In this document: one piece after another, positions 1 to 64,000 of the stretch
How the letters are laid out: the number at the start of each line of letters is the position of its first letter
Numbering within the stretch: the stretch's first letter is position 1
Source: Zancudomyces culisetae HAW-14-8
Lineage: Eukaryota; Fungi; Kickxellomycota
DNA length: 64,000 nucleotides
Assembly (NCBI GenBank): GCA_052426225.1
Contig: JBNJNM010000006.1
Span: forward strand, 1,922,001 to 1,986,000
Direction of reading: 5' to 3'
Notes under the pieces: model-generated
What the model was told of the DNA's origin: nothing
Seen by the model: only the letters and a program-made list of their open reading frames with translations
The model's database searches: none
Translations under genes and position numbers: made by a program

Positions 1-990
1 TTTAGCCGCTCTTAAAAGGTCAAAAACGACTTTTAAATCTTTTAAGTGAGTTTCTATACTATCCGAAAAAACTACTATGTCATCGATAAAAACTACAACT
101 GATTTCCACAAGACGGATCCTAGTACCTTTTCCATAAGCCTCTGAAAAGTTGCGGGACTATTAGATAATCCGAAGGGCATCACGTTGTAGCAAAATAATC
201 CCTCACCTGGAAAAGAGAATGCAGTTTTATGTTTATCGGCTTCCTTGATACGGACTTGCCAGAATCCTGACAATGCATCTAATACGCTGTAGATAGTGGA
301 TCCTGCTAGAGCTTCAAAAATGTCTTCTATTACCGGTAGTGGGTAATGGTCCTTTTGGGTCACAGCGTTCAATCTTCTGTAGTCTGAACAGATTCTGATA
401 CCTCCGTTCTTTTTCCAAACGGTCACAACTGGTGCACACCAGTCTGACTTGCATGCCTCAATGACTCCGGCCGTTTCCATGCGTGATAACTCTTCCCTGA
501 CTAGCTGCTTCATTGCTTGCGGTACACGATAGGGTCTCAACTTGATCGGAGCGTTGTTTCCTGTTTCGATCTCATGTTCAATTACATCAGTAAATTCCAA
601 TTCTGTTAGGTCATTCGCCAATATATCCTTATTGTCTTCAAGTAGTTCTGAAATCCTAGAATCTGTTACGAGATCTGCACCAGCGTTCTCTACTCTGCAT
701 ACCTCCTTGGCTATACTTATCATAACTTCATTCCTCAGCTTATCCTTATCTTTACTTAGTTCGAGTGGGACAACGAGGGAATCCTCGTGGACTGGCAGTA
801 TAAGCTCCAAGGTGTTCAAGTCAATTACTGCCGCATGCGTTTTAAGCCAATCTGTACCTAATACCAGTGACTCATTTTTCCCTTCCATTTGTAGTAAGTT
901 TGCGTCAAATCTTATCCCTTTAACTTCCACGGGTACATCTGAGATTTTGTTGGATACATAATGGTGTTTGCCATCAGCTGTTAGTATTAC
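1..990 (-). mobile_element. Ty3/gypsy element A pol fragment (C-terminal half of aspartic protease plus reverse transcriptase); runs off the window edge and is cut at 991/992 by element B
   Basis: Manual minus-strand translation reads VILTADG...LVLGTDWL (protease C-terminus), then CAPVVTVWKKNGGIRICSDYRRLNAVTQKDHYPLP...LDALSGFWQV...MPFGLSNSPATFQRLM...VFIDDIVVFS (RT core). Absent from the ORF track because no stop falls in the window. Confidence 0.92.
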
Positions 991-991
991 C

Positions 992-1478
992 TGTTAGATA
1001 CCAATATTATACACTATAATATTGATATTAACTAATTAACACACAGTTAATTTATAAAAGTTATTATTAATTATACTAGTTTAAAACACACAGTAATAAT
1101 ATAATATTAGTTAATAATATCTTTATTATTGTTAAACGAGATTGACAAACTTAATTGTTCATGAAAGGGATTAGTATTACCTTTTATACAATTAAGTTTG
1201 TACTAAAACTTTAATGTAAACTAAAACTATTAATATAACTAACATTAATAAACAAATAAACTAATATCATTAATATACACAATATTAATGATGATACATT
1301 ATATATTGATCATGTGTATCAATATTAATGTTTTAAACTAATTATTAAGTAATAATTAAATAATATAAACTAATAATTAATTAATATTAATGATACACAT
1401 TTAATATCATTAATATTAATTAATACCATATTGTATTTTAATATACAATATTGTTATGATACATGTGTATTCATAACA
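992..1478 (-). mobile_element. 3' LTR of chromovirus element B (487 bp)
   Basis: TGTTA...TAACA termini; adjoins the polypurine tract and lies about 35 bp after the pol stop; its distal end breaks the element A reading frame. Confidence 0.85.
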
Positions 1479-1490
1479 CTACCCCCCCTC
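1479..1490 (-). promoter_or_regulatory. Polypurine tract (plus-strand priming site) of element B
   Basis: Minus strand reads GAGGGGGGGTAG directly before the LTR TG. Confidence 0.85.
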
Positions 1491-1514
1491 TTAAGGTTAC
1501 TTACTAAGTGTGTA

Positions 1515-4500
1515 TTAATCTGACTCGCGTTCGTTTTCGATCTTACTGAGCCAAAATTCTTGTATTTTTTCGTGAGCGTTAACATCCTGTTCACGCTCCC
1601 AACTTCTTTCTTCTGGTCCATATCCTTCGTAATCAATGTAATAATATGTGGTACCATCAATTTCTTTTGTATCCAAAATTTTGTTCACAACATACTCAAT
1701 TTCATTATTGATGATTACTGGTGATGGTGGTCTGATGTTTGGTCGTATCACTAATTCTGATGTGTGATATTTTTCTAGTAATGATACATGAAATACTGGA
1801 TGTATCTTCATGTTTGGTGGTAATTGTAATTTGAATGTAGCATCATTAATCTTGCTTATAATTTTGTATGGACCAATCTTTTTGTTATCCAATTTGTTGG
1901 AGGGTCTGACAGTTTGTATATTTTTTCGTATTAGCCATACTTTATCACCTATTTTGAACTTTGGATGTTGTTTTCGCTTCCTATCAGCAAACTTTTTTCC
2001 AGTTTTAATAGCATTTTGTAGTTCTTTTTTGATGTCGTCGTGATGTTTTTCCAGTTCTATAACACGGTTTTCAGCACTTGGTATTAACTCTATTGATGGT
2101 ATTTGCGGAGTAAATGAAGTATCAAAACCATATAATGCTTTAAATGGTGACATCTTTATTGCACTGTGATAAGCATTATTGTATGAATATTCAGCTAATG
2201 GAAGTAATTTGCACCAGTTATCTTGCATATAATCACTGTAACACCTCAAATATTGCTCCAATGTTTGATTAGTACGCTCAGTTTGACCATTAGTTTCAGG
2301 GTGATAAGCACTAGAAAGTTTTATTTTTACGTTTAAAAGTTCGTAAAAACGCTTCCAAAACTTGCTTATAAACTGAGATCCTCTATCAGAAATGATCTCA
2401 TCAGGTGTACCATGTAGTTTAAACACGTTTTTAATGTATGCAGTAACAGTTTCGGGTGAAGTCGGTAGCTTTTTAAATGGTATAAAGTGAGCCATTTTAG
2501 TATATCTATCAACAATAACCATTATTGTTGTATACCCATTTGACTTTGGTAAATCTGTAATGAAGTCCATAGTTATAGATTTCCATGGTCCAGATGCTAT
2601 AGGTAACGGTTGAAGTAATCCATACTGTTTATGTCTATTACTTTTATTTTTTTGACATACATCACACGTATTTATGTATTCTTTTACATATTTCATTTTT
2701 TGTTTTATAAAATAGTTTCGATCCAAATTTTTTATTGTTTTTTGTATCCCATAATGTCCAGCTGCACCTGAATCATGAACTTCTTGAAGTAATTGCATCC
2801 TTAGTACATCAGGTACATATATTTTTTCATTAATATAGATTAATCCATTTCTTTTTATAATGATATCAGTATCTTTTAGTTGTTGTTTTAAATCATTTTT
2901 ATCAATATTATTCTGCTCAATATATGTTTTAATGTTGTTTAAAAGTTCAGATTGTGGTATTATAATTGCATTAATAAAGTGTTTTCCCTCAATAATATTG
3001 TGATTTAAAACTTTTGAATCATCACTATTACTATATCTTGAAAGTGCATCAGGTTTACCACTTTGTTTTCCTGGTCTGTAGGTGATGTCAAAGTCATATT
3101 CATATAGTAATAAAGACCATCTTGCATGTCTTCTGTTCAATATTTTTGCATTTTTAAATGATTCTAAATTCTTATGATCAGTATAAATGATGAATTTTTG
3201 TGATGCTCCTTGCAGGTAATGTCGCCATTCTTTAATTGCATTTATGATTGCTAACAGTTCTTTGTCATATATATCATAATTTATTTCAGCTTTATCCAGT
3301 TTATGAGAGTAATATGCACATGGAGCGAGCATCCCATCATCATTATATTGTGATAAAATAGCTCCAATAGCATAATCTGAAGCATCAGTCTCAACTATAA
3401 ATTGTTTTTCAGGGTTTGGATATTGTAATATTGGTGTAGATGTCAACATATTTTTTATTGTATCAAATGCATTTTGCTCTTTGGATGTCCATTCCCACTT
3501 TTTATCCTTTTTTAGCAATTCTGTAAGTGGTCTTGTAACCTTGGAAAATCCTTCAATAAACTTCCTGTAATAATTTGCGAAGCCCATAAACACTTGTATA
3601 TCTTTTGGTTTTGTTGGTGTATCCCACTCATGCACACATTTAGTCTTTTCTGGATCAGATGATATGCCTTTATCACTAATAATATGACCTAAAAATGTCA
3701 CTTTTTTGACGTCAAACTCGCATTTTTCGAGTTTACAATACAGTTTATGCTTCCGTAACTTGCTTAAAACATTTTTAACATGCTCCGTATGTTGATGTAT
3801 ATCAGGTGAAAAGATTAGTATATCATCTAGGTATGATATTGCGTAAACATCCAATATATCTCTTAGTACATCATTAATAAAATGTTGAAAAGTTGCAGGT
3901 GCATTAGTCAATCCAAATGGCATAACTTGATACTCGTAATGTCCATATCTGCATCTAAAAGCGGTTTTAGGTTCATCGCCTTTTTTTATTCTGACCAAGT
4001 TATATGCACTACGAAGATCTAATTTTGTAAATATTCGTGCATCCTTTAATCTATCAAACACCTCATCAATTCTAGGCAACGGATACCTGTTTTTAATAGT
4101 GTTTTCATTCAGTTTTCTGTAATCTACACACAGTCTTAACTCGCCAGATTTCTTTTTTACAAACATTATAGGCGCACCATAAGGTGATTTTGAATGCCTT
4201 ATAAATTTGTTTGCAAGATTCTTGTCGATGTACGACTTTAATTCAGTGAGTTCAGTTTGCGATAGTGGGTATATTGGCCCCCAAAACGGTTTAGAATCTT
4301 CTTTTAAATCGATTCTACAGTCATATTCGCGATGATTTGGCAATATTTCAGCCATTTTTTCATCAAAGACGTCAGTAAATTCAATATATTTTGTAGGTAT
4401 AACAGTAGTAGTAGGAATAGTTACAAATTTGTAAACATTTGAAACAGTTTTGATGTCAGTATCATACTTGAAAAGTATTTTTTTTTCCATTTTTTCATCA

Positions 4501-6323
4501 ATATTTTCATTAATATTTTGTATATTTTCAGTTGAAAAATCATCAATATCCATTGAATTTGTATCATTTTGTATTTTAAAACAATTATCCAAGTTATCTA
4601 GAGTTGTTGCTGTAGTATTAGATGTCATAGGAGTAACTTGATTAGCAGATGGAATAACTATAGGGGTTCTTTTTTTGATATTTTTAACTTTTATAGGCTT
4701 AAAAGTAGGTGTTGATATTGGGTATAACTCTGCATCAAGGTCAAGATTTTTAGTAGTTGTAGTTTCAGTAGTTGGTGTAAATGTATTACTATCAACTTGG
4801 GTAGTTTGAGGTTCAATGGATGTTTCCTTTGTATTTTTTAAATCAACTTTAGTTAATATTTTTTCAATATTTTCTGTATTATTTGTATTTTTTCTTAAAT
4901 TTTTTGTATTTATTCTTTGATAAATATCAGTTGTAATACTTTCAGGTGTGTCACTATTTGTGTTTGAGTTTATGTCTGATGTATTTTCAGCAGCACATGC
5001 TGGTTTGGTAGTGTTATCTTCAATATTTTCATTCATTTTTCCATTTTTAAACTCATTATTATCACTTTTTCCATGAAAAATGATACTTTGATTCTTTTTT
5101 GTAATGTCAATTATTTTTTGTTCTTCATCTTCGCTATCGGATAAAATATATTTTTCTTGTATCTCTTTTATGTTTTGCAAATACATTTGTTGTACGAGCT
5201 TGTTCAACTCACTAGAAGTCATGTTTTCATCAAATTCAATGTCATATTTGTTGAATTTTTTAGCATTTTTAGTTGTATTTTCTTCAATATTTACTTGTTT
5301 TTGTGCATTAATATCCGAATTATTAGTATGTAGTGGACTAAACATGTCATGATCTAGTAAGTATCCATAATTACTATAATCATCTGTTTGTACGGCTTCA
5401 GAGACCTTGTTTTTCTCACGTGATACTTTTTTCTTTACTATATTTTTCATCTTATTTTTTGTTTTTGCACCCGTTTGTGCTACGTTTTTTCCTGATGTAA
5501 ACAAGTATGATTTGATTTTAGACATAATAGTGTTAGAATGTTCAATATCAGATTCTGAAGTGTTGTTTTGTCCAAAATATCTGCTGTTATCATCACTTTT
5601 TTCACTATTTTGATCACTATTTTCACTTATTTGATCGTTATTTTCATCCTCGGATGATACTTCTGGTCGATATATAATATCTACAGGTCTCTTGTGGTGT
5701 ACACAATTGTTCAAACAGTAATTTGAATTAAATAAGATGTCGAAAGTATCCCAATTGATACTTGGATTGTGCTTTTTTAACCATGGCATGCCCAAAATCA
5801 CATGACCATGAACAGATTGAATTGGATGTAAGTTGATGTTTTCTGTGTGATCATTTCCAATTGAAACTTTGATATCATTGTATACATGATTAATACTAGT
5901 TGTACTAAGCATGTTACCGTCAATAGATTCAATACTGAATGGGATGTCAAGTGGTGAAGGTAATAATCTTAACTTTTTTGCGACATTAATGTCGATAAAG
6001 TTCTCAGAAGAACCACTATCAATGAGGCAGTCAACTTGAAATGGTTCTGTGATGTCATTAAAAATATTTACAGAAATAATTGGTCTGTTATATGATGATT
6101 TTGTGTTGTTTTTACTGCAAAACACGTTATCCATAACATGTTTTTTAACCATATTTTCATTTATTTTAAGATATTTTTTATCATTATTTTGTTGTTTAAT
6201 CATTGTATTGTTGCACTCAGCATACAGATGACCTTTTAAATCACACTTAAAACATTTTCTGTTGTTATATAAGTTAATGTTAAGACTTGAATATTTTAAG
6301 ATTAAGTTATTTATTACTATTAA
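1515..6323 (-). mobile_element. Chromovirus (Ty3/gypsy) polyprotein: CCHC knuckle-protease-spacer-RT-RNase H-integrase-chromodomain
   Basis: 1562-aa ORF with LIDSGS protease, YLDD RT, ETDASDYAIGA RNase H, HHCC and DFITDLP..SDRG..E integrase, GPY module and chromodomain EYVVNKIL..YEGYGPEERSWE. The frame stays open upstream of ATG 6203 to about 6323 and encodes CFKCDLKGHLYAEC (6213-6254). Confidence 0.95.
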
Positions 6324-6687
6324 TTATTTAGAAAAATATGGTATTCAATAGCGAATAAGATATTTTTCTCTGAAGTTCTCTTTCGATGAATTTCGAAAGG
6401 GTTTTTATACTTTTACTCCAGAGATTTTTCCATATAAAATTTTCTTAAGTAAAGTTGCTATCAAACTATAAATTTGACTATTAAACTTATGAGTAACTGA
6501 TGTGATTAACTACTGCGAGTTTAGTGTGTCAATGATTGCGTCATTCATGTTATTCTGACAATTCTTTGAATTATTAGTTTCGGAATTCTTTCTAGGTTTC
6601 TTATTTCCTAAAATGGTCTGTGAATATTATTATAACAAATTTCATCGCGAAATTCATTTTTTACTTGACTTGGTTAGATTAATTTAA

Positions 6688-6760
6688 TAATTTGTACTTA
6701 GTTACATTTAATTAATTTGTACTTAGTTACATTATAGTAATTTGTATATGGTTACAATTT
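6688..6760. repeat. Short tandem repeat (TAATTTGTACTTAGTTACATT x2 plus one degenerate copy) in the gag/pol junction region
   Basis: Directly visible direct repeats about 25 bp apart. Confidence 0.7.
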
Positions 6761-6815
6761 CATTTTGTAACCTACTTGATTTGGTCATGGAGAATTATAA
6801 TAAACATGAATTTAT

Positions 6816-7628
6816 TTAATTTATTTTAAAACAATTCCTAACATAGTTGTTAGTGTTATATCTGTTTTGGGGCCGATTCCTTTGGTTAGTAACTTCTAGT
6901 AGGCATGTTTTTAGATCATTAAACATGAATAAAAGTTCCTCATACTTTTTATCTCCTTCGTTTTTAACGGGCTCTGAACTTATTTGAGACTTAATTGTGG
7001 TGCATATTTTATTTAGTCTCTCGGTTTCCATAATGGAGGTAATTGCCTCTTTATATGTTTTGCACCTATCACTCAATATTCCTTTTTGTGCTTCCGGGTC
7101 CATGGCAGCAAAAAGTAGTTTAAACTTTATTGCATCATCTGAAATTTTAGCTGTATTAAAGAGCTTTTCAATTTTTGAGACTAGCTCTTCCACGTCTTCT
7201 TCGGGTGTCTTTTTAAGCAGCTGTAACTGGTTCCAGGCTATAAGTTCACCTTCAGGACCTTCAAACTGAAGTATGAACTTGTTTTTGATTTCACTCCAAG
7301 TGTTATCTTCGCTACACTCGCGTTCAAACCATAGTAGTGCACGACCTTCGAGGTATAATTCCATAAGATCTACCATATCTTTATCTTTCCAACCATTTCT
7401 TCTAGCACACAGTTCATATCTTCTAATCCATTTAGATGGATCCATATTGGAGTTTGTGCTGAAAATTTCTGGTTCAATCAATTTGTAATTAAGAATCATA
7501 GGATTACACATTGTTGGTGCAGTATTATCACTGGCCTGATTTTGTATGAGCCTCTGCTTTTCTTAGTGTGTTTCAACAGCCTTTTCTGCCACTGCTTTTG
7601 CGGACGACTTGATTGCTTTTTCTGACAT
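6816..7628 (-). mobile_element. Retrotransposon gag (capsid) of element A, with a premature stop and truncation at the zinc knuckle
   Basis: DPSKWIRRYE..NGW..YLEGRALLWF..WSEIKNKF capsid pattern; in-frame ATG at 7628 with TAA at 7563-7565; ORF ends RNCFKIN* at the first Cys of the expected knuckle. Confidence 0.85.
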
Positions 7629-7670
7629 CATTCTAATTTTTACTTATTTATTAAATAATACTATTTGTTA

Positions 7671-7688
7671 GCCTAGCTGGGAGCGCCA
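7671..7688 (-). promoter_or_regulatory. Primer binding site of element A
   Basis: Minus strand TGGCGCTCCCAGCTAGGC starts 4 nt after the LTR CA end and is complementary to a tRNA 3' end ...CUGGGAGCG-CCA. The isoacceptor is not determined. Confidence 0.8.
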
Positions 7689-7692
7689 AAAC

Positions 7693-8219
7693 TGTCGTAT
7701 AAAATTTACTATTGTTGCTATGTATACGATTTATTGTGAAATTTGAAGGTAAAGAACGAAACAGAGGAAATTAGCTTTGCTTATATCTAATTTCCGTTGT
7801 ACTAATAAATAAGTTTATACTAATAAATACTACTAAAAGTTAGGATAATAAGTAATTGTTAATTTTGCTCACAATAGGATGTTCGGTTGATCCTATTGTG
7901 AGAAGATTAACCGCCGATCCCGCGATTCTCTCTAGGAAAATCTTATTGTGTAAATTTTCCCGACACAACAACAACATGTTGTATGCTTAGTTCTATCCAA
8001 GCTAAACTATTGGATAAACAGCATACAGCTTCTCAAACACCGAATAACCACCGTTATCTCGGGTGTTCGAGCTAGTAATCTGGGATTACTAGGGTGAAAT
8101 TATCACCCAAAAAGTGAGTCAATATTAAGTTTTGATTATTTTATTTTAAGTTTCTATTATATAAAGTTCTAATAAAATAGCTAGTCAGGTACTAGTATAT
8201 TACTAGTAACCTCACCACA
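7693..8219 (-). mobile_element. 5' LTR of element A (about 527 bp)
   Basis: TGT...ACA termini (plus strand tgtcg...ccaca), adjacent to the PBS. The outer boundary is inferred from termini only because the partner LTR is outside the window. Confidence 0.72.
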
Positions 8220-8673
8220 AGTTTGGTGGTTTTATCTTTTTATTTTTAAAAGTTATTCATTAAATAAAATACAAATTAGCTCTAAAATACTTGATTTTAC
8301 TCTATAAAATTGAAATTTGTGATTTGAGCAAAAACCTACCTAAAACCAAAAAAAAACATAGGTAGTGAAGCGTAACACAATTTTCAAAGGGTATCAGAAA
8401 GGTATCAGAGTCTAATTTTTGGACCAAAATTAATTGTTTTGCACACCAAATTTTAGGAGTTGGGCGTAATTTTACCCAGTTTTATCGCATTTATTGAAGT
8501 AATAAATACATAAAACTAAATTAAATATAAGCTAAAAAGGTAGGGTTGACTGGTTAAATAAAGTAAAACTTATTCCAGTAATAATCCCCCTCTATTAGCA
8601 GAACTTTTTGTAGGTTTAGTTGCGGAAATTTCCTGAGAAATTTTGTGCAAACTAAAATTACAACAAACACAAC

Positions 8674-8746
8674 GCCTTCTTGGCTCAGTTGGCAGAGCGT
8701 CTGCCTAGTAAGCAGAAGGTCGTCGGTTCGATTCCGACAGAAGGCA
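8674..8746 (+). tRNA. tRNA-Thr(AGT)
   Basis: Acceptor stem GCCTTCT/AGAAGGC, A box TGGCTCAGTTGG, anticodon arm TCTGC-CTAGTAA-GCAGA, B box GGTTCGATTCC; 73 nt; T6 Pol III terminator just downstream. Confidence 0.97.
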
Positions 8747-9933
8747 CATTTTTTAAACATTTTTCATATATAATTTATATTTTTACACTATTTTTTCTTT
8801 ACTAAACATTATTAGTTTATATTATTTTTACAGAATCATCTATAATATTACAAAGTCGTTATTTCGATTTATCTCTCTTTCCAATAATTTTCATAATTTC
8901 ATTATTAATTATTACACTTTATCAACTAATTTAAAGATGTTAATGTTGAATTTTAACTCTAGTTTCAATATTAATAAGATTAAATTAATGTTCTTATTGT
9001 AATAATAGTAGATGTATTAAGTTATCTGATATATTTTTCAGCTAATGTGATGGCTGAGTTTGGTATTGCACTGATTGTGTCAGTTATACTCAGGTCTCGG
9101 ATCACTTAACTAGTTCTGTTTGCCGTAATATGAATGTTTTTAATAACTTTTATTATTGTTGTAATAATAATAAAACACAAAGTAAACTATCTCAATGTAG
9201 TGTTAATTTCAATTACTAAGTATGTAAAAAACGTATATGTAAAGTATATTCTCATAAGAAAGGCTCCCCCTGTTTATTTTCGTTGTCCACTTCGCTTTTA
9301 TTCACTGATCGTTCAGATGTTCACTTTACTATTATAAATATTTAGGTATAAAATAACTACAAGTTAATTGGTAGTTATATTATGCTAAGGAATCGCAATT
9401 GATTCGCTAGCAAAAAGTATGTAGCCGTTATGCTACAATATTTAACTTGATAATTTTTTATGAACTTTGTATAGCTCAGATCTTATGGATCTTAGTATCT
9501 AGTCTTATAATCCATTTTTGTGTTATCACCTTATGCTCAATTTATTTTAATTTACTTGTATATCTTATATTTACTATCGCTAAATGGTTAGATTTATTTC
9601 AGTTTGCATGTATTTCATGTTTTTAATACCTATTATTTATCTTTTAGAATTATTTCAATTTAATTGGTTATTAGGTGTATTTGTTTTAAAACATAATTTG
9701 CTATCAAAAAGTTATAAAACCTAATACTCCAAAATAGCATATTCGGTTTGGAAGTATTTTTGACCAATTAGTTTCTACGTCATTAATTTAATTGCCTTCA
9801 CTCATTTTTTTTAGACTATTTACCCCAATTAAACATATATTAATATTTTAACAATTATTTATAAACCATCCTGGTTTTTTATTTTTCTTTAATTTATGTT
9901 TTGTGAATTGAGCTTTATTCTTGAGATTCGAAA

Positions 9934-10419
9934 ATGACTCGTAAGTTATCTATAACTTTGTATAATGATATATACTTAACTTTTTGTTACTATACTAGGC
10001 GGAAATCAAAGAGATCTAGCAAGAGAAAAAAACAGAAAAAAACTAGAGAAACTGGCCAAGGGTCAGAAAAAGGATGATATAAGTTTGACCTCTAGAAAAG
10101 AAAGGTACTTTCTATACTTTTACTGCCATTTACTGTTCAATATTAACATTTTTTTTCTAATAGGGATGCAGAAATCATGAGGCAGAAGCAACTTGTAAGA
10201 TTTTTTTCCTATATTCTTTTGTAATTCATTTTAGTTTTTATCTCATTTTAATTGTCCAAGTACTATATGCTAATTATCTTTTATTGTTTATATTTTAGAA
10301 AAAGCAGCAAGAGGTAATCTAAATTTAATTTCAAATTTACTCTATATTCACCCAGATTTATTATACAATAGAAAGAGGCCGGCTCTGCTTCGAGTACTTC
10401 ACAATCCAAACCCAAATAA
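9934..10419 (+). CDS. SERF/4F5-family small EDRK-rich protein, 5 exons (9934-9940, 9999-10104, 10164-10194, 10299-10313, 10372-10419)
   Basis: Spliced product MTRGNQRDLAREKNRKK...RKERDAEIMRQKQ has both SERF signature motifs; all four introns are GT-AG. Confidence 0.92.
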
Positions 10420-10589
10420 ACCTTTTGTGATTTATTCACTGTTTTTCTCTTTGGGAAATGTTTATTTTTATCGTATTTTTAAAGTATCTTTTTTCATTTA
10501 TCTCTGAAAAATATTTTGTTAGGCTACCCTCACTTTATTTTGGTTTGATTTCTTTTGCTTATATTTGAATAAACCTGATTGTAGCCTAT

Positions 10590-12672
10590 TTCAATCAATC
10601 TTTTCGGAATATTTTGAAAGATCCCGCACTAAATGCGATCGTTTCTTCTTCCTAGAGCTAACCACTAACAATGACAAAATTCAGCTAGTATAATATATAG
10701 TCTCGGTTTATTAAACCTGGACTTCTTTTTATTAATCGAGCACTGTAAAAAGTTGCATTTAACGCTTCAAAAAATACTGACAAAATCCCTACAATTGCCT
10801 ACGCTGTCAATACTCAGTTCATCATCTTCGCCATTTTCGGAAATTGGTTGATCAAGAATCATCGTTGGTTCCTTTGATTCTGCTACAAAATTTAATGTAT
10901 TTCCCTTTTTAGTTTTCCAAGTCTGCGCACCCACAACTTTTTGTAGCTCATCTAACCCAGAACCTTTTTTACTATTTTTATTTAATCTCTTAGGTAAGGT
11001 CAGCTTGAACTTCTTTTTCCTTTTTGTAGGCTTTATTGTTCTAAACTGAGAACTTGCCCCAAGATCGTTTGTGTTATCTGAAAGTAGAAGCTTAGGGCTA
11101 TTCTTTCCCATACCATCAAGTGGTAGGTGAATTAATTCTACACCGCTATAAATACATCTTCCTTTGGTTGATTTTTTAATATTTCTCTGATGACTTGCAT
11201 ATCTATCTAACTTTTTTTTGCGTTTGGTCTTGTTTTCTATATTGCTTCTATTTGTACACAAGCTATGTTTATTAATCTTGTTGAATTCTTTTTGTTTCTG
11301 ATAATAAAAACATACATTTTTATGAGTCCAATGTTCATACTTGTTTCAGCTAAGTGAGTATCCCCATTTATGTTGGAAGGCTTGAAAAAATACTCTTGCT
11401 CAGCTTTTACCCTAGGAGAATTGGTATCATAGGTTGATTCATGCTTTTTCGTTTTTACATTTGTATCTTTTTTTTTTAATATAGCTGTTATGTTGCCTAT
11501 CATGTATATATTTTTATTTAATCGTTAATATAAGGGTAAACTATAATTATTGAGTTTAGACGTTTCAGCTCACGGTTGTTCTCGGATTTGGTTATATGTT
11601 CTGGAATATCTTTTGTAACTGTGGGGACATTATCCTCAATTGCTCTGATAACTGTATAGGTTTAAACTTGTGTTAAAATTAGAAATTCGTGTTAGTGTTT
11701 AAAAGCCAGAATTTATGTTTACCTGTCCTAATATTCTCCTTTGACACATTGCACCTTTTTCTCCGCTCCTTATAGGTGACTTGTGTTACTGAACTGTATT
11801 TATTATTCATAGTTAGTGTATTTTCACTGTATGAAAAAATATATTTTTTAAAACACTTGTATAAATCCATCTTAATATATTGATCTTGAATTTTAGAGTT
11901 GAAGTAGGCCATAATGATAAAATTGCATATGTACAATGCCTTAAACATTATATATATTGATTTTTCTCAAAGTCGATTTGTCTCTTATTTTTTTCAATAC
12001 AATCGTTGTAACTCTCAAATTTGTTTTAAGCGGATAGTAGAATACTATGCTTAAATGCTATCTTTGTTACCTAGTGACAATTTTTTGACATTAGCTAGAT
12101 TTGAATTTGGAACTTCTGGATATTACTTTTGTTATCCAAACCATTGGCATTTATACAATATTGTTCTGAAGTATGCACAAAAATTACATATTAGATAATG
12201 ACAGTATTTTTTTTAATCTTTTTCAATTCGATTTAGTAAAATAGTTATACTTGTGAAATGCAAATCTCAAGTTAGATCGCAGAGTAATGCCTAAACATGT
12301 CAGTTTATGAACTTTTTTTACCTCCACAAAATTATTCAATCTGTAGGTATAACAACTATTGCAAAATAGATATATTTTTTAAACTGATGCCACGGCAGTG
12401 ATTATGGGCATTTACCACTTTCATAGAAATATTAGGGAAAATTTGGCATTAACCTGTTTTGGAGTTCAGCTCACAAACTATGTCTGCCTAAATAAGTACA
12501 TTTAGCCCTATTAGCTTGTGTTACATTTTTTTAGTAATAAACAACGAAATCTCACAACACAGATTTGGGTGAATTATGCACAATCTTTTGATCTAGCGTT
12601 CCAGAGCCAATTGGCCACAAATGTTTTGCTTATTTTTGAGACCTCAGATTGATTTGAACTAAATTCTACCAT
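10590..12672 (-). CDS. Hypothetical multi-exon Lys-rich protein; exon structure unresolved
   Basis: Chain of minus-strand ORFs (10767-11261, 11237-11503, 11679-11948) with splice-like boundaries and a candidate first exon MVEFSSNQSEVSKISKTFVANWLW at 12672. No family recognised. Confidence 0.35.
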
Positions 12673-12787
12673 CTTTTAATGTAAATAAATTCAAGAATTT
12701 AAAACATAGACAAACTAAATCGAGATTTACCTTTAAAACCACGAAAACAGACCTTGCAATTTATACACCGACAATAAACCATAGAGT

Positions 12788-14495
12788 ATGGCAACGAATA
12801 ACAGCAAATTAAATGTACTAATTTCACCAAGTATCGGAAATGATGAACAAGCGGGTAAGTGAAAGTAAAAGTTATACACTCTTATATTTTGGTACTTTAG
12901 CATATACCTCGATTCTTAAAGCAATAAAGGAAGTACTCTTTGCGAAATACTTCATAATAAGAAATACTGTGAATATTTTAGGCCTAAAAGCTTTATACCT
13001 ACCCAAACCTTCTAATGGTAAATTTAACAACAACAATTCTTGTACATGAATTATCTAAATGAATAATATTTCGATTGAATACAATTCTTTTAAAATAAAT
13101 AAACGCATAGGTCAGAAAGCACTAGTATATTATAAAAGTGCCAACAAACAGCTATTACAGACATCCAAGGTTGATTTGACGATGAAACAAAGTTGGTTGA
13201 TTGGAAACAACATGTATAAAGGTATTCCAATCAGTCAATTCCCATACCATTTTAAAGTTTATTAACTTTCTTACTTGAAGTTTAGTTTATTTATAATCCT
13301 GTAACTCGTTTATTACAAGTTACCCCTAAAATATTTTTGTTTTAAATTTCTTAGATGGATCATTCTATATAATGTCGGAGATTGACGAGACATTTATATT
13401 ACTTTGTATTCTAGAAAGTACCTCATTACCGGTAAGCCTATTTATTATAACTATTATTATTGTATTTTTTCACTGAGAATGGGTTATAAACGAAAACTAT
13501 CCATGAATGTATGTATAGTCAAAATATGTCGAATATAGCAGCTTACACTTAGAGGCGAAGTTTCGGGATCAAGAGATAAGCGAGGATGTAAAATATTTTT
13601 TGCAGCTTGAATCGGTTTTGAACGGCTCTATACCAAGGATATGTGATACAGAAGGTGAAATGACATTATAATCCTCTTTTACTTTATTCTATTCTACTAA
13701 ACTCGACTGCTGGGCTTAGTAACCTACTTATATAAGACTAAACATCTGCTTTTTTATGTTGCAGATGTTGGTACTGACTTGTTTGTACGGTTAAATGAAT
13801 CAAAAGTCGGAGACTGGTTAGTAAAAAAGGTACCTTCACAATTATTTTATTGTTACTAGTACATATATTTAATAAATGAGTAAAAATAATAACAGGTCGA
13901 GTGTATTCTGGGAGGTTATAAGGATATCAACTGCTTGGCAAAATCAACTAGAAGCAAGGAATGCTTAATGATGGACGATCACAGATTGATAAATGGTACA
14001 TTTTTTATAAATTTACAGATTGAATCAGATTATTAACTTAAATTAATGTAACATAGGTCTAAGGACATGTGAAGCAATTGCACTGCTGTCGCATTATTTA
14101 ACTCCCAAGTGGCAAGAGTTTCTATTCGATCAATTCAAGTAATAATTTCTCTACTCTATACTATCGGTTAACGTTGACCCATAGGTTGTTTGCTACCAAT
14201 GTTTTTACTTTCTATTTGATTTTAGAACTAAGGAGATGAGGGCAGAAGTCAAAAAAATTGTAGAAAACTCGCTTGGCAGTCATCCTGGTGGCCAGCTTGA
14301 CTTTGCAAGACAGACCAAAATACCAAAGCCCAGCAGTCCCCACACTAACAAGGTAGGCCAGAGCCCATTTTGTGCCCAGTAGCTTGAATTTAACAATATA
14401 TTTATTTGTTGTAGAGTAAACCGAATACTAATACGACCAAAGGCGGTGTATCCGTAATACAAATGCTTTTTAACCCAAGAAATAAAAAAAGCTAA
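12788..14495 (+). CDS. RNASEH2B: Ribonuclease H2 subunit B (Rnh202/RNASEH2B family), about 10 short exons
   Basis: Hand-spliced exons give LYLPKPSNG, QSWLIGN, DGSFYIMSEIDETFILLCIL, RICD..FVRLNESKVGDWLVKK, EAIALLSHYLTPKW and a C-terminal TKGGVSVIQMLF (degenerate PIP-like), in family order. Mostly invisible in the ORF track. Confidence 0.75.
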
Positions 14496-17199
14496 TCTTG
14501 ATTCAGCCTTAAGCCCGACTTGTATTAAAAGGCACATATGCAATTTTGAGGCACTGTTTTGCTACTCAGTATTATTTGTTTCATTCTGTTCCACTTCGCT
14601 CCGGGATGGATAATAATTTTTTTTATTTTCATACTAGATTATATTTAAATCATTCGAATTCAGCATGCTAAAGTGTAGACCTAAATAACATAATTTTGAA
14701 TTCCCACCTCAAATTATGATCTAGCAGTATTGCTACTAAACCACTACATCCTAAAATGAGAGTGTTCTCTTGAAAATTAAATCTACTATGTGTTATATCT
14801 TTTACTGTATACCAAATATCACGCCACTAAATGTGTTTATTAATCCTATTTATCTCAACTTAGCGCTTAGGTCCACATGGTAATGTGGTGAAACTACTTT
14901 TAAGACTTACCACGAGTTCAAAGCGAAAAAAAGGAAAATTGCCACTATTTATTACCAGTAACTTAAAAGGACATAGTAAAAGTAGTTTTTCTAGCCGCTC
15001 TTATATTCGCAGAATATTATTTCTAGAAATTCTACATTATAATTTTCAAGCACACCTGGTGCAATGCCTGCTTTCCTTTTTTCTGTTATCACAATTGTAA
15101 AACGTCAATCGCCATTCCGATAAAGTTCTGTAGGTAGCACAGGGTGATTATGAGTTTATCGTATAGAAAAGTACAAGAACTCTGGCTCATTTAACCATCA
15201 AGGGCATCTTACTTGCCGCTTTCCAATTAGTAAATACCAAATTTAATGCTAAAAAAGGAAACAAACCATTACTGCATCTTTTCCTGACCAGAAAGGTTGT
15301 AATAAAATATGGGCTTTCTTTTTTTTTACCAGCATAAGTTTGGGTCCTTCGAACGAGAATCTGAGTCTAGGTATAATATATCAAGAGATATGCATGGTAA
15401 TATAAGATGGTGAAGAGCAGAACATCGTTTGTAGTACTTTTGTTGCACTTTCTAGAACTTTAGAGCCCACTGACTTTTTTCCTTTTTTTCATACATTCCA
15501 ATAGAGAGCACGATAGCCACATTTATGTTCTCTTGGTTTTTAGGAAAAGCACAATCAATTAAACAACTACGAATCATTAGTTTTCATGCATCCAACCTGC
15601 TTTTATTAAAAAGATACTTACGTTTATAGCTATTTTTAAAATGGGCAGGTATTAAACTACAGCATTTGCGGGATGTTACGAAGAATAGCCCTAGAACTAA
15701 CTATAAAAGCTATTTTGACAAGGATAGTAGACCAACAGTTCTAAAATAGTAATTTTAGTTTGTACACCTATGATGAAATTGGATAAAAGGTTTTCGGCTC
15801 GTAAATCTTTGGGTGAGCCGATAGTTGCAGTGCGAAAAAAAAAGATTTAGCGAAACCTTTAAAAAAATTCCAGACACAGCTTTAAATGTAGGCAAACTAC
15901 ATTTGGTAATTTTTACACGCTAAAACAAGTAATGTTGCTGGCTTTTGCTTATTGATGAGCCTGAAAAATCGGACAAAGTTGACATCCATTTTTCCCTTAT
16001 TACTCCGATTTGTATTTTATATTTTTGACTGCAACCTCTTTTTCAGCAAGAAAAAGCATAATTTTATTTTATTTTTTTGAATTATCCAATTGTCATTAAT
16101 ATATCGAAAGCCCAATTGATGGAGGAATAAAAATACTTGATTAACGGAAAATATATCCTTAAGTAACCTCCTGGTAGCAGAGAAAAAAAACTTTTCCTAA
16201 ATGAGCTTTTAATAGCTGAGGGTTCTGGATATGACTGTGATAAATATAAGAACGCGGAAGCGGTTTTTTCAAGTGGTGTTGATTTGATTGGACTCCCAGA
16301 ACACTTTATTTCAATGCACAATCAATTAATCTTTTTAGGAAGATTTGAAACTACATATCATGAACCGCGTATATCAAATTAAAATAAGTTTATAGGAACA
16401 TGTTAGCACAGTCTCCGATGCATTCGAAGCAAATCAGAGTGCTATTTGAAGAATTCCTATAGGGAAAAAGGTTTAAGTTTTTCTTTCGTTTTACAAAAAC
16501 ACTGGCAATGCAGAATCTTTTTTATCTTAAAAGGGTACTTTTGGGATAAATCACGTTTTTCATTACCAGTATTAGTTCAGCTTTACACATTTTTAGTTGT
16601 AAGATGACTTATTGTAAATTATTAAAAACAAGGTCATTGCATTTTGTTAATAAAATTTTTCCAAGTAGGAAAAAAAGTGGAAAAAACATCGGTTCAACAA
16701 GATGCAGCTTTATGCGATAAGCTGCGTCAAAAGTGATATTAGTTGACAACTACATGCTAATGATACTAGAATAGCGTAGGTTCTATACAAGGTAGGTTTT
16801 GTGTAGAGTGAAACAACGATGTAGGGGTACTATTATTGTGTTTTTTTTCGACAATTTACCTTTCAGTTCATTATTACAATAGAAAATTACTTCAAGACTA
16901 CAAGTATAAATACCAAGAGGTTTGTACACCCCCTTCCTCATAAATCTGAAAGAATACAGTCTGAAAAGCAACTTGAATAAAAGGTAAGAGTGGTTTTTAT
17001 AACAATAACTAACTACTTTTTAATATAGTATTGACTAAAGAAGATACGCAAAGGGTGTAATAAAGGTGTATATTTATTGGAAATACTAAACTAAGTAGAA
17101 AAAGATATTACAAAAGTCAGACACCAAACAAAGGACTGAATAAATAATTATCACTTACAACCCAAGCCAAGAAAGAAGTTATCCCAGTAGTAGCTAAAA

Positions 17200-19029
17200 A
17201 TGCTTGGTAAGTGGATCTGAAAAATTCACAAGCATTGTTTTACAGAAGCAAACATTATCTGATCACATACCATTCACTGTGGTTCCAATAAATGACACTG
17301 ATGTTTTATTCTCATGTGAAAATAAATAGAAAATACTTACCTGTACAATGCCCTGTCAAAGATCGAAAAGGGATTACTTGTATTTGTCGATGTAGACAAA
17401 AACGTTCACAGATTTGGGGACATCAAAAGCTTAAATCTGAAATCTGAGATAACTGTTCTGGACGCTGCCTTCTACACAAGGATTTACGAGCGTGCTGATA
17501 TGGTGGGTATTCTGCTAAAATTACTCCAAAATTGTGTACTAATTTGTCTTAAGATTAGTATTGTTTGGCACACCCATAGTTTAAATTATTAACAATTCGG
17601 CTTTAATACTTTGCAACACATAGGGGTTTGCAGAGTCATACATACTTGAGGAGATCAAAGTTAAGGGACTTGTGAATGTTTTCAGGGTAATCACTTTTTT
17701 TCACTTTTCTTTTTAAAATACAAAGCGTTTTCATACAAGTTAAAGTATACACCAAAAGTGGAGCTCAGCCTATGAAAATTTGTTTGTAAACTCCAAATAG
17801 ATATTTATTGCAAACAGAAAACAAATGGAAAGCATTTTGCAGGGTTCATGGGCCTACTGTCTATACAACCTTTTTACGTTTGGATGGAAGTCATATGGAG
17901 GATTCAAAAACAACATCAGTGCCCATTATGATTTGGGTAATGAATTTTTTTTGTCATTTCTTGACGAAGAAACACATTCATATTCTTCAGCAATATGGAA
18001 AAATCCCAGCGATACACTTGAAGTAGCACAGATAAACAAAGTTGACATGATAATCGAGATGTCAAAGATCACAAAAGATGACTACGTTTTGGATATTGGG
18101 TGTGGCTGGGGATTTTTCATGACGTATGTAAGTGGGCACAGGAATAGTTGACATTTATATTAGCATGTGCAGTTGGTTTTGTTCGCTTGGTCTATTGCTT
18201 TACAAATGTACATTTTGAAAAAGCAAAGACACACCAGCTATTTAATAATTTTACAATACGCTGTATTTAGGCTGCAAGAAAGGTAGGATGCCGCGTTTTG
18301 GGAATAACACTAAGTGTCGAACAAAAGAAGGAAGTAGACAGAAAAATCATGGAGCATGATCTTGCTGAAAAGTGTAAAGTGCAAATAATTGATTACAGAA
18401 ATCTTGACGAAAACACTTACTGCTTTGATAAGATTGTGTCCGTTGAAATGATTGAGCATGTTGGCAACAAGAATCTGGGGTTGTTTTTCAAAAAGTGTGA
18501 TAGGCTTCTCAATAAGGAAAGGGGATGCGTATACATCCAGTCAACTACCATAAATGACGAAAGGTATGAAAAATACACCAGAGAAAATGAATTTATAAGA
18601 GAATATATATTTCCTGGAGTTCACTGTCCCTCTGTTTCATTACTTGTTGGTAAGGCCAACAACGGCTCTGATGGGAGACTGTTCTTGAATGAAGTGCGTA
18701 ATCACCCCATGCACTATGCAAAGACTTTGTACCTATGGAGAAAGAAGCTGAATGAAAATTTTCACAAGATTGAGGGACATCCCTGTATCGCGCCTGAGAT
18801 GATCACCGATATAGAAAAAGCGAGGTCAAGAAATAATGCACAAGAACAGACTTCCAAGCTTAGTGATAAGTCTACGTACAACGGTAATCTCGTTTACAAC
18901 AAGGAGCTTTTGAGAAAGTGGAATTATTATTTTGCATACTGTGAGGCTGGATTCAGAACAAGAAATCTGAGCCTTACTCGAATGGTATTTACACGCACAG
19001 ATACTGATTCAATTGACAGTGAGGTTTGA
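17200..19029 (+). CDS. Cyclopropane-fatty-acyl-phospholipid synthase (CFA/CMAS-family SAM methyltransferase), 5 exons
   Basis: Motifs ADMGFAESY, NISAHYDLGNEFF, YSSA, VLDIGCGWG, GITLSVEQ, FDKIVSVEMIEHVG, FIREYIFPG, HYAKTL, WNYYFAYCEAGF. The start exon ATGCTTG|gtaagt at 17200 is inferred. Confidence 0.9.
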
Positions 19030-19208
19030 TTATGTTCTTTTATATTTTTTTACTTTGATTATGTTTATCGAAACGCTAGTTTACGTTAATAGTTCTTATA
19101 AGGCTGTAATAAATAAAATATTTCAGCATAAAGCTCAAAGATGTGCGAATTCTAAAAAATGATATCAACATCGACAGATAAAGAGAAAAAAATCAAAAAA
19201 ATACACTT

Positions 19209-22133
19209 TCAAAGGAGGTTTATGGGTGTTTCCAACACCGAAATAACCGAATCTACATGAACACTGTCGGTACATATATGATTAGTAACCGACTCTGGGT
19301 TTAAGCTTGAGTTTGGATTCAAATCTGGATTCGTGTTTAAATGCATATATGATCTTTTGGTCGGAGTTACGTATCGTAAATCTACAGTGCTGGATAAAAG
19401 GTGTTTATGAGATGACTTTTGCACCTCTGCTGTGGATCTGTGACGTTTACCCAAAAAGGAAACATTTTCGTAGTGTTTTCGCTGGCTGTTGTCATCGGGT
19501 AGCACTGAAGCTCGGTCACCAAGTGGCTTTGTTGCAGAGTGAAAATTCATCTTTGGCAAACTGGTGCGAGGAGTTCCTGATGCTGTATTCAGTACACCAG
19601 TAGTATTTATGTTTGAAGGTCGCGATATTGACGTAAAAGTCGTTATTGTACTGCTGTTAGCTGTGCTGGCACGAGGAAAAAATACCGTTTCGGGAATTAC
19701 AATACCTCCTGGACGTGGCTGTGGTGTCATTCTCACGATCGATGGTGTACTGTTTATCGACGAAATGGATGTCGTAGAGGAAACCGTAAGGCCTGTCTGT
19801 ATACATTGGTTTGTGGTATCAGCGACCCCAATGTTAGACAGTGGCTTTACTGGTGATATCAGTCCATCCAAAAAACCGCTACAAAGCGGTGTCTCCCTAT
19901 TAGTATTGTTGTTGTGATATTCGTAGAGTGGGGATTCTGGAATGACGCTGAAAAGCTGTAATGATTGGGTATTCTTTATTTCACCAGAATAAAGGCAAAT
20001 ATTTGGTCTGACTTGAGCATCCTTTGGCGTAAAAACGTGACTTGTGTTGCTACTAAGAGAAGACCTGGTCCTTTGAGTGCAAGTAGGAATTAACGACAAC
20101 TCCTGTGTACTGGTATTGACATTCGAGGGCTGAAAGCTAGTGTTGTCAGCTTCCTTGAAATCGGAAAAGATCTCATAGTGTGGGATTCTGTCTCTAGGCG
20201 TAGTAAATCTAGGCTTCTGAGTGTCTGTAGCGTCAGGATGTACGTGTTCATCCAAGTATTTGCGACTATTCATATTTTCAGGTATTGATGCTTTAGTAGA
20301 ATTAAAAGTGCTGTTGTTTTGAGCTATTTTTGGACTTGGTAAAACAGCCGTAAGTATGCCAGAATCTTTCTGGGGAGAACCAATCCTTCGAGCTTCACAA
20401 TTCTTTTCCTGTGAGTTAATGTGTTTTTCAAGAAAACCAATTAGTACTTTATCAAACTGAGTATCGGTGTGTTGTGAATGATAAGGCCAAAGATTTTGTT
20501 TTTCGCAAATGGAGAGAGTTGTATCTGCGTCAAGGTTCTTTTTCAAGCCTGGAGACAATGTATCATTAAAAACTGGTGAGATAATATGATCGGGTTTCTT
20601 TTCAGCAATTGTAGATGTATACTGCAAAAAAAATTGTGGATATTTCCTTTCAGTACCAGGGGCACAAGGTTCGATGGTGCTATTAGATGACAATGATACA
20701 GAGGTAGCTGGCGAGAGAGCCGTTTTTATCTGTGATGGACGGTTACACTGGTTCCCACTATCCGTGTTATCCGGTTGTTCCTCTACCTCGATACAAAGCG
20801 TACCATCCAGAATCAACGGTGTTTCAATGTTAGAGATACATGTGTCTTCGTGGATATTGTGCTGTGTTTGTAAAAATTCGGTTATATTACAACTGTTCTC
20901 CGTATTATTGCGTATAGGGGCAGTAGAATCGCTAACATCTGTTCGAGATTCCTGAGTGGTGCCCAAAAAGGGCTCATCTAACTCTAAGCCTACATGCGGA
21001 CTCTCCTCAAATGTAGAAAGCTCGGTTGCCCAAACACCAGGTGGAAAACTTGTGCTGGAATATCTGCTTATTGTGCTCATTTGACTATATGCATTTGATT
21101 TAAAAGCGCGGTCTGGACTACATGAGATAGCAATATCATCACAGTTGGTATATTGGCTTTGGCTCCCCATACAACTCTGGGTTGTGATTTCGTTCGCGGT
21201 AGCACAAGGGTAATTTATACAGTTGTGATTCGAATGCGAATATTCGGTTAGAAATGAACATTCTGGATCAGGATCAGAGTCCGTATCACCATTCTCGCGA
21301 TTGTCGAGCTCAAAACCAACAGATATACAAGTTGGTTTTAAAGCGTTTTCAAGTTGGTCTAGTATTCGCACTCCGTTATAACTTGCATTATGCTTTGATA
21401 CTGTTGGTTCAAAGCCGTCAGAAACATAGCTTTCCAGAGTGTTTCTGTTGCTTTTTCTGGCTCTTGGGCCCATCTCACCAAAGTTGGATCGTTTTAGTTT
21501 CATGTGGAATGTGCTGCCACTAAAGACATTGTTTAGAACATGCTTAATGATATTTGCTTTTGCATTAAACCATTTTTCACCATGAGACAAAGCATCCGTT
21601 GAAAGTTCACAATAATCCTCAGTCAAATACACTAGCTTCACCCATTCAAAAGCATCCACACCGAAAAGTATTCTTAGATAATTGTCAAAGACAGATATGG
21701 TAGCAATTTTGAAGCTAGATCTTATGTCTGAAGCAGCTGTTGAAAAGTCATTAGAATTATTTGGATTAGATTTACCAGGCAGGATTACGTGAAAAGCAAA
21801 CCGATATTTCCAGTTAAATGATTGTAAAACCGCCTTAAAGGCTTGTGCGGCTTTTATAGGGTCTATATTACCATTTCTACTGTATGTATCTACCAGTTGA
21901 CCACAGTTAACACAATTGATATAATTTATGGTGCTAATTGCTATCTCATGGTCCAAAACGTTGTGTCGAGTCAAGAAGTATTGTTTGATATAATTACAAA
22001 GTTCTACTTTTTTGCAGCATCGTGTACAAGTTGCATAAACCCCAAAGATTGAAGGATCGAAAAAGCCTGACTTTGCATTCGTAGATATTCTAGAAATTAG
22101 AAAATCTCCCTCAATGTATCTATCAGCATTCAT
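19209..22133 (-). CDS. 974-aa protein with an N-terminal RPA1-C-type zinc OB fold and a long disordered S/T-rich tail (DDIAS/noxin-like)
   Basis: Single-exon ORF; VYATCTRCCKKV..CVNCG..WKYRFAFHV..ISVFDNYLRILFGVDA matches the Y-x-x-CxxC..CxxC..YRY-L..VF....FG-A pattern. Confidence 0.65.
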   Translation of the reverse strand: MNADRYIEGDFLISRISTNAKSGFFDPSIFGVYATCTRCCKKVELCNYIKQYFLTRHNVLDHEIAISTINYINCVNCGQLVDTYSRNGNIDPIKAAQAFKAVLQSFNWKYRFAFHVILPGKSNPNNSNDFSTAASDIRSSFKIATISVFDNYLRILFGVDAFEWVKLVYLTEDYCELSTDALSHGEKWFNAKANIIKHVLNNVFSGSTFHMKLKRSNFGEMGPRARKSNRNTLESYVSDGFEPTVSKHNASYNGVRILDQLENALKPTCISVGFELDNRENGDTDSDPDPECSFLTEYSHSNHNCINYPCATANEITTQSCMGSQSQYTNCDDIAISCSPDRAFKSNAYSQMSTISRYSSTSFPPGVWATELSTFEESPHVGLELDEPFLGTTQESRTDVSDSTAPIRNNTENSCNITEFLQTQHNIHEDTCISNIETPLILDGTLCIEVEEQPDNTDSGNQCNRPSQIKTALSPATSVSLSSNSTIEPCAPGTERKYPQFFLQYTSTIAEKKPDHIISPVFNDTLSPGLKKNLDADTTLSICEKQNLWPYHSQHTDTQFDKVLIGFLEKHINSQEKNCEARRIGSPQKDSGILTAVLPSPKIAQNNSTFNSTKASIPENMNSRKYLDEHVHPDATDTQKPRFTTPRDRIPHYEIFSDFKEADNTSFQPSNVNTSTQELSLIPTCTQRTRSSLSSNTSHVFTPKDAQVRPNICLYSGEIKNTQSLQLFSVIPESPLYEYHNNNTNRETPLCSGFLDGLISPVKPLSNIGVADTTNQCIQTGLTVSSTTSISSINSTPSIVRMTPQPRPGGIVIPETVFFPRASTANSSTITTFTSISRPSNINTTGVLNTASGTPRTSLPKMNFHSATKPLGDRASVLPDDNSQRKHYENVSFLGKRHRSTAEVQKSSHKHLLSSTVDLRYVTPTKRSYMHLNTNPDLNPNSSLNPESVTNHICTDSVHVDSVISVLETPINLL

Positions 22134-23389
22134 AGCATGCTTTCATTCCGGATAAATTATGGATTATTCAAAAATACATTGCTAGAGCAAAAGTACAAAA
22201 ATGCTAACCCGAAGAGGGGTTTCGAAATAGAGAGAGGATAATGATATCAGAGTATATTGGACTTTTGGTAGGCGATAATATCTGAACATGAATAATAAAA
22301 TGCGCTGTTTGATAGCTAGTAGAACTGTTGGGCATCGGGACACGTAAAGCTATTGGTTGAAAATGAGTATACTATTTTCAGATGACTAGTCCATTCGCCA
22401 AGTTTATTACCACTTTCTCGAACTCCAATTGAATAATCAATTTTAATTTGCCATCTTTATTTACTCAAAAAAAAGTCCTACTAACCCTAAAAATACAAAC
22501 AAGAGCAAAAAAAGAGAAGTGAAACGAATAAAAATACTACTAACGAGCAGAGAGCGTTGGCCATGTGTACAGATGCAACGTTTTAAGCTGTAAAATACTT
22601 TTACAAATAGGATTTTTTTATGTGCATACCCTGTTGCTACAAATAAATGTCAACAAGAGAAAAAATCCTATACGAACAATTTTACAATGAAACAGCACCT
22701 ATTTATTTACATCTCATAGGTGCTGGGTTTATAACTACTACAGAAGCAGAAGTAGAAAGGCGATGTAATGAGCGCCAATACCGGGGTATATGCATAGAGA
22801 GGTGGTGTGTGACACACTGTAACCATTCAGTTATGCCACCTTTTTCTTCTCTCTCTCCTTCTCTTCCTCCTGCTCCTTTCATTATCTAAAGTTAAGTGCA
22901 GAATAGTACCCATTTAAGCATGGTAATGTAGTTCGAGCTTGGTAGCAAAATTATAGATGGTAAAAGAAGAGGCACATATAAAAATGATTGTGGTTTCTGA
23001 AACACGCCAAAGTGTGTAAAAAAGGTCAAAATGCACAGGGCACTAGCAAAGATTGACAACAAATAATAATTAAACCTGTGCCAAGCTGAATGTGTTTCAG
23101 GGGAATAAACCTTTGGCAAACAAAACTCATTTCAGTCATATGATCAATTTGAAATTGTATCATACCCACTCTAGACATTAATTAACGTGAGAATCTGTTG
23201 TTCTAGACTTAAATAAGATTTACGCATATTAGGGTCAATTTCGAAAAATAAATTAACGCGTTCACAAAAAAAAAGGCATTGCGCTAATAATATAGAGTAA
23301 GACATAGTTAGATAAGCCAAAGTTCGGTTATATATAAGCCATTCTCGCAATAAAATAAGAAAAGAAAAGAAAGGGAAGCGTAGATAAAA

Positions 23390-24801
23390 ATGGTGCAAGT
23401 AGTTAACGAGAATATGATGGATTTTCTCTCCGGTTATACGGTTTCGCATGTGGCTAAAGAAAAGAAATCTCCAAGGAAAATAATTGGGATTAGCTCTGAC
23501 AACACGATTGAAGATGCTTTAGTCCTGATGAGAGAAAATAAAACTCTGTACTTGGGTGTTTGTTTCGATTCGAGTGGAGAGGACACCGGAAATATTCACA
23601 AGTACGGAAAGTTTGAAGATCTTTTGGGGTTAATAGATTTGATAAATTTCGTTGTAACAAATGTAAGTTAAATTGTTGTTTATAGAATTAAAATCATAAG
23701 AAAGCGTGTTAAGAGTAAAGTGAAAGAATACTGCAATGTTCTGGTGAGGGGAAATGGGAGGGGATTGATGGGGGTGAAAGAGAAAACATAAGAAGAGAAG
23801 GAAATAAAATAAAATGAGCATCCAACTTGGTAGTTTTTGATTTTATTGCATCTTGCTTTATGCTATTTCAAGTATTTTTAGAATTTCATGTTTAACTATG
23901 ATATAACAAGTATCTACCCCAAAAAATTTGACAAAAATAGCCAGATTTGGAACCACAGATCAAGGAAAAGGCTTTATATAATAGAGAAATTATGAATAAC
24001 GTATTTAAGACGAAGATAAAAACGGTATTAAAAACCAAAACATCGGAAGCCGCAATAGTCCAGTGTGACCTACCACTTGTAAAGTTGCTAGAGGTAATTA
24101 TACCAGAAAGATACAATTTTGTAAGTGTAAACTGCAAGAAAGCAAGAAAAGATACGAATCAAATCTTGGTAGAAAGAGCGGATGCGAGTTGTGCGTGTGG
24201 GATCGATACGAGCCAACCAATAGCATTGACTCGCCACGACTTACTCAACTTTTTCAATAATAGAAACCATATTATCCAGCCAATCTTGGACATCAAATCC
24301 AAGCAGATAACGGAGCTGTTATTTAAGAACCGAAATAGTAGCTTGAAAGAGAATATCGGATCCAATGCAGGATTTGTGCTAACAAAAGATGGCATAGAAA
24401 GAAATCAAAACATATTATATATGACACCACATACTCTGGCTCTCGAGGGATTTAAGGTGTTAAACACTTATGAAATCAACTCGCTTCCAATATTAAATGC
24501 AAACAATGAGATTCTTTCCGATATCGAAATATCGGCCTTTTGTAATTTAAACAGCACAAACTTCCATTTGCTGGGAAAACCAGTGTTGGCATTTTTAAAC
24601 AATATAGGCACGAGACCTCCAGCAGATAAAGACGTAATACTTTCACGATCCAGATTCATTAACAAGATGTTTACTTTGAACAAGGTATTTACTGGAATGA
24701 TAAATGCAGGAACCCGACAAGTGTGGGTTATTGGTGATAAGTATCAAGTAAATGGGGTTATCTCTATTGTGGATATTTTGGACACCTTTTTAAAGTTGTA
24801 G
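23390..24801 (+). CDS. CBS-domain protein (AMPK-gamma/Sds23-like), 2 exons (intron 23663-23940)
   Basis: CBS-like segments SSDNTIEDALVLM, LTRHDLLNF, ALEGFKVL..INSLPIL, RQVWVI..VNGVISIVDIL. Confidence 0.75.
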
Positions 24802-25261
24802 TTTATGGATCAATAAGCCCATCAACCAAAAAAAAAATTTTTTAGTAGTTCATGGAAATAGATTCTGAGAAAAGCGCTTTATGGGATGGACCATTTAGTA
24901 AAAACGTGTTTTGCTATCACTATTGCTATTTTTAGTTTGCTTTTGGTAGTTTATGTAATTTTGATGTGTATTTTACTTAAAGAATACATTCAATTTAATT
25001 ATTCAAAAACATTGGTACTCAGTGTCACATTAACAAAAGATATATAACAATAAAAAAAAACAGTAAAAAAGAGAACAGAAAAATCGAAAGAGCTTAACCA
25101 TTAAAAAGTTGTATTAGGTATTACGCAAAAGAATTTTAAACCCTGCTGCTAGGCAAATATCAAGCCTAAAGCCGATAGATAGGTGCAAGGCTACAAACTC
25201 ATCTCCTCATAATAGACAAACACCAACAATAAAAAAAGGATGAAGTAAAAGTAGAATTTAA

Positions 25262-26680
25262 TCAGGATTTTTTGGAGAATTCGGCAGAGGATTTCACTCT
25301 CTTTGCATTTGAATTTCCGGCAATATTCTCAAGCTCACTTTTTCTTTTTCTGAACAATCTTTTCATAACATTGTTATCAAACATAGATCCAAAGTTCTTG
25401 GAGATCTCTGAACCCCGTTCCTCCCAAAACTGAGTAATAGATTTGAGCTCAGCCTTAAGATCAGATATTTCATTCTTCAAATCGGTTCTTGTATCTTTGA
25501 CGCTCTTTTTAATATGATCCTTGATCCCTTCAACATGTTTTTGCAGCTGCAGCTCTTGTTCCTGTTAAAGAAAAGAAATTGAAAATGATAAGTATATTGG
25601 AAAACTATAGGTTGATTTAGACTCAAGTAATCTAACACGACAATTCTGTGTTAATAATATTAAGAGTGAATAGTAAATACTAGTAAATAAATAAACATGC
25701 CTTGATAAATGAAATATTTAGTTCTTTCGCCGATACTCCTCTTTCCAAATTTCTTCTTAAATACTTGTCGTAGTCGCGTACTATCCGTGTGATCAAATCC
25801 GATGTCGAAATGTTATTTGTTCTTACTGTTGGCCAAAACTTTCCCTGTTTTTTTACAAACTCATACACATCATCGCAATCTGCTGATGCGTATGGCAAGT
25901 CATCGTGGCATACGTAGTCAATCTATTTGTCGACATAACAGCTTGTTATTGTAGTAACGTAGATTTTCTGTTTATATTACTAATAATCACGGGGTTTGTA
26001 TTATAATCAAAGTAAAGCTTGATGCTGGTCAAAATACCTTGTGCTTATCTATAAACTCTTGGGTCACAACCCATGGTGCATCACGAACCACCTCATCTAC
26101 CCATCTACAGTGTCTTAACGACTCGTATCTCTCCCGTTCCGTCATTACGGTTTTTCCTTTTTTTGAATGTGTATCCCTATCATTACAAGCTGTTTACACA
26201 GACATCGTGTTATTTTAAATGTACATCCAGCTTTTAGCATATTCAAATGATTTATTACTCTTTTTGACCCCCAGGATTTGGGTGGCCCCAAGCAAGATAT
26301 GACAATTATACGCAGCAAGATGATTTTTATTGAGATATACACTTACCTCCAACAATCAAGTATACATTTGGAAGAGATTTTTTTGCCTGTTCAATGGCTC
26401 GTGCGTGTCCATAATGAAACAAATCATATATTCCATCACAATACATGCGAACTGGTCTATCTCTTGGTGGAGGATTGACTTTGTAGTTTGTGGTGGCTGG
26501 GATCTCATAAGATGTGGAAACTGGGATCGGTAACAACTCGTTTTGCTCTTCGTACTCATAATCGCCGAGTCCCATCGGCGATCCTGGTTCGCTAGGAGAT
26601 CCAAACTTATTGGAAAAGCCGGAAAATGGCTCCTTGCCACTACCGTTTGTCTCTTTTTGACTACTTTCTATTCCTGACAT
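25262..26680 (-). CDS. PCT1: Choline-phosphate cytidylyltransferase (CCT), 4 exons
   Basis: [82 protein letters not shown]. Confidence 0.95.
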
Positions 26681-29600
26681 CCCAACAGTCGCTTGTCGTT
26701 TCTACCTATTGTAAGTTTATTGGTAGCTATTTTTTTTTGATAGTAAAAAAAAAAAAGAAACCCTGATTAAAATTGGTTTGTTTTGCAATAGTTGTTGGAT
26801 TAGCAAACATTCTTTTAATTTTTCTAGTAGATTTAGGTTTGTTTTTTTTTATTATTTACATTTACTAACAATTAAAAGAAAAGCATTGAATGCAAAGAAG
26901 TGGCAAATGGCGAATGGCATATGCAAAGAATAATAGTGCAGACTAGATTTTTCACGACTCAATTTGCTACTTTCATTATTCATTTGTTCCCATTGGCTTT
27001 TAAATGATCTGGGTTCTATAAGCCGCATATGAAAGGGCTATGTTGAGGGAAAAACGTGTCAAAAAAGAAAAACGGATTGTGAAAAAAAAAATGGAGAACA
27101 GACCTAGTAGTTGAGAACCAAGTACAGCCAATACGGGACGAGGGCGTTGGTTTTGCTATGTTTAATTTCGATATTAGACTTAAAAGCAGTGAAGAACGGC
27201 AATCGCTGGTCAAGAGGACATGATGATATTGCATATTATTGATAGATACCCATCTTTGATAGTGGTTTTTAGTAATACTTTTGACCATTGATTCAAACAT
27301 TGAGAGACAAGGCCATATTTTCAAGTGTTAGATGATGATGTACATATTAACGTTTTAGAACTATTGGTATTAGATTGAGTTGTAAGTACAACATTCAAAT
27401 AAATGGACAGAGCCAGCACTTAGCACTAACTAAAAGTAAATAAGTAGAAAGACCTTGGGAAACCCTGAGATTTGATTGATTAACTGGAGAAAGACACCAA
27501 GAGTAGAATTCTGTTTGGGGGTTTTTGTTTTTGTGGGGTTAATTGTGATGGCAGTATAAAGTATTAGTCGAGGAAGCAGTGATATGATATATATTGGAGG
27601 AATTGGATAGATTGAAGAGGGTGTGTAGGAAAAAGAATGTATATGTGCTCTTGTATAATACGGTTATGTGTCTGTAAAGTAAACATAAATAAATTACAAA
27701 TGCAGTACAATTTGAGATCGCTCAACAGGGCGCTATGGATGCAGGCAAAAAGTAACATGATAAAGGTACTTTGGTTCAGAATATACTCTTTTAGAGAAAA
27801 ATAGTTTATAAACCCCATTTGAGTGACAAGTATTTATTTTGGACACTAATAATATACAACAAGATCGGGTATATCTAAATTAAACCAGAAGTATGACAAA
27901 ATATACATATAACATGCTGATGAGAACCATTTAAAAAAAATGCGCGAATGTTTACAAAACAAGTAGTGACGGAGAAGGTTGCAAATAAAAAAAAGGTTAA
28001 TGAAGAGGAAGAGGCTATAGTTTATTTTCAGCTAGTAATAGTAACAGGATAGTACATTCATTCTAATTTGGTAATATTGGTTGTATATGCATATAAAGGA
28101 GCGGAGAGGGAAATACATCTAAATACTGGTTGGATAAAAAAAAGCGATTTAAAGGGGAGGGACAAACTTTAGATAAACAAATGATGTAAAAGCAGTAAAG
28201 GGGTAGCAAATTCAGGGTTGGGTACAGCCAATGTGTGATAAAAAACGTTGAAAGTTATAGACCAGATCGGAAGCGAGAAAGTGAGGGGAAGAGTGTTTTC
28301 TCTGCAATATTCATTCCCCCAAATCTGATAATGAATTTAGTACAGAACGCTTTTAGAGTAAAATAAGAAAGTAACAATTCGACGAGAATTTCTGGACAAA
28401 AATGCCAATAAATAGTGATACTAATAGTGCAAGATGTTTGCGAGTAGTAGGTACAGTAGTATCCAGAAATGTGTATGTAAATTGTTTTTATAAATGCTGT
28501 ACATACTCCTAGTATTCAGAATTGACTTGAAAAGGTAAACCTAGTACAGATGGATACAAAACAACATTGCAGTTAGATGGGGTTGTTTTTGAAAAGTGTA
28601 TCACAAGTTCTGCTTTTTTAATTTAGCGAATGTTAGCAAAATAATTCGCAGGGAAAAACAGGCGGACAATTCGCACTATTATCAATCCCAAGAAAACTCC
28701 TTGGTTGTTTATTCAATCAAATGATATTTTGTTTCGGTAATTAAAGATGATCAATCAAAACTGCACCTGTATAAAGCTACCAAGAAACAACATGTTAAAG
28801 GGAAATTGGCTGGACAGATGCAATATGACGTAATGGACGATTTAAAAGAATTAATGCGAAAACAAAAAAATAACCAGGCAATAAGGTGGTAACAAAAACA
28901 AAAAATAGAGATGATTTTTTGGTATTTGAGCAATGTCCATAACCAAGCGCGTTTTACAAAATGTATAGTAAAAATGAATAAATAAAAGTAAAAATAAAAA
29001 AATAAAAAAAAACACAAGCAAATAAATAGAAAGTGATTTGCAAAACCTGATGCATATGGTTGTTGATGAGTATGGGGATTTTGAGTGCACAGCGCAGTGT
29101 ATTTCCAGTTGAAATCGCGAAAAAAAAAATTTTTTTTTTAATTTACTTTATGAAAATTAATTTATTGTTACTAAAAACCGAAAATAAATCGAATTGGCTA
29201 GAAATTGAAAATGGGTGTGTAAAGAGGGAGGGGGGGTATAAGGGCTGGTGGTGTGCAGAATGGAGGAAACTAGGTAAAAGTAAGCTAAAAAAATAAATTA
29301 AAGGAAAAAATAACAAAGTTTGGTAATAAAAAAACGTGAAGAATTCTTGGGTTCCAAGGGTATTTAGCAAACATAGTCACTCAAAAAAATAAAACTAGAA
29401 TAAAACAGGAAATTGGGATAAAAATAGAGCAAATGAAAATAAATAAAAATTGGAAAGAATAATCTGAGAATTTCAAACGAAAACAAATAAAAGCCAAAGA
29501 GAAAAAAAAAAGGACGCTAGTTACATGAAAATTAATAAGGGCTTGGGGTTAAATAAGTTGTGAAATTATTTTACTAGTTGTGATGACCGAATAGGAGGGA

Positions 29601-30550
29601 GATACAAGTAAATTGTACACTAAGTTGTCAAAAAATAAAAACAATTCTGGCGTGTAGCAGGGTAGTCAAAAACTTCAAAGGCAGTAACTTGTGCAAGAAA
29701 GAGAGAGTTTCTTTTTTTGCTGGGCTTTGTTAGATGGGAAGCATTCGATTGTAAATTACGAGAGGAAAATCTAAATCTGATTATTATTATTTCTTGAAAG
29801 GAGTGGGGAGAGAAAGAGAGGTGTATCCAGCTCATTAATTTGTAATTCGTGTTTGAAATCTCGAGGGAAATAAAAAAAGGCAAAAGGTATATAGAACATC
29901 CTGAAAACAAAGAGGAGTATCAGAGGAATTTTGAAGGAGAGAACGAATCGAAAACCTAGAGACGAATAAAGAAACGCTGATCGGAAGGGAGTGAGCGAGC
30001 GAAAGGTAAAGCATAAGAAAATTTAAGGTAAGAAAGGAAAGAGACGAGCATTTTAATAATAATATAGAAATTCTTGGATTTGGAGCCCTTTTGCCAAAAG
30101 TGATCAATCAGCATAATCCGAAAACAAAAAGGTTGCGGATGATATCACGAATATTGTTTAAATGTTCGTGATGAGGGGAGAGGTGGGGGGGGGGGCTAAT
30201 ATTACAAGTTTTTAATAAACAAATACAGTTGAGTACGTAAAGATGAGGTGAAGAAATTGATGCTGAAAGCATTGTGCTAGTGATAGATTGGCAGAGGTTC
30301 TATGTATTTATGATTATTAATTTAAATTAAAAGAACTATGGTGGTGGTGGTGTAAGATTTTATAAAAGGAAAGGGTCAAACTTCTGAAATAACAGTGTAA
30401 TTTAACATATGTAAAACGAAACGAGAATAAATCGTTTTGTTGAGGGATATGATTTAGGCGTAAACTGTGTAAAGGATTAAAATAGAAAGAGCAATGAATT
30501 TACTAATACTAGGATTACAAATAAATAAAAATAATAGAACGATGATAAAA

Positions 30551-33500
30551 ATGGAAACACAAATGATGGGAAATGTCCAAGTGCTAAGAGCAGAGGAGAT
30601 AATGAGCAAAAAAAGAGCCAGTCCAGAGGCATCTGGGGGTTCTGGAAGCGATCTTAGCTTAGGGCTGCAGAATAAGGATAAAAAGGAGATGGTTGGACAA
30701 AAAAAGGTTATATTGTGTGTGATTGTAATCGAAAACTCAAAACGAATAGAAAGTGTTTTTCCAAAGCTTTATAGCGAGGTATTAGAGAAGATTATAAGGT
30801 GAGTAAGGTGAAATAAAACATGATAAACAAGAAACGGGGAAAGCAAGAGAGGGAAAAAATGAGAGCAAGATACTAACTAAAAAATCAATAAATGTAGAGA
30901 GCTGAGGACGCCAGTGTTGGTGACGGGTGTAAACGTACCAATAAAGGTGACACCAGTGGTTAAAATAGGAGTGGTATTTTATGGGGATTACTCGCCAATG
31001 TCAAACAATGCGGTGTTATCAAAGTACTTTACGACGAACTATCGAAAGTTTGGGATAGAAATGCTGAGACATGAGTTTGATGTAGGAGGGCATATCAGGA
31101 GCGCGGTTTTGGAGGGGTTGGTAGGAGCGCTTGAAATGATGGATGACTTTGCGGATTTTGATGAGGATGCAAAAATAGTAGATGTGCACTCTAAACATTG
31201 TGTAGTGGTGGGGGGAGCATTGCCGTACGGAATTGAGGGCCTGCTTATGCAAGAGCTAGCGGGAAACAATGGTGATGAGAGCAGTGCCAGACTAATACAG
31301 GAGCTTGGATGGAGACAGACGGGTGTAGGAGTGTTGGAAGAGTACTGTCGCGAGAACCAGCGAAGAGAATATGATGGAACAACGCTGTCTAAAGCATTGG
31401 ATTTGATTAGACAGCGGGCGGTGAATTTTTCAGCGGTTGCGCTAACCAGTAAAGAAGGAGAATATTTCAGAGTGATGATCAGAAAGGGTAGCAGTTCAGG
31501 TCGGCAGCCGGTTCTAGTTCCTAGTGGACAGACAGGAGGATTCCCGCTGTATACTACAAATATAAATATTGGACAGTCAGAGGCTGAAGAAGAGGAGGTA
31601 CTTGGCGGACCAGAAAAGAAAGTAAAGATAGACTCTACAAGCGAGGCAACGAAAATTCAGGAGGTAGAAAGTAGAAATGATACAACTACAGTCACAAACA
31701 CAACAGTAACAGCAACAGCAACAGCTACTCCAGCTGCAGTTCCAACTACGGGAGTAGTGGCGGACACGACCGCGGGTTCGGCTGCGAGTTCAGGAGGAGA
31801 GGCGCAAGTGGATGAGTCGGGTATACAGAACAGAGATGGAGCGCCTGAGTTGGGTGTTTCAACAGCAACGACAATAGCAACAGGAGCAGGAGCAGGAGCA
31901 GGAACAGTAGCAACACCAACAGTAATAGCCACACCAACAGAGGTACAGCAAGATTCAAGAGGAACTAGTGAGAGTCGGAGCGTGGAGGGAGGTGAGGCAG
32001 CAGGAATAATGCCATCTATATCACGTAGGGGCCGGGGAAGTAAGGCGGCATCGAAAAAGGGATCGCCTCGCAGTACCAAGATGGCCAACAAGAAAATGGC
32101 ATCGATATCACCGGCACCAGTTAGTAAAACTGAGGGAGGAATTGGAGAGAGGCCAGTACAGACACAAGAGCAAATGGCCAATGCGGCTGCAATGGTGATG
32201 GGTGGAGAGGCAGGTTTGGGTGCGGGGCTTGCAATAAACACACGGGTAGGAGCATTAGCGACACCAAATGGCGCAACAGTTTCAACACCAGCAGTAGGAA
32301 CGCCAGTTATACCCATAACAACAGCAACAGTAACAGGTGCAGGTGCAGGTGCAAGTGCAGGGCAAACTCAGAACCAGGGACAGGAGGGTGTACCAACAGC
32401 AACAGCAACGCCAACGCCAACAGTAACCACAGCAGCGACACCAGTAACCACAGCAGAGGCAGCAGCAACACTTTCAGCCTTTGTGACTAAGATCAAGGCG
32501 CTAGAAGCCCAGATTTCACAAGTTGAACAGCAACAACAGGTGCGGGTAAGTCAACTACAAAAGTTACAACAGGTCGAAGAGTTCAAAAACACGCCGGGGG
32601 GTACAACAGCAGCACAAATGGCACAGGCAGCACGACAAAAGGCCCTGTTGGTTCAGGAATGTAGAAACATGCAGATTATGCAGCAGACGCTTGTACAACA
32701 GTTGGGAGCAGCTAAACAGCAGTTGCTTCAACACCCACTTTATAATCAAATGCTGAAACAACAACAGTTACAACAAGCTCAGCAACAACAACAGCAACAA
32801 CAAGCTCAACAGCAAGCTCAACAACAAGCTCAGCATCAGGCACATCAACAACAACAACAACAACAGCAGGCTCAACAACAAGCTCAGCATCAGGCGCAAC
32901 AGCAACAACAACAGCAACAGCAGGCTCAGCATCAGGCGCAACAGCAACAACAACAGCAACAGGCTCAACTCCAGCTTCAACAACTTTTGAGTCAACAACA
33001 AAAGTTAAAGAACAGAGAGCAACAAGGACAAGAAAATTCGATGATGCAGAACCCATTGTTTGCACAACTACAAAACCAACTGCAAACACAAACACAAGCA
33101 CAGATACAACAACTTCAAGAGCTACAAAGTCCTCAATTGGTACAGACAGGAGCAACTCCAATACCAACATCACTACCAATGTCGGGAAATAAAAGCCAGG
33201 AAAATATTATGGGTTCGCCAAAGGCAGTGAGGCAGCTACAACAGCTACAGCAAAACACGATGTTTTCAAAGACAGTGACACCATCGCCTAGCGGAGGGAC
33301 CAATTTGATGATGCAAGGAAGTATGAGTGAGGGACAGAATCAGATGGCAGGGTTGAGTGCAGTAATGGCTCAACAACAAAAGAACAAGTCGCCAATGGAT
33401 CAGCAACAACAAGCACAACAGCAGCAGCAGCAGCAGGCTCTTCAGAGGACAACATCAAACCAGCAAGTACAACAACAACAACAACAACAACAAGGACAGG

Positions 33501-35599
33501 GACAGGGACAGGTGTATGCACCAAGTCCAGCGGTTGGTCAAATCACACATCAACAAGCAGTCCAAACAGTTGTAAGGTTGTCACAAATGGTTAATCGAGA
33601 ACCCAAAGTGGTGGTGGCGATGAGTGCGACAGAACTAGCCAATTTATTGCTGGTTTCCAACGCTCAAGACAAGCAGCAAAGTCTTTCTACAGCCCAGCAC
33701 GTGCTGTTGAACACGTTGACTAAGTATCGTGCGCAGTACAACGACAATGAGGTGTTTATGCAGTCGATAGCGGCGGCGGCAGCAGCAGCACTGGCTCAGC
33801 AAGAAGGTAACAAGGGGGTGCCACGACCAGAGGCAGGCGGCGAAGTTGTACAGCAGAAGATGAACTTGGGAGGGCGTGAGCATCAGAAGGCGGTTGAGTC
33901 ACCAAAGATAGCAGAGGGAGCGCCAAAACACCAAAGCATGGTTCAGTTTGGCACGGGCAAAACCAACCATTTGCTTAGGTCGGATACGGGAGATTCATTC
34001 CAAGTGTCGAATTTCTGGAAGGGAGTGATTATCAGTGCAGCACGGACGCCAAATGGCAAGCTGACAGAAATGGTGATTCCAGCAACGTCAATAGCTATGG
34101 CAAGCGAAGGTAATCTGATCAGCGATTGTGTGATCAGCCAGTGGCCGGCCCAGTTAAATGTTACAGGGCTGCTAAACATCAGTGCGTCGCAGGTTAGCGA
34201 GTGGGCAAAAGTGGTGCGAGTGCCACAGGTTGTTTTTATTCGCAGTTCCGATGCAGAACAAAAGTTGACGGGTGCGGCGTTTGGGGGATACACGCTGTCG
34301 CAGAATGAGTTGTCGTACAATTTTGATTCGTTTTGTTCCACGCTCAAGCAAGGTTCGTATGTCGGGATCATTCGGTTCAACGAGCCATCGGCACGGCCGG
34401 GAGAGTTGTTTGGTATTATGTTGGTTCCACTCAACGAGTCACTGCTTGGATTTGTGTTTCTCAAACAGCCAATTCCAACTCATTTCTGTGATATGTCTAG
34501 TCAGCTGACACCTGCCATTTCGGCCCAGAAATTGATTACTCCTCAGCTCAAATCGGCTGAGGTTATGAATACGAATATGAATACGAATATGAATATGGCT
34601 ATGGCGATGAATACGTTTAGTCCTGGAACCAAGCATTCCCAACCACTTTCTTCATCTGCTGTAAATGCCAATTTGTTGTCTCCAAAATCCAAAACTCAAA
34701 CTCCTTTATCTGCAAGTACTCCTCTAACTATTTCTTCAAATATAGCAAATACAAATATTCAATCTGAACTAATTCAACAACAACAACAACATCAACAATT
34801 ACAACAACAACAGCAGCAACAACAACAACAACAATTACAACAGCAGCAGCAACAACAGGCTCAACAGGCCCAGCAACAACAACAACAAGCACAGCTTCAG
34901 CAATTACAACAGCAGCAACAGCAGCAGCAGCAACAGCAGCAACAACAACAACAACAACAGCAGAAATTACAGCAACAACACCAACAAGCTCTTCAAAGAG
35001 CAATGTCAAACCACCAACAAAACTCAGCATCACTTGGCCAAAATCTGTTATTTAATTCTTCAGATCTTTCAGCTGAAACGTCTTCATCTAAACAGTCAAA
35101 CATAAACCCTGGTTCTACTCAGTTTGCTAATCTTGCATCGCCTGCCCAACAATCCAACTTTTCGATTGGGTATAATTTAACTAATGCCTCTGTAAACTCT
35201 AATGCCAACTCTAACGCTGCTTCCAATGTAAATCCAAACACAAATCCAAATGCGAATGCGAATGCGAATGCGAATACAAACACCAATTCTAATTCCAATA
35301 GTGCAGGCACAGGCACAGGTACAGGTACAGGTACAGGTACAGCTACTCCCAGTATTGGTTCCAATTCCAACACAACGGCCAATGCCAATGCGGGTGACTC
35401 AATAATGTCATCAAATGTTTCGTCTACACCAAACTTACAACAGAAACAGAGCATATTATCATCAACGGCAACAACAGCCAGCCAACAAATCCAGTTGTTC
35501 CAACAACTTGTGCAGCATTATGTTACTCAGGGATATTCCTTGGCTCAGGCGCAACAAAATGCCAAGTTGCAGATTCAATTTCATTTACAACAACAAGCT

Positions 35600-35632
<33 letters not shown>

Positions 35633-37186
35633 GCTCAGCAAAAAGCCCAGCAGTTACAAAAGCAACAACAACAACAACAACAAGCTCAGCAGCAACAACA
35701 ACAAGCTCAGCAACAACAGTTACAACAACAACAACAACAACAAGCACAGGCTCAGGCACAAGCTCAGGCACAGGCTCAGGCTCAGGCTCAGGCACAGGCA
35801 CAAGCACAAGCACAAGCGCAGGCACAAGCACAAAAGGCCCAACAAGCTCAACAACAAGCTCAACAACAACAAGCCCAACAACAGGCCCAACAAAAGTCTC
35901 AACAGGACTCATCATTGTCTGCATCAGCTGCCTCACCAGTAGACTTAGTTTCGTTGTTTGCTGCAAATGGTATCAATTTATCAACTGATCAAATTAACCA
36001 GCTTCGTGCTCTTCATCCATCTCAACAAGCTACTTCCCTACAAATTCTTTTGGCCCAGAAACAACAACAGCAACAACAACAACAACAACAACAACAACAA
36101 GCTCAGCAGCAGCAACAACAGCAACAACAGCAACAACAGCAGCAACAACAAGCTCAACAAGCTCAACAACAAGCCCAACAACAAGCTCAACAGCAAGCTC
36201 AACAACAAGCTCAGCAACAACAAGCTCAACAACAACAACAACAACAGGCTCAGCAGGCACATTATATGTCAGAAAATAAAAGCACAGGCAGCAATGCCAA
36301 CATGAGTTTAAACAATCCACTGGCTCAGCTGAATATCCAATCGCTTAACAGTTTATTTGCTAATGCTAACGCGGGTGGAAATGTTGGTAATCTTCCTAGC
36401 TCTCTATTACTGAATAACCTCAATGCCTTGGCCAATTCTGGAGCCAAACAGAATGTCATGAGCTCTGTTCATTCGCTATCTCAATCACATCAACATGGTC
36501 AAAACCAAAGCCAGGCTCAAAGCCAAAATCAGAACCAAAGCCAAAACCAAAGCCAGAGTCAAACTCAAAACCAAAACCAGTCCCAAACTCAAGCACAAAC
36601 TCAAGCACAAGCACAAGCACACGCTACACATGCCGCTGCTCATTCACATCTACGTGGTACTCCGTCATTATCTGCCCAAAACCCAAATACCAATGCCAAC
36701 ATGGGGATGGGTGTAAACATGAATGCAATGAACATGAACGCAATGAACCTTGGCGGGCTGGGTGGACTTGGGATGAACATGGGGGCGATTGGTATGAATC
36801 CCACAGTTTCTTCTGGGGGGAATTCTGGCGGGTTTAACATTTCTGCGGCAAACCCACTTGTTTCCCCTCTGCTGCAATCTGGACTTCTTTCTGCTGCTGC
36901 AGTAGGCAATCCTAATGCTGCTGAGGTTCTGCTAGCATCCCACAGCCAAAACGCGAGTGCTGGTGCTTCGTCTGCGACTCCTGGTGCTTTAAGTACTCCC
37001 GGAATTACTGCCAACACAGCAACTCCTACTCCTACTGCTGCTAATGCCAATCCCAGTGCGAATGCAAATGCAAATGCTAATGCGAATGCTGCTACACCAG
37101 GATATGGTCTCAATAACATTACTCCCCAACAGTATCAAATGTGGCGCCAGTGGCAGCTTTCACAGAACCAATTTTTCAGGCCTTAA
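30551..37186 (+). CDS. MED25: Mediator subunit MED25-like protein (VWA domain, ACID-like domain, very long polyQ/QA tracts), about 2180 aa, intron 30799-30897
   Basis: VWA: CVIVIENS..VFPKL..IGVVFY..FDVGGHIRSAVLEGLVGALEMMDDF..KHCVVVGGALPY. ACID-like: FWKGVI..WPAQLNV..VGIIRF..MLVP..LLGFVF. Start codon uncertain (30542 or 30551). Confidence 0.75.
32755..36260 (+). repeat. Coding CAA/CAG polyglutamine and QA repeats (about 32755-33000, 33400-33510, 34774-34990, 35588-35905, 36056-36260)
   Basis: Directly visible trinucleotide and hexanucleotide repeats. Confidence 0.95.
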
Positions 37187-37850
37187 AAGGAAGAAAGAAG
37201 AAAATATAAAAAAGGGGCGGGGGGGGAGAGAGTCTTGATCTTTGTGACTTATTTTAGACATTTATATATTTATATTTTTACTACATGTTTTTGTCTTTTA
37301 ATGATTCTTCGTATTTGTTTATTTTGTTTATTTTTTTATATTATATTATATTATATATATGTTTTTAACAATTATTCTGTTATAGTAATATTAAGATTGA
37401 AACATGATGGTTTTTATTTATTATTATTTAGTTCAATCCATGAGAGCCAAATACAATACAAACTCTCTCCCCTGCTTCTCCAAATATATATAAAACTTTT
37501 GTATTATTTACAGTATATTTCAATATATTTGTGTAAATTATATGCACTGATTTACTAATTCTTGGGATTTGGATTAATCCACGAAAAAATAACCTAATAA
37601 TTACATATATATATAAAATTTTTTTTTTAGATGAAAGCGAGTGAGTGGTGAATACTAGTAAAAATTAGCAAACATTTAATGAGCAATATTGAATGAATTG
37701 AATTAATTGAATTAATAATAAATATTAATCCTCTACAAATCATTTCTAGAACCAGCACATAACGACTAAACATAGAAATAGAAATAGAAATAGAAAGTGA
37801 ATTAGAAAAAGAAAAACAAAAAGGGGATAAACAGGGACGGTAAATAAACG

Positions 37851-40574
37851 ATGCGAATAACAATCAAGGGCGGAGTTTGGAAGAACACAGAGGATGAGAT
37901 CCTCAAGGCAGCAGTGATGAAGTACGGCAAGAACCAATGGGCACGTATTTCGTCGCTGTTGGTCCGCAAGACGCCAAAGCAATGCAAAGCGCGATGGTAC
38001 GAGTGGCTGGATCCGAGCATCCGCAAGCTGGAGTGGTCGACGGAAGAAGATGAAAAGCTGTTGCATCTGGCCAAGCTGATGCCGACCCAATGGCGAACGA
38101 TTGCACCGATTGTTGGTCGTACGCCCGCGCAGTGTCTGGAGCGGTACCAAAAGCTGCTGGATGATGCAGAGGCCCAGCTTGGCGGTGGCGCGGCGGGTGC
38201 AAAGGGTGGCAGTAGTGCGGCTTTGGCGCTACAGGGGCCGGGTGCCGAGGCTGAGCCGGGAGTTGCTGACATACCACAATACCGCCGGCTACGAGCAGGC
38301 GAAGTCGATCCCGATCCCGAGACAAAACCCGCACGACCGGATCCGGTTGATATGGATGAAGACGAATTGGAAATGTTGTCTGAAGCTCGTGCTAGGCTCG
38401 CAAACACGCAAGGAAAAAAGGCGAAACGTAAAGCACGTGAACGGCAACTTGCGGAGGCTCGTAAATTGGCCGGGTTGCAACGGCGCCGTGAGCTGGTTGC
38501 GGCGGGTATTTTGGCTCCTGGTGAACAGTTGGCACAGACTTTGGCACGCAAGAAGGCACGGAAGCGTGGAAATGTATTGGTGGACTATAACCGAGATATT
38601 CCATTTGCAAAAGCGCCATTGCCGGGGTTTTATGATACAAATGAGGAATTAATAAAAGATTCCAAGAGTAGCACTAGTCGCAGTCGTGGCTCTGCTAGTG
38701 GTTCAGTGTCATTGAGTGAAGTTGAAGAAAAGAAAAAATGGGAACTTGAACAGGAACTCGAGGAACAACAAGATGCAGAAAAGGGAAAAGGAAAAGCAAA
38801 AGGAAAAGGAAAGGGCAAAGAAAAGGCAAAAGAACGTGATGAACAAGAGCGGCAGGAACGTGCAATGGCATACTTGCAGGCCAAACTTAACAAACAAGCA
38901 GTCGAGAAGGAGCAGCTTGATCGTCTATACAACCGACCCAGGCTGGACCTACCAGCTCCACAAGTCAGCGACACAGAAATGGAGACAATTGTCAAGTTGG
39001 CGCAGCAAGGTGAGAGTGCACAGCAGCTCGTTGGCAGTGGAAGTAACCAAAAAAACGAAGAAGAAGAAAACAGCGATATTGGTGGTAGTAGCAATGTGGC
39101 GGGAAATTTGTTGTTGGGTAGTTATTCTAAAAAGGCTAAAGTCGACCAGATTCTTTCATCTGCGCAAAAGGTCGATAAAAACACAGTAATGGTTGAGGCT
39201 ATGAATCTGGTCGGATTGACAGCACAGCAGACACCATTGCTGGGTGAAGAAAACACACCATTGCATACTCAACTAGGTACTGGATATACTGGCATCACTC
39301 CACGCTCATCAGTTACACAGACTCCAAGCTATCTGTCAACATCAACCGTGTCTACAACCGATGCTGTATCTGGACAGAGGCGGGAATCGAGCCAACAAAC
39401 ACCCTCAGTTAGAGATGAATTTGGTCTTAACACGCCCAGACAGTCTGCAACAAGTTATTTGCAGACAAAGAAAAACCCATCCCTAATGATTTCTCGGGCA
39501 TTGATGAATTTGCCAAAACCCAAAAACCAGTTTGAAATAATTGTACCTCATTCTGAAGATGAACAGTCAGGCGATTCGCAAACTATGCAAGTTGATGGGA
39601 ATGATTATGGTAACAGTGAGCAAGATATGGAAATTGTACATAAACAACAACTTGCTAAGCAACGCAAACTTCAACAGCAAATACAGAACCGACGTTCAAC
39701 ACCCATAAAACGTGGATTACCAAGACCTTCTATCTTTCAATCACTTATACCTGATACTAATACTGGTTCCCACTCTTCCAAGGTTAATTCTAGCAGTGGA
39801 GCAGGGAGTGTTGATGATGTCGCGCGTGATTTGTTACAAAAATTCTCATCTATACAGCAGCTGCAACAGCAACAACAGCAACAGTCCAATGCAAAGGTTA
39901 GAACAACTGCTGATGGCAATGATGTAGCTCTGCGAATGATTGATGCCGAAATGGCATTGTTAGTAGCCAACGACTGTACCGTCAGTTCCGAACCTTCGTT
40001 TTCTACCAACAGTCAATTTGGAAACCTGGATGTATTTGAGGATAAGGAGTTGCAAGCAGCTCGTGGCTTGATTACCGAACAACTGGCTACTGAGTATCCC
40101 AACACGTCTGATTTTTCCAATTCACATACACACAGTACCATTGGCTCTACTGCTGATATAGAAGAGAACAAGAAATTGCTTGCTAGTAGACAAAAGACAA
40201 TGATTGAAATGGCTCAACAAGCCAACAAACTGGAGAAAAAATTACATGTTGTGTTGGGTGGATATGAACGATTGAGTCAACAGAAGGCCTTTTCTTCTTT
40301 TTCAAATACCAATACCAATACCAACTCTGCTAATAATAATAATAATAATAATAATAATGGTGGTGGCAAGTTGTATGAACTTTTTAATTTGTATGAAAAT
40401 ACCGTTATGCAACTCCGTTCATTCCATGCTCTTCATACCAACGAACTTAATGTTGGTATTCCAGTTCGTGTTGCTGACTTGACTGAGCGTGTTCAGCAAC
40501 TTGCACATACTGAGCGGACGTTACAGCAGCGATATGCCGATCTTTTGAGCACTAGGAATGGATTATTGGAGTAA
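37851..40574 (+). CDS. CEF1: Pre-mRNA splicing factor Cef1/Cdc5 (tandem Myb repeats)
   Basis: IKGGVWKNTEDEILKAAVMKYGKNQWARISSLL..DMDEDELEMLSEARARLANTQGKKAKRKARE. Confidence 0.98.
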   Translation: MRITIKGGVWKNTEDEILKAAVMKYGKNQWARISSLLVRKTPKQCKARWYEWLDPSIRKLEWSTEEDEKLLHLAKLMPTQWRTIAPIVGRTPAQCLERYQKLLDDAEAQLGGGAAGAKGGSSAALALQGPGAEAEPGVADIPQYRRLRAGEVDPDPETKPARPDPVDMDEDELEMLSEARARLANTQGKKAKRKARERQLAEARKLAGLQRRRELVAAGILAPGEQLAQTLARKKARKRGNVLVDYNRDIPFAKAPLPGFYDTNEELIKDSKSSTSRSRGSASGSVSLSEVEEKKKWELEQELEEQQDAEKGKGKAKGKGKGKEKAKERDEQERQERAMAYLQAKLNKQAVEKEQLDRLYNRPRLDLPAPQVSDTEMETIVKLAQQGESAQQLVGSGSNQKNEEEENSDIGGSSNVAGNLLLGSYSKKAKVDQILSSAQKVDKNTVMVEAMNLVGLTAQQTPLLGEENTPLHTQLGTGYTGITPRSSVTQTPSYLSTSTVSTTDAVSGQRRESSQQTPSVRDEFGLNTPRQSATSYLQTKKNPSLMISRALMNLPKPKNQFEIIVPHSEDEQSGDSQTMQVDGNDYGNSEQDMEIVHKQQLAKQRKLQQQIQNRRSTPIKRGLPRPSIFQSLIPDTNTGSHSSKVNSSSGAGSVDDVARDLLQKFSSIQQLQQQQQQQSNAKVRTTADGNDVALRMIDAEMALLVANDCTVSSEPSFSTNSQFGNLDVFEDKELQAARGLITEQLATEYPNTSDFSNSHTHSTIGSTADIEENKKLLASRQKTMIEMAQQANKLEKKLHVVLGGYERLSQQKAFSSFSNTNTNTNSANNNNNNNNNGGGKLYELFNLYENTVMQLRSFHALHTNELNVGIPVRVADLTERVQQLAHTERTLQQRYADLLSTRNGLLE

Positions 40575-41294
40575 TCAAACCTTCCGCCCCCCTCTCTCTC
40601 TCTTTTTTTTTTATTGTGGTTTTTATGGTCTTTTTTCTGGTTTTGTTTGATGATTGTATTGTGGTCATGTGTAGTTTTTTTAATATATTTTTTGTTTTTC
40701 ATCCTGTTATAAAGCATACTTTTTGTAATGTTTGGTAAGTTATATTGTGGTTGTATTGAGAATCTTGTAACTATGGATTGTTTTAGATTCACATGATTTT
40801 GCCATTCAAAATCAATAATACTTTTTAATCCCAAAACCCACACACATCCCCCCTCCTCCCCTCCCCCCTTTTACCAGTACTTTGAATAAATTTTTTTTTT
40901 AAAAAGTATCAAAGTATATTATATAACAGCAACAACCAAGACACGACTAAACTCAAAGAGGACAACGATAGGGTAATCCAAGTACAATGCAGAAATAAGA
41001 AAGTTGAAATTCAACAGTTTTTTTTTCCACATTTCATTACTCTTGTTTTTTGATTCCTCCCTGTTTTCTTTTTGTTTTTCTTTTTGTTTTTCTTTGTTTT
41101 TCTTTTTGTTTTTCTTTGTTTTCTTTTTTTTTTACATTTACCTTTGGACAAACCTATTCGGGTACAAAGAAAGTAAATTTTTAATAAAAAAAAACGATAA
41201 GAACGAGGCGATCAAGAGGGGAGAGTAAATCACTGTGAAAGTATACTATTCAAAATATTATAATAATAAAAAGTCATAAAGATAGATATATCAA

Positions 41295-43681
41295 ATGGAT
41301 AACAATACTAAAGGAATTATTCTAGTTCTACTTGTGGTTACACTATGGGTGACTTCATCCTTTTTTATTAGCGTAAGTCTTACTGGGGAGGTCTTTTTTT
41401 TAAAATTTAAATTTAAATTTAGATTGATTGTTATATTCTATTATTATATTCATACTTTTATACCATGAACTTTTACTACTTAGCACTTATTTGAAAACGA
41501 TAACGATAACGACAAACTACTCGTCCCATTTACAAAACCCTACTTCATCACATACTTGAACACAAGCTCCTTCACTATATTTCTACTCGTACATCGTATC
41601 TCGAACCGGTTTCGTCACACCTATCAGAATGTCCACTTACAAAACTACCAAGTGCAATCGGCTGGCACTTTACCCACCATTATTGGTGGAGAATATCTAA
41701 CGTTTATGGAGGTAAAACCCTTGTTTACTTTTTTTCTTTTTTTGTTGTTGTTCTTCTTCTTCTTTTTCTTTTTTCGCCTTTAATACTGTGATTTCCTATG
41801 GTATATCTAATATCAATGATTATATCCATTAGCTGTTTGTGAACTTCGGTCTGAAATTCACTTTATTACGTTACTTTGCCAACGCCTTTCAGACCGCTTC
41901 GTTAATATATACCAGTGTATCTGTATCGGCAATTCTAACCAGTACCAGTGGCCTTTTTACGCTACTGTTTTCTGTAATGTTTGGAATTGACTCGTTTAAT
42001 TACAAAAAGATCTCTTGTGTTCTCTTGTCGTAAGTTCATCATAAATAAACCACTATATGATATGATATGATTTGATTTGACTTTATATTTTTCTTTTTTC
42101 ACACTTTTTTGTTTCTTGTTTCTTGCGTCTTGCCTTTGGTACCTTTATTATATTTTTATGGAAACTAACTTGTATAAATATGCAAATATTGTTTGTAGAA
42201 TCTTTGGAATATACCTGGTAACCACATCTATACACAACAACAACAACAATATAGGTGCTAATGATCAAACAGCCGTCAATAATCAAGTGGAAAACAACAG
42301 TCTGTACCACCTTTTGTTGGGAAACTTCTTAGCACTATCTAGTGCGGTATTGTATGGGTTATATGCTGTATTAATAAAACTAAACTCTCATTGTAGTTCC
42401 TGTCTAGTTTTACATACAGAACAACAACAACAAGAACAACAAGAACAACAAGAACGAGAACAAGAACGAGAACAAGAGCAACGACTACGACAGCAGCAGG
42501 TATACGAATATCAACCATCTCCGGTACTTTTATCATCAATACTGCAACGGAATAACGGTAATAGCGGCCATAATTTTCAACAAGACCAAGAAAGCCAAAC
42601 TTTGATAGTATCAGCATCAACATCAACATCAACATCAGCAACCGGAACTCAAGACCAAGGCCAAGGCCACATAGAAAGTAATGACAGTGAAAACGAGAGT
42701 TTTACCAAATCTTCAACTTCATATATCTACCTTTCAGTACATGCACTAATAGAAAAGCTGAAATTTGTATTTACTGCAAATTTTGTACACTACCCTGAGT
42801 CTCGTCTATTACCAATACAGATTCCCAAGGCGGCACTGGCTAGTCTAACATGTACAAAGTGCGATTCTGTCATTATCAGCGGTACCAATGCCGAGAGTGA
42901 TATTCACAGCAATCGAGATAGAAATGATAATTATAGTGAAAGTCATTTACGTGGATATTCGCAAGAACAGCTTCACCAAGATCATGAGTACCATAGTGGA
43001 CAGAATGGAGCGCAGAGTGAGAAATCGACTAATCCCCTGCTATTTCTGGGCTGTGCTGGTCTTTGCTGTTTGCTTTTTTACTGGCCAATACTTGTACTAC
43101 TTGATGTCTTGGGAATTGAGTCACTACCGACCCACTCGGCCCAACCCATTAACGATACTACCACCACCTCTGCTTTTGATGGCGGGAGTTCTGGTTTTAT
43201 CATTACTGTGGTCTTACTTCTTCTTAATGCGTTTATGGGTGCTTGTCTATCCGAATTTCTGTGGCTGCGAGCGGTTATTCTTACTAGCCCACTAAAAGTC
43301 ACACTAGGATTGTCATTATCAGTAAGTTTGTTCATTAATCTTAATTTTTTCTCTTTTCCGTATACTTTTGTACCATCATTAACGATCTTCTCTCACTCAC
43401 ACATACTCTTTGTAAATGATAATGAACACACAAATCATTGTCGCAGGTGATAGTGAAAAAGAGTTGCCCAAAGAGCGTCGGTTAGGAGTGGTGATATCCT
43501 TATTTCGGCGTGCATTTGATGTATCAAAATGTTGCTGAAGCTACTAAAAAAAAAAAGAAATACATCTATCCTATAGATTCCCATAAGTATTCTTATCGAC
43601 GTACTTTTCAAAAGTGTGGTGTACGACTCGTTGTTTTATATTGGAACCCTCCTAATTACCTTCGGATTTTTTGTATTGTAA
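41295..43681 (+). CDS. EamA/DMT-family transporter (SLC35F5/YML018C/Thi74-like), 5 exons; last exon 43577-43681
   Basis: GIILVLLVVTLWVTSS, FTKPYFITYLNTSSF, YTSVS..ILTSTSGLFTL, GNFLALSSAVLYGLY, SEFLWLRAVILTSPLKVTLGLSLS|IPISILID. Confidence 0.88.
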
Positions 43682-45563
43682 ATGCTGAAACACTGGGCTC
43701 ACACATCCGAGTATATATGACAACCAGACTATTCACATGTTTTTTTTTCGTTTTTTTTTCCAAGATCCGGTATTTTTTGATGCTTTTGCAACTATTAACT
43801 CCTTTGCGGTAATGGGTTCAGAGGGAAAGCCTAGCCAGTTTGTATTCCCAATCTTTTGCAAATGCTAATCTGGCTACCCTATCCCAACCCAATTTCTTTT
43901 TATGTTATCAAGCTGTTGCTGTATTTGTAAACTCACACAAGGATTGTAGCAAGTAACCAAACATTATTTTTCAGCTATTAACTTTGTCTTTTTTGTCTTT
44001 ATTATCGCGTTTTATGCAATTTAAAAGTTCTTTGATTCGAACATTTTACAAATTATTGCTGAAATGCAAAACATCAACTAAGCTGGTTATGGTCTGATCC
44101 TTTTTAGAGCGATTTTGTGGTTATTACGAGGCTTTTTTATTGGTGTAATTTCAATAAAAATCGCCATTACTCATCTCAAATCGCTGCTGATATTTTTATC
44201 TTGCTCCTCCCCTACCCATTCTAGAGATTTTTTTAAACAGCTGACTTCTCTCATTTTCCCTCATCCCCCATCCCTCATTCTCCTCTCTCAAAGCGGTCTT
44301 TAGTCTGTCTGTTAATGTTTTTACGCTTGTTTCTTGTTTCAGAGTCTGATAGGTAACAGATTGGAGAAAGAGGGATCCAATGCTACCATATGAATCTGTT
44401 TAGCTCTAATTCAAGGGCTAGACTAGAGCGCACTTCATCAAACGCTTGCTAACAATGGTTGTGTTGTATGGACATTACCACTATCTTACAAACCCTGTTG
44501 GTGTGATTACACTGTGGTACTTGACATGCACTTGTACTCGTACTTCAATACTATGTATTCTTGTTTATTTTAGTTTGTTCTACTTTTTGTAGGTGGTGTT
44601 AGATGCAAAACATTAATAGTGACAACAACAGCAAAAGGACATCAAAATAACACTTCTTCCTCTACTCAGTATGATTTCACTCTATTTTTAATTATCTTTA
44701 TCACGAAAGTTCATGGCGATGCAGTAGTCAGCATACCGCAAAGAAAGATGCTAGATCCGATATATTTTTTCTACTTGGTCTTTTTACGCAACCATAAACG
44801 TACACTGAAACCACTTTTTTATCCCCTCCTGTTTATCTTATCACACTTTTAGTTCATCTTTTAACCGCACATAGAGAGCAGACACTCTTCTGTGTTCAAA
44901 GTACAAGATATACATTCAAAGGAAACGCTCCAGATAATGAGAAAACTCGCTGCCAAACCACCCCACATGTGTTGCTTAAACCAAATAATGGCATTGTTAG
45001 GCAAATAAAAACTGCGTGTTTAGCAAATAAGGTTGAATGAAAACATTCGCCTCCCATTTTACTTATCAATTCTCTTTTTTTCCATACCCGATTTGCTATT
45101 TAGCCAAAGTAAAAAAAACAATTATAATAGTAATTTTTTTTTATCTATTCCACACATTTCAGCAAAAAAAAAAGCTAAAAAATAACAAAAAAACCGCAAC
45201 ATTTTTTTTTGCCCATTAATTTGTGCTAATCTAACGCCATTAAAATTTTTTTATCAATTTTTAGTTTTTTTAACTTTTTTTTTTCGCAGACAGCACACCA
45301 AAGAGGAGTGAAATAAATAACTCTTTTTAATATACTATTTTTAAAAAGAATAAGACAATTTATACGAACAGAAAAACAAATCGAGACTGGTAAATTTTCA
45401 TCTACTTTATGCCTTTATATTTATACCATATTTTAGATTCATCATCCTTGACCAATTCACTGATTCTGTCTTGTACACCCTCAAATAGGTCTGTCCTGAG
45501 TTTTTTCAAAAGTAGTCAGTAAAACAAATTAATTAAAAGAAAAATCAAACAATATCGACAAAG

Positions 45564-46313
45564 ATGAACGCTGCTCGTTTGGCACTCAAGAAATCTGTTA
45601 TGGCTTCAGTAAGCCGACCAATTTCACGCATCCAATATGCAGGTACGAATCTTTCATTAATTTATAGATAGCAAATAATTCGTCTCTGTGCGGATTTATG
45701 CTTTTTTATTTTAAAAAGAGAGAGAGAGGGAGTGTGTGTGTGTGTATGTGTTAGAATTTTTTTGAATATTACTTCTCGACCTTTTGTACATTTGGAAAAG
45801 GCACGCTGTTGATGCCATCTACCAAACTGAGGTCAGAAAAAGTGATAAAATTGGAATTCAGCCCTAAACGAGACTTTATTAGCAAAAAAAATGATTATCA
45901 TTATATGGCTCATCAGTACTATATTGGTTTGCGACTTTTCTTTATATTTTATGTACTAATGCATATCATTTCAACATAACTTAGCTCCAAGAATGTATTC
46001 TACTGGACATGAAGAAACATACGAAGAATTCACCAACAGATACGTCAAGTTCTTTGAAAACGTCGATGACCAATTCGAGTTGCGCAGAGGCCTGAACAAC
46101 TGTTTCTCATACGATCTTGTTCCAGATGTCACTGTTTGCGAAGCTGCCTTGCGCGCTGCCCGTCGCATTGATGACTATGCCACCGGTGTTAGAGTCTTTG
46201 ATGCTTTGAAAGCCAAAGTTGACTCCTCCTCCCAATACTCTCAATTCCTTGATGCCTTGAGGCCAGTAAAGGATGAGCTCGGTATCCTTACCTCTGATGA
46301 AATGAACCTTTAA
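45564..46313 (+). CDS. COX6: Cytochrome c oxidase subunit Va (yeast Cox6), 2 coding exons (intron 45643-45984)
   Basis: Arg/Ser-rich presequence followed by EETYEEF..DQFELRRGLNNCFSYDLVP..AALRAARRIDDYAT..LRPVKDELGI. Confidence 0.95.
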
Positions 46314-47395
46314 TTTTCTTTTAAAAGTTTTAAAACCAACGTTATTTTGATAATTCTCCTTAAACATGCTTTTTTTTTCTGTTCATTTCACTACTTTTAA
46401 CCTTTTGGAGCTTTTTTTTTATGACCTTATCGAGAAGGGATGAAAAGAACACTGCATTTAACCGCCGCCCCTTTCAAGATTTTTTTGATCATTCTTTTTT
46501 TGGTGCCCAAAAACAAGCAAAATAATGGAAATTTCTTTAGTACTAAATGGGCGTGCAGTAACGTTATTGCATTTGTTTTCTGAAGTGAAGTTTATAATCC
46601 ATATTTTTGAAGAAAATCGCTTGTGCTATTATCGAAAGCAGCGTAAAAAGGTAGACGTACACATTTTATCGACAGTACGTCTATCAGCTTTACATTCACT
46701 CTTTGTTATAGTTTTTGAGCTTGAAATTGTAACAATTGATTATACTGGCGCTTATCATTGTTGTTTCACCAAACTAGAAAAAAAAAGTCAATACACGACG
46801 ACATATTAAGAAAAGCCAAACACACTTTGAAAAATACTTGATGAAAAGATGCACCCAGCTATACAACTCTGTGGTAGACGTGTGTGGTGCTAGTTTAAGA
46901 AGGTTACCTCGCTTTTTCTTGGTTTTCCATCCTTTAACTAATCTTCTTGATTATGGTAATGTCATACCATATCATATATGGTTCATAAATCATAAATTAT
47001 TAATAATTTAACTCCATGTCAAAAGTGGTTGCCTAGGCTTAACAGCATTTGCCTCGTGAGGCTGTGTACCTCTCTCTTGATTATCATTCTTTACACTCAT
47101 TGTGAAAGTGATAATTATTTGAGCCCATGTTGCTTACAAATTAATTCGATTTCATTTAACTGATTACTAATTTCTGTTTTTGTGCTAATTTTTGTCACCT
47201 TCCAATATAATTTCCTGAAATAAAAGTTAACGAGAATCCAGATTTTTTTCTCCGCTCATTTGCTAGTTTTTTTTTTTGGTACATCTAGCTGGATTGCTCA
47301 TATGAAAAATGTATATAAATGACTAAAAGAATTATACAGCAACGGTCTGTTTCACAGTTAGATATTTTTTATCACTAAATACAAAAAAAATAAAA

Positions 47396-48091
47396 ATGGC
47401 GCAGTTTAGCAGAGAGTTATTAACATTTTACAGCTACCGCACTTGTCCCTTTTGCCACAGAGCCGCCATCGCATTGAAAGAAGCCAAGGTTCCTTACGAG
47501 AAAGTGGAAATCAACCTCAAACAACGCCCAGAATGGTACAAGAGAGATATCAACCCATCTAACAAGGTTCCCGCGTTTAGACTCCCTGAGAGCGGAAGAA
47601 ATGGTGGTGAAATCATTGTTGAATCACTCATAGCAGCAGAGTATGTAGCAGACCTCAAGCCCGAAAGCAAGCTGATGCCAGTTGACGCGTTGGAGCGGGC
47701 CAAAGTGAGATTTTTTATCGAATCTTCTAGCAGAATTGTTACCCAGTTCAATCAGGTACTCAAGGGTAAGCCTGAAAACCGGCGTGCAGAGTGGGAAAAG
47801 GGTGTTGATGTTCTTCGGGAACTAAACATGCTTATGGAGAAGCAGTCATCAGCTGGGCCGTACTTCCTGGGAAAGGATTTTTCTATGGCAGATCTGGTAC
47901 TTATACCAATGCTTGATCGCCTGGAACTCATTGGGTCGTTCTTTGACTTCAAGCTTGATTCAAGTGATCCCACTATCTCTCGGGTCATTGAGTGGAGCAA
48001 GGCATGTAGAAGCAGAGAGAGCTACAAGGAGACTGTAGCAACTCGAGAGGAAATGGTTGAACATTATGAGCCCTTGATTTCCAAAGAGTAG
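47396..48091 (+). CDS. Glutathione S-transferase, omega/DHAR-like (CPFC)
   Basis: TCPFCHRA, NKVP, IVESLIAAEY, GPYFLGKDFSMADL; intronless; TATATAAA at about 47313. Confidence 0.92.
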   Translation: MAQFSRELLTFYSYRTCPFCHRAAIALKEAKVPYEKVEINLKQRPEWYKRDINPSNKVPAFRLPESGRNGGEIIVESLIAAEYVADLKPESKLMPVDALERAKVRFFIESSSRIVTQFNQVLKGKPENRRAEWEKGVDVLRELNMLMEKQSSAGPYFLGKDFSMADLVLIPMLDRLELIGSFFDFKLDSSDPTISRVIEWSKACRSRESYKETVATREEMVEHYEPLISKE

Positions 48092-48301
48092 TTTTGTTTA
48101 CTACTAGGCCTGGACTTTTGCAATCCCTTGGTGTTTTGTTTCCTGATGAGAAGGTCGAATAACTGTACCGATGCTGACAGTTTTAGACTTTTATTTTCAA
48201 ATTTTTATTGTATTGATAATTCAGAATGCTTATAAAAAAAAAAAAAGTATATATTTTGACATTTATTTATACAAGTAACCCAAGAAATGGTTAGTGTGCA
48301 T

Positions 48302-50047
48302 TTAGAGAACAGGGTCTACAAGGTAGTTGTAGTTGGTGATCAGTGATTGTAAGAATAGGAATGTTATAATTCAGGTAGAATACTTACCTCCCAAATCATC
48401 ATCAAACGAAAACGGGTCAAATATGGCGCTATTTTTCTGTGTTGTGGTATTTTTGCGGAAAGAATCGGTGTTGTTTTTACTAATGCACAAATCCGAACTA
48501 ACACCAATACTGGTAGACGAGTGTTTTGGTTCGTCCAGGTTGTGTAGGTCAAGTGTTTTTATTTCTGTTTCCATAACATAGTTACAACCAAACCCGTTAT
48601 CTAGTGTACGTGTAAGAGGCCGTTCCACTATATTCGGCTGATGATAATCAAACACAACTTTGTGGTTTACTGAGTTGTTGGTGTTGGTAATATTTTCTAG
48701 CTTTGGGACCAAGAATTCTCCCTTTTTATGATTCTTGTACTCTTCAGAGGCTAAAAGCACCTAAATAATAACACAGTCAACAAAAGAGAAATGATTAGGT
48801 CTGTTAGTTTATTACCGTATGTGCTTTAATAATTATAATGCTAATAACACAAGATCAAGCAAAACAGAAAGGAGGAGGGAGGGAGGGAGGACGGGGGGTA
48901 GAGATGAAGGTATAACTTACTGGTAGATTATCAATTGAATTGGTCAACAACTCATAGACTTGGGATAGCTCCCCAATCCATATTCTCACTAACAACATAA
49001 TTCTGCTACAGATACCGCAAAGTGTTAGCGACAAAGTCATAAAATAGGTACTTTTGACCTGGTCGATAAAATGTGAGTACGTGTATTTAGATACAGCCTC
49101 AATCTAGTTATATTTATTAGCGGTGATTAGGTCTGTCAGAGTTTGTAATGAGTACTTTAGACTGTCTGATTTTATGCATTAATATATTTTTCATAAGACA
49201 AGTACCTTTTTCAACAGGCTAATAATATGATATATCCTCAGGGTAGATAGATATATAAAACGACGGGAAGGAACACACTCCCAACTGTTTATGCTATTTT
49301 TTTATATAATTGATGATGGCGTATTGTGGTATTGAGGAAAATAAACGTGGGAAGGAGAGGGATCAAGAGAAGCAGAAAGTGTGCCAAAAATGAGGAAAGA
49401 GTAAATAAAATAAATAAATACTTACTCGGGCTGTTTTGTGGGGGTGATATAAAACGAGTTTATGATTGACTTTAATAACTCCTGTACATTGGCAAGCTTG
49501 AGTCTGTCCAAACACTTTTTCAGCTATTTTTACACAAATAAATTGAAATTATTTGATCCAGAACCTAAATACTATATAAAAGAAAGGAAGATATATAAAA
49601 AAAATGAATACAATGGGGGTTTTTACGAACCTGTTCAAGTTTTTTGAAATTTATACTGTTTCGTTGTTGAAACCTATATTTTCTATAAACCTTTGAAAGC
49701 AATGCCAACTCAACCCACAAATCGTACTTAGAAGACTGACGTTCAAAAGGTAACAACAGGGAAAGTAATTGTTGAGAAACGTCAAAGTCGAGGTTGGCTA
49801 TTGTGGGTGTGGGTTTATTCTTCGTTTGGTTCTGGGCTGTGATTTTATTTGCTTTGGATTTGGATTTATGTTTTTTTGGTTCAGAAAATGCCAAAACTTG
49901 GTTTTGCTGGTGTTGTTTTAGTAATTGCTTTTCTCGAGATATCGTGGTGCGAAGAATTGCGGGTTTTGGATGTTCTAAAGCAAAGTCTGTGGAGCTGGGA
50001 TCTGTGGATTCCATTTTGACCGGATCGTTTTCGTGATTCGCACTCAT
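48302..50047 (-). CDS. RNase MRP subunit Rmp1/NEPRO-like protein, 6 exons
   Basis: LWVELALLSKVYRKYRFQQRNS..KKLEQ|LKKCLDRL, VPSRRF, TYFMTLSLTLCGICSRI; spliced C-terminus DDDLG|DPVL*. Confidence 0.65.
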
Positions 50048-50427
50048 TATTTCTGGAATTAGTTGAAAGGTGGTGAGCAGAGGGAATGTCACAGAAAATA
50101 GGAAGGGGGGTGGAAAATGATATATCGGGTTTGTTATATATTCTATAGAATTGGCACTATTATATCCAAGTGATCAAATATTTAGCACTCTTTTTTTCTT
50201 TCTTTTTTTAGTCAACTGAAAATAATGAACAGAAAATCAATGTAGAAAAAAAAATTAATTAAGCTAACCAATAACCAAGCGAGAAAAATTGAAAAATTGA
50301 AGTGGAACTCAACTCAAAAAAAAAAACTCAAATACAAAATAGTTGTAGGTTTATAGGTAATGTTTATTTTGAATTTCTTTGTACGAATCATTGTCACAGG
50401 TACAGGTACGGGTACGGGTATAGCAAA

Positions 50428-51825
50428 ATGGGACTGCAAGATGCATTGCGCAAGTACCAACAACGAAAATCAACAACTTTAGCAGCCAGTACGACACACT
50501 CGACAGATTTTCTCGCGAAAAACAAAAATACACAAAAAGTGGTAACTGGTGATGAATACCGCAATACCAATACCAATACCAATGTGATCACCAATAGCAG
50601 CCATAATTTCAAAGACGAAAAGGAATTTGATGAATTTGATTTTGGCGACATAAATTTTGACGAATTCGACACAGGTTTGGAGCCTTCAAATACTAATTCG
50701 GTTGGAGTGACGAGTCATAGCCTAAACCAGAACCATGTGGCAGATAAAAGTACAGTGGTGCGTGGCCAGTCACCAGCAAAATCCAAGGATATGTGTTCTG
50801 AAAGTAAAGCCGATCTTGATCTAGACCTTGATCTAGACCTTGACCTTGGCGTTGATATGGGTTTAGATTTGGGTATAAATAATGCTGATATATTGGCAGT
50901 AATTGAGCAAACTGACACAGGAGGCAATGCTGATAGCAAAAAGACAGAAACAAAAGAGAAAAGTCTAGTAGCAATAAAAGCACCAGAAACTCAACACCAG
51001 AATAAGCGTCAAGAGTCAAAATCGGTGGTGGATTTAGGTTTGGATTCGGATCTGAACCTAGAATTGGATTTGGACCTGGATTTCGATGAAATTGAAGTAG
51101 ATCTTAGTAAGAAAAGTAAAGGAGACGATAGTATCGCTGACAGTAATGGAGGTAGGGTCGTGGTAGACTTGGAAAATGATGATAGTAAGAACAATAAGGA
51201 GATATATGAAGGAAGAAAAAATAAAAATGTAGAAATAGAAAAGGGAATAGAAATGAGCATAGAAAAACAGCCAAAGAAAAAAAGACGAATAGAAAGGAAA
51301 CAGCATCTCGACACTTGGAAAAGACTGCTGGCAGAATGTGGGATACATAGCCACGAGGAGTATGCTTCGCTTGCAACTAGCGGTGAGAGTGCTAATAAAT
51401 ACGTCGAGTGGACAATTGGAAGGATCAAGGAAACATTGGACGATTCCCGAGGCGGTGTCCCAGCACGAATAATTCCATATTTGTTGGTGATGGTCAGAGA
51501 GGTGTACATGGGAGAAACAGGGACCTGTAAAGTGGTATTTGGAGATGGACTTGTCGGGGAAACTGGAAGAGAGGAGACGATTTGTGGGTCAGTGGATAGC
51601 CGGTTCTTTGACGTTGCGGGAAACAAAATGGGAATAGGCTCGGCAGTGCTACTCCGTGATGTTCCGGCACTGATGTCAGCTGACAGTAGTGTTAGCGTTA
51701 GTCGAAGTGGAGAGTGGTGTTATTTAGTAGTAACAACATCAACAATTCACAAAATATACATCCCGGGAGACCGAGACGAGCGCAATGGGATGGGGCTGAG
51801 TGTTGATAGAGCAATTGAGTTGTAA
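50428..51825 (+). CDS. HROB/MCM8IP-like OB-fold protein (DUF4539)
   Basis: C-terminal IPYLLVMVREV..CKVVFGD..ICGSVD..MGIGSAVLLRDV..YLVVTTSTIHKIY follows the HROB OB pattern; acidic disordered N-terminus with DL repeats; first ATG at 50428. Confidence 0.72.
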   Translation: MGLQDALRKYQQRKSTTLAASTTHSTDFLAKNKNTQKVVTGDEYRNTNTNTNVITNSSHNFKDEKEFDEFDFGDINFDEFDTGLEPSNTNSVGVTSHSLNQNHVADKSTVVRGQSPAKSKDMCSESKADLDLDLDLDLDLGVDMGLDLGINNADILAVIEQTDTGGNADSKKTETKEKSLVAIKAPETQHQNKRQESKSVVDLGLDSDLNLELDLDLDFDEIEVDLSKKSKGDDSIADSNGGRVVVDLENDDSKNNKEIYEGRKNKNVEIEKGIEMSIEKQPKKKRRIERKQHLDTWKRLLAECGIHSHEEYASLATSGESANKYVEWTIGRIKETLDDSRGGVPARIIPYLLVMVREVYMGETGTCKVVFGDGLVGETGREETICGSVDSRFFDVAGNKMGIGSAVLLRDVPALMSADSSVSVSRSGEWCYLVVTTSTIHKIYIPGDRDERNGMGLSVDRAIEL

Positions 51826-51934
51826 ACAGCAGGAAAACGTGAAATATAGAATGTACGAAATAAATAAATAGAAAGAAAAAGAAGAAAAAAAAGAAGAAAA
51901 AGCAAAAGCAAAAGAAAAGCGGATACTTTGGGTA

Positions 51935-54900
51935 TTATAATAGTAAAGAGTTCATGCGACCAAGCTCAGCAAACACCGAGCTGTTCATTTTGAGCTGACT
52001 GAGGCCACTGAAAACCACCAGGTTGTTTGCCATGGTTTTAAGCTGTGGCGATTTATAGCGAGCATACAAGCTAACTAGACATCGCATAGTTAGAAGCATG
52101 ATGTGTGGAACAAGCCGCAAAACATAATCGTCGTAGGTGCGAACCAGAGAGTCGGCCATTGAGCTGATTCTGATGGTATCAGGGGCACTGGCTAGATTTG
52201 TAGTAGACGAAAAGGTTGGTAGAATTGAACAGCCAGCAATGATTTCCAAGCCTTGTTCGTAGTTTCCGCCAGAATACGCAGACACAAAGCGAGCAAACTC
52301 TACTAGCAACAGCAGGCCACTGAGGACAGTCGCAGGTTGTTTGAAGGTCTTGTCGATGGAAGATTTAAAGTAGTACTGAAGCACGGTTTGTGTCAATTCG
52401 TAGTATTCCAGATATTGTGGAGATTTGCACATTAGCTGGAACTGTGTGCTGTTGTAATCCTGGGCTGAAGCCATACCTTCGTTGTGTTGAGCTGACAACA
52501 TTCTATACAACTCATTGCCCAGTTTGTTGGTCAGAATGTGAAGCACTGTTTCGTACTGCTCGCTTAGATTGTATAACATAATGCCTTCTGTCAATTTGCC
52601 TTCTTCTATATTCTTACTTGCCAACTTTTGTGTGATTGCTGCATCGAACTGCTCCTTATTGCTTAGACCTAATAGTTGCCGGTATCGTTGTAGCAATCCT
52701 TTCTGTTGGGTTCCATCTTTTAGAATATCCCCTAAATAGTATTGATAATATTGGAAATCAGATGATTCATATAAATACTTGTTGATTGCTCTGATGCAAA
52801 CATCCAGTTGTTGCTGTTGTGTCTGGGCCTCTTTGGTATTATTATCAGTTAAACTTGGTAGTGAAAGTAATAAAATGTAGTGCATTGTCAATTCCGTTGC
52901 CACAGGTCCCATCATTGGTGTGTAGTCGTTTGCACCCAATCCAACCGAATGTACGTGGTTGAATTTTTTATCCATTTTTGCTTTGTTTTCATAGAATCTG
53001 TGAAGTGCCATGGCATAATCCAATATCAACTTGTTGAAGTTCAGTTTTACACACTTTGGCTCGTCAACTTTGCTCTTGCCAACAAGGTAGTAGTCCAATT
53101 CCGATTCCAAAAAGTACTCATAGTTGTGACCATAGTTGTATTCGTCTTGTGCAATGTTCAACAGTCCGTTGTATCCCAGTATGATCGCAAAATGCACTGC
53201 ATCCACTAGATAATAATCCTGAGTATCTCGCTCACGCTGTTGTAGCAAATATGAAATCCCTTTTTCAAACTGCTGTGTCATTATCAAAATTTTGAAATAC
53301 ACCAGTGGATTCTGTCCGCTTGGATCAAAATGCCGATCTCCAAACTTTGTTATCATGGCCTTTAGGTCACCCAGCGTATACTTCTCCATCCCCAATTCCA
53401 TTCTTCCACCCTCTTTACCATCACCCTCTATCTCTCTCGTCAGTTGCAGCTGTAGCCACAGGTAATCTTCGGTGCTAGTAATTACCTCTGGAACTGTTTT
53501 GCGTCCCAAATCACTGCGCCCTATGATTTTGTATATAATATATTTGTACGGATCTATCAAGCCAACCGACGACATTCGCATCATGTTGACCGCCGCTGCA
53601 ATCTTCTCCCTTTCCACTGCCGATACTGCTCTAACTCCACCGCTTTCTCCGGTTTCACTCTCCACATAGCTTCGCAAATACCTCAAAAACTCGGGATCAC
53701 TATCAGCCACCACATCAGCCAGTCCTATCGCATATTCCAACATCTCTCGCACCTTCCCGCACCGCAACAAATAATACATATTTGCCCATACTGCCTCACC
53801 CTCATAAACCTCCAGAAATTCCGGTATTGCCTGAGACCGTCGGAATTTAACTTGTAAATATCCTTTGATCTTGTTGTAGATCGATGGCACTCCCCCCACA
53901 GCTGCTTCTCTTGGATATTTTTCTATTACCCGCTCAATATGCTCCAGATACAATCTTTCCAGATACTCTCTTGTCTTATTGACCATTGCCTGTCTATACT
54001 CCTTTCCCCCTCGTTTATCTCCTTTTCCCCCCTTTGACTCCTTGATTTCCTTACTAACCGTCGAAAACCTTTCAACCATCTCGTAGCACTCCTTCAGGTG
54101 TTGACTGTACCTTTCGGTTTCTCCTTTGCTTGCCACCTCCCTTAGCAACTCGATGAGTTTGAGATCTACTCGCCCACTACCGCTTACAATTCTGTCCCTA
54201 GTTTCTTTTACTCTGGCAATATTGACTCTTTTTATGATTTGTCCATACTCTCCCACTTTGTTCTCTGCCTCCCCCTCCACACCCACACCTACAAACTTGC
54301 TACTTTCCCTGCTTCTCTCTTCATTTACTTCCATGGCCTTTACAAGTCGTTCCACCATTCTCGCACCCGCTTTTTCCTGCCCAAATCCGATTCCTTGTCC
54401 CTCCAACAGTTTCTGCTTGGTTTGTTCCCAATCTATTTGCGAAGCTGCTCGAAATTTATCCTCCAGCTCTTCAAGCACCTTATTCTGACTATTTTCTATA
54501 GCGCGAAGCACACTGAATTCCTCATACCCTCGTAAATATCTTTCTACATTGCTCTCCGCCACCATTGAATCCACGACCATCCCACTCGCCGTGTCCTCAA
54601 ATGCCTTTTCGATATTAATTGTGTGTACTTTTTGGAATAGTTTTTTAGCATCCACTCCTCCTTCCTCGAAAAAAGCTTGTCTATATAAATAATTATTCAG
54701 TTTTTTTTTAAATATATATATATATATATATATATATAATGATATTTCTTGTATACATTGCTAACTGTACAATACATTGTTTCATGCAATAAGAAAAAAC
54801 AAAATATATCATGATGCAAATTAAAAGCTTACGTTCTGCTATCCATTGGTCCCGTTTCTGCAACTGATCTGGTTGCCAATTTACGAGTCTCCTGACCTAG

Positions 54901-55107
54901 CGCATCCAGGTTACGTTCTACTTTTGGGAGCCCTATTCCCATTCCTGCTCCCATTTTCATTCCCAGTTCCATTCCTCCTACTATCCCAGGGCCTGAATCT
55001 ACCTGTGAACCAACACGTTTGGATTCTCTTAAAAGTTTGGAAAATGTTGGTTCCTGGCCATTTTCCTTTCCCTTTTCTCCTCCGTGTTGTCTATTCTGTA
55101 ATATCAT
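51935..55107 (-). CDS. NIC96: Nucleoporin Nic96/Nup93, 2 exons
   Basis: LPKVERNL, YLERLY, VWANMYYLLRCG, DPYKYIIYKIIGR, STEDYLWLQL, DAVHFAI. Confidence 0.95.
54711..54738. repeat. (AT)n microsatellite in the Nic96 intron
   Basis: About 14 AT units. Confidence 0.9.
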
Positions 55108-55586
55108 TATTCCGTTTCTACTTGATTTACTTTTAATATTCTATTCTTTTATTTTTACTAATTTTTTATTTCAAATTGTGTTTTTCGTGTATTAAAAAAA
55201 ATTTTACTTTTTTTTTTTTTTTGTTTACAATTAGTTTTGTAACTATTTTTACACATTTTTTCAACTACTAACTGATCCAAATTATTATGCTTGGTAATTT
55301 AACACTTTGCTAAAAGATTATCATGCAAACCTAATAAACACCACCAGCACTAATATATTAACTAATTTATCCTCTACAGTCAAAAATATATTAAAAATTA
55401 GTGCAATTAATAGCATGAGCGGCGTTTTATATCACATGAATAATATTTATTGTATACCCAATTACTATTACTAATAAAACTACATCTACCTCACAACTAC
55501 AACTACTTTTTACTCGTAAGAAAACTAAATAACAAAGCAATAATCAAGTGAATCAATAATAGCTTTATAAACCCATCAACTAGGTT

Positions 55587-57043
<1,457 letters not shown>

Positions 57044-57981
57044 TTAGATTCACTCAAACTTTATTAATACAGTTGTATTATATTTTTACCTACAGGAGAA
57101 AGATATTTATCTACCAGTATATTTACACTTGAGCCTTTGTTGTTTAGCCAAATAGTTATGAGTATGGTAAGATGCGTTTTCTCACTAATATTTTGTATTT
57201 TATTTTTTTTAGAGTTATACTAGTTGTATAAAATATTGGCTAATGAAGGATAGGAAATCCGTTTAAATAAAAGAATGTATAGTTATTAAAACACAGTTCC
57301 TCCCCCCCCTTCCCCTTTCATCTAAAACAAATATAATATTTGCCTTTTTTTTTAATGAAACCGCTAAATTTAACCAAAAGGGAGAAAGAAAAAGAAACAT
57401 GTAATATGTAATATGTGTGATGAAATATAGGTCATGGGTCCACGGGTAATCAAATAAAACTCATAAAATCATGCATAAACCGACATGCAATAAGTTGAAC
57501 AAATTTACTCAACGGATCATATATTTGTGTTTGTCTGTCTTTGCTTTTGTGTCTATTCATACTGGCAAATTGTATTACTAATTCAACGTTTTTTTGCTTT
57601 TATTTTTGCCAAGAATCGAAAAACATACACGCAAACTCACACAAACACAAAACTACTGTTGATGGTGATATGCTTAAGGCGGACTTTTTCGCTATTCCAT
57701 CACCTTTAATTTGCCTATTCCTCGCAATTTATCCGTGCTCATTGCTTTACCAGCGCAATTCTGTGTTATTTTTTTGTTTCTCAACAAAAAAAAACGTAAT
57801 GTAATATAAAGGAATTCGGGTACAAAAAATGTGTTTCAATCACGAAAATCATAGAAACATCCCGTTGGGCGTGAAATTATCCTTTTCTTTCCTCGCGCAC
57901 CCATTTCGCCAAGTGCCGAGTTTTCCTGAACTTTTTAGACAGGTTTACCATCAGCTTAGCGGAGAGCTGTTGCAGCCAAAA

Positions 57982-58855
57982 TCATACATCACATACATTA
58001 CAAAATGTTGGTTGCATGCAGGCCAGCCCGCTTGAAATGTACAAATGTGCAATTGCTCCATATACATGGGTCCTATTATCAATAGTATTAGATAGACTTC
58101 TGTTTACCGTTATATTTACTAGAGCCTGTACACTAAAACAAGCGCCGCATTTAACAAAGTTCACGGATAATATATTTTTATATATACTTGAAAGTTTCAA
58201 CTAAATTAATCATAACCTATAAAATTTTTTTGAAAAAAATCACCCATAGCGAGGTAATCAAAGTGGATACATTCAGCCAGCACAAAAATTCGTACAACAG
58301 TACATCCAGCTCAAACCCCTGGACAAACATGTCTTTTCTACGACATGTAGACCGATATAGGATGTAATACTCACTCTTTTTTATTGCCTTGACATAGAGA
58401 AATTGGTGTACATAGAATGAACATAGCAATATCACGATGGACACCGCAAGAATAATGTAGAATAAGCTGTGAGGCATACTATCAAAGTTTACCGCAGTTA
58501 CAAGTACCCAAATGCTTATTCCAAGCGTTACCAAGTACAGCACATATGAAAATATTCGAAGGCGGTTATGTGATGGCGCCTGTATTGATGACATTGGATT
58601 AAGGTATGATTGGATTTTCTCGTTTATAGAGATTTCCTGGTTAGAGCCGACTGTTCCATCAAACATTTTGTAAGTATCGTAGATGTCTTTCTCATCTATA
58701 CCATATACTATTTCTTGGGATATACTATTGCTTGTCGTTGTTTGCTGGGCGTTTTCTGTATTATAAAGAGGAAGTTAACCGGTTCTAACGTTTTCCTGAC
58801 TTTTCATTGAGGTTTGGGAATCATAACCTTCTATTAATACTTTATTTCTTGGCAT
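57982..58855 (-). CDS. Small multi-pass membrane protein (possibly TMEM192-like); 3' end uncertain
   Basis: First exon MPRNKVLIE at 58855; hydrophobic helices, then KKSEYYILYRSTCRRK; continues via a likely intron into 58200-57982. Confidence 0.45.
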
Positions 58856-59607
58856 TAATTCTGAAAACAAAAGACAAAGGCCCAGAAAAAAAATAGTGCT
58901 TGATGAATATATATGCACAGCAAACATCTTCCACACAGTGCGAAACTATTGCTTTTATTGAATTATTATCGAATTAATTCGTTTATTTAAACCTATTGCT
59001 ACCAGATACCCAACAGAAATTAAAATAAAAAGCAAGCAAGCAAATATTGTGTGTGGGTAAGGTTTGCTGTGATTGTAAACGAATTTAGTTGTCAAACATC
59101 ATTCGTATTCCGCAAAACCCAGGATTATAGTTCGCCAGATACAAAATCAACAGGCTGGTTTATTGGTCCTGGCTTCAGCTTTGGCAATGTTCACGTTTAT
59201 TTCAAATAAACATGTTGGTTTACTGTTAACATTCAAAAAGTAATGAGATGTTTTTTTTCTTTTACCAGTCTGGTTTTGTTTTTACTGAGGAATAACACCA
59301 CTTCAGAAATACCATTTTTTATCATCTTTAATACAGCTTGAGCAAAAGGTTGTGCAATTCTATAAGGCTGTTCCTAGGTGCAAACCCTACTTGTAAAAAT
59401 GTTAACTATTTCCATACACCCAGTATCATGAATGTTGTCAACCATTGTGAGGTGTAAATTAGCACAAACTCTCTGTTTGGAAATGATGAATATTGATTAT
59501 AAAAAAAAAAGAGATGGTTCTATATTTATCATTATTTGTTGTACATTTGTAGATTATATATAATTAAAGTCAAAATTAACATTAAAATGAAAATTGTCTA
59601 AAAAGAT

Positions 59608-62600
59608 TCATTTGGGCGGATTCAACAGAAGGGTGGCAATGAACTCTTGCTCCTTGGGCGCATTGGCAAAGTTTAGTTTAATGTCAGTTGTAGGAGGGCG
59701 CAAGAAACAGGGTGAAAATACCAATGCCAAGTTACTGGCATTCATCTTTGTTTTTGAAGAGATTTCGGGCTTTGTCATTAGACTTAAAAAATCCAACAGG
59801 TATTTTGTAGTACGATAATGCAGAGGAGAAAGTTGTGATATTATCCGGTGTGCCATCTCTACATTTGATGAATTTTGTATGCAGTCTAGATAGTGATTTA
59901 TCGGAATTAGTGGTAGCAGAAGCTCTCTTAACCACTCTTTTAACAGGGATGCGTATACATTCACATCATCCAAATACACAAAGTCAGATTCGCCAGCTTC
60001 TAGCATCATTCGCTACATATAAAGTAATACAACTACATTAAACTTTGCTCAGTTAATGTCCTCACATAATAAAACATCACGTTACATATTTTACTGGTGC
60101 TTAATTAAATAACGAGAGATAATCAACTTACCAAAGTTATTACCAAGTCTTTATACCCAGGAATCCTAAAAATCCCCTCAGTTTCTAAGCCTTTCAGCTC
60201 AATTATTCTATCTATCAGAAACCGTAGCAGAAAAGGAATGTTGAATTTTGAATCTACATATGCCGGTACCTTCATAATGTCATCAAGGGTAACACCGAAC
60301 AGTGGGATCCTCATAGGTGCTTTAAGAGCATACTCTAGCTCTGTAATAGTGTAGGGTGAGGATCTGCCGCCGAATTTCTTTGTATTTAAAAGCTTGGCAT
60401 GGGTATAAACAATTATGGTCCGCAGCTGCCTGTAAATTGGCGAAAGATTGGAATGTTCTTTAAACCTTTGTGACTGATCAGACAAAAATGTAATGAGGTC
60501 CTTGAAAAAAACATCGTTAGGGACAAATACGCTCGCAATAACAGCCATTATCAGCCACCCTTTGCGTAAACTTTTCCAATTTCTATTTCTCACTAATTGC
60601 TTACAGAGCTGGCAGTACATCTCATTGTGCAGGTCCCGATACTTCAATCCCAATTTAATCATAAATTGGATATTGGCTGTATACGAAACCATGTCTTGTG
60701 AGGGTCTATCGCCCATTATTTGCTGAATCACAATAAATGAGTTCAACGCATGCTTATATCTGGGTTTTGGGATATCTGTTAATGGGTAGCTAATTGCATC
60801 AGTGGTAAAGCTGAACTGTTGTTCTTTTGAAAGTCTTCTCCTGAAAAGCCCACCCTTTTGTTCCACAAAGTATCTAGATGCAAAGTTGAAATAGTTAAAG
60901 TAGCTGGATTCATCCTCAATAACGAGCCCCGAATCAATATGGTCTTTTCTATTTTGTTTTTCTACCATCTTTGTTTCTATTTAATTTTAAGATTAACATT
61001 AATTCAGAGATATTTTGTAACACTAACTTTTGTCAATTCCAGCTAAGCCCACTCTTTTCTTTAGTTTATAATGTTATGTTACACATTCAAAAAAAGGGCT
61101 AGGCATAAAAAAAAAGAGTTTGTATAATTTTTTCATATTCTTACTGCTTTCGGTACCAAGTACTTCATCCAATTTTCCCGATTTTAAGAATTCCTAAATG
61201 TAGTAATAGTTTATGCAATATTGTAAAAAATGAATCGTGGATTTGCGTAAACTCCAATTTTAATAGAGTACTTATGAACACGTGTGTTTTAAATAAAGAA
61301 AAGCCATTTTAAACACATACAGCTAAAGATTCGAGTTTTTTTTTCGGCTGCTCTAGGGAATACACGCTGCTAGCAGCGTCCTCATCCTCTTCAGGTTTAT
61401 GTTGTTTCTTGGTAGTTATTTTGAGACTTGGAGGTTTAACTATTACATCATTATAATTTTAACAAAAAAAAAATTGGTCTGTATTTTTGTAAATCTGGTA
61501 TAAGAAAAAAAATGATATTAATAAAAAAATGTAAACTAAAACATAGCTTACCTTTGTTGTGGCTCTCTGTAGACGGTCTGTAATGTTCCATTTTTAGAGT
61601 ATCCACATCACTATTTTGACACAGGTTATCAAAGTTCCCCTGGGAGCCCATTATAAGCTGTGAATCTAGCTTTAAAATGTTTTCAAGGTCCTCATTTATA
61701 TCATCAAACATGATATCCTTCGAAATTTCCAGGTTCGAGTTGGTCAACTCGGCTTTGCTTTTTGTGTCATCTATTTGGTTTGGTGCATTACAGATGGCTT
61801 CCTCTGAGGCAACCATCCCTCTGTTCAAGTAATCTTCCCACCCAAGAAGAAAGCTTTTCTCGTCAGAAACCGATACATCATCACAATCGCTCGCCCGACT
61901 CTCTAAATCGTTTTTAAAAATCTCCAAGGCGATAGATTGTGTCGAGACTCTGAAGCTGTCTGATGTGGTTTTATCCGATGAAAGAGGCCGATCCTTCTTT
62001 TCATGTGTGTCTTGCGATGTGCTAGAACCCAGCATCACTTCGCCTACCAAATAGCTTGAGCGCAGTGGCGACTTGATCACTTCGAACAAGGCTTCCTTCG
62101 CGTTTTTGACTATTTGTGCCAAGGTATCTTGGTTAAAATGCAGAAAAATATTGCCCTTCCTGCTAATATCTAATAAAACTAGTACTACCCGGGCAATCTT
62201 AAAATAATAATTAGCTTTTTACCTTCTTTTGATACCCTATTGTCCGAATTTGGCAAAATTATTACTTTTTTCGCACTTTTTCCTGAGCTTTTTCCTGGAT
62301 TCTATAATATTATTTTTTTAAAAAAAGGTTATAGAGGCTCAGAATTCAAAGAAAAGGAGTACATACCAGAAATTCCTCGGCGCATATAATTATCGAGTCT
62401 TTTGGAGCTTCCCACTCTGTCAATTTCAAATATGGGTTGTAATAGTACAAATCGCCGCTTTCTTCGTCTACCAACTCCCACCATTCCCCATTGGGATCCT
62501 TTTCCCGCCTATCCAAAAGATTCAACTTATCTCTTACTAAATATTTACCATAACGCATTTTAGAGTAAATAGAGATATCAAGAAACTTACACCAATTCAT

Positions 62601-62730
62601 TTGTTGGCCGAGTCTGCCTACAATCGCCGTCTTCGGGGTTGATATATAATACTGAATTCGAGTGTGGATCAAATATTTCCACCCACATCTTTGTACCTTT
62701 CTTTACACCGTTTTGTGTAAAACTGGCCAT
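59608..62730 (-). CDS. WW-WW-MyTH4-RhoGAP protein (ARHGAP39/Vilse-like), multi-exon
   Basis: WVEIFDP..LYINP, EWWELVD..YYYNP..TEWEAP (WW); IQQIMGDR..HNEMYCQLCKQL..KGW (MyTH4); LFGVTL, GLETEGIFRIPG, ASLLKEWLREL, TKMNASNLALVFSP (RhoGAP). Confidence 0.88.
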
Positions 62731-64000
62731 TGAAATACTATATGTTGAATTCTTGATTTTTGCGTTTGTGTTTGAATATTCACAAGTGAAAGTGGAGTGT
62801 ATTAAAGCCGTAGTAAAGTATATGCTGGTATTAATTTAGATTTAAACTCCCTTTTCTCTGCTATCACCACTATATTTATTATGATTTGAGTTGGTTTCTA
62901 TTGTCTATATTCTTTTGCCAATTGACCTTTTATTACTAGCGTTTTCATCACATCAAAAAAAATACACTGCAATCACAAAAATAGACACAGTAAATTATAA
63001 ATTGTGCGATTTTATGCGAAAACCAACTTGAATTCTAATATGTTTTCGGATTTTTTCAAACTCTTCTATTATATTTCCTCAACACAAATTGCGGAAATGA
63101 TGCTTCCGGCCATTTTTTCCTTTGTTTGTTTCCAAAATTACACCTCATCTCTATTTTTATAACAATAATTTTTTGGAATCTAGAGAGGCGCCATATTTTG
63201 AACACAAATGATTCACCAAGTGGCTGTAAATACTTTGCAATTATGAAAATGTTTGGTGTTTTCCTAAAGCTGGGCGGGGTGCATCCAATTTGTTGTCCAA
63301 TTACGCAAAATTCGTTTTTATTTATTTTTTTAGTTGTGATATTATGTAATATGGTTAAACAAATCAGCAGCATTCATTTATTAGTTTTCCAAATTGCAAT
63401 TGAAAATGCCTATTAGGATAAAGCGCAATACATATTAGCAAGACCAATTAGCATGTGAAATATGTATTTCAGACAATTTATTTTCTAATACAGAGAAAAC
63501 TGAGCCTTTTTTTGTTAAGAGAGTTTCAAGTATCGCTAAAGGGATGGATTTGGGCTGACAAAAAAAGCATTATTGTTGCGCTTTCAAAGGAAATGAAATA
63601 ATGAAGCATTTGAGAAGAATAAACTGCTAAGCTATTAACGCAATTATGGTGGTTGATGTAGTAAATCGCCTTTAATCAATGGTAGAACAAGCCAGGTGAT
63701 ACGGAATGAAATTTTAATATATACATATATGTATCTTTGTGTGCGAATATGTGAAACGCAAAATAAATAGCAAAAGGCATTAAAAGTAAAAGGTCACTAA
63801 CTCCGGTGGTCCAACTAGTTTTGTATTTCTGATGTGTTGATATCCTATCAGAGGTGGTTGTACATTTTTGGACCTCCCTAAAAAAAAAGACGCAGACTCG
63901 TCTTACACGGTATATTCCTGATTTCAGTGTGAGCAAGAAAAAAAAAGACAAAATAGGTACGAGCTTTGTGAACTTGTCCAAGTGTAACAATCTTCCTATT

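What the first reader, a model, noticed from the sequence alone, without database searches (positions are those of the whole stretch)
992..1478. LTR B is a near-continuous chain of hairpins with a recurring ACAC motif in the loops
Seen: inverted repeats tile the LTR. Examples are caatattata/tataatattg (1002-1024), acaaacttaattgt/acaattaagtttgt (14 bp perfect, 1146-1201), atcattaata/tattaatgat, atattgat/atcaatat, a perfect 20-bp stem attaattaatattaatgata/tatcattaatattaattaat (1376-1424), atattgtat/atacaatat, and a terminal tgttatga..tcataaca hairpin (1452-1478). In otherwise almost pure A/T DNA, many loops carry (A)CAC or its complement GTGT. Inference: this may be a selected stem-loop or cruciform array (protein-binding loops, RNA packaging or dimerisation, small-RNA source), or the footprint of RT template-switch palindrome generation. 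I do not know of a described LTR architecture like this.
Basis: partly seen in the sequence, partly recalled or inferred. Interest (0 to 1): 0.8.

Follow-up and report, generated by a model that had tools for sequence, protein, structure and literature searches.

The report
Hairpin-packed end of fungal retrotransposon
The end repeat of a jumping gene in an insect-gut fungus is packed with perfect DNA hairpins, far more than chance gives, likely built by copying slips rather than by selection, and whether they do anything is untested.

Summary
992-1478 is the 3' LTR (minus strand) of a chromodomain Ty3/gypsy element in a Harpellales fungus (Zancudomyces culisetae or a very close relative), nested in another gypsy element. 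Seven perfect stems of 8-20 bp with short loops occur against about 1 expected; 5 of 7 loops carry CAC/GTG; folding z is -6 to -9. 'Near-continuous' fits only 1266-1478 (80% covered; 36% elsewhere). Both strands fold equally, stems almost lack G-U pairs, the loop motif points both ways, and the central hairpins are direct or inverted copies of one module, which favours template-switch duplication and arm homogenisation over a selected RNA fold. Structured LTRs are not unique: the unrelated LTR-like stretch next door and 7 of 30 related families fold well, and maize Sirevirus LTRs carry palindrome arrays; but no relative approaches this density of perfect stems and the ACAC loop is not shared. 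A hairpin at the very start of the LTR recurs in 5 of 33 related families (0.4 expected). No second copy was obtainable, so covariation is untested. New variant of a known kind.

The parts
992..1478 (-). 3' LTR of a chromodomain Ty3/gypsy element (487 bp, 16% G+C, TG...CA, 5-bp terminal inverted repeat)
   Evidence: follows the PPT at the same register as in related elements; composition; ends where the open frame of the host element's protease resumes
1452..1478 (.). H9: hairpin that pairs the first 8 nt of the LTR; loop holds CATGTG and the palindrome ACATGT
1428..1451 (.). H8: 9-bp perfect stem, loop without the motif
1376..1424 (.). H7: 20-bp perfect stem, loop CACATTTAA
1339..1358 (.). 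H6b: 8-bp stem near the centre of a degenerate palindrome 1281-1417 that mirrors H6 onto H7
   Evidence: (self-BLAST, 67% over 144 nt)
1303..1325 (.). H6: 8-bp stem, loop CATGTGT (motif inverted)
1266..1292 (.). H5: 11-bp stem, loop ACACA; centre of a degenerate palindrome 1222-1335
   Evidence: 72% over 117 nt
1217..1424 (.). block of related 30-60 nt modules opening with TAAACTAA (at about 1217, 1257, 1334, 1366)
1145..1201 (.). H4: 14-bp perfect stem enclosing a candidate TATA box (TATAAAAG, 1188-1181 on the minus strand)
   Evidence: TATA role inferred
1122..1127 (-). single AATAAA, candidate polyadenylation signal (not above chance in so AT-rich a stretch)
   Evidence: role inferred
1034..1092 (-). 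H2 (7-bp stem 1034-1052, loop ACACA) and a second TGTGTG at 1092-1087: GT-rich tracts downstream of AATAAA, two 34-nt direct copies
   Evidence: (D4, 74%); downstream-element role inferred
1002..1024 (.). H1: 10-bp stem, loop CAC, extending imperfectly towards the LTR end
1479..1492 (-). polypurine tract
   Evidence: sequence; same tract before TG in related elements
1515..6323 (-). uninterrupted frame of 1602 codons: CCHC knuckle, protease, RT, RNase H, integrase, GPY, SH3-like, chromodomain
1..991 (-). pol of a second Ty3/gypsy element, entered in mid-protease, into which the element is nested
   Evidence: 43% identical to the other RT
6816..7562 (-). gag, likely of the second (host) element rather than of the chromovirus
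   Evidence: no match to 120 chromovirus-type polyproteins
7672..8400 (-). PBS-like tract (7688-7672) and an unrelated LTR-like stretch from 7693 (far end not fixed), itself a chain of hairpins

Best explanation
This is the 3' LTR of a fungal chromodomain Ty3/gypsy retrotransposon whose upstream (likely U3, promoter) part is packed with perfect inverted repeats, likely built and kept perfect by polymerase template switching rather than selected as an RNA fold. Shown: the LTR identity, the excess of perfect stems, their strand symmetry, and that the central modules (1217-1424) are direct and inverted copies of one another. Inferred: a short AT-rich module with an ACAC core was duplicated in tandem; fold-back template switches (by reverse transcriptase on the single-stranded intermediates every LTR passes through, or by the host replication fork) then copied one arm onto the other, giving abrupt, mismatch-free stems and sometimes flipping the loop, which is why ACAC and GTGT both occur. 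The two TGTGTG tracts near the far end would be ordinary GT-rich elements behind the polyadenylation signal. The array would act, if at all, as an AT-rich promoter-upstream region, like the palindrome region of Sirevirus LTRs, tolerated or mildly useful rather than a dedicated machine.
For: Both strands fold equally (z -8.1 plus, -7.2 minus; local folding -8.8 and -6.9). One internal mismatch among 113 confident Watson-Crick pairs; G-U pairs 2 of 109 (plus) and 4 of 106 (minus) confident pairs. Motif sites: 5 on the plus strand, 2 on the minus strand. Nested degenerate palindromes 1222-1335 and 1281-1417 and an 80% direct repeat 1224-1276/1367-1416. Shared G/C-containing 11-mers: 9 direct and 8 distant inverted, against about 1 each, 0 of 300 trinucleotide shuffles. 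3 of 55 module pairs related at p <= 0.01 under both nulls, all in 1210-1426. ACACA and ACACAT are not enriched in 29 related LTR families. Template switching is reported to homogenise arms and invert spacers (PMC8604942, passages) and to make whole perfect hairpins in one event (PMC10710096, abstract).
Against: The 10 nt on either side of the seven motif sites are no more alike than in 4-mer shuffles (4.0 vs 3.8 and 3.8 vs 3.6 matches, p about 0.3), so common descent is not shown for H1, H2 or H9, and the 5-of-7 loop placement (0.1-0.3 expected) is left partly unexplained. 52 of 55 module pairs did not pass both nulls. A hairpin at the LTR start recurs in unrelated families (5 of 33 vs 0.4), which could mean selection. 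CACATG, present in two loops, is twofold enriched in related LTRs (14 vs 6.8, 6 of 300 shuffles). Perfect strand-symmetric stems are equally expected of a selected DNA cruciform. No second copy was examined, so no template-switch event was caught in the act.
Confidence: 0.55

Rival explanations
1. Selected DNA-level cis-regulatory array: the inverted repeats and their ACAC(ATG) centres are binding sites or cruciform-forming units of the LTR promoter/enhancer, with CATGTG as an E-box-type site for a host bHLH factor (E-box and Cbf1/CDEI names recalled, from no call).
For: Densest part lies upstream of the only TATAAAAG; 5 of 7 loops carry the motif; two exact CATGTG in the first 300 nt vs 0.1 expected; CACATG 14 vs 6.8 and TCACATG 8 vs 1.7 in 29 related families; Sirevirus palindromes lie in the cis-regulatory region (PMC4728375).
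Against: CACATG ranks only 40 of 2010 hexamers and was picked after seeing it in one of the tested families; only 2 of 7 sites are full CATGTG; ACACA is not enriched in relatives; the TATA box is a single hit with p about 0.06.
Confidence: 0.2
2. Selected RNA or single-stranded DNA structure for reverse transcription or packaging: the terminal hairpin next to the PPT helps plus-strand priming, and complementary loops (ACACA in H6/H9, UGUGU in H5/H2; palindrome ACAUGU in H9) kiss to join the RNA ends or two genomes.
For: Loop pairs are complementary over 5-6 nt; LTR-start stems of 7 bp or more in 5 of 33 related families vs 0.4 in shuffles (0 of 200), 1.4% of 142 other LTR TGT sites and 0.5% of 198 pol sites; 5'-3' pairing is needed for Ty1 reverse transcription (PMC3592414, passages).
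Against: Kisses are weak (-2.9 to -4.6 kcal/mol as bare duplexes) and are the automatic result of loop inversion; no G-U bias to the transcribed strand here or in relatives (6 G-U vs 8 A-C); 28 of 33 families lack the long terminal stem and mean pairing at the LTR start (0.52) is close to that at other TGT sites (0.44-0.46); no Rfam match.
Confidence: 0.13
3. Hairpins serve as, or are tolerated as, a source of small RNAs that silence the family, as proposed for Sirevirus palindromes.
For: A 20-bp perfect stem approaches Dicer-substrate length (inference); precedent PMC4728375 (abstract and Discussion).
Against: All other stems are 7-14 bp and weak one by one (-1.7 to -8.3 kcal/mol, apart from H4 at -16.3 and H7 at -18.8); this would be a consequence of the array, not its origin.
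Confidence: 0.05
4. Artefact: chance pairing in 84% A+T DNA, or an assembly/amplification error.
For: Very low complexity; the 5' LTR is missing and the gag upstream does not fit, so a mis-join near 6324-6815 is possible.
Against: Six kinds of shuffle do not reach the observed coverage; 11 AT-rich host windows give z -2.5 to +2.9 and at most 28 nt in perfect stems, and four stretches of 8-16% G+C from related loci give z -4.1 to +0.1 with coverage inside their shuffle range; the LTR has clean ends and sits behind an unbroken 1602-codon frame.
Confidence: 0.05

Closest known systems
Palindrome region of maize Sirevirus LTRs (Bousios et al. 2016, PMC4728375; abstract and first part of Discussion read)
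   Same: Several hairpin-forming palindromes in the cis-regulatory part of an LTR; sequence differs among the palindromes; origin unresolved, reverse transcription suggested.
   Different: Copia of plants, GC-rich palindromes, siRNA hotspot shown; here Ty3/gypsy of a fungus, 16% G+C, perfect stems with a recurring loop motif, no small-RNA data.
Fungal chromoviruses (Tcn1-like and related; Novikova et al. 2010, PMC2864245, passages read)
   Same: PR-RT-RH-IN-chromodomain order, PPT directly before TG, TG...CA ends.
   Different: No hairpin array is mentioned in the passages seen ('inverted repeat' 0 occurrences); clade not placed by a tree here; 5' LTR, PBS region and own gag are missing from this copy.
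Quasi-palindrome template switching (Abraham and Hazkani-Covo 2021, PMC8604942, passages; Monttinen et al. 2023, PMC10710096, abstract)
   Same: Arm homogenisation, spacer inversion and one-step perfect hairpins match the anatomy.
   Different: Described for host replication at single sites, not as a tiled array in an LTR; no before/after pair is available here.
Stem-loops at LTR ends: Sire/HIV PPT-exposing stem-loop and U5-IR (Benachenhou et al. 2013, PMC3601003, sections 12 and 16 part 1 and passages read); Conserved Hairpin Site of fungal GalEa elements (PMC5445492, passages)
   Same: Hairpins at or beside LTR termini with a proposed role in reverse transcription.
   Different: Those pair LTR with flanking internal sequence or lie after the 5' LTR; H9 lies wholly inside the LTR, 3' of the PPT, which stays unpaired.

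Membership tests
Ty3/gypsy chromovirus | pol order protease-RT-RNase H-integrase | tested here: met
   Pfam scan
Ty3/gypsy chromovirus | chromodomain and GPY/F motif at the integrase C-terminus | tested here: met
   PF00385 E 6e-9; GPY at residue 1484
LTR (3') | PPT directly upstream, TG...CA ends with short inverted repeat | tested here: met
LTR (3') | matching 5' LTR | tested here: not met
   no second copy in the window; the stretch at 7693 onward is unrelated
LTR (3') | target-site duplication | not testable with these tools
   the element's 5' end is absent; no genome held
Tcn1 clade / Tf1-type self-priming elements | phylogenetic placement; PBS complementary to the RNA 5' end | not tested
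   no tree built; the sequence after the 5' LTR is missing
Sirevirus-type palindrome region | Copia (Sirevirus) element with GC-rich palindromes | tested here: not met
   Ty3/gypsy domain order; 16% G+C
Sirevirus-type palindrome region | array of hairpin-forming palindromes in the LTR's cis-regulatory part | tested here: inconclusive
   array shown; position upstream of TATA rests on one motif hit
Sirevirus-type palindrome region | siRNA hotspot | not testable with these tools
   no sequencing run listed
conserved structured RNA | covariation among homologous copies | not testable with these tools
   no alignable homologue among 167 loci (four weak AT-rich hits, best 68% over 172 nt)
conserved structured RNA | strand-specific fold with G-U pairs; match to a known family | tested here: not met
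   no Rfam match up to E = 1

The most novel reading that the evidence does not exclude
Fungal Ty3/gypsy LTRs carry a selected, sequence-free structural code: a hairpin that closes on the first bases of U3 right behind the PPT, independently written in unrelated families, and in this element an expanded array whose complementary ACACA/UGUGU loops join the two ends of the RNA (or two genomes) for strand transfer, the element renewing its own stems by template switching.
Probability: 0.12. Interest if true: 0.65.

Novelty: new variant of a known kind. Interest (0 to 1): 0.35.

Why it matters
If mutational, it is an unusually clean natural record of template switching inside an LTR, in a genome with a long-read assembly and about 3 Mb of retroelements (PMC12611240), where arm conversion and loop inversion could be counted copy by copy; that would address the open question, raised for Sireviruses, of how LTR palindromes arise. 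If selected, the recurring hairpin at the PPT/U3 border would be an overlooked cis-element of reverse transcription in chromoviruses. Either way it concerns the non-coding end of one retrotransposon family; no new gene or pathway is implied.

Tried and rejected
No genome is held for the window. No sequencing run was listed as holder of 992-3500, DNA or RNA: no evidence either way. An exact pattern across the PPT/LTR border found 0 viral contigs. LTR B against 82 loci gave no hit and against all 167 loci only four weak AT-rich hits, so no alignment, covariance model or covariation count was possible. Rfam: no match. A 14-nt motif from H7 gave 3 window matches at 2 mismatches, not above chance (20 of 100 shuffles). 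The idea that all ACAC loops descend from one unit was tested and not supported outside the central block. The idea that ACAC loops are a clade feature was rejected. The idea that 7693 onward is the partner LTR was rejected: no similarity beyond short AT-rich matches. The gag found no longer relatives at E <= 1e-8 (weak evidence), and the 6250-6900 stretch matched no related protein (best E 0.21). CpG decay as the source of ACA/TGT runs was considered: CpG is low in the LTR (O/E 0.31) but rests on very few C and G, and pol is unbroken; not pursued. The first PPT-calling script had a scoring fault at the edge of its range and was replaced. Earlier findings: none for this genome or sequence.

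Full report
Context. The window comes from a Harpellales gut fungus: the CEF1 frame at 37848-40571 is 99% identical over 75% of its length to a Zancudomyces culisetae protein, the next hits being Smittium at 42-43%. On the minus strand, read from right to left, lie an LTR-like stretch (from about 8400 to 7693), a PBS-like tract, a gag frame (7562-6816), about 500 bp with stops in all frames, an unbroken frame of 1602 codons with CCHC knuckle, protease, RT, RNase H, integrase, GPY and chromodomain (6323-1515), a polypurine tract (1492-1479), the stretch in question (1478-992), and then the second half of a protease and an RT of another Ty3/gypsy element. Related elements put TG at the same place behind a near-identical tract, and the other element's frame resumes exactly at the CA end, so 992-1478 is a 3' LTR nested in a second element. 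It has no partner in the window, and the gag does not match any of 120 chromovirus-type polyproteins; the simplest reading is a nested insertion followed by a deletion that removed this element's 5' LTR and gag (inferred; a mis-join is not excluded).

Observation. Folding z is -6.2 as RNA and -9.0 as DNA, 0 of 100 shuffles. Seven perfect stems of 8 bp or more with loops up to 12 nt cover 193 nt; shuffles keeping 2- to 5-mers or local composition give 25-60 nt and 0 of 500 reach the observed coverage, the 20-bp stem or the five CAC/GTG loops; the count of seven stems alone is reached by 0, 1, 8 and 12 of 500 for k = 2 to 5. In a scan of the whole window in 487-nt steps the two best stretches are this LTR and the next is the LTR-like stretch at 7751. 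Coverage is uneven: 170 of 213 nt in 1266-1478, 99 of 274 nt in 992-1265.

Anatomy. The minus strand has one TATAAAAG (1188-1181), one AATAAA (1127-1122) and two TGTGTG tracts behind it (1092, 1045), the usual LTR order, though neither motif is above chance in this composition (p 0.06 and 0.80). On that inferred map the dense array is U3, H4 straddles the TATA box, and H1-H2 are U5. A G/T-rich stretch as probable downstream polyadenylation element is noted for LTRs in PMC3601003 (passage), which would account for two of the seven motif sites.

DNA or RNA. The two strands fold equally (z -8.1 and -7.2; U3 part -5.8 and -5.9). Among 113 confident Watson-Crick pairs there is one internal mismatch. 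The motif lies on the plus strand five times and on the minus strand twice. In related LTRs internal mismatches are 6 G-U and 8 A-C among 43, so no strand bias there either. Rfam gives nothing. This points to DNA-level symmetry or to a mutational origin, and away from one selected RNA fold; the numbers of mismatches are small.

Internal kinship. Self-comparison shows nested degenerate palindromes (1222-1335, 72%; 1281-1417, 67%) and a direct repeat (1224-1276 and 1367-1416, 80%). G/C-containing 11-mers recur 9 times directly and 8 times inverted at a distance, against about 1 each (0 of 300 shuffles). Of 55 pairs of modules, 3 are related at p <= 0.01 under both a plain and a palindrome-keeping null, all within 1210-1426; 4 more pass one null only. 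Against my reading: the flanks of the seven motif sites taken together are no more alike than chance, so descent from one unit is shown only for the central block. Template switching is reported to homogenise arms and invert spacers (PMC8604942, passages) and to make perfect hairpins in one event (PMC10710096, abstract); RT template switches yield duplications and are favoured at hairpins (PMC3187697, passages; inverted repeats are not mentioned there).

Relatives as controls. No close copy could be had. Four scans gave 167 loci of distant relatives, 33-55% identical in pol. Of these plus the window, 110 held the integrase end, 68 had an automatic PPT call, and these fell into 35 families; a few calls (L085, L115, L155) look doubtful and were kept. 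For the first 200-300 nt behind the PPT, 7 of 30 other families (29 automatic plus L142 added by hand) have local z of -3 or lower, one (L136, -6.4) lower than LTR B (-4.8), and one (L088) owes it to a simple repeat; but perfect stems cover 170 nt in LTR B and at most 58 elsewhere (L142, 37 expected). The unrelated LTR-like stretch at 7692-8400 folds with z -6.7 to -8.5 and has stems of 7-13 bp without ACAC loops. So structured LTRs are common; the density of perfect stems is what is special. In 29 families ACACA and ACACAT are not enriched; CACATG is twofold enriched (14 vs 6.8, rank 40 of 2010) and TCACATG fourfold (8 vs 1.7), a weak lead chosen after seeing it.

LTR-start hairpin. Like H9, 5 of 33 other families (window and one too-short locus left out) have a perfect stem of 7 bp or more starting in the first four bases, against 0.38 in shuffles (0 of 200) and 0.5-1.4% at other TGT sites; 28 of 33 do not, the excess at 5 bp is not significant (8 vs 4.4, 17 of 200), and mean pairing probability is only slightly above other TGT sites. 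Of seven starts checked by hand, three (L142, L105, L132) have 9-10 bp stems and four do not; these were picked by eye and are not counted in the test.

Loops. ACACA loops (H6, H9) are complementary to UGUGU loops (H5, H2) and H9 holds a 6-nt palindrome, but the duplexes are weak and follow from loop inversion. Ty1 needs a 5'-3' pairing for reverse transcription (PMC3592414, passages), which is the precedent for the bold reading.

What is known. Palindrome arrays in LTR cis-regions, hairpin-forming, fast-evolving and of unresolved origin, are described for maize Sireviruses (PMC4728375, abstract and first part of the Discussion). Hairpins beside LTR ends are described for Sire, HIV and fungal GalEa elements (PMC3601003, PMC5445492). 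I found no description of an AT-rich perfect-hairpin array in a fungal Ty3/gypsy LTR, nor of a hairpin wholly inside the first bases of U3, in the listings of six searches; only listings were seen for the papers not named above, the library lacks most subscription journals, and no supplements were read. PMC12611240 (passages) reports about 3 Mb of retroelements in the long-read assembly without describing families.

Verdict. Real and well above chance; an extreme, AT-rich, loop-motif-bearing variant of the palindrome-rich LTR, most likely the product of tandem and fold-back duplication (0.55), with a selected DNA element (0.2) or a structure for reverse transcription (0.13) still open. One copy cannot decide it; the family's copies can.

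Noticed in passing
window 981-991 and 1171-1181: The 11 nt of the host element directly beside the LTR end recur exactly inside the LTR, in the loop of the 14-bp stem just behind the candidate TATA box. Only 94 of 62491 11-mers from the rest of the window, and 4 of 49681 with three or more G/C, match the LTR. Noticed after the fact; unexplained.
   Followed up: partly
window 7693-8400: An unrelated LTR-like stretch (30% G+C) is itself a chain of hairpins, z -6.7 to -8.5, with a 13-bp perfect stem at 7868-7902 and no ACAC loops. Two hairpin-rich LTR families side by side may point to a host-wide tendency.
   Followed up: partly
window 6324-6815: Stretch between gag and the CCHC-pol frame with stops in all frames, three 25-nt tandem copies (6683-6757) and a 17-bp imperfect hairpin (6330-6369); no match to related proteins. 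Likely the junction of two elements or a mis-join.
   Followed up: partly
window pol frame, residues about 210-660 (5700-4350): About 450 residues of low-complexity N/K/T/E-rich sequence between protease and RT, with the frame unbroken.
   Followed up: no
window 8674-8747: A tRNA-Thr(AGT) gene lies a few hundred bases from the LTR-like stretch; insertion near tRNA genes is known for some gypsy elements (recalled).
   Followed up: no
L142 5709-6350: A related element with an LTR of about 8% G+C that opens with a 10-bp stem (loop GACACT) and is likewise nested in another element's pol; z -4.1, perfect-stem coverage within the shuffle range.
   Followed up: partly
L105-L167: 63 loci of Ty3/gypsy retrotransposons sit in contigs of genomes labelled bacterial or archaeal, presumably eukaryotic contamination.
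   Followed up: no
window 30881-37186: A 2101-codon glutamine-rich frame without a Pfam match.
   Followed up: no

What the first reader, a model, noticed from the sequence alone, without database searches (positions are those of the whole stretch)
7693..8219. LTR A, unrelated in sequence, shows the same back-to-back hairpin architecture
Seen: tcgtata/tatacga; ggaaattag/ctaatttcc (7766-7795); ctcacaataggat/atcctattgtgag (13 bp perfect, extending to about 7858-7911); ggaaaat/attttcc; gttgtatgct..tatccaa/ttggata..agcatacagc (7978-8029); ctcaaacacc..gggtgttcgag; ctagtaatc/gattactag (8072-8092); gggtga/tcaccc; actagta/tactagt (about 8190-8207). Several abut with 0-2 nt spacers. This LTR has more G+C than LTR B, so AT richness is a weaker explanation. 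Inference: two distinct gypsy families sharing this design points to a host-lineage constraint or mechanism.
Basis: partly seen in the sequence, partly recalled or inferred. Interest (0 to 1): 0.78.

Follow-up and report, generated by a model that had tools for sequence, protein, structure and literature searches.

The report
Hairpin-packed LTR of gut-fungus retrotransposon
The terminal repeat of a jumping gene in an insect-gut fungus is packed with back-to-back hairpin-forming inverted repeats whose pairing is kept in a second copy by matched changes, which likely reflects folding needed during the element's copying cycle, although a mutational by-product is not excluded.

Summary
All ten listed arm pairs are present, and 7693-8219 folds far better than shuffles (z -9.5 sense, -6.6 antisense), whereas 83 AT-rich host tiles never pass -2.2. 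The sequence is the 5' LTR of a defective Ty3/gypsy element of Zancudomyces culisetae. The LTR is 973 bp (7693-8665), not 527, and ends 8 bp upstream of a tRNA-Thr gene. One diverged copy from a public run shows two clear and one realigned compensatory double change plus one A-U to G.U change, with no sense-strand pair broken. There is no G.U excess, so the folding is strand-neutral. The unrelated LTR B is equally folded (whole-LTR z -10 versus -8), while 7 whole control LTRs score -3.9 to +0.2. However, 7 of 40 control LTR starts pass z -3 and three show similar back-to-back hairpins, so the design is not unique to this host. Best reading: a selected single-strand fold of the predicted R region and strong-stop DNA (0.5); the main rival is template-switch mutation without function (0.3). 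A host-lineage constraint rests on two LTRs in one genome. The scan noted other palindromic retrotransposon modules in other fungi, but not this one.

The parts
7693..8665 (-). LTR A, full extent (973 bp), 5' LTR of a Ty3/gypsy element; hairpins along its whole length
   Evidence: TG..CA ends with 6/7 terminal inverted repeat; contigs span 8040-8649 and diverge behind 8667; whole-LTR z -8.1
7800..8120 (-). densest back-to-back hairpin array; predicted R region (inferred from TATA and AATAAA motifs, not mapped)
   Evidence: 120-nt windows z -2.6 to -6.6 on the sense strand; tile 7921-8160 z -7.0, the lowest of the 266 tiles
8072..8108 (-). two abutting hairpins carrying the compensatory changes (pairs 8073/8091, 8076/8088, 8096/8104)
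   Evidence: differences in the X2 contig set against the predicted pair table; the third pair needs the gap at 8096 to be re-read
8157..8163 (-). TATA-like motif, candidate core promoter (inferred)
   Evidence: motif scan, (a second TATA-like site lies at 7819)
7730..7735 (-). AATAAA, candidate polyadenylation signal about 40 nt before the LTR end (inferred)
   Evidence: motif scan, (three more AATAAA lie further upstream at 8145, 8244, 8495)
7672..7688 (-). tRNA-type primer-binding site starting TGG, 4 nt after the LTR end; looks like the 3' end of tRNA-Asn (recalled, not tested)
   Evidence: sequence; does not match the neighbouring tRNA-Thr and has no 8-nt complement in the LTR
6837..7631 (-). 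gag of family A, with an in-frame stop near its start and cut off after about residue 266
   Evidence: Pfam Retrotrans_gag; 99% identical to Z. culisetae AX774_g752 and g753
6330..6837 (-). AT-rich non-coding spacer belonging to element B's side of the junction; weakly folded
   Evidence: z -2.4; contigs of two runs stop matching at 6837 and one runs on to 6295; no capsid homology
1515..6323 (-). chromovirus-type ORF of element B: zinc knuckle, protease, RT, RNase H, integrase, SH3, chromodomain
   Evidence: Pfam; translation
992..1492 (-). polypurine tract (1482-1492) and LTR B (992-1478), the second hairpin-array LTR
   Evidence: an X3 contig stops matching at 991
1..990 (-). protease-RT fragment of a non-chromoviral Ty3/gypsy element interrupted by LTR B
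   Evidence: 98% identical to AX774_g3639, whose gag is only 34% identical to gag A
8674..8746 (+). tRNA-Thr(AGT) gene, 8 bp from the U3 end of LTR A
   Evidence: ARAGORN, Rfam, gap measured

Best explanation
This is the 973-bp terminal repeat of a Ty3/gypsy retrotransposon of Zancudomyces culisetae, built of abutting inverted repeats that likely fold in the single-stranded RNA and strong-stop DNA of the replication cycle and are likely kept by selection. Shown: the LTR identity, the folding excess, its restriction to LTRs, paired changes in a second copy, and strand neutrality. Inferred: transcription starts near 8115-8140 and polyadenylation follows the AATAAA at 7735, giving a roughly 400-nt R region that coincides with the densest array. 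By analogy with structured retroviral R/U5 regions (recalled), such stems would sit at both ends of the genomic RNA and in the complementary cDNA, where they would help strand transfer, block self-priming, or hide or present the poly(A) signal. Pure Watson-Crick stems fit a fold that must work on both strands. Template switching likely supplies the one-step double changes.
For: Folding z -9.5/-6.6/-7.7 against host and coding tiles near zero. In the X2 contig, 4 of 4 changed sense-strand pairs with both sides covered stay paired: two T-A to A-T doubles, one G-C to A-T double after re-reading a gap, one A-U to G.U; the other changes of the diverged block fall in positions unpaired on the sense strand, except 8070, whose partner is not covered. 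A crude independent-site null gives about 1e-5 for 14 pairs all canonical with three doubles. The array peaks between the TATA-like and AATAAA motifs. Benachenhou 2013 (PMC3601003, passages) links residual conservation in long R regions to stem-loops. LTR A has no tandem repeats except one 21-nt row, so its stems are not copies of one unit.
Against: No G.U excess: G.T versus A.C interruptions are 7:5 in LTR A and 10:14 in LTR B at core 5, and LTR B folds as well on the antisense strand (-8.4 versus -7.8). Covariation comes from one contig of depth 6.4, confined to a 70-nt block; one of the three doubles depends on my realignment. Two doubles are transversions, which template switching makes in one step without selection (PMC8794818, abstract and opening text). 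In the one LTR B variant, the only changed pair with both sides covered is broken (1191/1155). The U3 part, present only at the RNA 3' end, also folds. No start site, poly(A) site or expression was measured.
Confidence: 0.5

Rival explanations
1. Mutational by-product: local template switching during reverse transcription or replication keeps creating and repairing perfect inverted repeats, and they persist only in LTRs because coding regions purge them; no function is needed.
For: Strand-neutral, Watson-Crick-only stems and exact base parity (A=T=180, C 84, G 83 in 7693-8219). Transversion doubles. The mechanism is described as creating and maintaining hairpins (PMC8794818, abstract). The non-coding spacer of element B is also mildly folded (z -2.4, stem coverage z 3.0).
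Against: Most control LTRs pass through the same cycle and lack arrays (0 of 7 whole LTRs below z -4; 2 of 41 with stem-coverage z above 3). The A-U to G.U change and the loss of an antisense-only stem at 8117-8137 in X2 lean to the sense strand, though on few sites.
Confidence: 0.3
2. Double-stranded DNA function: the inverted repeats are palindromic binding sites for host factors or cruciform-forming promoter parts, exchanged between subfamilies by recombination.
For: Strand neutrality. A TACTAG/CTAGTA motif occurs three times each near the predicted promoter. Mosaic differences near 8070-8138 in X2 and behind 8102 in X4 resemble Tf1/Tf2-type U3 mosaics (PMC10085805, passages).
Against: Arms are separated by loops of 3-30 nt and differ in sequence from stem to stem; X2 changes the arm sequence at two positions of one motif while keeping the pairing, which a sequence-specific site would not require.
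Confidence: 0.12
3. Host-imposed constraint: a Harpellales RNA-surveillance, 3'-end processing or silencing pathway forces unrelated retroelements to fold their ends, so the arrays are convergent counter-defence.
For: Two unrelated families in one genome are both extreme (z -8.1, -10.3) against 7 whole control LTRs.
Against: Two LTRs from one genome, chosen after the fact; unrelated elements L003, L036, L061 have similar U3 arrays; controls are not matched for G+C; no host factor was examined.
Confidence: 0.08

Closest known systems
Ty3/gypsy (Metaviridae) LTRs as modelled by Benachenhou et al. 2013 (PMC3601003; passages read)
   Same: TG..CA short inverted repeats, TATA-like and AATAAA motifs, adjacent primer-binding site; the paper ties long R regions to stem-loops.
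   Different: The passages read describe single stem-loops (U5-IR, PPT hairpins, priming hairpins), not an array of unrelated abutting hairpins along the whole LTR.
Structured R/U5 regions of retroviruses (HIV TAR and poly(A) hairpins, HTLV Rex-response element; recalled, no call)
   Same: Tandem stems in the repeated part of the LTR, present at both RNA ends and in strong-stop DNA.
   Different: Here there are about ten short stems in the predicted R and more in U3, no G.U excess, no Rfam match and no known trans-acting protein.
Conserved Hairpin Site of fungal GalEa Copia elements (Donnart et al. 2017, PMC5445492; abstract only) and self-priming hairpins of chromoviruses (passages)
   Same: Hairpin linked to a fungal LTR retrotransposon end.
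   Different: Those are single hairpins that replace a tRNA primer-binding site; element A keeps a tRNA-type site with no complement in its LTR.
Tf1/Tf2 and Tosmo1-3 mosaic subfamilies (PMC10085805; passages)
   Same: Near-identical stretches next to strongly diverged blocks close to the U3-R border; shared pol with gag about 34% identical.
   Different: No hairpin arrays are described in the passages read; the mosaic here is seen in two short contigs only.
tRNA-gene-targeting Ty3 and DGLT-A (PMC6101501; passages)
   Same: LTR end directly upstream of a tRNA gene.
   Different: 8 bp here against 13-18 bp for DGLT-A and about 15 bp for Ty3; a single insertion, and a second junction (X1) shows no recognisable tRNA gene in the 30 letters displayed.

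Membership tests
Ty3/gypsy LTR retrotransposon LTR | TG..CA termini with short inverted repeat | tested here: met
   6/7 match for 7693-8665
Ty3/gypsy LTR retrotransposon LTR | primer-binding site after the 5' LTR, followed by gag | tested here: met
   TGG-starting site at 7688-7672; Retrotrans_gag; cognate tRNA not found in the window
Ty3/gypsy LTR retrotransposon LTR | second direct copy at the 3' end behind a polypurine tract, with target-site duplication | tested here: inconclusive
   no second copy in the window; no genome held; other copies of the LTR exist in runs X1, X2, X4
Ty3/gypsy LTR retrotransposon LTR | pol order protease-RT-RNase H-integrase | tested here: inconclusive
   met for element B and for the relative P0137, whose gag is 32% identical to gag A; A's own pol is not shown with certainty
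Conserved functional RNA structure (retroviral R/U5-like) | folding energy beyond shuffles | tested here: met
Conserved functional RNA structure (retroviral R/U5-like) | compensatory base changes | tested here: inconclusive
   2-3 doubles in one contig of LTR A, one broken pair in one contig of LTR B; template switching not excluded
Conserved functional RNA structure (retroviral R/U5-like) | sense-strand bias (G.U over A.C) | tested here: not met
   7:5 in A, 10:14 in B
Conserved functional RNA structure (retroviral R/U5-like) | transcription through the array, mapped start and poly(A) site | not testable with these tools
   only contigs of DNA-type runs were available
Hairpin-primed (self-priming / CHS) elements | no tRNA primer-binding site; site complementary to the element's own RNA | tested here: not met
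   tRNA-type site present, no 8-nt complement in LTR A
tRNA-gene-targeting retrotransposons (Ty3, DGLT-A) | most insertions within a narrow window upstream of tRNA genes | tested here: inconclusive
   1 of 2 junctions seen lies 8 bp from a tRNA gene

The most novel reading that the evidence does not exclude
Unrelated retrotransposon families of Harpellales gut fungi have converged on LTRs folded end to end into strand-neutral hairpin arrays, kept by compensatory change, because a host pathway acting on the ends of retroelement RNA or cDNA demands it; family A in addition targets tRNA genes independently of Ty3 and DGLT-A.
Probability: 0.12. Interest if true: 0.75.

Novelty: new variant of a known kind. 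Interest (0 to 1): 0.42.

Why it matters
LTRs are usually treated as fast-changing promoter sequence with a few motifs. An LTR whose whole length is constrained by pairing rather than sequence would give a natural system to separate selection on single-stranded replication intermediates from template-switch mutation, and would add a structural feature for finding LTRs. If most Harpellales families share it, it would point to an undescribed host pressure on retroelement ends. As it stands the finding is a real but function-less description in defective copies.

Tried and rejected
No whole genome is held for this window, so no LTR library could be built. Exact 21- and 22-nt LTR A patterns found 0 matches in viral contigs and metagenome contigs. 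The pol fragment 1-990 found no related locus in viral contigs. No RNA holder was listed; this says nothing on expression. Run X5 gave only short chance matches. Rfam found only the tRNA in 1-12000. AT richness was rejected (83 AT-rich host tiles, minimum z -2.2). A tandem-repeat origin was rejected for LTR A but not for LTR B, whose AT-rich part has several rows. The 8219 boundary was rejected. Self-priming was rejected for A. A G.U excess was sought and not found. The idea that LTR A, gag A and pol B form one element was rejected: gag A breaks from AX774_g753 at the junction and the LTRs are unrelated. Whether pol 1-990 is a third family or a mosaic sharing A's pol stays open. A GST search for host identity returned no named close relative. 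Paper searches for such arrays listed nothing that describes them; the library lacks most subscription papers, and no supplements were read.

Full report
Setting. The first 8.7 kb of the window is a cluster of defective Ty3/gypsy pieces on the minus strand: LTR A, a primer-binding site, gag (7631-6837), an AT-rich spacer (6837-6330), a chromovirus-type ORF (6323-1515; protease, RT, RNase H, integrase, chromodomain), a polypurine tract, LTR B (1478-992) and a protease-RT fragment (990-1). Gag A is 99% identical to Zancudomyces culisetae AX774_g752 and AX774_g753, which lie on one 8.4-kb contig, so the host is this Harpellales fungus and the family has several copies. Gag A follows AX774_g753 to residue 266 and then breaks at about 6837. 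The 990-1 fragment is 98% identical to AX774_g3639, whose gag is only 34% identical to gag A: either a third family or a Tf1/Tf2-like mosaic (PMC10085805, passages). Neither LTR has a second copy in the window, and they do not resemble each other.

Observation. The stretch 7693-8219 folds with z -9.48 (sense RNA), -6.62 (antisense RNA) and -7.68 (sense DNA), 0 of 100 shuffles as good each time. I tiled the window into 266 tiles of 240 nt, 20 shuffles each. The 226 host tiles beyond 9600 average z 0.05 and 1 is below -3; the 83 with GC under 34% reach only -2.2; 26 retroelement coding tiles reach -2.3. The lowest tile is 7921-8160 (-7.0). Tile z values from 15-25 shuffles are noisy: two LTR A tiles gave -3.0 and -2.2, and -4.7 and -8.7.

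True extent. Contigs of four public runs were laid on 1-10000 and of four runs on 7540-8720. An X2 contig matches 8040-8649 over its whole length, an X1 contig matches 8043-8234, and another X1 contig matches 8602-8667 and then leaves. An end at 8665 gives a 6/7 terminal inverted repeat, the best of five candidate ends. The LTR is therefore 973 bp. The added part folds too (z -4.2 and -3.7) and starts with a hairpin. The U3 end lies 8 bp upstream of tRNA-Thr(AGT). On the sense strand a TATA-like motif starts at 8163 and the last AATAAA at 7735; the densest array, about 7800-8120, lies between them and would be a long R region. This layout is inferred from motifs only; other TATA-like and AATAAA motifs exist.

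Covariation. The X2 contig (depth 6.4) has 19 other letters and 3 gaps, 18 of the letters listed, nearly all in 8070-8138. Against the sense-strand pair table, 8073/8091 and 8076/8088 both change from T-A to A-T. The tool reports a deletion at 8096 and a change at 8104; re-reading the gap into the loop turns this into a G-C to A-T double. The change at 8212 turns A-U into G.U on the sense strand. The change at 8070 is in a stem whose partner is not covered. The rest are unpaired on the sense strand, and they destroy a weak stem predicted only on the antisense strand (8117-8137). A crude independent-site null gives about 1e-5 for 14 pairs all canonical with at least three doubles. The 3 listed changes of an X1 contig (7755, 7756, 7765) are unpaired. 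Against this: it is one contig, and in the one LTR B variant (6 substitutions and 1 deletion listed) the only changed pair with both sides covered is broken, 3 changes are unpaired and 3 have uncovered partners.

Strand. Single interruptions of stems are G.T versus A.C 7:5 in LTR A and 10:14 in LTR B (core of 5), with no significant excess at any core size. LTR B folds with z -7.8 sense and -8.4 antisense. The arrays are thus almost pure Watson-Crick and would fold on RNA, on either cDNA strand, or as cruciforms.

Controls from other organisms. Scans with chromovirus pol gave 108 loci; 2 without LTRs were dropped, 57 of 106 had a polypurine tract followed by TGT, and 40 of these had at least 200 nt of LTR start. 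Their mean z is -1.3, minimum -5.2, and 7 of 40 are below -3, against -3.0 to -4.7 for six tiles of LTRs A and B. Stem coverage exceeded shuffles by z above 3 in 2 of 41, against 4.2-4.6 for A and B. L003, L036 and L061 show abutting U3 hairpins much like those here. Seven whole paired LTRs scored -3.9 to +0.2, against -8.1 and -10.3. Of 50 end tiles of 25 circular contigs, 3 were below -3. These controls have unknown hosts, include related families, are richer in G+C, are mostly partial, and a few PPT calls may be wrong. So mild LTR folding is common, arrays occur in a minority of unrelated elements, and the two Zancudomyces LTRs are the most extreme seen.

Mechanism. I favour a selected fold of the single-stranded intermediates (0.5). 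The LTR is the only part present at both RNA ends and as free strong-stop DNA; long R regions are linked to stem-loops (PMC3601003, passages); and a fold needed on both strands would avoid G.U. The specific jobs (strand transfer, blocking self-priming, poly(A) control) are analogies recalled from retroviruses and are untested. The main rival (0.3) is template switching, which can create perfect stems and multibase compensations in single events (PMC8794818, abstract and opening text); the transversion doubles fit it, but it does not by itself explain why most control LTRs lack arrays. Palindromic promoter sites (0.12) and a host-imposed constraint (0.08) are weaker.

Novelty. Six paper searches listed no description of whole-LTR hairpin arrays or of Harpellales LTRs; I saw listings for most hits, passages of PMC3601003, PMC6101501 and PMC10085805, and abstracts of PMC5445492 and PMC8794818. 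The scan's own notes hold three palindromic retrotransposon modules from other fungal genomes and nothing for this genome or sequence. Verdict: a real feature, a new variant of structured LTRs, function unproven, lineage claim open. Interest 0.42.

Noticed in passing
window 8665-8674: The U3 end of LTR A lies 8 bp upstream of tRNA-Thr(AGT), a Ty3/DGLT-A-like position; two gag A copies share one 8.4-kb contig in the public assembly. Possible independent tRNA-gene targeting.
   Followed up: partly
window 8602-8667: An X1 contig of depth 14, higher than other LTR A pieces, continues past the LTR end into 184 other letters that begin like another LTR start rather than a polypurine tract or tRNA. 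Unexplained.
   Followed up: no
window 8001-8138: An X4 contig matches 8001-8102 without a difference and then leaves; the X2 contig is diverged only in 8070-8138. Suggests mosaic LTR subfamilies joined near the predicted U3-R border.
   Followed up: partly
window 6330-6837: A non-coding spacer joined to element B's ORF is covered by contigs of three runs, begins at the point where gag A breaks, and has several hairpins (z -2.4). Element B lacks its capsid region and 5' LTR here.
   Followed up: partly
window 9015-9442: Covered by contigs of runs X1, X2 and X4 while neighbouring DNA is not: probably another repeat family just downstream of the tRNA gene.
   Followed up: no
L003:4959-5189, L036:3431-3730, L061:4419-4720: Unrelated chromovirus LTRs of unknown hosts with abutting hairpins from the first base of U3.
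   Followed up: partly
window 47327-48091: A glutathione S-transferase ORF whose closest listed relatives are only 32-33% identical.
   Followed up: no
window 30881-37186: A 2101-codon glutamine-rich ORF with no Pfam match.
   Followed up: no
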